Shown: positions 1 to 64,000 of the stretch, one piece after another
Layout: each line of letters begins with the position of its first letter
How positions within the stretch are numbered: the first letter of the stretch is position 1
Source of the DNA: Fimbriosthenelais zetlandica
Lineage: Eukaryota
Direction of reading: 5' to 3'
Assembly: GCA_977030845.1 (NCBI GenBank)
Contig: OZ365115.1
Location: forward strand, 13,826,001 to 13,890,000
Length of the DNA stretch: 64,000 bases
Position numbers and translations under genes: made by a program
The notes under the pieces: generated by a model
The model's input: only the letters and a program-made list of their open reading frames with translations
Database searches by the model: none
Told to the model about the DNA's origin: nothing

Positions 1-431
1 GTGGTGTACCAGCAATCATTGGTGTACCTCTCTCTCACTATGATCGGACAATGTGAGGTGCCAGGCCTGTAGCGGACACCCTACTGCCGCGTTCTGGCAT
101 TCCTCCAAGCTCAATGGTGCCAAGGTAGGATCATTCTCTCCCTCCCTCTCCCTCTGTCTGCGAAATTTGGGAGCACCTTCAATCAGTGTTGAGGGGAGGG
201 GGAAGGGAGAGGGAGGGAGGAATTAAGGGAATATTGATATACTATTGTCTATACCTGGCACAGGACAGTTCTTAGCACAATGGAGGAAATGTTCTAAATA
301 TTAGCGGAGATTTCTAAGGTAGGAACGAATAGGAGAGATTATGATCTGGCAAGCCTCGAGATCCAACTATGGTGGAACCCTGCTGGTTATATTAGTGAGG
401 TTAGTAGGAAACGAACATGGGATTTACATAT

Positions 432-650
432 TGATACATGAGGGGGGGGGGGGGGAGAGAATGAATGAGTGAGTGAGGGAGGGAGGGAGGCAGTGAGTGA
501 GGAGAGAGGGAGGGAGTGAGTGGGTGAAGGAGGGAGGGAGGGAGTGAGTGGGTGAAGGAGGGAGGGAGGGAGTGTGTGTGTGTGGGTGAGTGAGTGAGTG
601 AGTGAGTGAGGGAGGGAGGGAGGGGGTGGTGTGAGTGGGCAGGTGGGTGG
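432..650. repeat. GA-rich low-complexity / (GAGG)n-(GAGT)n microsatellite tract
   Basis: Runs of gagg, gagt and gt units are visible directly in the sequence. Confidence 0.85.
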
Positions 651-2994
651 GTATGTTAATTTACTTTATTCCCCTGTGTTTTGTGAATCAATGCGGGTTT
701 GACATTTACATGTCCCTGGGCACGCTGTGTACACGAATCAAAGGCCAGACACTTTTCTCGGGAGTAGTTCATCAACCTAACACATCACCAGTATGACTAT
801 GACAGTCTATGGTCAAATCAATGTTAAAATATAAAAATATACCCAATGAGGGAAAATCTACATAGATCTAGACTAGTTAATTAGATCTATATATCTTTAG
901 GATTTTTATCTTTTTATGGCCTAGGCCAGCCTACAAGCATTATAGGCCTACCGCAGTACCGGTGTTATATCATCTCCTGGCAATTTTCTGGATTCTGAGC
1001 AACTCTGACATTCTACTTATTTTCAATTCTAGTAAAAACTGAGAAAGGAAATTCAAAACATTTGACATTTTAATGACAGGACTTGTCAGGAGGCAGCTCC
1101 GAGACGATATCCGACCCGCCCACTCTGTGGCTAGCCTAGGCCATGGCTAGGCCTATAGCCTAGGCTAGGCCTAGCGTAGCCTATATGATCGGCCCCTTCT
1201 AGGGTTACACAGGCTCCACCCAGCGTTGGAATAGGGATGGATACTCTATCTAGGCCTAGCGGATAGGCCTACCTACCACATATCATGATAGTACCACAGA
1301 GAATTCCTTAATTTAAATGTCTTAATTTAGATATTAGAACAAATGAGGTAACACAAAGGCAAATGACTGCGAATGGTAAAGTTTTGAGTCTGTTACGGAA
1401 ATTGTTCAAGACGGAATCAATGAAGTGTGACCACACTGCCACTGGCAGTGGCAACTTGTCCGTGGAGACGAGCGGCGAACAGCTCATGAACTCGCCCACT
1501 TGTTTACAGTTTACTCCTCACCTGCCCCGCACTCCAACACAAGCCCACAAACTGCCTCAACCTTCTCGTGTCTGTGAAAACTCACGTTTGACCTCTAAAT
1601 AGTAAGTTTATCGTAAGTTTAACCTACCTGTGGATGTTGTAGTTGGGTGGTTTGGTACCACCACGATGCCCACAGAATCCTCCGGTGACACTCGACTGTC
1701 GTCTGCACGTGAAACTTCAAACTTTTTCATTTTCACTGATCTCCTCGCAAATATCCAAATCCTGCCCTCACTGGGAGGATGCTGGCGATGTTTATGGCGT
1801 GTGGAGTTCTAGGGGTAGTATGTATTTGGTAGATTTCAGCCTGATTCCTCGTGCTACTCACTACTCATCGCTCACGCTCGCCCTACTTTCTTTTTCCAAC
1901 TTTCCCACATTGTTGTATCCCTCCGCACCGCCCGCGGTTGTGTTCGTAACACCTACGCTTAGATTAAAAAAGGTCCTTAATATCTATTTTCATTTTGGTC
2001 TTATTTTTTCCCAACAATTTGGTATTTGAATAAAATATCCTGGTTATGTTTAATTCCTACCTTCAGAAGTTTTCAAAAGTTTCTTGCATGAAAACTAGTG
2101 TTTGCACAAATTCAGGCAACATGGTAAAGATAAAAGTAGCCTAATTTTGTTGATAACAAAACAACATGATTTTTAAAAGTAGATCTATTAATGTGAATCG
2201 GAAGGAAATTGCTGTTTTTGAAAGTTTTATTCTAAGGTTAAATAGGACAAGTTTTGTACCTTTAGTGAGCGAAAAACTCCCCAGTGTAAGCAGAAATTGT
2301 CTTGGCCGAAATGAACCACATGTAGTTCTGTCCCACACGGATAATGTCAATAACGGTTTCTTGTGATTCATGAAAGTTCATGAATGCCATAATGAGGAAA
2401 ATTAGCTAGCAAGGAATCTTGTCAAGATTACACAGTGATTAGAAATGGACCTCCATCAGGGATTGCACCTGTGGCCTATGCCATCTATAGGCCTAGGCCC
2501 TACCACAGATAAAGTTGAATAAAATTAGGCTACGGTAGCTAGCCTACCCGGTAGGCCCCTACATGTAGGCCTAGGCCTATAGGTTATAAGCAGGACTTCC
2601 CTGACAATAAATGAGCTAGAAACTTAAAAAATGTGTTTTTTCCATAGGTAACGTTAGGCCTATTATAGGCCTAAATTTAGGGGCTCGTGGCCAGGTCCAT
2701 CACCTAGGCCTATAGGGCTTAGCCTAGAAGCCTTTGTCCATAATAAAGGTCCCAATTTTACATAAATTTATAAAAAAAATTAGGCCTAGGACAAATAGGC
2801 CTGGGCCTAAGCCAACATTTAACCATAATCGCACTTCTAAAGCCAAAGCCAAAGGCCTAAACCGCAGGAACTTCTGGCAACTTGCCCACCAGCAAAGCGC
2901 GTCCCCCGACTGCCACCTGGTGAGAAAAGCTGGAAGTAAAACACGAGCTTTGGTGCCCTGAGGGCACCAAGTGGCGCGTCCAGCGTCCCGTGCA

Positions 2995-3042
2995 CCGGAA
3001 GTAGGCGCGGTGCATTGTCGGTACCGGAAGACAACAGCCGCC

Positions 3043-3045
<3 letters not shown>
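2995..3045 (+). promoter_or_regulatory. CTR9 proximal promoter/5'UTR with ETS and YY1-like motifs
   Basis: CCGGAAGT at 2995-3002, CCGGAAG at 3024-3030 and CCGCCATG at 3038-3045 overlapping the start codon, in a locally CpG-rich patch. This arrangement is typical of housekeeping promoters. Confidence 0.5.
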
Positions 3046-14151
<11,106 letters not shown>

Positions 14152-14727
14152 GGTGTGGGTGGAGGTAAAAGGTGGTAGACAGGGGTTAATTATAAAGTAT
14201 AAACCATTTATTTCATGTCTAAAGTATCTCTCAATCTAGCACAGCACACTAATGCTGCTAGAACTGTATTTACATACAAACCATGTATAATGTGGGCCTG
14301 CTATGCGTCTATTGTACCTTTTTAATAGCAATCTTTTTGACAGATTCAGAACTCGTGTTTCCATATTTCTGTCAAGAAGAATCCCGGTAAAGAAAACTTA
14401 AGTTTCCCTTTGTTAGCTTGGATACCATGATTTGATATATTTACTTCCTCCCCAGTGTGGTTGTATGTAGGCTGAACCTTTATGACTTATTGACAAAACT
14501 CCTTTAAAGGATTAAATTAATTTTAATCATTTCCCATGAGTTTGAGCAGCAGGGTTGGACTCTACAACTGTGAAAAATATTTATGTACATAGAAAAAAAA
14601 ACCGTCACGGATTAGCTTCATCATTGGATTTTGAATGCATCAACAAGATATCTGTAAACCATTTTTTGAAATAAATTTAAGTTTAAGATTCTTTTCTATA
14701 TAAGTATATGATTGTTATAATCCTCGG

Positions 14728-14865
14728 CGCGGATTTAGACTGGATTTGGGGGATTAGTGATATCTGGGCGCGGATTTAAACTGTATTAGTGATATCTGGG
14801 AGTGGATTAGTGATATCTGGGCGCGGATTAGTGATATATCTGTGAGGTTTAGTGATATCTGGGCA
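14728..14865 (-). repeat. Degenerate tandem copies of the neuropeptide gene's last codons and stop (cccagatatcactaa), about 5 copies
   Basis: The plus-strand motif tagtgatatctggg recurs near 14756, 14786, 14808, 14829 and 14850. Confidence 0.8.
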
Positions 14866-16161
14866 GTTTTTTGTTATTAAATCCGCCTGTTTTGCTGCCG
14901 TAGAGTTGACTGCTCCCGGCTGCAGCCATCACAGCGCGGGCTAAGCTCCGGTCATCTTGTTGTGAGGACGGGAACTTGGGTCGGCGCACCCGCTTCTCAG
15001 TCAGCAGGGCCGGGTCACTTATATAGGGTGCTGGGTTCACATCTGGTGCGGCATCAGCAGACATGGACTCAAGCTGTGCCATGGTCCTGGAGAATAAACA
15101 AGGCCAATGTGTTATGTTCAAAATACTGATGGAATATTAGAGATGGAATCCTTAAATAGTTGTATGCGTCTTAATCATATCATTGGAGTATTTCTGTAAG
15201 TATTGAACAAGTATTTTTCCTGGACATATCCTAGTCTAGACTGAGCCTTGATTATTCTCAACATTAGGTAGATTATTATTTATTCCTTTAAAGACTTGTA
15301 TCTCTCCTGATTTGGATATGAAATGAGACTGTGTTTCATGGACATCTTGTCTACAAAAATGTGGCTTATTCTAGTGGTCAATATGCCATTAGACTACATT
15401 TAATTACGTCTTCCTTTGCAGGTTCATTACTGTTTAAGTGTCAAATAACTTAACCATAAGTCCTATCATTGTATACTGTCCCCTCCTGCCCGACCCTGGC
15501 CCATCATCTAACCAGGACCTACTAATTACATTCTTCATGGTAGATTAATCCGAGATTAATGAAGTGATTACCGTTTTCGGATGTCATTGGTAGGGTGTAG
15601 ACCTCGCTTGATGAAGTGTAGAGAGCTGGTAGGTACAGAGTGAAGGATGGGGAATCTACCACTGTAGAAGTTAGGATACCTTTTACCACCGGATACCATG
15701 TGTAATAACGGGTAGAAGTAGGCCGCATGGGACGCCCTTTTCTCGTTACTATTGGCGACGCGTTCTGTCTGAGAATCTGTCGTCTGCTCGAGGTCTACGC
15801 TACGCTCCGCCCCTCTCTCTCCCTTCACTCGCTGTATAAATTCATTCCAGTTTCTTTTTCCGAGAAATTGATGTAAAATGGGCCTCTGAGACTCAATATC
15901 TTCCGGGTTTTGGTGGATATTTTGATGTAAAATAGGGAACTGCTGAGAGCCTGCCCAGAGAGCGCGTTTCACCGCCTCTGGTAGTGGATCTTGGTGGTTG
16001 GTTCTCAGTAAGGATTTCTCGGGCGTTGATAGTGCGTCTCTGGTGAGGTATTGTGAAGGGAGGTATGAGCTCGGCGTGTCGATGTAAAAGGCGGGAAGCT
16101 GAGGGACGAGTTGTAATGTGAGAAGGTGGAGGAGCAGGAGCCTGGGACATAGACTGGTCAT
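14849..16161 (-). CDS. Neuropeptide/prohormone precursor of about 275 aa, family not recognised; two coding exons (16161-15572, 15086-14849)
   Basis: The ATG directly follows an acceptor (ttacag|ATG). There is a hydrophobic N-terminal signal (MTSLCPRLLLLHLLTLQLVPQLPA), seven KR/RKR sites, two G-KR amidation sites and four P-[IL]-L-H motifs. Donor cg|gtaatc (15572/15571) and acceptor ctccag|g (15087/15086) are both phase 2 and join in frame. Confidence 0.8.
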
Positions 16162-18943
16162 CTGTAACAAATAGTATAAACAATAAATATAATCTAATAT
16201 AAAACAATATAATAAATACATAACAATGTAAATAAATCTATCTAGGGTTATTTATACTACATAGTTTGCTATTAAAGCCTTTTCATGCCCCAGTTAATTT
16301 TTCGGGGCCACTAGGCTGGACCCCCGCCCTTATACTCCGAGATCCCCCCCCCCCCCCCCCCCACACACACACACCCCACTTCCAAAATCAAGGTTTCTTC
16401 TCCCTATTGGTGTAGGGTTCTTTCCTACATCATTGCCACATACATGTACCATAGTAGATTAATATATACCACTATTCACAGATATTCATTGTAGAACTTG
16501 GTCATGTCTACATACAGATTATTACCATATGTTTGTAGATATCACATTGCTGGTAAATTATATCATATTTGCTGAACAGCAGTTCCTCTTTATACACCTG
16601 AGAGGCACAATGTTAGTTTTCTGGCAGTTATCTTATTTTTACATCCAAGCAAGTCGCATTTTCCATGACAATTACAGAAAATGTCTACTCTCATTCCCAA
16701 TAAATGAGATGGAGGAAAACTGCAGCGAGAAGTAAAACCTCTAAAATTATCACAATTATAACATATTTATGCCTATTATCGGATAATGGGCGGCTTGTTA
16801 GGCTATATTGGGAAATTTCTGGTGAAAATGTGGAATTTGTGAATTGAATGCTGAGTCAGCATTTACGTGATAGTGAAGGCATCGTGTTTCAACAGAGCAA
16901 CGTGAGCCATGAGCTGTGGGCATGAATTTACTTCTTTGGGGGTTGTGCCTAGCGTTGGCATGTTTTGCCCGCCTCCGGTTTAAAACCCTGGTTAATATTT
17001 GCCAAGATAACCCATAGACCATACACTAGTTTATTAAAATTTCGGATATGTGGTTGGGAAGTATTAAAATTCCCAGTATTGTGGATGCTTGCTTTGACAT
17101 TAACATTAAAATTTTCTCATATTGCGGTCGATCTATTGAAGTAGTAATTCAATATACCTATTGGAGAAGGTCTGTAGGCCGTATAAATTTATAGAAAGTC
17201 GGGCATTGTTAAATTGGCTTGGCTTTCAGCGTGAAGAAGAATAGGAGCTTGACAATCATGAGAGAGACTATTGATCTTTCTACTTTCAATACTCGGGTAA
17301 TACATATATATATTCATTTTTTAAGCGCTGATTTGTATTTAGGCCTAGGCTTAGGCTTAATTTACCTTTCTGCCTGGTATTAGAACATGTTTCAATTATG
17401 TAATCAACTATAGGCCCTTTAAACAGGTGGTTGGGTGGAGTTGAGGGGACAGTCCGACACACAACCCCCCCCCCCCCCCCCCCCCACCCACCCACCCACC
17501 CACCGACCCCGCCCCCTACACCCAAAAAAAATCAAATAAAAATGTGATAATGCAGCCTACAGGCCTACACCAACATTAGCGTTAATGTTCATTAATGTTC
17601 ATGCCTGTACATCCAGTAGTACCTTCATCTACCATTAAGGGCGGTGACGGGGCCGGTACATTACTGTAATGTATAGAGAGATCGGGCTTTTACGACACAA
17701 TGGTATGTACATGTAAATGGTGGAACAAGGCTGAGCCATACTTATCATGTCTCCTACCCGCCCACTACATTACAACCGAACTCTTTTATAGCCTATATAT
17801 TTTTTCTCTCTATTTCTGGACATCATAGGTACAACACCAAGGTACATATTATACGTATGAACTGATGTAAAGTTTCCCACGTTATCGTTTCTTTAAAGGT
17901 GAATTTGCTTCAAAATCTTTTGTATTGCTCAAATAATGTTTGGAGTCCCCCACACCTAACCCCCGGCCACCAGAAAAATAGCAATTGTCCCGGCATACGT
18001 GGATAGAAAATGAATTTGCCAGGTTTTGATCTGATTATTTTTCGCCACCTGTTCCACTAATTAATTTTTGGCCTGTGATGTAAGAGACGGTGATTAATTG
18101 TACATGATACGACCCCTCCTCTAATCAATGACTCCCCGTGAGACCATTCATACCATGCAATCCAACACTGGTGGATTCAGCTTCACTCTCCCCCACTACC
18201 CGCCTACACTCTCACACATTCCACCCTCACTTGATAAAGAAACATGTTCCACTATTCAGCTATTTATATCTTCATTATGTTCTCTCACATTAACTCCCGC
18301 CGTCACACACGGAACGCGTGAATCCATTCTAGAAGGTTCCCTCAATCTTAACAGCTTTAACTTGGGGGCACATTGGTCCGATTTTCCAATCCGTCGCCAC
18401 CCGAATCTCCATTTCTACATCCTCCCGACAGCAGGGCATCTTTCCAGTGTGTAGTTCTGGACCTGCTAGAGGAGGATGCATTTCTAATGACATCTGATGA
18501 TTGAAATTGAGTATAGGGTAATGGACTGTTCAAATTACAAGCGTTGAGTGTGAACAGAAATATTGAATCTGACAGCTCCATATAGGATGAGAATCGGATT
18601 AGTGTGTGGGCAGCTTTTGAAAGAGCACACACAATGTGGTATTCTCTCGGCTATTCTATTCATAGGATCCACTGTGCGTATATCTATAATAAGAACGTCA
18701 ATTTGATTGAATTTTGATTAACAGATGCCTATTGCATAAGTAACGAAAAGCTAATGACAATGTTATATGCCCCAGGTAGGGCAGGATGGACTGATTAAAA
18801 CTAAAAATATTCCCAAAGAATTTGTTCAAGCAATAGTGTGAAGTATAAGAATAGTAACTTTCACTCCTCACCCACTCTTAGAGTTAGTTTTAGATTTCAT
18901 TTACTTCTATTCCCCTGATATTCTAGGCATATAATATTAAAAG

Positions 18944-19874
18944 CAGGGTTGTTAATCTATTACTATTACTAATAGTAATAGTAATAGTAACGCAGCGTTT
19001 TTGGAGTAATAGTAATAGTAATAGTAATAGGCTAGCCTCAAACCGGAAGTAATAGTAATAGTAGTAGTAATAGGCTATCCCAAAATCGGAAGTAATAGTA
19101 ATAGTAGTAGTAATAGGCAAATATTTTCGCCAGTAATAGTCTACTACTGACTATTACTCGACTATTACTTGACATTGTTTTCAATGCACTGGGTCCACAA
19201 TAGGTATGAGTTAAAAATCCCCCTTTAAACAATCAGACTTGGACCTGGACATCAAAGTGGGTTGGTCAACTGAATGACCATCGGCCGTCTGTTGGTTCAG
19301 TGGTTAGGCATCCTGGTAGGCGACATGACACCTATGTTGAGGTGGGGAGGGTGGGTAGGCCTTCATATAGCCACACTAGTCCTTCTATTGTCTCCTCTGT
19401 CGCGCCAGGCGGGGAAATGGCTTCAAAGGAGGTATCTTTACTGGAGTTTTAGCTTTACTGTTCAATTATTTTATTCATCTTTGTTGTGACTTTTTATGGA
19501 CAAAACATCTCTTTAAATCATTGTCCATATTTGTATCGCAAAGGTTTAAAGAAACATGTCTATGGTGTTGCTAATATTAAGAGTAATATGTTCATTTTTT
19601 GCAAGTAATAGTATGGTACTAGTCATTATCACACGAGTAATATGGAGAGTAATAGGTTCATCATTTTTTAGAGTAATAGTAATAGTAATAGTCAGTATCA
19701 CACGAGTAATAGTAATAGTAATAGGGTCGTCAGTAATAGCCAGTAATAGTAATAGTAATAGGGTCGTCATTTTTTGCGAGTAATAGTAATAGTAATAGTA
19801 ATAGGATCGAGATATTTTCACAGTAATAGTAATAGTAATAGTAATAGGTACAGAGTAATAGATTAACAACCCTG
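18944..19874. mobile_element. Non-autonomous DNA transposon (MITE) with 21-bp terminal inverted repeats and internal (AGTAAT)n arrays
   Basis: cagggttgttaatctattact (18944-18964) is the exact reverse complement of agtaatagattaacaaccctg (19854-19874). CAGGG ends recall hAT elements, but no clean 8-bp TSD was found. Confidence 0.7.
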
Positions 19875-20259
19875 AAATTTAAAAGTTACTTGACAAACTG
19901 TTTCAAAACGAATAGGCCTATTAGCAATATATCATAAGCTTTGCTAATATTCCTTTTTATAAAGTATGAACAATTAATCCCCAAGACTAACACCAGCACA
20001 CATTCACACTTAGTAATGATTGGGAAAATAAAATAATACTCATATCAGTTACTAATATCTGACCAAGTTCAAAACTTTCACCAATAAAATAAAGACATAA
20101 ATATTAAGGACAAAGCAGTGATGTGGACAGATCTCGGGCCTACCTTTTTATGTGGAGAAGTGTAGGTTTGTAAAGGCGAGCAGGACTGATGGTGAGAGGA
20201 GTGTGTGAAAGACTGAATGAGCAACTCAACGTCAAACAGCTACATATAGCTCCTCCCTC

Positions 20260-21130
20260 CTCCAACCCTCCCTCCCTCGCCACCCCCCATCCCACCCTAA
20301 CCCTCCCTCCCCCACTAACACTCCAACCCTTACCAACTCTCCCTCCCTCCCCCATCACCAACGTACCCTCCCCACCACCCTTCCCCATCACCACCCTATC
20401 CCACTCTCTTCTCCCTCTCCCTACCCCCACCCCCATAGATCTGCCCTACCCCCCCCCCCCCCTCAACTCACTCTATGAGGCATGTCACAAGTAAAGTACA
20501 CGTAAGGAGTAGATCACCAGGTGGACGAGTGGCTCTCAGTCAGAGAGAGCTGGTAAGAGACGGAGAGTCAAAGATAGAGAGAGATCAGAGTGACTGAGAG
20601 GCAGAGATGGAGAGGGAGTTAATCAGTGAGAGCTAGAGAGGGATGCGAGCGAGTGAGAAATAGAGAGTCAAAGATAGAGAGTGACTCTGAGTGACTGAGA
20701 GGCAGAGATGGAGAGGGAGTGAGTGGAAGGGATGGAATGAGAGGCAGTGAGAGATAGAGTGACTGAGAGATGGAGAGAGGGAGTTAAAGACAGAAAGATA
20801 TAGGTAGAGAGAGTGAGAAGAGAGAGACAGAGGCCAAGGGGAAGTGAGATGCAGACACCTATAGGGAATGAGAAGCAGACAGAGGGAGTGAGAGGCAGAC
20901 AAGAGAGAGAGGCACGGAGCCAGAGGGAGTGAGTTAGAAGGAGGGAGTGAGAGGCAGTTAGAGTTAGAGGGAGAGGTATAGATGGAGGGAGTGAGTGTTA
21001 GAGGCAGGGAGTGAGAGTTAGAGGCAGAGAGTGAGAGTCAGAGGCAGGGAGTGATAATTAGAGGGAAGCAGTGGGAGTTAGAGGGAGGGAGTGAGAGGTA
21101 GAGAGAGGGAGTGAGAGGTAAAGAGAGGAG
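20260..21130. repeat. C-rich then GA-rich low-complexity tracts
   Basis: ccctcc runs at 20260-20465 and gaga/gagt/gagg runs at 20540-21130. Confidence 0.8.
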
Positions 21131-22378
21131 TTGACGGTGGTGGTCCGACCATTAGTAAAGTTGTCATTAGTTCATCTCAGGAACTGAAGGAGTTGGGGGC
21201 TGATGGGGGGCGGGCGGGGTGGCGGGGAGCGGAGTTTGCTGAGATCAGCGACATTTCACACCAAATCAAACCCCAGTAACGACCTGCATGTCCGCTAGAG
21301 GCCGACCACTAAAACAATTAATGACAATCTCAGCTTCAGTAATCACACATAATGACAATTACCATCTTCATCTGGTCGCCAATCACACACTCACCCCACT
21401 AACGCCTGCAACCTTGCAGCTTTTCTTCCCACCTCAACACTTCTACTTATCAATACAGTTGGGCCAATAACAATAAAATTAGAAGAAAATACTTTTTCAA
21501 GTGCATCTTGGGCCAGGAAATTACTCCCATCCCTACATTATAACTCTAAAGGAATCTAAACTATCTCGGATCGTTTTATTTCTATAATTACTGAGGATAC
21601 TATGTTCATTTATTTATATTTGTTGGAGAAATTATTTTAAAATTTGCAAACGTAAAGGCACCCATTATGTTCGAAATTTCTTAACAAATATTATAGTAGA
21701 TAGTGACATATTAATATAGACATATTAAGACATATTAATATAGACATATTAATTTTAATGAAGACATATTAATTTTAATATGATATCAAATTATTTTTTA
21801 TGGATAGTTATTTTAATTAAAACATGACCAAGTCACCATTGGCATTAAAATTAGGGATGGGAAGGGTATCAAGTTGCTATAGTTGATTAGGTATTGGTTA
21901 CTTCTAAGAAAAAAAATAAAAGAACCAAAGACTTGCGCAAGTCTAATATTGAGTCCGAAAGCAGCCCCGAAACAAAACGAAACCAGGTCATGAGCTGGAA
22001 ACAGGTGCTGCCCCCGAAACAAAACGAAACCAGGTCATGACCTGGAAACTTAGGTCATGACATATCTAAAATTAGACACTCGAAATCTGGGTCATGCAGT
22101 GTAGATATGGTTGTAAGACCAGCTCCAAGCAGGGATCCTGCGTGGCCGAATGGGTTGGACATCCAGACTGTCGCGTAAAGTACCTCGGAGTGGCAGGAGT
22201 GCCAGAGTTGAGGGATCGCGTCTCGGCCTCCTCGCTGTCGGGGTTGGGCTTGTAACTCCGGATACCGGAAAAGCCTCGCCAGTCTACCACTGTATGTAGA
22301 TATAAGACACTCCCAGGTATACAGACGAAAGTCGGGATCCCATTTTATCAAAATTTTGTAAAATTGAACTTCGCCATT

Positions 22379-22718
22379 GATTGATTGATTGATTGAATGG
22401 GGTTTAACGTCACTTTTGAACAATTTTTCAGTTATATCATGACGGTGCCTACTTGTGACAGTGAGCCCAATGCTCTTTTATAGTGCTGCCTCACTGAGGT
22501 ATCATGTCGCAGGCACATGACATGACAGATATCTCACACAGTCACATTATACTGACACCGGGTTGACCAGTCCTAGTACTGTCCTCTTTTTGCTGAGTGC
22601 CAAGCGAGGGAGCCACTAGTCCCATTTTTTCAGTCTTTGGTATGACCCGGCCGCGGTTCGAACCAGCGACCTTCCACACACGGGGCGGACACTCTAACCA
22701 CTACACCACCGCGGTGGT
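22379..22718 (-). mobile_element. Full-length tRNA-derived SINE with 13-bp target-site duplication
   Basis: The minus strand begins accaccgcggtggtgtagtggttagagtg (A box)...ggttcgaaccgc (B box), followed by a central gggtcataccaaagactg... core and a (TCAA)n tail. The direct repeat gaacttcgccatt flanks it at 22366-22378 and 22719-22731. From memory the core resembles Meta-domain SINEs; this is unverified. Confidence 0.9.
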
Positions 22719-23145
22719 GAACTTCGCCATTTTTAGGTAAATTATTAGAGTTCATGAATAACATTATAAATACTGTTTTAAACCATTTCTACATTAATTT
22801 CAGGTTGATATAATTATAAATGTTTAAGTCCTAAAACTGAATTTTGTTAAAATGTGTTAACCCATTTTACCCAAAGAAATATACTTAAAAAAAAACATAT
22901 TACAGTAAAAGTATTAAAAACATTTATAAAAAAAAAAGAAAAAAAAGGTCCGGGACAGAACTTTAATTATATGTATTTACCTTTCCCTTACAAAGAGCTA
23001 GGAGTAATATCGCATGAAATATTTAAGTAATCCCAACAAATTGGAGAATTAATATCTCACACATTCAAGGAAGATTTAATCTTGTTTGAACAGTTTTAAT
23101 TAACATGAGTACAGGTATAGGGTAACATTGGTCGTACATCGTCTA

Positions 23146-26083
<2,938 letters not shown>

Positions 26084-26345
26084 GCTGACCCAAAATAATC
26101 TCTAAACCAAAACGTGTGGAAACACTTCTAGTTTTCAGAAAAATTGAGCTAATCAAAGCAGTCTAATCATGTAATGGTTAAGTTTCTCTTTATTTATTAT
26201 TATCTAATAGATTCGGATAAGAATCGTGCCCCTATTCTGTTTAAGCTAGTTTGTAAATATAAACGTTTTGAGGCTATAGCCACTGCCAAGTGTACACAAA
26301 GAAGGTGTGTGAGAGAGACGCAAGAATAATGTGAAATATCGGGGT
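26084..26345. promoter_or_regulatory. Probable bidirectional promoter shared by METTL1 and MFSD5
   Basis: The start codons are head-to-head, 917 bp apart. MFSD5 has an acceptor at 26940 upstream of its ATG, implying a non-coding first exon near 26280-26343. The TSS positions are inferred. Confidence 0.5.
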
Positions 26346-27000
26346 AAATACTCATATTTTTATGTTTTCTTTATGATCTGTAGAATAATAGATGTTTTGT
26401 CTTGTCTCTGCATCAGCTGTCGTTGTCATTTTGTCTGTATTGTTTGAAATTTTGGACGAAATCAACTGATGTGCTTCAGTTGGTACTGAGCGATAATAGG
26501 TGTATTTGCCATTGAAATCCCCTGTGATTGTAGGCCTAGAGGGTCAGGGCCCACCACCACCCTTTCCAAAATCCTTGATTTTCCCAATATTGGATCAACT
26601 TTCTTATATTGTTTTATTGGTAAACATTAAGAAAATATCGTTATTCACTCGTTTGAAGATGAAACTACTGGTTATTGGCCAAATAATTAGTAATAATTAT
26701 AATTTTATAATATTGGGCATTTTCATTGTACCGGTACATGTATTTTCCGTAATATTGTGTATTTACATTGTTTTTTTTTTCATAACATTGAGTATGCCCA
26801 TTTTTTAATGATTTTCATTCTCGTAATATTGACTACTTCCATTTTTTCCTAATATTGAGTATTTCCATTGTATTTTTCTAATATTGAATATTTTCATTGT
26901 TTTCTTCCCGTAATATTTAGTATTTTCATTGTTTTTTCAGGTACCGTAATTAACAGGTGAGACGTAGATCAGGACGTTCAGTACATTTTACGGCGTCAGG

Positions 27001-28735
27001 ATGATGTTAATCACGTACGCCGCGTTCCTGGTTCTAGGAGGGCTATGTATCGTCCTACAGTACTGGGCTAAGAGGACCCGCCGGGACCCCGCCGTGGGTA
27101 ACAACCCGACCTTCCTACAGTTCCAGCAGGGCTACTTCTCAGCTTACTACACGGCTCTACTCGCCGACTGGCTCCAGGTGAGTAATAATTGAATTAAAAA
27201 TATATAATTAATGGAATAATCTTTAATAAAATATAATTATAATTAGGAAAACCCCTAAAAAGTGTTTGTAGAAACTTTCCAGCCTGATAGTTTGTCCGTG
27301 CAAGATTTATTTTCAAAATATATAATGTGAAATTGTTTAGATGAATTGATTTCTACACATGGATGCACCTTCTGTGTACAAAAAATGACTTGCTAAAGAT
27401 GGCTGACTCTCTTGAATCTCTTACTCTGATGCATTTAGGAATTGAACAGAGAAGATGAAATGTCCTCATTCTGTTCTAGGGGCCATATCTGTAAAAAGTC
27501 TCAAATAAACTGTACCAATGTAAGGGAGATAAACTAATAATGTTTTATTTCTCTTGTAGGGGCCGTATTTATATAAGCTGTATCAACACTATGGTTTCAT
27601 GGAGGATCAGATCGCCACCCTTTACGTGTGTGGGTTCGCCTCCACTGTGCTACTCGGGACCTGGGCGCCTATCGCCGCTGATAAGTTTGGTCGTAAGAAG
27701 CTGTGTATCGTGTTTACCGTCATCTACTCGCTGGCCTGCTTCTTCAAGCTATCACGGAGTTATGGCATATTAATCCTGGGCCGAGTGTTGGGGGGCGTGG
27801 CCACCAGTCTTCTCTTCTCAGCCTTCGAGGCCTGGTACCTCCACGAACATTTAGAAAACGACTTCCCTAAAGAGTGGATCCCTGTGACATTTAACAAAGC
27901 TAATGTATGGAACGGTGGGCTGGCTATACTGGCCGGTGTAGTTAGTAATATTGTATCAGAGTGGTTACAGTTCGGGCCGGTGTCGCCCTTCATGCTGGCC
28001 ATAGTGTGTTTAGTGGCCTCAGCCGTGGTTGTTCTAACTCAGTGGAAGGAGAATTACGCTAAACAGCAGATCAGGTTCACTAAGCCGTGTTTACAGGGGT
28101 TGAGGGAGATTACCAGTGAACCTCGTATATTCCTCATCGGGTCTATACAGGCTATGTTTGAGAGCGCCATGTATCTGTTTATCTTCCTCTGGACGCCTGT
28201 ACTCGACCCCGGCAAGCCGTCTCTCGGTATCGCCTTCTCTAGCTTCATGGTCTGTATTATGATCGGCTCAGCTCTCTATCAGATCCTCGCATCACGTGAT
28301 GTGCCCGTCCTACACCTCCTGTCTATATCTGTGGTCATCTCTCTCATTGGTAACATCCTCTGTGTCCTAGCGACTAACCCTGACAACATGAATAGAAACC
28401 TGGCCTTTATCTCCTTCCTGGTCATAGAGGTGGGTGTAGGCATCTACTTCCAGGCTATGGGTAAAGTAAGGAGTAAAGTATTACCAGAAGCTAACGCGTC
28501 TAGTATCATGAACTGGTTTAGAGTACCACTCAACCTCATCGCGTGTCTAACGCTCATGTCGTTACATAGTAACACCATGAGGCATGGTAACAGAATGTTG
28601 TTTGTAACGTGTGTAGGTTTGTTAGCTATCGCCACTGTTTGTTGTTTTAAGTTTATTAGCATGGTGCGTGATGATGAGACATTCCAATCTGACATGGAGG
28701 CCACAGAAGATGAAACAGCGCCAGTCGAGGCGTAA
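27001..28735 (+). CDS. MFSD5: Major facilitator superfamily protein 5 (molybdate-anion transporter family), 450 aa, 2 coding exons
   Basis: Exons 27001-27177 and 27560-28735. Motifs LLADWLQ|GPYLYKLYQHY, GGVATSLLFSAFEAWYLHEH, FIFLWTPVL and IMNWFRVPLN match MFSD5. Confidence 0.97.
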
Positions 28736-29161
28736 TAATGAACTATTAATTATATTAATTAATATTTTATACGTTACAGGGATCAACAACTAATTGTTAA
28801 TATTAATAATATATAAAATTATGTACAGCTAATGTTCTGCTATGAATATTAAAAATATTCAAGCGGCCTATATTATTTTAAGTTATATTTTGGGGCTTAA
28901 AAATAACTCATTTTTAATGTATTCGATGCGTACATTTAATCTGTCAGTTAATCTTGTTGGTGACGGTATATATACATATAAATGTATGGGCTTTAATTAA
29001 TTATTTGCAATGTACAAAGGGGCAAATAAAGAATTTCAAACAGTAATGTATTTCTTAGAGGTTTTCTATGGGCTCCAATGAGGGACGGTAAGCCAGCGCC
29101 ATCTGAATAGACGGCCGGGAGGTGAACTACAGCTCAATCTACACTCGTGTTTGCCTAGACA

Positions 29162-29367
29162 TAGCCTGACATCCAAGCCTCACGGGCTCCCCCCAGCGAC
29201 TACCGGGGAGGGACGGATGCTCTGTCTATCTAGGCCTACTCGTGTATTTTGAATCTCTTTATAAAATAAGAATATTTGTGCTACCGTAGACAGAGTATCC
29301 GTCCCTCCCCTGTAGTCGCTTGGGGTAGCTCGCTGGGGGGAGCCCGTGAGGCTTGGTTGTCAGGCTA
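29162..29367. mobile_element. Palindromic MITE (~67-81-bp inverted arms)
   Basis: tagcctgacatccaagcctcacgggctccccccagcgac...ggacggatgctctgtcta (29162-29228) is inverted at 29287-29367. The ends are TA|GCC...GGC|TA. Confidence 0.8.
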
Positions 29368-29374
29368 GTGCTAC

Positions 29375-29639
29375 TGTTATACGCTACGAATGGTGGCGAC
29401 ACTTGTGGGGATTCCCTGAACCACATACCTGGATGCCAGGATGGGAATCCCACGAGTGACGTCACCAGTAGAGAAATGCCAGACGACCGCCAAATATGAA
29501 AGAGACTAGACCACTGTTCTACAGCACTGCTACTCTTTCGTCGCCTCACACCTGCTGAATAATATCCAAGTAAGTAATACAACTTGTATCAATCCCTAAG
29601 GAGTATTTTACCTGTCCCTGGATAGAAATATTCCTTACA
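29375..29639 (+). repeat. 5' LTR
   Basis: tgttatacgc...ttccttaca, a direct repeat of 32491-32755. Confidence 0.97.
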
Positions 29640-29640
29640 C

Positions 29641-29656
29641 TGGTGCCAGGAGTGGG
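29641..29656 (+). other. Primer-binding site, tRNA-Leu-like
   Basis: TGGTGCCAGGAGTGGG lies 1 nt after the LTR. It is complementary, with one mismatch, to the 3' end CCCACTCCTG(A/G)(C/T)A-CCA of metazoan tRNA-Leu as I recall it. Confidence 0.75.
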
Positions 29657-30471
29657 GTGAGCATCTGGCTACCTTGGCTGGAGCCATACGGGCCGTTCCT
29701 CACAAGCAAACAGGGTACTCCCCCAACATGATGATGTTGGGGCGGGAGGTTTGGCAGCCAGACAACATTATCTTCGGGATGACAACAAAAGAAGAGAACA
29801 CCCCCCCTCCAGAGTATGTCCAGAGGCTCAGAGACTCCATGGAAGAGGTGCACCGCCTGGCTCGAGAAAACCTTGGAAGAACCCAGCACCTGCAGAAAAA
29901 AACCTATGACTTGACACTGCATGAATCAGAGTACACCAGGGGTGATCTAGTATACAAACGGGACACTTCCAGCAAGAAGGGGCAAAGCCCAAAGCTGAGG
30001 CCCATCTGGAAGGGACCGTACCTAGTAGAGCAAGTGCTTTCCCCAGTACTCTACAAGATCCGAGGGCAGAAGAAATCAGAGGTGATACACCATGACCGGC
30101 TGCGCATCTGCCAGGACAGGGCTGTCCCACTCTGGATGCGGCGCATGCGCCATCGCATGCTTGATTTGGACTCAACCACCCCTTGTGATGGGTCAACGGA
30201 TGGTGATGACTCTGTTGGTGATGACCTGGACGAGCTTGGTCTTCCGGCTCTCTTCAAGGAGCCCAGCCAGAGTGTTATAAGCCACCCCACCCGCACTGGC
30301 GCCAAGGCCAACACGGCCGATGCTGGGCAGGGTGACCTTGACCCTGATGTTCCTATTTCAAGTCACGAGACCACTGCTGAGTTGCCGCGCCGTTCCAGAG
30401 CAGGTCGGAAGATTAGACTGCCAGCACGGCTACGCGACTCTGTGCGCAGTCTCACTAAGCTCTTTCACTAA
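29641..30471 (+). pseudogene. Truncated gypsy integrase C-terminus (end of core plus GPY/F region)
   Basis: The open frame EWGEHLATLAGAIRAVPHKQTGYSPNMMMLGREV...LRPIWKGPYLVEQVLSPVLYKIR...VIHHDRLR matches the gypsy integrase tail. The N-terminal zinc finger and DDE core are missing. Confidence 0.88.
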
Positions 30472-30579
30472 CATGGGTGCATCTGGTAGCACCGGTTCAG
30501 TTGGCTAAGTGCATGCCTAGACTTAAGATCAGGGAAGCTGGAGAGAACTAAATCAACTTCCCTTGTAATATTTTTCAGA

Positions 30580-32235
30580 ATGTCTAACCAGCTCCCAAGG
30601 ATCAGCATCACCGTAAGGGCAAGGCCCAGTGGAGACCTGCCACCTAGCCGTACTATTACCGTGCACCAGGACCCACAGCCGGGAAATGCCCCGGACGACC
30701 ATGCCTCACTGAGGCATTCAGACCCTCACAGAGACGAGGCCCCCTCCGTACCACGGCCACCCAGCCCACGCCATCCCCCCGAAACCCTGGGCCATGACCC
30801 GGATACACAGAACAAACGCAAGCGTAAGCGAGAGGAGTCTGGGGAGGGAAATCAAACGAAGCAAAAGAATACCGATAGGGGCTATGGGTGGTGCCCGGTT
30901 ACACCTGACTGTGACCACGCTCGGGACCGGCACCTCCACCGGCATGTGGCCTGGGCCCATCTACCATTTTACATGGACCCATGGACGGCATGCTGGGGTT
31001 GCCGGACTCAGTGGGGCCGTCGGACCAGCCTTGAGACCCACCTCATGACGTGCCGGCACCCACGCACATTTGGGGAGGTTACTCTGGAAGAATGGGCTGA
31101 ACTGGCTCTCGGGATGCTGGGGGAGTTAGCCCAAAGTCTGGGGGAAGGGGTGGAGCAGTTGCCTGCCTATGCCAGGCGGAGATGCCGCATGCCCCAACAA
31201 TATGAGGTTACGGCGGAACAGGAGATCTTGATGGATCTGTTTGACCGGGCTGTCGAAGGTCATATTCCAGCCCATCGCTCCATCGTACAGCCCTCAACGT
31301 TGGGGAGCCTCCTTCATTGGCGGATCCAGGCCGCTCTAATCGCCAACTTAGACAAGAGGGACAGGAGGAGGATCCGGAGCATCCGGAAGCCGGCCCCCCT
31401 GCCACGACGTATCGTTCCCAACGGGGTCGATGCTCACTGCCACCTTCGTGATCAATGGGAGCGGCTGGGGGGTCGGGCCGCAGTGGAAGCTGCAGGCAGG
31501 CACCTCCGGGGACAGATGGAACAGCTGGAGGTAATAGATGTAGCCTGTTTCCCTCGCGACTGGAAAACAAACAGCCGTCACCTGATGCCTGGCGCCACAG
31601 TCCACAGGGCAGTGGGCATACATCCCGCAGTGGTGCCGGAAACAATTGCAGCGGCAGGACGCATTATAGATGAAGCCAAAGCCGCGACGGGCGCTGGACA
31701 TGTGATTGCTGTTGGGGAGATTGGGATCGACCTCTACCGGCAAAGCACTGAGACCCTGTTAGCACAACAGCTGGTCCTTAACTGCATGGCGTCACATGCA
31801 GTCCAGCAGGGGCTCCCCATAGTGCTTCACTGCAGGGACAGCGGTGATGGACGGGCCCAGAAGGAATGTAGAATGACGGTACGACAGGTGGTCCCCAGGG
31901 ATCACAAGATCCAGCTCCACTCATTTGATGGGGGAATGCTGGACATGTGCCAGTGGCAGGCACTGTTCACCCGGGTCTATTTCAGTTTCTCTGCCATCAT
32001 CTTACGGCCTGGCCATCACCGCGAACTGAGTGATGTGGCAAAGACTCTCCCCCTTGACCGCATCCTGCTCGAAACCGATGCCCCCCACCTGCCTCCTCCT
32101 GGAACCCGTCGTGGTGAGCACGGTCCTCCCACAATCGTGACCATCGCGGAACACCTGGGCAAACTCCGGAGACAGCCAGGAGGCCTTATTCTGGAGGCAG
32201 CGTCGAGAAATGCGAAGGCATTTTTCGACCTGTAA
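30580..32235 (+). CDS. tatD: 551-aa protein: low-complexity N-terminus, NLS, two Zn-finger-like motifs and a C-terminal TatD-family metal-dependent DNase domain
   Basis: Uninterrupted ORF. TatD motifs VDAHCHL (HxH), AVGEIGIDL (E), VLHCRD (H), QLHSFDG (H) and LLETDAP (D) are all present in the expected order and spacing. Confidence 0.92.
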   Translation: MSNQLPRISITVRARPSGDLPPSRTITVHQDPQPGNAPDDHASLRHSDPHRDEAPSVPRPPSPRHPPETLGHDPDTQNKRKRKREESGEGNQTKQKNTDRGYGWCPVTPDCDHARDRHLHRHVAWAHLPFYMDPWTACWGCRTQWGRRTSLETHLMTCRHPRTFGEVTLEEWAELALGMLGELAQSLGEGVEQLPAYARRRCRMPQQYEVTAEQEILMDLFDRAVEGHIPAHRSIVQPSTLGSLLHWRIQAALIANLDKRDRRRIRSIRKPAPLPRRIVPNGVDAHCHLRDQWERLGGRAAVEAAGRHLRGQMEQLEVIDVACFPRDWKTNSRHLMPGATVHRAVGIHPAVVPETIAAAGRIIDEAKAATGAGHVIAVGEIGIDLYRQSTETLLAQQLVLNCMASHAVQQGLPIVLHCRDSGDGRAQKECRMTVRQVVPRDHKIQLHSFDGGMLDMCQWQALFTRVYFSFSAIILRPGHHRELSDVAKTLPLDRILLETDAPHLPPPGTRRGEHGPPTIVTIAEHLGKLRRQPGGLILEAASRNAKAFFDL

Positions 32236-32470
32236 GTGCGGACCGGTAGACCAGATGTAAATAGTAACTGCCAGTCCCGAGGACGACCACTGTACATATT
32301 TATTACTTGTCCTCAGGCTGGCTAATGTACATAGGACATGTATATATACAGATATATAACAACTACTTGGCCAATGGCCGGTTACCAACGACTGACGATG
32401 ATTGTCCCCCCACCCATCCTAGTCTTGGCCCCTGGCCGGTGACCATGGTAAGGGATGTCTACCATCTCCT

Positions 32471-32490
32471 AAAAATAAAAGAGGGGAGAG
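32471..32490 (+). other. Polypurine tract
   Basis: aaaaataaaagaggggagag immediately precedes the 3' LTR. Confidence 0.9.
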
Positions 32491-32755
32491 TGTTATACGC
32501 TACGAATGGTGGCGACACTTGTGGGGATTCCCTGAACCACATACCTGGATGCCAGGATGGGAATCCCACGAGTGACGTCACCAGTAGAGAAATGCCAGAC
32601 GACCGCCAAATATGAAAGAGACTAGACCACTGTTCTACAGCACTGCTACTCTTTCGTCGCCTCACACCTGCTGAATAATATCCAAGTAAGTAATACAACT
32701 TGTATCAATCCCTAAGGAGTATTTTACCTGTCCCTGGATAGAAATATTCCTTACA
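32491..32755 (+). repeat. 3' LTR
   Basis: Direct repeat of 29375-29639. Confidence 0.97.
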
Positions 32756-32895
32756 CTACCGGTACAGTTTTGACCTGATTTGATGTTTTCATTTAAAAAA
32801 TAAAATATCAAAAAGCATGCTTAATGTCTTCTTAGTTCTGATAAATGGTAGGCTATTGGGTAAAGCGTTCGATGGATATTGATTTTGGTTCATAT

Positions 32896-32950
32896 TAGCC
32901 TGACATCCAAGCCTCACGGGACTACGGGGGAGGGACGGATACTCTGTCTA
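32896..32950 (+). mobile_element. Solo, internally shortened arm of the 29162 MITE family
   Basis: tagcctgacatccaagcctcacgggactacgggggagggacggatactctgtcta. Confidence 0.75.
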
Positions 32951-33897
32951 AGCTGATGTTCACTCGTGAGGCACAAGGTGGCAGCACCGGATATCGCATC
33001 ATTCCTTCCCTCCTCAAGAGGAGAGTTCTACATTTTGCACTAAAGTCATTTTCGTAAATCAGAATTGGAATGAATCCTTTCCTTTCAGAAAAAAACGTGT
33101 ATATTTTTATCATGATCTGGTACAAGTTTCAGGTTGATTCCATGAATGTTCGATTTTATGCAGGACTTACGTGAGGTCTAACTTCCGGTAGCCGTAGAAC
33201 TCTCCTCTCTGTGAGTGAGGAAAGTGGAGGAGTGGAGAGTCACATGATGGTCAGATATCAACATGGCGGACGCACAGGCACGCGGCTCGAGTCAAACTTA
33301 TTATACTTTTCCGACTTTAAAGCCTGTACGAAGTGAGTTACATGTGCAAAAGTTGCAAAAGTCTGAGAAGGTTACTTATACACAGTAAGTAGAACCATGT
33401 CACGGCGGTGTTCTCTCTTTCTACGTCATATAATCACTGGATCAATCATGATGTTTACATGATGTGCATGACCTACGCCGCACACTGGCAGTAGCACTGG
33501 TACTGGAGGCTGAGTCACTGACACTCATTTCATTTCAAACTTTATTTAGCGTCGGTGCGTTTACAGAAAAGTATAACATTAGCGTGAAGGTATTCAGCCG
33601 ACAAGTTAACAGGAAACAAAATGAATAACAGATGCAAAAGGCTAAAAGTAAAAGAGTCAGTGAGGGGCGGGGCTAAACAAATCTAAGAGTACCGTAAATG
33701 GCGTAATTTACTTCAGTCCTGTTTGATTCACTGACATTAGTTGTCAAAAATATCTCATATTGTGCCTTGTTAATGGACGTAAATTTATTTATTTTATATA
33801 ATTTATTTGAATATGCATGTAAAACAATCTATAGTATATTTGTTTTATATGATTTAATTTATTTTTTGAAGGAAAGTTTTGTGAACAATAGGAAATA

Positions 33898-36800
33898 ATG
33901 GCATCAGTGGGGGAAGCTGAGGCTGAGGCTGAGCATGATGATGAGAAATCTATTTTTCCATCACGTTTTTTTCTCTCGTCTAAACTGACTGAGTTAATGG
34001 CCCCTATCAAAGATTCTACCAGGATCAAAGTAAGTGACATGGTCGGCTTTTAAAGTAGGCTAAATCTATTACTTTCCCTTTAGATTATTAATCAGATTAT
34101 ATGAGAATTGCAGAAGTATTGGAAGTTGTACATTGTGTCAAAGAATACTTCTTTTTCTAATATATATAGTTTACTTTTATTTATTACTTGTCTCGTTTTC
34201 ATATATTTTTTGTTGCGTTTTTCCTGCTGTTTCTCATGTCCTGACATCTTTATTGTTTCAGTATGTATGTCTATCCGCCAGTAAACACCTGGTTGCCATG
34301 GGAACCAGCACGGGAGTAGTGTACGTGTATAGTGTGGACACGCAGCGCTGTGTGCACGTGACAGTGGCTGAAACTGTACGTCCAAAATACTCATCTTAAA
34401 AAGTCTAAAACTTCATTCTTTTTGGTCTAAAAGGTCTTTAAAAAGTCTTAAATTGGTTGAAGTCTCTGCCAACGATATTACTGACGATTTTTCCAATGAT
34501 TTAACTGGCGATTTTGCCGACTATTAATTGTCCGAAAATGTGGATTTTAGGTCTTAAAATATGGATCATATGTCGTGAAGTCTTTAAAAAGTCTTAAATT
34601 TTATCATCTCAGAACCGCAGAATCTCAGACTGAGTATATCTCTTTTGTTTCCCTATATTGTATTCTTTATTTTTAACCATTTCTTTCATTAGTTTTTACC
34701 AATTTCTTTCATTACTTAAAGACCTTTTAGTTTAAAGTAAAATATTTATGGTTATTACTCATTGGTCATGTTTATTTCAGGAAGGTTCGGTGGTTCAAGT
34801 CTGCCTCAGTAAGAGTGGAACCATGCTGGCTTATGCTACAAGGTCCGTGTGTATCTCATTGTTAATTCACTTTGAAGGCAGTAGCGTTATGTATATTGTT
34901 ACAAAAGTTAATACTGTATCGTTATCTACCCATGTTTTAATGTATTATATATGGTTTCTCGCCTCCCTTTACCTATACAGACAATCCAAACTTGGCAGCC
35001 TAATAAGGCGCAAGTCGGAAAACCTTATCTTCTCTCATTATTATTATTAGTCATATATACCGATAGTACTCACCACTGGTTATTTTCAAAACCTACTTAT
35101 TGTAGAAAATCTCCAGAATAATTTTAAAAAAATTGACTATTGTTTGTTTACAGTAAGGGTCATGTACTGGTGACTAAGTTAGCCTCACCTGGCCGAGGTA
35201 AACCTGAACGTGTGAGGTGTATATGTGACCATGCTGGTACAGTGGTCACTTCTCTCTGCTGGACACATGATGGACAGTGTCTGTATGTGGGCGATGACCG
35301 CGGAAAGGTCTCCAGATCTAACTTCTACATACAGCCTACTAATAAGGTACAGTAAACTGCTACATACCTCCATCTAATAAGTGAAATATAACTTCTACAC
35401 GTATACAGCCTACTATGAAGAAATAGACCTCAATTTCATTAATCAAATTATGAATATCTTTAATGAATCAAATTATGAATTTTTGCAATAATAATTAAAT
35501 ATAAATTTATGAATCAAATTATGAATAATTTTTATGAATAAAATTGTGAATTTTTGCAATATTATCCTTTGATACGCGAATTTTTTAAAATGATACTAAC
35601 AACTGTTTGTCGTGATATTTTATGATAGTTGTAAGTGGTCGACTAAACCAGTGTAAGTTTGTTAAGTATGTTAAGACCTCTGTGACTCCTCCACGCTGTT
35701 TTTGATTACCTATCTCAGGGACGGTCACCTCTGCGCCCCCTGTGTGAAGTCATTGTAAGTCTGGAATCATCAGTCATACAGATAGACACCCACGGTACCT
35801 CCCACATCCTCATCTCTACCAGAACCAGAACCATCCTCTGTTACACTGACAAGTAAGGTCTTATACTCAAATCAAATAATTAAATCAACATTATATCAAA
35901 TATTAACTCACTTCGGAAACATATTACATGTATATAAGTCTTTTTCAGATAAATGTCTTCAAATAAAAACTTTTCTCTTCTACCTAGGCCTATATCATAT
36001 CACAGTAACCTCTTAAGTTTTTTCCTAAAAATATTTTATTTATTTTAGACAGCAGTTTTTACAAATCGGCAAGAAGCCTCGGTGAGTTGACGATATGTTA
36101 TTTTTTGCCACCTTGTTCCTTCTTCCACTTTATCTCACCTTTCCCAATAATCATTCTCGAGGACTCGTATATGAAATGAATTTCTTCCGCTCAAGAAATA
36201 AGATTTTTCCCCACACAAATTCCTATAATCCTGTTATGCCAATAATATATTTTTCTCTTACAGTGAGGGTAAATTTGGTGCCTGTTTTTTCCCTGCCCAG
36301 CATCTCCCCTCCCCCACCCTGCTCCCCCAGGGTGGGGTAGGGGGGCAGGAGGAGTTTATTTTGTACTGTAGTAGACCAGGCTCCCGCCTGTGGGAGGTCG
36401 GGGTAGATGGTGACGTCATCAGTACCCACCAGTTTAAACAGCTCCTAAACACGCCCCACACACACCTCATAGATGCCAGGTATGGACACTTTATTTTATT
36501 TTAAATTAAATTATTTTATTGCTGAACGGAGAGGAGTTCAGTTTGTTTAGTACCAGTTCATTCAGTGGGACCAATTATAGAAAGGTTGGTGGTTCAATCC
36601 CCGACCTGTTCAGGGCATTTTCAAAGAGTGCCCGCTGAAAATCATACATCTTGTTCTTATGACCTGACTATGAAAACTTAGAAAAAAAAATTATTATTAA
36701 AACAAACGTTTATATTCTATGGATATCTTTGTTTCTTATTGTCAGTGTTATGGATTTATCTGGGATTTTCTCACCCGGTGAAGCAGAAGGTCCACAGTCA

Positions 36801-39800
36801 CTCCAGTTCCCACAGCTGTATGTTTACCGGTGAGAAAATATAATATTTATAAAAAATAAATTAAGTAAAGAAACAGGTCCCCTCTTCACCATTACTGAGC
36901 CTAATAAATACTCTAATGTCAGTTCTTTGATACACCTCTCTTATTAAAATACATTTTTTAGTTCAATACTTTTTCAATTCCTAGTGAAAAATGATGAAAA
37001 TTATAATTAAATTTCCCATTATTTCAGTGAGGAGTACCTGCTGACCTGTACCGGTGGAGGCTTGTATATTCTCCATCCTCAGAGAGTGGAGGTGGTGGCC
37101 TGGACCAAACTCCCCACTGGTACGCTTCACTACTCACTAAAATTAATGTTTTTAAGAAATTTCTTTTATAATTCATTTGATGGCTGTAGATTTGAAATGC
37201 TTGAAAGATTATACATTATGATAAATTATTAATTATATTAAACAGTAATGTATGTCTATTTTAATGAATTATGTTCAACTTTATAAGTTTAAATTATTTG
37301 TTCAGATATAATAGATTTCTGCTGCTGTGAGGGGAGTGTGTACTTGTTGGAGAGTTCTGGTCACATCCTGCAGGTGTCACTAGTGTCGCCAGGCGAGCTC
37401 GTCAGGCGATGTCATGAACGCTGTCACTGGCATCAAGCTGTGACGTTAATCACCATGACGTCACCTGATGACGTGGGTGACGTCATCAAACACCTCACAG
37501 TTACCATGGTAACAGACATGATGACGCACACAGCACATCGTGATGACCTCCTACACATTATAAATATCTTAAAATCCAGAGAAGAGAATGAAAGAAAAAT
37601 GGAAATAAAGTTTGGGAGAGAAGAGGAGAGAAGTGAGAGTGTGGAGGAAGGGGACAAGATGGACGGGGAGGAAGATGGGGGGTTAGACAACTGTCATGTG
37701 ATGACAGCTGATGTCAGGCACCAAACAGACGGTGATGTCATACTGACAGAAGCGATCAATGGTGGAGATGGAGGGGAGGAGGGCGTGATAGGCTCACCAT
37801 CTTCACCCGACGCTCCATCCCCTCCTTCACTTTACACTCCCATTACTCAAGGTGAGAACTATTACTATTTTTTTCAGTTTTTAGACAGTTTTAGACACTT
37901 TTATTTTCCATTATCATATTGCCAGAAAGATGAAGTTGTTATGATATTAATTAAATTGTTATTTAATTAATTATTAAAATATTATTTTGTTAATGTTTTA
38001 GATGACTCGGTACCCTCACCTTGTGCGGACGACTCGTCATCAGAGAGGGTCGCCTCATTACGTCATCAATCTGACGACATCAACCCTAGTAACGATGACG
38101 ACACTGTGACGTCATCCTTACATCGGCAGGATTCTCTGACGTCACTTGCGTCTCTAACCTCTATGTCCAGCGCCGAGTTTCCTCTGGCAGAAATCGGTAA
38201 GTCCCATTCAAATCTTTATTAGCTAAGAATTAAGTTTTCTGGTAATTGCGTAATCTCTGGCCTAATCTCTGATTTTCACGAACAGATCAAGAGGCTGTGA
38301 TGTCTGTAAGACCGGAAGTGAAGAGACGCAGTAAGAAAGTCAAAGCTTCCATTGTTACCTTGGATACCGGAGGTAACGACGCTGAATCCACAGGCGCAGG
38401 TAAAAAAATAAGAATACATCATCCAACTTTCTCATTTAAAAATGACGAATTAACGAACCATTTCTTTGCGTGATTTGTTCTATTATCCTATTTTCTATTA
38501 CAGTAAGGAAGGTCAAGCGCCAGAAATCTATCAAATCTAAACCTGTGTCAACAGAATGTGAGTTAATAATTTAGTCATACTTTAACTAAACTTACACGTA
38601 GGCTACTGTTACATTTTTCACAAAACGGAATTTCTTTTATAGATATAGATTCATATTTAATATAGATCATTGATATAAATGTAGCACCAGATGGCGATAT
38701 GAAGGCTGGGACCATGGAGGCCTGCCCCCATAGTGAGGGTGACGTAGAGAGGGACGCTGGGACCATGGGACCCTCCCCCCTAAGTGAGGGTGATGTAGAG
38801 AGGGACACCAACTCCTCAGAAGTAAGTTCCTCCTGCTCCTCCCTGGAGAAGACTGAAGGTGACATACAGACAGATCCCCCTAGTGAGCTTCCCGTGGAGA
38901 CAGAAGCGGAGACATCTATAGTGGAACTGTCTGAAGATGGACAGGAAGTACCAGGAGGGAACTCCAGGCGACAGAGGCTGATAGCCGTCAAAGACAGGTA
39001 GGTCCTTCATTACTTCCTCCCATCCTTCCTTCCTTCCTTCCTTCCTTCCTTTGTTCCTTCCATCCTTCCTTTATTTGTTCTCCTTGTCTCCTTGTTCTTG
39101 AACTCTTAACCTTTACTTAATTCTCAGTCAAATTGTCATAGCATTTTCTCTTCTTTTTGTCAGGATTTCTAACAAAGTGAAAACCACCACCAAGTCCGTG
39201 ATACAAAACATAAAGGAGAAGAGAACTCAGATAACAGAGAAAGTGAAGAAGACAGCAGGAAAAGAGGTAAAGCTGCTTAAACTCATCAGGTACTGTACCT
39301 TCCCCATCTGTGCGCTATTCCTGGTAAACTTACCTGTTAATTCTGCCCCTTGTAGAGTGGTGAGGGGTGTCCGGGGAAGGAGCTTACTCTGAGTACGGTC
39401 GACATCACAGCACTAACAGAGGCCACCAATACAACCAGGTGATTAAAGTACTTAAAGAACAATTATCATACAGCTTTCGTAGATAACTTGGGTGTTCATA
39501 GAGGTTGGAAAGGTCGCATCTAAGTGTGGACTGCTTCTGATAATATTGTCGTCATACATTCTTAGATACTTTACATTTGATTTCTCAAGTTTATCAAATT
39601 AACAGAGAGAATTTTTATGAATTTTCAGTAAGCGGTTGGAGGACATTTCTGTATCGATGAATGGTGACGCCATGAGACCACTGTTAGACTCCTGGGCTCA
39701 TGTCCTCCACCTCACTCTCCTACAACTCTGGTCAGACCACCCCTCAACACTCAACCGGCAAACAGAGGGTAAAACACCGCACCGAGCTGAGCGAAATCAC

Positions 39801-42800
39801 CAGGCACATGCTGAAAATACAAACCAAAACAGAAAAGACAGCGAAAATCACAGTGAAAATGAGCAAAATCCTATAAGTGAAGTGACTGAGACTGAGAGTG
39901 AAACTGAAGGAAATCAAGACTCTGCAGAAAGACTTCAAAAAAGTGAAATTCTTGAAACTGAGGATCAAAGGAAGTCGTCAGAAGTAAACGTGGAGAAGGA
40001 GCGTGTTAGGGAGGAGACTGATCGAGTGAGGCAGTTAGTGCAGCCATCTAAACCCACACCCCAGGTCTGCTACCTCACTGATCCATTTGGATTATCCGCG
40101 GATATCCTTGAGAAATGCTCAGATTTAGCTCAGCTCTGCTTCTCTCTGGGTTGCCATGGAAACATAACCTCCACCCTAGGTGCAAACAATGATATTCACA
40201 CCAGTTTATCAAAAAATAAAACCACATATCATACAGGAGATGGTGATGGGACAAAGTCAGAGACAAGGTTCACAGAAACGCAGGAGACAAAGACTGAAGA
40301 TGAAAAAATAGCCAGATTTCTGCGCCGTTATTTCTTCCTTTTCGTGGATAAGATGGAGGCGGTAGATATGACAATTAGACATTACCATGGTGACAGACTG
40401 GTCTTGTGGAAGTCCTTGGTCGATTCTCTAATGGGTGAGTTAAACTTTTACATCATTTTTTTAATTTTTATTTCCAAACAAATTACACACGTTCACATCG
40501 TCGTCCTTTGTTTATAAGTACGGTACACCCATTCTATGGCTCTTTATAATTATAACTAACATTGTTGTAACTTTGTTGTAGATCTAAGTTGCGATGACCG
40601 TATTACGGGTTACATCATGAATCAACAGGTGGACGTGGCTGTAGATATCCTCAGATCTGAGATAATCCAACATGAACTACCACTCACAGCTTACCTACTC
40701 AGGTATGGTATAACTATAGAAGAATATGTATGTATGTCCAATTAATCTCTGTAAAGGAAGAGTGACTAATCTTACTGTAGTGCTGGTAGATTGAACACTT
40801 TGGAGGCTGAGATGGAATGTTCTGAAGTTCAGTATATAGAGCTGTTCCCAATCAGATGAGTCTAGACGACACCTATAATAGGTCTTGAGTACTTTTCAGA
40901 AGAGTTCGCTGTATAGTAGCTGTCCTCCAACATATACCCTTATTTCTATGCACTACTGTAGTATAAGTATGAGTATAAATACCCTATTTTTGTTGTATTT
41001 GTTTATTTACAGGTTATACGGTATAATTCCGCTACAGACGCTGGAGTTTTGTGCTGAGATGTACAAACGCATCGACATGCTTCAGGTTTATTTCATCATC
41101 AAACTCGGCTCTAAACTAGACCAGCATTTTATAATCTACATCCACAAACTCCACAAGAGCTGTCACAGCTCAGACTGGTAGGTTTAGTCTTATTATAAAC
41201 CCGCTTACATGGTACGTACACTCCCAGAGAAGCCCTGGAAACTTGGTCTCCTGTATAGCTTAATAACTGAGCTGTGACACCCACAGCTTCTCTACCAGCT
41301 ACAGTTTCCGCTCTGTTTTACTTGTAATATTTGAGGTTATTTTATATTATGTAGGGACAGTAGGGCTAAGTAATACATGTAGCCTTATTTTTGTCATATA
41401 TTTTCTATTTTAAGATGGATGTAATTATTTGTGATATAATGAATAGGCCTATACCGATGTGATATATGTTCTATTTTCTATTTAGGATGGGTGTATTTAT
41501 TTTTGATGTATATTTTGTATTTTAGGATGAGTTTATATATTTATGATGTATTTTTTCTATTTTAGGATGGGTGTATTGAGTAGAATACACGGTGATGGAG
41601 AGTTAAGGCGAGCCCTCCTCACCTGCCTCCTACACCGTCCACCAGGTGCCACTCAGCTTCTCAGCTGTCAATGTAATCAGCCTCGGTAAGCTGCCTCTTA
41701 AAGCTACTCTATCATCTATCTTTTGGTGCTTCAATGATTTTCTTAAAGCGACTCTATCACCTATGTTTATGATTTGTGATCACTGCTACATTGTCATTAT
41801 TTTCGGCAGCATCTTACCATGACTGGACTTGTTAATTCTTTTTTCCGGCCATTGCCCAGCCTAAAATTGATCATATTTCCATTGCATTTAGACCTGGTTC
41901 TCATCTTGTACCGTGGCCAGAAGAAGACCTACTGGAGCCGTTATTATCACTGGGTGGGTTCAGCCAGGAGGAGGTGGACATGATGGCTCACCATGGTTAC
42001 TGGCGGGGCTACCTCAGATTATGTTCAAAAACAGAAGCTACAAGTAAATTACAACAATTAATATTACAACTAGACGATATTAGACTAGTCGACAGGCAGT
42101 CAGAGCTAGGTAAGTGGCATTGGGTCTCATTACTTCTGTATTTATAATTGATTACTGGAAATTTTTGGTAATATTATCGGAAATAATAAATGAATAATAT
42201 AATAAATACCGGTACTCGATTATATTTTGTTGTAATATCGGAATTAATGAATTAATATTTGATATTTTACGGCAGGTTACTATCCAGGTTGTAGTGAGGA
42301 ATGGAAGGATATGATTTATAAACGCTGTGAGCAGATTTCACGGTCAGGAGGCGGGGGTCTGTCCTGTCTACAGTGTGGAGCTGATCTCTACACAGACAGC
42401 CACCAGCAGACAGCAGGAGATGTACAGACAGGCAGTCAGGGTGAAGGCGGGAGTCATAGTGAAGGTCATATTGAAGGTCACCAGCAGACAGCAGGAGATG
42501 TACAGCCAGGCAGTCAGACTGAAGGCTGTCATATTGAAGGTCATATTGAAGGTCACCAGCAGACAGCAGGAAATGTACAGCCAGGCAGTCAGACTGAAGG
42601 CTGTCATATTGAAGGTCACAGGGTGACATTGACAGCCCTGGCGGCCATGATGGTGACTGATATCCCTGTAAAGGAAGGTCTGAACATTCTACATGAAGTG
42701 AAGGTTCCTGAAGGTTACCTTCCCCTGACCTTCTATAAAGATTGTGTCGTGGCTGCCTTCATGCAGAAACAACAGAGGTAAGCATGAGTCGTAGTCTATA

Positions 42801-43755
42801 GTCGTATAGTCGTATGGCTGCATATAATGAATAATTTATCAGAGATTCAAAGTGATCACTATTTAGAGGTTTTTCTGTAGCTTTCTTGCGTAATTTAGCC
42901 TAAAAACATACATTTTTTCCAGTGTGTTATGTCATCAGATGAGAGAACGGATTGACACGTACACATGGTCCAAGCGGTCTCCCGCCTTACCCCCACAGGT
43001 AACCTATAAAAAAGCCATTTATAACTCAAAATATTTACTGGTACTTCAACTTAATATAGGCCCTATTCCACAAAGATTACAGGCAGTGTACAGGCCTATA
43101 TTATGTCTTCTCTTGTAGATTGCTGCTGCTGTTCGTCAGGAGAAATTGGAGAGGTCTAAAACTACCTCCAGCTACCAGACATCTCTCTGTGAGAAAATGG
43201 TCAGTATTAGAGATAAAATTTACTTTCATTAACTCAAAATTCGCCCTGCTTCTTTTAATTCTTTAGAATTCTATATTAATTTATTTTATAATTTTATTAC
43301 AGTACGGCCGCCTCAGGGAGAGCCCCCGCCTGCTGGGGCCCTGCCTAGAGGGCCCTGCCTGTCACTGGGGCGTTACCATGGATAGCAGGTCGCTATGTGG
43401 GGGGTGTGGTCACCCCATACACACTCCTGTTACCATGGAAACTGGTTCCTCTGTCTACAGATGTGGTAAGTGAATTTCAGAATATCCTTTTTTCATGTAC
43501 CGGTAGGCCTACCTACCCTAACTATAGGTCTAGAACCTCGCCTCTCGCGTTTGTATTTTATAAAACTTAAAGAAAATGCGTGTACACGGTAGGGCTTTCA
43601 GGTTTTTAATTTAAATTTTTTTTCCAGGTCATACCTTTCACCGAGTTTGCTCACCTGAGGGTTTTTGCCGCCTCTGTTTTTCTACAAATTACTGTGATAG
43701 GCCTACAAGACTGAATTACGAGAATGATGGAATATATGGGTTATGGTCGAAATAG
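33898..43755 (+). CDS. HPS5: BLOC-2 complex subunit HPS5 (Hermansky-Pudlak syndrome 5 / pink), roughly 25 exons
   Basis: RIK|YVCLSASKHLVAMGTSTG...SPGRGKPERV...VTSLCWTHDGQCLYVGDDRGKVS...[27 protein letters not shown]...RYFFLF...HGYWRGYL matches the HPS5 beta-propeller and C-terminus better than its paralogue TECPR2. Stop TAG at 43753-43755. The start is ambiguous: an upstream ATG-containing exon begins at 33263. Several internal low-complexity exon boundaries are approximate. Confidence 0.88.
42399..42620 (+). repeat. In-frame coding minisatellite in an HPS5 exon (3 copies of HQQTAG[DN]VQ.GSQ.EG..H.EG)
   Basis: caccagcagacagcagga.atgtacag...gaaggtca is repeated at about 42400, 42480 and 42555 without breaking the frame. 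Confidence 0.85.
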
Positions 43756-44263
43756 ACACCTCTCATCTGTTACCATATAATGCACCAGTCACTTAATTAA
43801 TTAGACCTAGCCTGGCCAGGCCTGGCCTAGGTATATCGTATGGTAGCCTACCGTAGGCCTAGGCAGTCTGTAATGAAATTTAACCAATATTAATTTAATT
43901 ACCCAGCTGTAATTTATTTACTCTCCTTGCATTCCATGGTACGGTATGACGATAAAATGGCTTCATAAATATGTTCGTGCCTGACTCTGCACAACATGGG
44001 TCGTCGTGGCTATGCTCGTAGGCCTACGGCCCCTGCGTATTCCAGACCAATAAAGCAAGTTTCCAATCTAAATATTGGAGATTTTTCATTTTGCTGTGGT
44101 GGGAAATGCCATCGAATCCTTTATGTCTCTGAAAATGCTTAGTCCCGCTAGATTACGCCCGCAAGTGGGCGCGACTGGTACTGCAGTCTATCCAGGGGAC
44201 CGCTTGCTTACGCCCTCTTTGAAAGCGGGCGGCACTGGTACTACAGTCTGGTGAAATCTCGCG

Positions 44264-44299
44264 TGACGTCATCACCTCGACGTCTAGACCGTGACGTCA
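44264..44299 (+). promoter_or_regulatory. Two palindromic CRE (TGACGTCA) sites upstream of CNGK
   Basis: TGACGTCA at 44264-44271 and 44292-44299, about 150-180 bp 5' of the ATG. Confidence 0.5.
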
Positions 44300-44441
44300 C
44301 CACCTTGACGTCTAGACGCGGGAAACAGAGGACCACGAGAAATACAAACTGTACAGTGTAGAAAGTTACCTCCAACTCCCTGCCAAACTGATAGCAAGTT
44401 ATCATTCTGCATCTGCCTGAGAACATGGTTTGTCCATCTTC

Positions 44442-47400
44442 ATGTTTGATTCTTTGAGTCGGTCTCCTGCGTCGCCACTGAGCGGTGATAACGAGGACAT
44501 CACGATGGGCGTGTGTAACGTGTCGGTGGATCCCGGCGAGGATTCTGACGATGACATCTACACAACTCAACAAAATCCAGGAGGAATATCAGCTGAAAAG
44601 CCAAAGGTGACTGATAAATGCTGCAAAGTGATCAGCAGGAATGATCCTATCTACTTAAAATGGCAGGACGTCATTTTGACGTCTGTCATCATCTCGGCGT
44701 GTCTGGGAGTCTTCATGGTCACTCTAGATTCTACAGAGCTCACTTTGTGGGTCGTCGTTTATTTGTGTGACGCTCTCTTCGTCGTCGACATGATTCTCAT
44801 GTTTTTCACGTCGTATAAAGGTCGGGGAGGGATCCAGGTGTCTAAAAGAAACAAGATCGTGAGGAAGTATCTGAGGAAGCTGTTTATAGTGGATTTGTTG
44901 TCTGTCTTGCCCTTGGAGATCCTGGCTGTGGTTCTGGATCCAGACACACTCTGGATGACCGTCGCCTTTTTCAGGCTGAACAGACTTCTACGACTCTACA
45001 AAATCTTCACTTACTTTGGTGAGTAGAAAATTAATATTCCTAAAATATTAAATTTACTGATGACTATGTTGTGTCTGTGAGTGTGGTATTCTGTACAATT
45101 GCCATTGGATTGCTTGAGATTGACTGAGACAGACGTCTGAGTTGTACTTGTAGGCCTATTTACAAAAACAACAAATTATTAAATTTCTACATTTCTAGCA
45201 GATATAACTTATTATAAGGTTTATGTCAGTAGTGTCAAACAAGTTGCATTTTTAGGTAATTTATTTGATTAGTTTTAAGTTTATCTAGGTTCTTAATTTT
45301 AAAATATTTATTTAGACTACATTAATCATAGACATATCTATTTTGCTAATCTGTGATCATTATGAATGATAGATCTTTAATTGATCTAATACAGATCTTT
45401 ATCAATGTATATTTTTCTAATATTTATAGAGAAGCGGGAGGATGACTTGGACCAGAGCACGACTGTGACGCGCGGGTTGAAGTACTTCGTCTTGAGTTTA
45501 TTGACGACGCACGTCATGACGTGTGGATGGTACGCCATCGCTTGTGACGGACATCATGACGGTGTTAACATCACGTGTCAGCACCAGAGCTGGGCTACCA
45601 CATTTGACTTGGGTAAATATGTCTGATTTTTAGCATTGAAAATTTCTATATTGTAACATAGATCTATATTAAATATTTAAATCAAATTCAATTTTACTAT
45701 CCAAGGTCTCTACTGTGAAAAGCCAGTAGCAATGAAAACTTTTCATATACTACTACCCCATTTGACTTGGGTAAATATGTCTGATTTTTAGCATTGAAAA
45801 TTTCTATATTGTAACATAGATCTATATTAAATATTTAAATCAAATTCAATTTTACTATCCAAGGTCTCTACTGTGAAAAGCCAGTAGCAATGAAAACTTT
45901 TCATATACTACTACCCCAAAATTGAAATGTGGCGCCTTAAACTTATCCCCATTTTCCTATACTACTCAGTACTAGTCTGGATAGTTAATATGACTTTTCT
46001 TGTTTTTCACAACAAAAAAACAAATATAATAATTCACTGTGTCTGTGGGTTGTAAATGCATTTGTTTTGTCAGGATTTGATATGAGTCAAGCAGAAAGTT
46101 CCCGAGCCTACACAACATGTCTATACTGGGCCGTGGCTACAGCCACTTCTACAGGGTAATTACAGATCTCTATTACAGTCAAACTTAATTAATTTTGACG
46201 TGCAAGGGTTTGGTCCTAAGGGCCCAGATTAAAGACTAAACTCCTTTCTTGAGTACTACTTTACCACTGGTTTTAGGAAAAATAAATAAATTTCCTTAAA
46301 TATTTAATATATTTGATTCCCTGTGTTTGCTCCGCCAGCTATGGAGACATCTACGCCACCACTATACGTGAGAAGTGGTATGCTATATTCGGTATGTTGT
46401 CCGGTATCGGGGTGTTTTTCGGTATGCTGCTGGGTGGTATGACGTCCATGTTGACTAATTTAGACGCACATCGGTCTTCCTACGTCCACCGCTTCCAAAG
46501 TATTAAACGGAACCTCGTAAGTTCTCCTTATATCATTGATATAATATATAGCAATTAATGAATTATATTTTAAGTTTAATTCTTTTGATATTTGCGACCA
46601 TGGATCAGGCTTTAGGGTGTTGGATTCTAATGCAGGAGGTCCCAGGTCCAATATAAATGACAGATATCAATTATAGTTTGTATTTTAATATTCAGAGAGA
46701 GCAGTCAGTGAAGAAGGAACTGACAGACATGGTCGTGTCCTTTTATGAGTATTTGTGGAAGGAGAAGAAAGGTGTCCTGTCACACGGCGTGTACGACCAG
46801 CTACCCATCGTCTTCCAGGCCGAGATAGCACAGGCCACCAACAGTGAGACCATTCAGAAGGTAAACGTGTTGTGCCTCTCATTATTATATCATTGTCTAT
46901 ATAATATATTGTCACTGTGCCTCTCTTAAATTTATGTCTGTTATATGTTGTACCTCATTATGTCTGTATAATGTGTTGTGCCTCTCATTATGTGTATAAT
47001 ATGTTGTGCCTTTATTATGTGTGAATAATTTGTTGTGCCTCTTATGTGTGTATAATATGTTGTGTCTCATTATGTCTGTATATCTTGTGCCTCTCATGTC
47101 TATAATATGTCATGCCTCTCTTCCAGGCACCCATCTTCTCTGACACTGACCCTGGTTTAATCCGCATGTTGTCCCTCTCATTTAAACACGTTCTCTGTCT
47201 ACCCAACCAAATCATCATCAAGCGAGGCGACATCGGTACACAGATGTTCTTCATTCACTCTGGAGAGGTCGAGGTGGGTGTGAGGTTCAAATTATAAATA
47301 CACAACCCAGCGCTGCTAACTGGGATATCAAGTGCCAACCATGTCTCCCACTGTCTTTGGTGAGATGCATGTTAAAGGCCAGCTATGTCTCCCACTGTCT

Positions 47401-50400
47401 GTAGTGAGAGGCATGAAATAGAATCATTGTTGTAGTTGAAGAAGTTGGTCATTGTGTGCCGACATCCTGAGTTATAAATGAATAATATTAAATAAAATAC
47501 AAACAAATTAAATTAAATCAATAAAATACTTTTGAAGTCAGGAAAAGGACATTAAATTATTAGAATGTGTGAACATTTCAGGTGATGCACGAGGAGGATG
47601 ACGAAGCTGCAGTAGCTACCCTGAAAACAGGGAAGATATTTGGTGAGGTAAGTTTGCTGGGGGTTGAGTGGGTATTACCTTTTACTCTAGGTAAAGGCCA
47701 GTCTCCATTGTCCAGGTTTGGAGCACGATTTGTTCAAATTGAGATTGAACTCCATAAGTTGTAACATTGTTTAGATAGCTGTTTGGTATTGTGTCATATG
47801 ATTGTGACTGATTTAATGTGTTTTTTTTGTGCCTGTTTCAGGTCAGTCTGGTTTTCAGTCTGCCTCGTACAGCCACAGTTAGGGCCAAGACACACTGTGA
47901 TCTTATGGTTCTAGAAAAGACGGATCTACAACGAATCCTGCGACACTTCCCGAACGGTATGCAACATTTAAAACCTAATAAACATCGATTATTAGAATTT
48001 AAATATTTATTGAAATTATCACAAATTTTAAGTGTGTTCTCGATTCCCAGATAGTTTTAATTAAAGAGTAGTCAGACATTTAGAAATTAGTTGTAAAATA
48101 TTGCAGTTAAAGTTTAATAATAACCAATGTCCATTATTATAATAGTTTAAAATTCGTTATATTTTATTACAGCCTCAGATGCCCTACAAGCACAGGCCAA
48201 GAAGCGACTTCAGGTTCTGAATGAAATCACTGCAGCCAAGAAACCCAAACCCCAGGTTTACCATTTTATCATTAAACAATCGCCGTGTTGATTTAAAGCG
48301 GGAATGGCAGAACTGTTCTCGGTTTTCTCTGATGATAAACTATGAGTTATCTTTCAGAAAGACGCTGCGGCGATGCTGAACCAGCCTCAGTGGTTGCGGC
48401 GGTCCTCCTTCATGCCGACTAAAAGCATGCTGACCCAGGTGACGGCTGTCAAAGCTCCACCTAAAGTCAAACTCAGTAAGTCAGTGGAAATATTGAACGA
48501 CGCTGACAAAGATTCAACCTCATCTAAAGCCTCCAAGGTACGGCCAGCGACATGCTTTTATTTCTCATTTTTTTAGTTGAAAAACCAGGATCTTGCAATT
48601 AATGATTTAAAATCTAAATCACATAACGATTTGTTTGCAAACTCGAATTTGTTTTTCTTTAATTTCTATTCCATACATTTCAAAGTCAGTCGGTTTTCAA
48701 CTAAAATATGCACACTCAGAGTTGCACAAGTGGTAATAATTTTCTTTTCTTTTCAGGATAAAGGGTCTCGGTCGTGTAAAGTGTGTTCTGATCGCTGTTC
48801 TTGCCTCGTCGTGTCTAAGTCGTCCATGTCGTATAAAGTATGGAAGCACGTCATGTTAGTGATCATAATAGTGAACATGTTCCTTCATCCTTACATGGCT
48901 GCCTTCCCCGCCTACCAACCTAGAGCTGGTTAGTTCATATACCAACACTTTATAACCAACCCAGAGCTGGTCAGTCTATATTAACACTTTATAACCAACC
49001 CAGAGCTGGTCAGTCTATATTAACACTTTATAACCAACCTAGAGCTGGTTAGTCTATATTAACACATTATAACCAACCCAGAGCTGGTTAGTTCATATAA
49101 CAACACTTTATAACCAACCCAGAGCTGGTCAGTCTTTATATTATTTAATATTTGCCATTGAGGCTTCTGTACTCGGTGCTGCTAACTGGGATAACTGGGA
49201 ATCTCAGTGAGAATCATTGCTCTGTTATGAGCAGGACATTGTGTGCCGGCAGCGTGTTTCTCTCAGTGTGTTATAACTTATATTGTTGATTGTAGGGTAT
49301 GGAGACTCCACGCCGGGCGTGATTTTCTTCATGTTCATCACCTATCTATTTGATGTCGCCACTATCGCTGATATTATCGTCGACTATCTGGCCAACCCTC
49401 TCGGTAGGAACTACACAGCTTCCCTTTAACTTTAACGGCTCGAAATACTTTGAGAAATATCAGCAGGAAATTATGAATAAAAATAAATCATGTTCAGTGT
49501 GTATCAGATTCTATATGATTGCAAATTGCCTGTCCTCATTTTACAAATTAAAATGCGACAGTGATATTTCGAGCTTTATATTTTCAATAATCTGTCTCAA
49601 AAATGTTGGTTTCCTGAAGGAAAATGTTCAATTTTAATCTTGATAAAGTAATAAATATTATGTATAGATGTTATCTATATGATGTATAACATTAATCTTG
49701 ACTATTACAGATTCCTCGTTGTCAATGAAGGAGAAGGTGAAGGCACGGTTGACCAGTGCCAGTCTATGGACAGACCTCCTATCTGTCATACCTCTCGAGC
49801 TCCTGGCCTTTGCTACTACTGGTAGTATGGATGAGAAGTGGCGACTGTTCGCCCTGCTACGACTAAACCGACTACTCAGGATCTACAGTGTGAGTTATAT
49901 TCTAATATCAATCTCTCTGATACATTGTAATTTTATTTTATGAGAGGCTTGTAAAAGGCCCACCATGTCTCCCAGTGTCTACGGTGAGAGGCATATGAAA
50001 GGTCAGTCATGTCTCCCAGTGTCGATCGTGAGAGGCATATGAAAGGTCAGTCATGTCTCCCAGTTCAAATAATAAATACGAAACCCAGTGCTGCTAACTG
50101 GGATATCAAAGGCCAACCATGTCTCCCACTGTCTGTGGTTAGAGACATGTAAAAGAACCATAGCTGCTGTCAGTGTTTATTACTGTTTGTAGCTGCTGTC
50201 AGTGTTTGTTACTGTTTGTAGCTGCTGTCAGTGTTTGTTACTGTTTGTAGCTGCTGTCAGTGTTTATTATTGTCTGTAGCTGCTGTCAATGTTTATTACT
50301 GTTTGTACCTGCTGTCGTTGTTTATTTTTGTTTGTAACTGCTGTCAGTGTTTATTATTGTTTGTAGCTGCTGTCAGTGTTTATTATTGTAGCTGCTGTCA

Positions 50401-62400: not shown

Positions 62401-63483
62401 CCTGACACTCTCTTCACCGACACCCCGCCCTGCCTAAAAGCTGAACTGTTCAGAAAAATATCAGCTCCCATGTTTGACACGGTCAGTGCTGCTAATTATT
62501 GATATACTCACTAAAGCGACCATCTCACTATCAGTATGCGACCACGAAATGGTCACAACGTAATGTTTAACACCACCGAGACCCACTCAAAAGGCGACCA
62601 TCTCAGTATGCGACCACTAAATAAATAATTAAATAAATAAATGATTTTATTTCAGATCACCATGTTGCAGGGAGCTGATGAGAGTTTTCTCAGAGCTCTG
62701 TCTATACGTGTAAAGCAGCAGATCTTTATCCCGGGTAATTATATCATGAGGAAGGGCGACGTGGGCCAGGAGGTGTACTACATCCATAAAGGCGAGGTGA
62801 GTGTGTCTACAATTATACTACTCCACCCGCCTACCAGATCCGCTACCTGACATATCAAATGCTCCTCATGTCTCCCACTGTCTGTAGTCAGAGAATACGT
62901 AAAAGGCCAGCCATGTCTCCCACTGTCTGTGGTGAGAGGCATGTAAAGGACCAGCCATGTCTCCCACTGTCTGTAGTGAGAGGCATGTAAAAGCCAACCA
63001 TGTCTCCCACTGTCTGTGGTGAGAGGCTTTGAAAAAGCCAACCATGTCTCCCACTGTCTGTGGTGAGAAGCATGTAAAAGGCCAGCCATATCTCCCATCT
63101 TGATAGCAGGGACTGCAGACAGGAAGACCACATGATTGAGTACTGTAAATTTATAACATTAAAAACCTGAACTAATGCCTTGTGTTTGTGTTTAGGTGCA
63201 CGTGTGGGTGGATGGAGAACCAGTGGAGGTACTAAAATCAGGTGAAGTGTTTGGCGAGGTGAGTCTACTCTCGCCGGTGTCTCGCCAGGTGGATGTCAGT
63301 GCTCGTACGCACGTCGTCCTCCTCTCTCTGTCTATGGAGGACTTTGATGACATACTCATGGACTTCCCGACCGTAGCGGCTCACGTGCACGAGGTCGGAT
63401 ACGAGCGGTTTAAGTCTATTCTCAAACCCGACTACGCCAGGAATAAACGTTACTTCAACAACTACTCCGATATATCCTTATAA
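44442..63483 (+). CDS. CNGK: Four-repeat cyclic-nucleotide-gated K+-selective channel (CNGK/tetraKCNG type), about 40 exons
   Basis: Four tandem 6TM-pore-C-linker-CNBD units. S4 motifs FRLNRLLRLY, LRLNRLLRIY, VRLTRLIQLY, LRLIHCLRLL. Pores ATSTG|YGD (46141-46348), MTSTGYGD (~51200), SVSVGYGD (~55640), MTSTGYGD (~61515). CNBD cassettes FGE|VSLVFSLPRTATV, VGEAGLVFPESRTVTV, FGEVALLFSVPRTASI, FGEVSLLSPVSRQVDV. First in-frame ATG at 44442; stop TAA at 63481-63483. Confidence 0.92.
45600..45916 (+). repeat. 158-nt direct duplication including a CNGK donor site
   Basis: catttgacttgg|gtaaatatgtctg occurs with the donor at 45613 (real) and at 45771 (copy). Confidence 0.9.
48913..49135 (+). repeat. 39-41-nt tandem array duplicating a CNGK exon end plus donor (6 copies)
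   Basis: accaacc.agagctg|gt.agt with the GT at 48929 (real), 48970, 49009, 49048, 49087 and 49128. Confidence 0.9.
50161..50746 (+). repeat. 25-29-nt tandem array duplicating a CNGK acceptor plus 15 exon nt (about 20 copies)
   Basis: ttgtag|ctgctgtcagtgttt is repeated. The real exon starts at 50732 (LLSVFNHLEDSLH). Confidence 0.9.
52065..52162 (-). mobile_element. tRNA-derived SINE head fragment
   Basis: The minus strand reads gggagttagctcagctggttagagcg...ggtggttcaattcc (A and B boxes) with no tRNA acceptor stem. Confidence 0.55.
54113..54272 (+). repeat. 34-nt tandem array duplicating a CNGK acceptor (5 copies)
   Basis: atgttttttcag|(g/c)ta(c/g)ctgtc with the AG ending at 54127, 54161, 54195, 54229 and 54263 (real). 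Confidence 0.9.
54780..55010. repeat. (CATT)n microsatellite tract
   Basis: Seen directly. Similar tracts occur at 7740-7812, 59990-60050 and 60360-60402. Confidence 0.85.
57528..57967 (+). repeat. 38-nt tandem array duplicating a CNGK acceptor plus ~30 exon nt (11 copies)
   Basis: ttttcag|ggctggaaccaatgctgatctcttctat recurs every 38 nt from 57556 to 57936 (real). The copy at 57822 has lost its AG. Confidence 0.95.
60550..61075 (+). repeat. 43-nt tandem array duplicating a CNGK acceptor plus ~30 exon nt (12 copies)
   Basis: tttatttgcag|catgttgacggc.cgtctcactaagttctt with the AG ending at 60561, 60604, 60647, 60690, 60733, 60785, 60828, 60871, 60914, 60957, 61000 and 61043 (real). Confidence 0.95.
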
Positions 63484-64000
63484 ATATTATTATATTTTTT
63501 GCCTTTATAATTTTATTCCATTTGTTCTGTATAAATGTTACTCCGTTTATTTTGTGGGATTCCTCTGTTTTGGGGCTACAAAACGTACACTTTGTTATTT
63601 CAAGTAATATTAAATATTTATTTTTTATCAATTGTTAGTAGACTTTGGTTGTAAGGAAGGCAATTTTATCTTGTGAGATCCGAGATCTTTAAACAGAATA
63701 TAAATAGTTGTTGCGTTTCAGAAAATTAGTTATTGAAATAAGTAACATGGAAATAATCGGTGGGAAATACAATGTTGAGGATATACTTAGATTAGTTGTA
63801 CATGTGTATAGATTGGTGGAGGAGAATTTTGAAATTGGATTTTGTAAAGTTTAAAATTGAAGGTTGAAATAATTTGAATTAAGGCCTGCATATAAATGTG
63901 GATTTCACTGTCTTGGGACATTTTCACTCAATAAAGGAACAGTAATTCAATATATTCTTGCTTTAATTTAGTAGTAACTTATAAAATAAGTCAATAAATA

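Follow-up and report, generated by a model that had tools for sequence, protein, structure and literature searches.

The window analyzed here (64,000 nt of Fimbriosthenelais zetlandica DNA, contig OZ365115.1:13,826,001-13,890,000, forward strand; coordinates are positions in this window) contains a recent, gag/pol-deleted copy of a Ty3/Gypsy-clade retrotransposon, the third open reading frame (ORF3) of which encodes a predicted TatD nuclease that is probably expressed from a spliced subgenomic RNA joining 29569 to 30579. Taken alone, neither of the two splice sites of this copy exceeds chance expectation; the strength of the case lies in the conservation of the sites across families of related elements.

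Layout of the element and origin of its deletion

The TG...CA long terminal repeats (LTRs), the target-site duplication, the tRNA primer site and the polypurine tract (PPT) define the element as a Ty3/Gypsy LTR retrotransposon, and, because the two LTRs are 100% identical, the insertion of this copy is recent. The initial annotation had placed the TatD ORF between integrase and PPT, and this arrangement is borne out, with an integrase remnant upstream and the PPT downstream. The features, all on the plus strand, are as follows.

29371-29374, +: target-site duplication, left copy (CTAC, 4 bp)
29375-32755, +: whole element, two LTRs flanked by CTAC
29375-29639, +: 5' LTR, 265 nt, TG...CA, 100% identity with the 3' LTR
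29457-29464, +: CRE-like motif TGACGTCA in the 5' LTR
29479-29484, +: initiator-like site, putative start region, overlapping a 12-nt block invariant among family A LTRs
29496-29558, +: upstream ORF of 20 codons, inside the predicted first exon
29570-29575, +: predicted 5' splice site, CAA/GTAAGT, LTR position 196
29641-29658, +: primer-binding site and gag/pol deletion junction, 18/18 nt complementary to host tRNA-Leu(TAA) including the CCA end
29659-30471, +: integrase remnant (end of core, GPY/F, C-terminal tail)
30472-30579, +: spacer, 108 nt, with branch-like CTAAA (30548), pyrimidine tract and predicted 3' splice site (AG ending at 30578)
30580-32235, +: ORF3, 551 aa
31426-32226, +: class II (HxH) TatD domain
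32477-32490, +: polypurine tract
32491-32755, +: 3' LTR, 265 nt, with a second copy of the donor at 32686
32756-32759, +: target-site duplication, right copy (CTAC, 4 bp)

The element is inserted within another short repeat, and an MFS_5 (MFSD5-like) transporter gene (27001-28735) ends about 640 nt 5' of the 5' LTR on the same strand. In the LTR comparison, the CRE-like motif was found in 4 of the 9 LTR types, and a loose initiator-like match, a motif picked post hoc, was present at LTR position 97-136 in all 9. The ATG of the 20-codon upstream ORF is missing in several sister LTRs.

A domain search of the element found that gag, protease, reverse transcriptase (RT) and RNase H are missing from the window copy, and the sole part of pol upstream of ORF3 is the C-terminal part of integrase (Integrase_p58_C). 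The deletion begins exactly after the 18-nt match to tRNA-Leu(TAA), and this tRNA copy overlies an integrase look-alike, the counterpart of which lies at positions 5575-5600 of a related locus (L019). At the junction, a W-G codon pair is found, compared to W-D in 5/5 other integrases. The primer site of the family A relatives spans 11 nt only; a site of 18 nt is native to family E. Given the complete tRNA match and the W-G pair where other integrases have W-D, the loss of gag and pol is likely to have resulted from a mis-aimed plus-strand transfer, in which plus-strand strong-stop DNA with the 18-nt tRNA copy would have annealed to the look-alike within the integrase sequence; alternatively, a plain microhomology deletion may account for it. 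If the transfer was indeed mis-aimed, the window copy appears to record an error of reverse transcription at single-base resolution.

The TatD nuclease and the clade of elements that carries it

The TatD_DNase domain occupies aa 283-549 of ORF3 (E 2.7e-36) and is preceded by a variable N-terminus, a basic KRKRKR cluster (aa 79-84) and a Cys/His zinc-finger-like and helical region (approximately aa 105-270), the Cys/His part of which is conserved across 33 aligned rows. Class II TatD proteins are defined by an HxH motif together with E, H, H and D metal ligands, and TatD enzymes act as 3'-5' exonucleases and as AP endonucleases (PMC10085689). The TatD residues of ORF3 are H286, H288, H348, E380, H417, H447, E498 and D500, and the metal ligands among them (H286, H288, E380, H417, H447 and D500) are invariant or at least 90% conserved in the 33 rows; by its HxH motif and its E, H, H and D ligands, the domain is thus predicted to be a class II TatD. 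The structural model (pLDDT 93.5) matches YcfH in Foldseek with E 2.2e-13, along with further TatD structures (best E 2e-13), and the modeled fold is a TIM barrel. Neither a signal peptide nor a transmembrane stretch was detected in the four ORF3s inspected, with the top 19-residue hydropathy at 1.25-1.44. An envelope identity was rejected, ORF3 being a TatD protein with no hydrophobic stretch, as was an integrase-TatD fusion, given that pol stops before the spacer and ORF3 starts with its own ATG.

A search of a representative library returned 1256 proteins at E up to 1e-10, and many of the best 150 match over both the N-terminal and the TatD regions; a search with aa 95-280 returned only leads below 0.9 (C2H2-like). 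In two of the database relatives (P0118 and P0153), a NADAR domain is fused to the TatD domain.

TATDN2 reportedly resolves R-loops. The ORF3 protein would be a two-metal 3'-5' exonuclease/AP endonuclease, nuclear as judged by its basic cluster, with the zinc-finger-like region as a putative nucleic-acid-binding module. The most likely role, which we consider a little short of an even bet on these sequence features, would be clearing of RNA:DNA hybrids or of single-stranded by-products generated during the element's own cycle; repair of cDNA or of integration sites is possible but on the unlikely side, and trimming of silencing RNAs seems decidedly unlikely.

A protein search of the same genome yielded 129 TatD matches among 138 candidates, many of them full-length and intronless, with 36-51% identity, and most of the first 20 loci examined show the order gag, pol, TatD. 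A full-length relative has a pol with the order PR-RT-RH-IN and a zinc-knuckle gag (Pfam), and the window copy groups with this relative in the integrase tree. The six 5' LTRs that could be located share 97-100% identity with the 3' LTR of the respective family, which indicates that several families were mobile recently. The Gag of the TatD clade starts with a helix-hairpin-helix motif (Pfam HHH_3, family B). The LTR family is also found outside the canonical arrangement: three loci (L015, L016 and L023, on C21 and C11) are gag-only derivatives, and two (L017, 1158-3638 on the minus strand, and L018) are non-autonomous elements with the same LTRs and another ORF of 827 aa that has no Pfam match, ends in residues similar to the TatD C-terminus and has an ATG that a single base separates from a CAG with a weak tract. 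At four further loci (L025-L028, on C1 and C3), the family A LTR, primer site and leader are repeated in large tandem units, about 17-25 kb apart and close to contig ends.

In the integrase tree, from which family G is absent (it gave no integrase row), the TatD-bearing elements form one side of a branch with 100/99 support (7 rows versus 8 outgroup rows). In the TatD tree (45 rows), a 100/99 branch holds 8 element rows and 3 other, nested rows. The host TATDN2-like gene is multi-exon and belongs to a separate clade (100/99 versus 99/99), in a tree whose backbone lacks resolution; with the element TatD and this host gene in separate clades, the possibility of a TATDN2 orthologue, that is, a recent host capture, was rejected. 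Synonymous sites are saturated between families (pS 0.69-0.84), and the dN/dS values on four stretches of family A are approximately 0.17, 0.28, 0.08 and 0.20. Because TatD forms a single clade, with saturated synonymous sites and low dN/dS, these sequences mark it as an old cargo under purifying selection, a long-retained third ORF; the contention that TatD is not a passive passenger is thereby upheld. That at least 8 diverged families keep TatD under such selection implies a need that recurs among LTR elements, possibly clearance of hybrid or cDNA by-products, repair or evasion of silencing.

Two other occurrences of TatD in this genome deserve mention. Subgroup F (L038, L081 and L082) is nested in the LTR clade and is present in several copies that follow an acceptor, but neither gag nor pol nor an LTR was found near the three loci; a recapture or a domestication is possible. 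At L052 (C11:2720166-2730165), a TatD ORF, which clusters with TATDN2 in the TatD tree, on a long branch, comes after a Helitron Rep/helicase ORF of 2262 aa with an OTU domain and is likely to represent a second, independent capture of TatD by a mobile element.

Splice sites and proposed expression of ORF3

The initial annotation described a strong acceptor two bases before the TatD ATG. The acceptor is in place, with its AG at 30577-30578, and one base (A30579) separates it from the ATG at 30580. It ranks 2 of the 196 AGs in the element (shuffle P 0.002) by scores that, for acceptors and donors alike, are simple home-made weights rather than trained models. A pyrimidine tract and a YAG 0-4 nt before the ORF3 start are found in 8/9 families (distances of 1, 3, 0, 2, 2, 4, 1 and 4 nt in families A, B, C, D, D2, E, H and I, respectively), and in these eight the acceptor ranks 1-5 among the 196-747 AGs per element. 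As the spacers are AT-rich, each was shuffled at fixed composition, family G being set aside as ambiguous; P values of 0.0002-0.04 were obtained in 8/8 families, which share ancestry, so that combined P values overstate independence. No BLAST similarity was detected between spacers of different families. Family G has a weak acceptor only, and its ORF3 frame does not follow.

Retention of the acceptor in other copies had been set beforehand as the observation on which the proposal was to stand or fall. The proposal passes this check: a strong acceptor 0-4 nt upstream is kept in 28 of the 33 copies with a locatable ORF3 start; the other five are four fragments in foreign flanks, with CAG only, and one family H copy without an acceptor, the two sister copies of which do have it. 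The ORF3 acceptors resemble host intron ends. Among six gag starts used as a control, three have no AG within 25 nt, one has a low score and two have moderate scores (8-9). Ten outgroup Gypsy elements include six with other Cys-rich ORF3s and an acceptor, two with a downstream ORF and no acceptor, and two without ORF3; judging from these sequences, the wiring of an acceptor before ORF3 is not special to TatD. Sister Gypsy clades (L059, L061, L063, L065, L067 and L075) encode Cys/His-rich ORF3s with no Pfam match, each preceded by an acceptor at a distance of 0 to about 23 nt and one with a second acceptor further on.

The donor claimed inside the LTR, GTAAGT at 29570-29575, is present and has a twin at 32686 in the identical 3' LTR. 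It is the best U1 match among the 53 GT sites between the LTR start and ORF3; GTAAGT occurs 32 times on the plus strand of the window, and about 20% of shuffled LTRs hold GTAAG. Among relatives, 7/8 LTR types have GTAAG at a distance of 27-107 nt from their end (1.7 expected, P ~9e-5; E2, which has the site, was excluded from the count as a near relative of E). The motif is missing from the short D2 LTR, which belongs to a broken copy, and family I yielded no LTR. The LTRs that share the position of GTAAG are mostly unalignable. A test for the last 110 nt (P 3e-7) was defined post hoc and is given no weight. Five runs are invariant across 13 family A LTRs, among them ATCCAAGTAAG, with 55% of the columns invariant overall. 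Both ORF3-less outgroup LTRs contain GTAAG, at the level expected by chance for their lengths (819 and 2047 nt), which are too long for a donor control. Five ORF3 starts gave 30 genomic matches, none of which is a processed (spliced) DNA copy; four family D matches that start just before the acceptor were rejected as LTR joins, being fragments in unrelated flanks. On this evidence, the case for the donor appears good, yet weaker than that for the acceptor.

Under the proposed scheme, transcription would start near LTR position 100-135, and the unspliced RNA would be used for gag-pol and for packaging. A splice between the LTR donor and the acceptor would remove the primer site, gag and pol, leaving the ORF3 ATG as the first one past the junction; the spliced message, lacking the primer site, would be unable to prime reverse transcription. 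In the window copy, the predicted intron is 1009 nt long, and 20 ATGs lie between the donor and ORF3 on the unspliced RNA. The initial annotation expected expression even from this deleted copy. Because both splice sites and the open ORF are kept, this copy could express ORF3, at about even odds; expression may be held down by the 20-codon upstream ORF and by host silencing.

The choice of donor is where an alternative carries the most weight. The acceptor could instead be paired with a leader donor situated past the primer site, with the GTAAG of the LTR kept mainly for a U1 block of 5' LTR polyadenylation, in which case the window copy, having lost the leader, would make little or no ORF3 message. 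Leader donors tie with or beat the LTR donor in 5/7 families, outscoring it in the full-length families B and E and tying in C, D and G; the donor of the errantivirus Springer lies 43 nt past the LTR, and U1 at the foamy-virus LTR donor suppresses 5' polyadenylation. However, the LTR site is the best donor in families A (3/3 copies scored) and H, the foamy donor is the major splice donor too, so that both roles are compatible, and no canonical AATAAA was found in the LTRs examined; we regard the leader donor as unlikely.

An unspliced route to ORF3 expression, through an internal promoter or through re-initiation once pol has been translated, with the T-rich stretch and AG acting as a promoter or translation element, would have precedent in the accessory ORFs of the Drosophila MDG1 group, and would fit the AT-rich spacer and the two outgroups (O9 and O10) that have a downstream ORF and no acceptor. 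The YAG at 0-4 nt beats composition-preserving shuffles in 8/8 families, however, and resembles host intron ends, which makes this route improbable. Finally, a captured host exon would be expected to bring an acceptor along, and the subgroup F TatD lies behind an acceptor outside any LTR element found, as if TatD were passive cargo and its acceptor a remnant of the exon. Against this stand the intronless, selectively constrained TatD, its one old clade apart from the multi-exon host TATDN2-like gene, and an acceptor that persists despite saturation at neutral sites; with both dN/dS and the trees contradicting it, a passive cargo is hardly credible. Splicing from the LTR donor to the ORF3 acceptor is the reading that we favor.

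Comparison with known systems

The bdelloid rotifer LTR retrotransposons Juno and Vesta carry non-env ORF3s that encode a DEDDy exonuclease or a GDSL esterase, and the study describing them gives spliced messages as the typical route of ORF3 expression (PMC5408684). The resemblance to the TatD elements extends to a Ty3/Gypsy-type element with an enzyme as the third ORF, including a 3'-5' exonuclease with intact catalytic residues. The enzyme here is a TIM-barrel TatD with a zinc-finger-like module, in contrast to the DEDDy enzyme of rotifers; positions can be given for the splice sites, and the cargo is retained across the whole of one clade. The word 'TatD' does not occur in the main text of PMC5408684, neither 'TatD' nor 'splic' occurs in PMC13524379, and the excerpt of PMC7828637 adds nothing on donor position. 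In the openly accessible literature that was searched, we found no report of a TatD-bearing LTR element.

The errantiviruses gypsy, Springer and Kuruka express env from a subgenomic mRNA, and the Springer donor lies downstream of the LTR (10.1101/2025.10.13.681963, PMC13669377). The analogy with errantivirus env drawn by the initial annotation holds for a third ORF between pol and the PPT with a conserved acceptor ahead of it and a GTAAGT donor near the 5' end. It fails for the protein, which has no envelope features, and for the donor, which, unlike that of Springer, is inside the LTR and upstream of the primer site; the TatD element is not an errantivirus.

In its donor, the element is closer to foamy virus, in which the major splice donor is located in the R region and U1 binding there suppresses 5' LTR polyadenylation (PMC3694450); in both, the donor is duplicated in the two LTRs and precedes the primer site. 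By analogy, the LTR donor of the TatD element could also guard against early polyadenylation. Unlike foamy virus, however, this element is not a retrovirus and has no canonical poly(A) signal that we could find in its LTRs.

With the class II TatD nucleases (TATDN2, TATDN3 and the E. coli proteins YcfH and YjjV), the element protein shares the HxH motif, the metal ligands and, as predicted, the TIM-barrel fold, but forms a clade of its own, not nested among the TATDN2 or bacterial rows, and has an extra N-terminal Cys/His and helical region that is common to many database proteins. We tentatively consider, as a broader scenario that is less likely than not to hold, an old, probably multi-phylum and undescribed Gypsy lineage in which an active zinc-finger/TatD nuclease replaced env, is spliced from a foamy-like LTR donor, acts in counter-defence or hybrid clearing, and is supplied in trans by deleted copies. 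With the TatD elements, the env slot would be more than the place of an envelope gene, becoming a general one for accessory genes that are spliced separately, with TatD as a new class of cargo.

What the first reader, a model, noticed from the sequence alone, without database searches (positions are those of the whole stretch)
29375..32755. Young gypsy-derived LTR element whose only intact cargo is a TatD nuclease
Seen: identical-looking 265-bp LTRs, a CTAC TSD, PBS, PPT, an integrase tail only, and an intact 551-aa ORF with every TatD metal ligand (HxH, E, H, H, D). Established: TatD proteins are amidohydrolase-fold DNases with 3'-5' exonuclease and AP-endonuclease activity; they are cellular housekeeping enzymes and are not a standard LTR-retrotransposon domain. 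Inference: this is a retroelement lineage that captured a TatD nuclease as an accessory gene. It may trim or repair cDNA or integration intermediates, or antagonise host DNA defences. The non-autonomous copy shed gag/pol yet kept this ORF. I do not know of a description of such a system, but I cannot exclude that one exists.
Basis: partly seen in the sequence, partly recalled or inferred. Interest (0 to 1): 0.92.

Follow-up and report, generated by a model that had tools for sequence, protein, structure and literature searches.

The report
Retrotransposon lineage carrying a TatD nuclease gene
This is a very recently inserted, internally deleted copy of a Ty3/gypsy retrotransposon lineage whose intact members all carry, after gag and pol, an extra gene for a zinc-finger-tagged nuclease related to the animal RNA/DNA-hybrid nuclease TATDN2, an accessory gene I could not find described in the literature.

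Summary
There are two 265-bp LTRs that are 100% identical (29375-29639, 32491-32755), a CTAC target-site duplication, a primer-binding site, a polypurine tract, an integrase C-terminal tail only, and an intact 551-aa ORF. That ORF has a TatD domain (Pfam E 2.7e-36) and keeps every universally conserved TatD residue.

In 10 of 11 related loci with enough upstream sequence, a homologous ORF lies shortly (about 80-660 nt) downstream of a PR-RT-RNaseH-IN pol. Several of these loci also show gag, LTRs and a target-site duplication.

The protein is a fixed three-part module: two C2H2 zinc fingers, a helical linker and TatD. At least 128 sequences out of 164 examined have it. Its TatD domains form one clade, sister to metazoan TATDN2, which lacks the zinc-finger module. 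Catalytic residues are invariant, and pooled pN/pS between close copies is 0.11.

Splice-donor, branch-point and acceptor motifs suggest expression from an env-like spliced mRNA. This is inferred, not shown.

The window copy lost everything from just after the primer-binding site to about integrase residue 237. That it kept the TatD ORF is not evidence of selection.

What the nuclease does is untested. Full-text searches found no description of it. I rate it a new variant of a known kind.

The parts
29371..29374 (+). Left copy of the 4-bp target-site duplication (CTAC)
   Evidence: Read directly from the sequence. It is identical to 32756-32759.
29375..29639 (+). 5' LTR, 265 bp, TG...CA
   Evidence: 100% identical to the 3' LTR.
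29570..29575 (+). Candidate 5' splice donor CAA|GTAAGT inside the LTR, also present in the 3' LTR at 32686-32691
   Evidence: The same CAA|GTAAGT lies 30-70 nt before the LTR end in L001 and L002, although the LTRs are otherwise dissimilar. That it acts as a donor is inferred, not shown.
29641..29652 (+). Primer-binding site (TGGTGCCAGG...), one base after the LTR
   Evidence: The same 10-mer sits at the same position in L001, and TGGTGCCA in L002. The cognate tRNA was not identified; no tRNA genes are in the window or the loci.
29647..29653 (+). Internal deletion junction: the primer-binding site joins directly to about integrase residue 237
   Evidence: tblastn and translation against the L001 integrase. 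About 7 kb of leader, gag, PR, RT, RNase H and integrase core is missing relative to L001.
29647..30471 (+). Integrase C-terminal tail, running to the natural pol stop; no zinc-binding or catalytic core
   Evidence: 41% identity to L001 integrase residues 237-577. Pfam Integrase_p58_C E 5.6e-9.
30558..30578 (+). Polypyrimidine tract plus AG, a candidate 3' splice acceptor ending one base before the ATG
   Evidence: Among the top 1.7% of all AG sites in the element by pyrimidine content. The signal recurs in relatives (Fisher p 0.003). A CTAAC branch-point-like motif lies upstream of the ORF in 7 of 11 loci (p 1e-6). Inferred.
30580..32235 (+). Intact 551-aa ORF3: disordered N-terminus, two C2H2 zinc fingers, helical linker, TatD nuclease
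30892..31050 (+). Tandem C2H2-type zinc fingers (residues about 105-157)
   Evidence: C105, C111, H122, H127, C138 and C141 are invariant in 30 relatives. The profile matches tandem C2H2 fingers of CTCF and ZBTB17 (E 2e-4).
31057..31389 (+). Conserved helical linker (LLHWR motif), specific to the element-borne family
   Evidence: pLDDT is mostly above 90 in the model. The zinc-finger-plus-linker profile hits 128 of 164 element-type proteins and none of 121 TATDN2 orthologues.
31426..32226 (+). TatD TIM-barrel nuclease domain (residues 283-549)
   Evidence: Pfam PF01026 E 2.7e-36. Foldseek TM 0.82-0.85 to YcfH/TatD structures. All universally conserved residues are present.
32471..32490 (+). 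Polypurine tract abutting the 3' LTR
   Evidence: Read directly from the sequence.
32491..32755 (+). 3' LTR, 265 bp
32756..32759 (+). Right copy of the target-site duplication (CTAC)
   Evidence: Read directly from the sequence.

Best explanation
The region is a very young insertion of an internally deleted, non-autonomous copy of a Ty3/gypsy-type LTR retrotransposon. The canonical layout of this lineage is LTR, gag, pol (PR-RT-RNaseH-IN), ORF3, LTR. ORF3 encodes a nuclease specific to the lineage. It consists of a disordered N-terminus, two C2H2 zinc fingers, a helical linker and a TatD TIM-barrel domain, and the closest cellular relative of that domain is metazoan TATDN2.

Shown:
- the anatomy of the window copy;
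- the full-length partners in other genomes;
- the conserved architecture;
- invariant catalytic residues and purifying selection;
- the sister relation to TATDN2.

Inferred:
1. ORF3 is expressed like a retroviral env gene, from a subgenomic mRNA spliced from a donor in the LTR or leader to an acceptor just before the ATG.
2. The zinc fingers bring the nuclease to nucleic acid. By analogy with TATDN2, which degrades the RNA strand of R-loops, the nuclease most likely acts on RNA:DNA hybrids or free 3' ends among the element's own replication and integration intermediates. It would act alongside the element's RNase H, which is still present.
3. The window copy arose by a single deletion from just after the primer-binding site to about integrase residue 237, probably a template switch during reverse transcription or a microhomology deletion. 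It can move only with gag and pol supplied in trans, but it could still express the nuclease.
For: Anatomy of the window copy.

Full-length partners: L001 has LTRs with a CTTA duplication and the same primer-binding site, then gag, PR-RT-RNaseH, IN and TatD. L002 has 98.7%-identical LTRs. pol followed by TatD also occurs in L004, L005, L006, L007, L009, L010, L012 and L014. In all, 10 of 11 loci with at least 2.5 kb upstream are positive.

Family size and architecture: 7645 TatD hits, and 128 of the 164 retrieved proteins carry the zinc-finger-plus-linker module.

TatD identity: Pfam, solved structures, AlphaFold2 and Foldseek. Fourteen residues are invariant across 71 element-borne, TATDN2 and bacterial domains.

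Origin: the element-type sequences form one clade (SH-aLRT 98), sister to a TATDN2 clade (98), and the two together are separated from bacterial TatD (100).

Selection: 11 synonymous against 4 nonsynonymous differences, pooled pN/pS 0.11, p 7e-5.

Co-inheritance: the L001/L002 and L007/L009 pairs are recovered in both the pol and TatD trees.

Splicing signals.

TATDN2 biochemistry: PMC10711561.
Against: - Only one copy is in the window, and the source genome could not be searched. Copy number and any full-length partner in the same genome are therefore unknown.
- No RNA data support the splice model. The acceptor signal is weak in some loci (L001, L009, L003).
- The nuclease substrate is inferred only from the sister family. 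TatD enzymes differ in whether they prefer DNA or RNA.
- RNase H is retained in pol, so no obvious gap needs filling.
- One family member (L013, fused to NADAR) has no pol within 4.4 kb upstream. The module is therefore not strictly confined to gypsy elements.
- The selection estimate rests on 15 substitutions.
- The tree lacked TATDN1, TATDN3 and non-metazoan eukaryotic TatD sequences.
Confidence: 0.8

Rival explanations
1. ORF3 is a counter-defence factor rather than a replication factor. It would destroy immunostimulatory by-products such as cytosolic cDNA or hybrids. Alternatively it would destroy host defence nucleic acids such as hairpin or double-stranded small-RNA precursors, protecting the element from innate sensing or silencing.
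For: TATDN2 cleaves double-stranded hairpin RNA as well as R-loop RNA (PMC10711561). Related elements combine the module with domains that handle ADP-ribose: NADAR fused to ZnF-TatD in P0118 and P0153, and a Macro domain inside gag in L011. Viral macrodomains are known counter-defence devices; this last point is from my own knowledge. TatD evolves faster than pol (27% against 47% identity), as expected for a protein at a conflict interface.
Against: There is no direct evidence. The catalytic core is invariant, and the fast evolution lies mainly outside it. The NADAR and Macro associations are in distant members, not in the window's subgroup.
Confidence: 0.3
2. The deleted copy belongs to an established non-autonomous family that has spread in trans and was selected to keep the TatD ORF.
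For: Identical LTRs and a clean duplication show that the deleted form, or its parent, integrated very recently. The primer-binding site, polypurine tract, candidate donor, candidate acceptor and ORF3 are all retained.
Against: A single deletion event explains the structure equally well. No second copy is available. L012, in another genome, is a different deletion derivative that lost only gag, which suggests ordinary random decay. The deletion probably removed the leader and any packaging signals.
Confidence: 0.2
3. This is a one-off transduction: this single copy picked up a host TatD gene, and TatD is not a feature of the lineage.
For: Only one copy is visible in the window.
Against: Ten independent loci from at least eight families, at 25-55% protein identity, have the same ORF in the same position after pol. 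The element-type TatD forms a single clade with a unique zinc-finger module.
Confidence: 0.02
4. ORF3 is a decaying passenger with no function for the element.
For: Its sequence diverges faster than pol.
Against: Intact ORFs of about 430-1100 aa occur in more than 100 clusters. Zinc ligands and all catalytic residues are invariant. pN/pS is 0.11. The AlphaFold2 model is confident.
Confidence: 0.03

Closest known systems
Bdelloid rotifer LTR retrotransposons with enzymatic ORF3 (DEDDy 3'-5' exonuclease, GDSL esterase; also a dUTPase domain); Rodriguez, Kenefick and Arkhipova 2017, PMC5408684
   Same: They are retrovirus-like LTR elements that carry, after gag and pol, an acquired non-envelope ORF3. 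One type is a nuclease acting on RNA or ssDNA 3' ends. The concept is the same: a modular accessory enzyme in the env position.
   Different: The fold and family differ (TatD TIM-barrel metallo-nuclease against DEDDy). Here the nuclease is fused to a lineage-specific C2H2 zinc-finger and linker module. The lineage is widespread in marine and other metagenome-derived eukaryotic contigs rather than rotifer-specific. 'TatD' does not occur in that paper: it was not among the papers found by the TatD plus LTR-retrotransposon search.
Cellular TATDN2 (3'-5' RNA nuclease, R-loop resolution), PMC10711561
   Same: It is the closest cellular TatD clade (sister group). The P0149 orthologue scores 90 bits, against at most 54 bits for YjjV, YcfH, TATDN3 and TATDN1. 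All catalytic residues are shared.
   Different: The element proteins fall outside the metazoan TATDN2 clade, have about threefold longer branches, and carry zinc fingers and a linker that TATDN2 lacks (0 of 121). They sit inside LTR elements as intronless ORFs.
Errantivirus / gypsy env ORF3 expressed from a spliced subgenomic RNA (PMC3383448, PMC13524379; the splicing itself is from my own knowledge)
   Same: It is a third ORF downstream of pol in Ty3/gypsy elements. Donor and acceptor motifs are placed as they would be for an env-type spliced mRNA.
   Different: The product is a soluble nuclease, not a membrane fusion glycoprotein. Nothing suggests infectivity. Splicing is inferred only from sequence motifs.
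Internally deleted, non-autonomous LTR elements (LARD-like or defective proviruses)
   Same: LTRs, primer-binding site and polypurine tract are retained, and gag and pol are lost.
   Different: It retains one intact lineage-specific coding gene. Whether it forms a propagating family is unknown.

Membership tests
Ty3/gypsy (Metaviridae) LTR retrotransposon | Direct LTRs ending TG...CA, flanked by a short target-site duplication | tested here: met
   265-bp identical LTRs and a CTAC duplication.
Ty3/gypsy (Metaviridae) LTR retrotransposon | Primer-binding site next to the 5' LTR and polypurine tract next to the 3' LTR | tested here: met
   TGGTGCCAGG one base after the LTR, shared with L001; purine run 32471-32490. 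The cognate tRNA was not identified.
Ty3/gypsy (Metaviridae) LTR retrotransposon | pol with the order PR-RT-RNaseH-IN and a gypsy-type gag | tested here: not met
   In the window copy these are deleted; only the integrase tail remains. They are present in the relatives L001, L004, L005, L007 and L009, with Pfam gag-asp_proteas, RVT_1, RT_RNaseH, Integrase_H2C2, rve, and PEG10_N-capsid/zf-CCHC in gag. The copy is therefore a deletion derivative of the family, not an autonomous member.
Ty3/gypsy (Metaviridae) LTR retrotransposon | Placement in a named gypsy clade by RT/IN phylogeny against reference sets (GyDB) | not testable with these tools
   No reference clade sequences were on hand.
TatD nuclease family (PF01026) | Profile match above the curated threshold over the whole domain | tested here: met
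   125.7 bits against a cut-off of 27; profile positions 1-252 of 253.
TatD nuclease family (PF01026) | Metal-ligand and catalytic residues (HxH, E, H, H, E/D) | tested here: met
   H286, H288, E380, H417, H447, E498 and D500 are invariant in 71 diverse TatD domains.
TatD nuclease family (PF01026) | TIM-barrel amidohydrolase-type fold | tested here: met
   AlphaFold2 pLDDT 84; Foldseek top hits are all TatD/YcfH/TATDN structures, TM 0.71-0.85 normalised to the target.
TatD nuclease family (PF01026) | Metal-dependent nuclease activity | not testable with these tools
   Needs a biochemical assay.
Cellular TATDN2 orthologue | Falls inside the metazoan TATDN2 clade | tested here: not met
   The element-type sequences form a separate clade, sister to TATDN2 (SH-aLRT 98 for each).
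Cellular TATDN2 orthologue | The N-terminal architecture is shared with TATDN2 | tested here: not met
   The zinc-finger-plus-linker profile hits 0 of 121 TATDN2 orthologues (best E 1.3) against 128 of 164 element-type proteins.
Env-like spliced ORF3 | Splice donor in the LTR or leader and an acceptor just upstream of ORF3 | tested here: inconclusive
   CAA|GTAAGT is conserved in the LTRs of the window, L001 and L002. A polypyrimidine-AG lies near the ATG (Fisher p 0.003). CTAAC is enriched upstream (p 1e-6). There are no RNA data.
Propagating non-autonomous LTR family | Several copies share the same internal deletion junction | not testable with these tools
   The source genome is not searchable here, and the window holds one copy only.

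The most novel reading that the evidence does not exclude
An ancient and widespread Ty3/gypsy lineage depends on a second, element-encoded nuclease: a zinc-finger-targeted, TATDN2-like enzyme made from a spliced mRNA. This enzyme would process RNA:DNA hybrids or 3' ends in replication intermediates, or would disarm host nucleic-acid-based defence. If so, the env position of LTR retroelements is a general slot for nucleic-acid-processing accessory enzymes. Because the element clade and TATDN2 are sister groups, the direction of transfer is also still open: capture by the element, or domestication into the host.
Probability: 0.3. Interest if true: 0.8.

Novelty: new variant of a known kind. Interest (0 to 1): 0.62.

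Why it matters
LTR retroelements are usually described as gag and pol, with or without env. Accessory enzymatic ORF3s have so far been documented mainly in bdelloid rotifers.

Here a single conserved nuclease module recurs in more than a hundred divergent element families, under purifying selection and with intact catalytic residues. It is related to TATDN2, the host enzyme that removes RNA from R-loops. This makes an open question testable: which nucleic-acid processing steps of retrotransposition, or of escape from host sensing, are not covered by RT, RNase H and integrase?

There is also a practical annotation point. 'TATDN2-like' gene models in invertebrate genomes may be retrotransposon ORFs, as possibly in the giant-squid Hox cluster (PMC6962438).

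Tried and rejected
- The word-indexed protein search with the ORF alone found only 7 relatives. Repeating it with alignment A1 was swamped by bacterial TatD and added no names.
- The search for related loci with the zinc-finger alignment A2 failed because no stretch was conserved enough. A tighter alignment, A3, gave only 2 loci in JGI metagenomes.
- Looking up the assembly accessions JAAUYI and GCA_013332675 in papers gave nothing, so the hosts of the related elements remain unknown.
- No tRNA genes were found in the window or the loci to identify the primer tRNA. The resemblance to tRNA-Leu is from memory only and is not claimed.
- Rfam found nothing in the window.
- Comparing pol and TatD distances gave only weak support for co-phylogeny beyond two sister pairs (Mantel p 0.045, Spearman not significant).
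- L003 and L015 have too little upstream sequence to test for pol.
- Rejected readings: a one-off transduction, a host gene flanked by LTRs by chance, and a decaying passenger ORF (see the rival explanations).
Full report
1. THE OBSERVATION

Reading 29000-33200 and the repeat search show two direct repeats at 29375 and 32491 that are 100% identical. Trimmed to TG...CA, they are 265-bp LTRs (29375-29639 and 32491-32755). A 41-nt LTR probe matches only these two places in the window, with 0 matches expected by chance.

- CTAC flanks both ends (29371-29374 and 32756-32759).
- One base after the 5' LTR comes TGGTGCCAGG, a primer-binding-site-like sequence.
- A purine run at 32471-32490 abuts the 3' LTR.

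Between the LTRs there are only two sense ORFs of note.

- The first (29674-30471 as listed; homology starts at 29647) hits Pfam Integrase_p58_C. It aligns with residues 237-577 of a 577-aa integrase found later.
- The second (30580-32235, 551 aa) hits Pfam TatD_DNase over the whole profile (E 2.7e-36).

tblastn with gag, pol, IN and TatD from a full-length relative finds nothing else in the 64 kb.

2. FULL-LENGTH PARTNERS EXIST

The nearest protein in the databases, P0001 (40% identity over 86% of the ORF), lies on a 251-kb contig. There it is the fourth ORF of a complete element (L001). That element has:
- 184-bp identical LTRs running TG...CA;
- a CTTA target-site duplication;
- the same TGGTGCCAGG one base after the LTR;
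- gag (PEG10_N-capsid, zf-CCHC), then PR-RT-RNaseH, then IN, then the TatD ORF 94 nt after the IN stop;
- then the 3' LTR.

I sampled the genomic context of further family members.

- The ORF follows a PR-RT-RNaseH-IN pol by about 80-240 nt in L002, L004, L005, L006, L007, L009, L010 and L012. In L014 the TatD homology begins about 660 nt after the end of the pol homology.
- L008 and L011 show TatD followed by gag and pol. These are tandem or collapsed assemblies. In L008 and L009 the contig ends overlap by 139-141 nt.
- L003 and L015 have too little upstream sequence to judge.
- L013 is the one clear exception: there is no pol in 4.4 kb upstream.

In total, 10 of 11 testable loci, from at least eight families sharing only 24-55% ORF3 identity, have the same layout. 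This refutes a one-off transduction.

3. WHAT THE ORF ENCODES

An exhaustive phmmer search of 1.84 billion representative proteins gave 7645 hits, 30 of them at E <= 1e-30. Most of the best 150 align from about residue 100 to residue 550.

A 30-sequence alignment (A1) shows a fixed architecture.

- A variable, disordered N-terminus.
- A two-finger motif of the form CPxC...RRHv...HLPW[YF]..P..ACWxC...H. C105, C111, H122, H127, C138 and C141 are invariant.
- A helical linker with an LLHWR motif.
- The TatD domain. D284, H286, H288, H348, E380, H417, H447, E498 and D500 are invariant.

The profile of the N-terminal part matches tandem C2H2 fingers of CTCF and ZBTB17 (E 2e-4). It matches no Pfam family convincingly.

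AlphaFold2 with A1 gives pLDDT 84. Residues 100-551 are ordered and 1-96 are disordered. Foldseek returns only TatD-type structures at the top, with TM 0.82-0.85 to YcfH-type DNases.

Across 71 element-borne, TATDN2 and bacterial domains, 14 positions are invariant, including all metal ligands. The window ORF has every one of them.

4. ORIGIN OF THE CARGO

P0149, a 773-aa snail protein, is an orthologue of TATDN2. Its relatives are named TATDN2 in molluscs, spiders, fishes, reptiles and mammals. It scores 90 bits against the window ORF. YjjV scores 54, YcfH 47, TATDN3 36 and TATDN1 23.

I built a maximum-likelihood tree of 35 element-type, 21 TATDN2 and 15 bacterial domains.
- The element-type sequences form one clade (SH-aLRT 98).
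- TATDN2 forms one clade (98).
- The two together are separated from bacteria (100).
- Element branches are about three times longer.

The zinc-finger-plus-linker profile hits 128 of 164 element-type proteins and none of 121 TATDN2 orthologues. The cargo is thus a TATDN2-like domain joined to a module unique to the elements. It was acquired once and long ago. The direction of transfer cannot be fixed from a sister relation, and TATDN1, TATDN3 and non-metazoan sequences were not in the tree.

5. SELECTION AND CO-INHERITANCE

Close copies differ mostly at synonymous sites.
- L001 against L012: 7 synonymous and 4 nonsynonymous differences.
- L009 against L010: 4 synonymous and 0 nonsynonymous.
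- Pooled pN/pS is 0.11, with binomial p 7e-5.

Among seven lineages, pol is about 47% identical and ORF3 about 27%. The two closest pairs (L001/L002 and L007/L009) are recovered in both trees. Deeper congruence is unresolved.

6. HOW IT IS PROBABLY EXPRESSED (INFERRED)

In the window, the ATG is preceded by a pyrimidine-rich tract ending in cag, one base upstream. L002, L005, L006 and L011 have equally good polypyrimidine-AG sites at the start codon. In L001 the same cag|AATGTC follows a first ATG.

- Scored against all AG sites in each locus, the enrichment gives Fisher p 0.003.
- A CTAAC branch-point-like motif lies within 110 nt upstream in 7 of 11 loci, against 6% expected (p 1e-6).
- The LTRs of the window, L001 and L002 are otherwise unalignable. 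They share CAA|GTAAGT 30-70 nt before the LTR end. More distant elements have GTAAGT in the leader.

This is the arrangement of an env-type subgenomic mRNA. The deleted window copy keeps the candidate donor, the candidate acceptor and the ORF.

7. THE DELETION

Integrase homology begins at 29647, inside or immediately after the primer-binding site. One event therefore removed the leader, gag, PR, RT, RNase H and the integrase core, about 7 kb in L001 terms.

Identical LTRs and a clean duplication fit either of two origins:
- a template switch during the reverse transcription that made this copy;
- a deletion soon after insertion.

L012 is an independent derivative in another genome, in which a partial LTR joins to PR and only gag is lost. 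Nothing shows that retention of ORF3 was selected.

8. LIKELY FUNCTION

Human TATDN2 is a Mg2+-dependent RNA 3' exonuclease and endonuclease. It degrades the RNA strand of R-loops, and two glutamates are essential for this (PMC10711561). By motif, the equivalent glutamates are invariant here: E380 in GExG and E498 in ExD.

My preferred reading is that the zinc fingers deliver the nuclease to the element's own RNA:DNA or 3'-end intermediates.

The main rival is counter-defence. It gains some support from NADAR fusions (P0118, P0153) and from a Macro domain in the gag of L011. Both domains handle ADP-ribose. Neither reading is tested.

9. COMPARISON AND NOVELTY

The closest precedent is the enzymatic ORF3s of bdelloid LTR elements, which include a DEDDy exonuclease and a GDSL esterase (PMC5408684).

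Six full-text searches combining TatD or TATDN2 with LTR, retrotransposon, gypsy, Ty3, Metaviridae or transposable found no paper linking them. Repbase and Dfam could not be searched.

The giant-squid genome paper lists a 'TATDN2' among transposon-like genes inside the Hox cluster (PMC6962438). That may be this family.

I rate the finding a new variant of a known kind, with interest 0.62.

Noticed in passing
window 29162-29367 (also 32896-32950): A 206-bp near-perfect palindrome resembling a MITE ends 7 bp before the LTR insertion site. It folds at -81.6 kcal/mol (z -16). A third copy of its 25-nt terminus, plus a 31-nt inner segment, lies about 140 bp downstream of the element. The LTR element therefore landed between copies of another repeat.
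   Followed up: partly
window 27599-28735 (+): A 378-aa ORF is an exon of an MFS_5 (MFSD5 / molybdate-anion-transporter-like) gene (Pfam E 2.9e-64, profile positions 69-331). The LTR element sits about 640 bp downstream of its stop codon.
   Followed up: partly
window 44430-45026 (+): An ORF fragment with an Ion_trans domain (E 1.2e-8), probably an exon of an ion-channel gene.
   Followed up: no
window 29457-29464 (and 32573-32580): A perfect palindromic TGACGTCA (CRE/ATF-type site) lies in the LTR upstream of an AT-rich TATA-like stretch. It may be part of the LTR promoter.
   Followed up: no
L011 5880-9509: In a related element the gag-like ORF (1210 aa, zf-CCHC at its end) contains a Macro domain (E 8.6e-26). 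The element therefore carries both Macro and ZnF-TatD accessory domains.
   Followed up: partly
L013 4473-7826; proteins P0118, P0153: These are fusions of NADAR with the zinc-finger and TatD module. In L013 there is no pol within 4.4 kb upstream, and a histone-fold gene lies nearby. This may be a domesticated copy or one carried by another type of element.
   Followed up: partly
L012 5337-12265: A second kind of deletion derivative of the L001 family: a partial LTR (131 of 184 bp) is joined directly to the protease region. gag is lost, while pol and TatD are intact.
   Followed up: partly
proteins P0378, P0387, P0298: These TATDN2-clade-like proteins carry zf-CCHC knuckles (P0378 has 47 member sequences), or an RVT_1 domain in one gene model. 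They hint at further links between TatD and retroelements outside the zinc-finger family.
   Followed up: no
L008 and L009 contig ends: The contig ends overlap by 139-141 nt. The assemblers collapsed these repeats into circular-looking paths, so the order TatD-LTR-gag there is an assembly artefact or a tandem array.
   Followed up: partly
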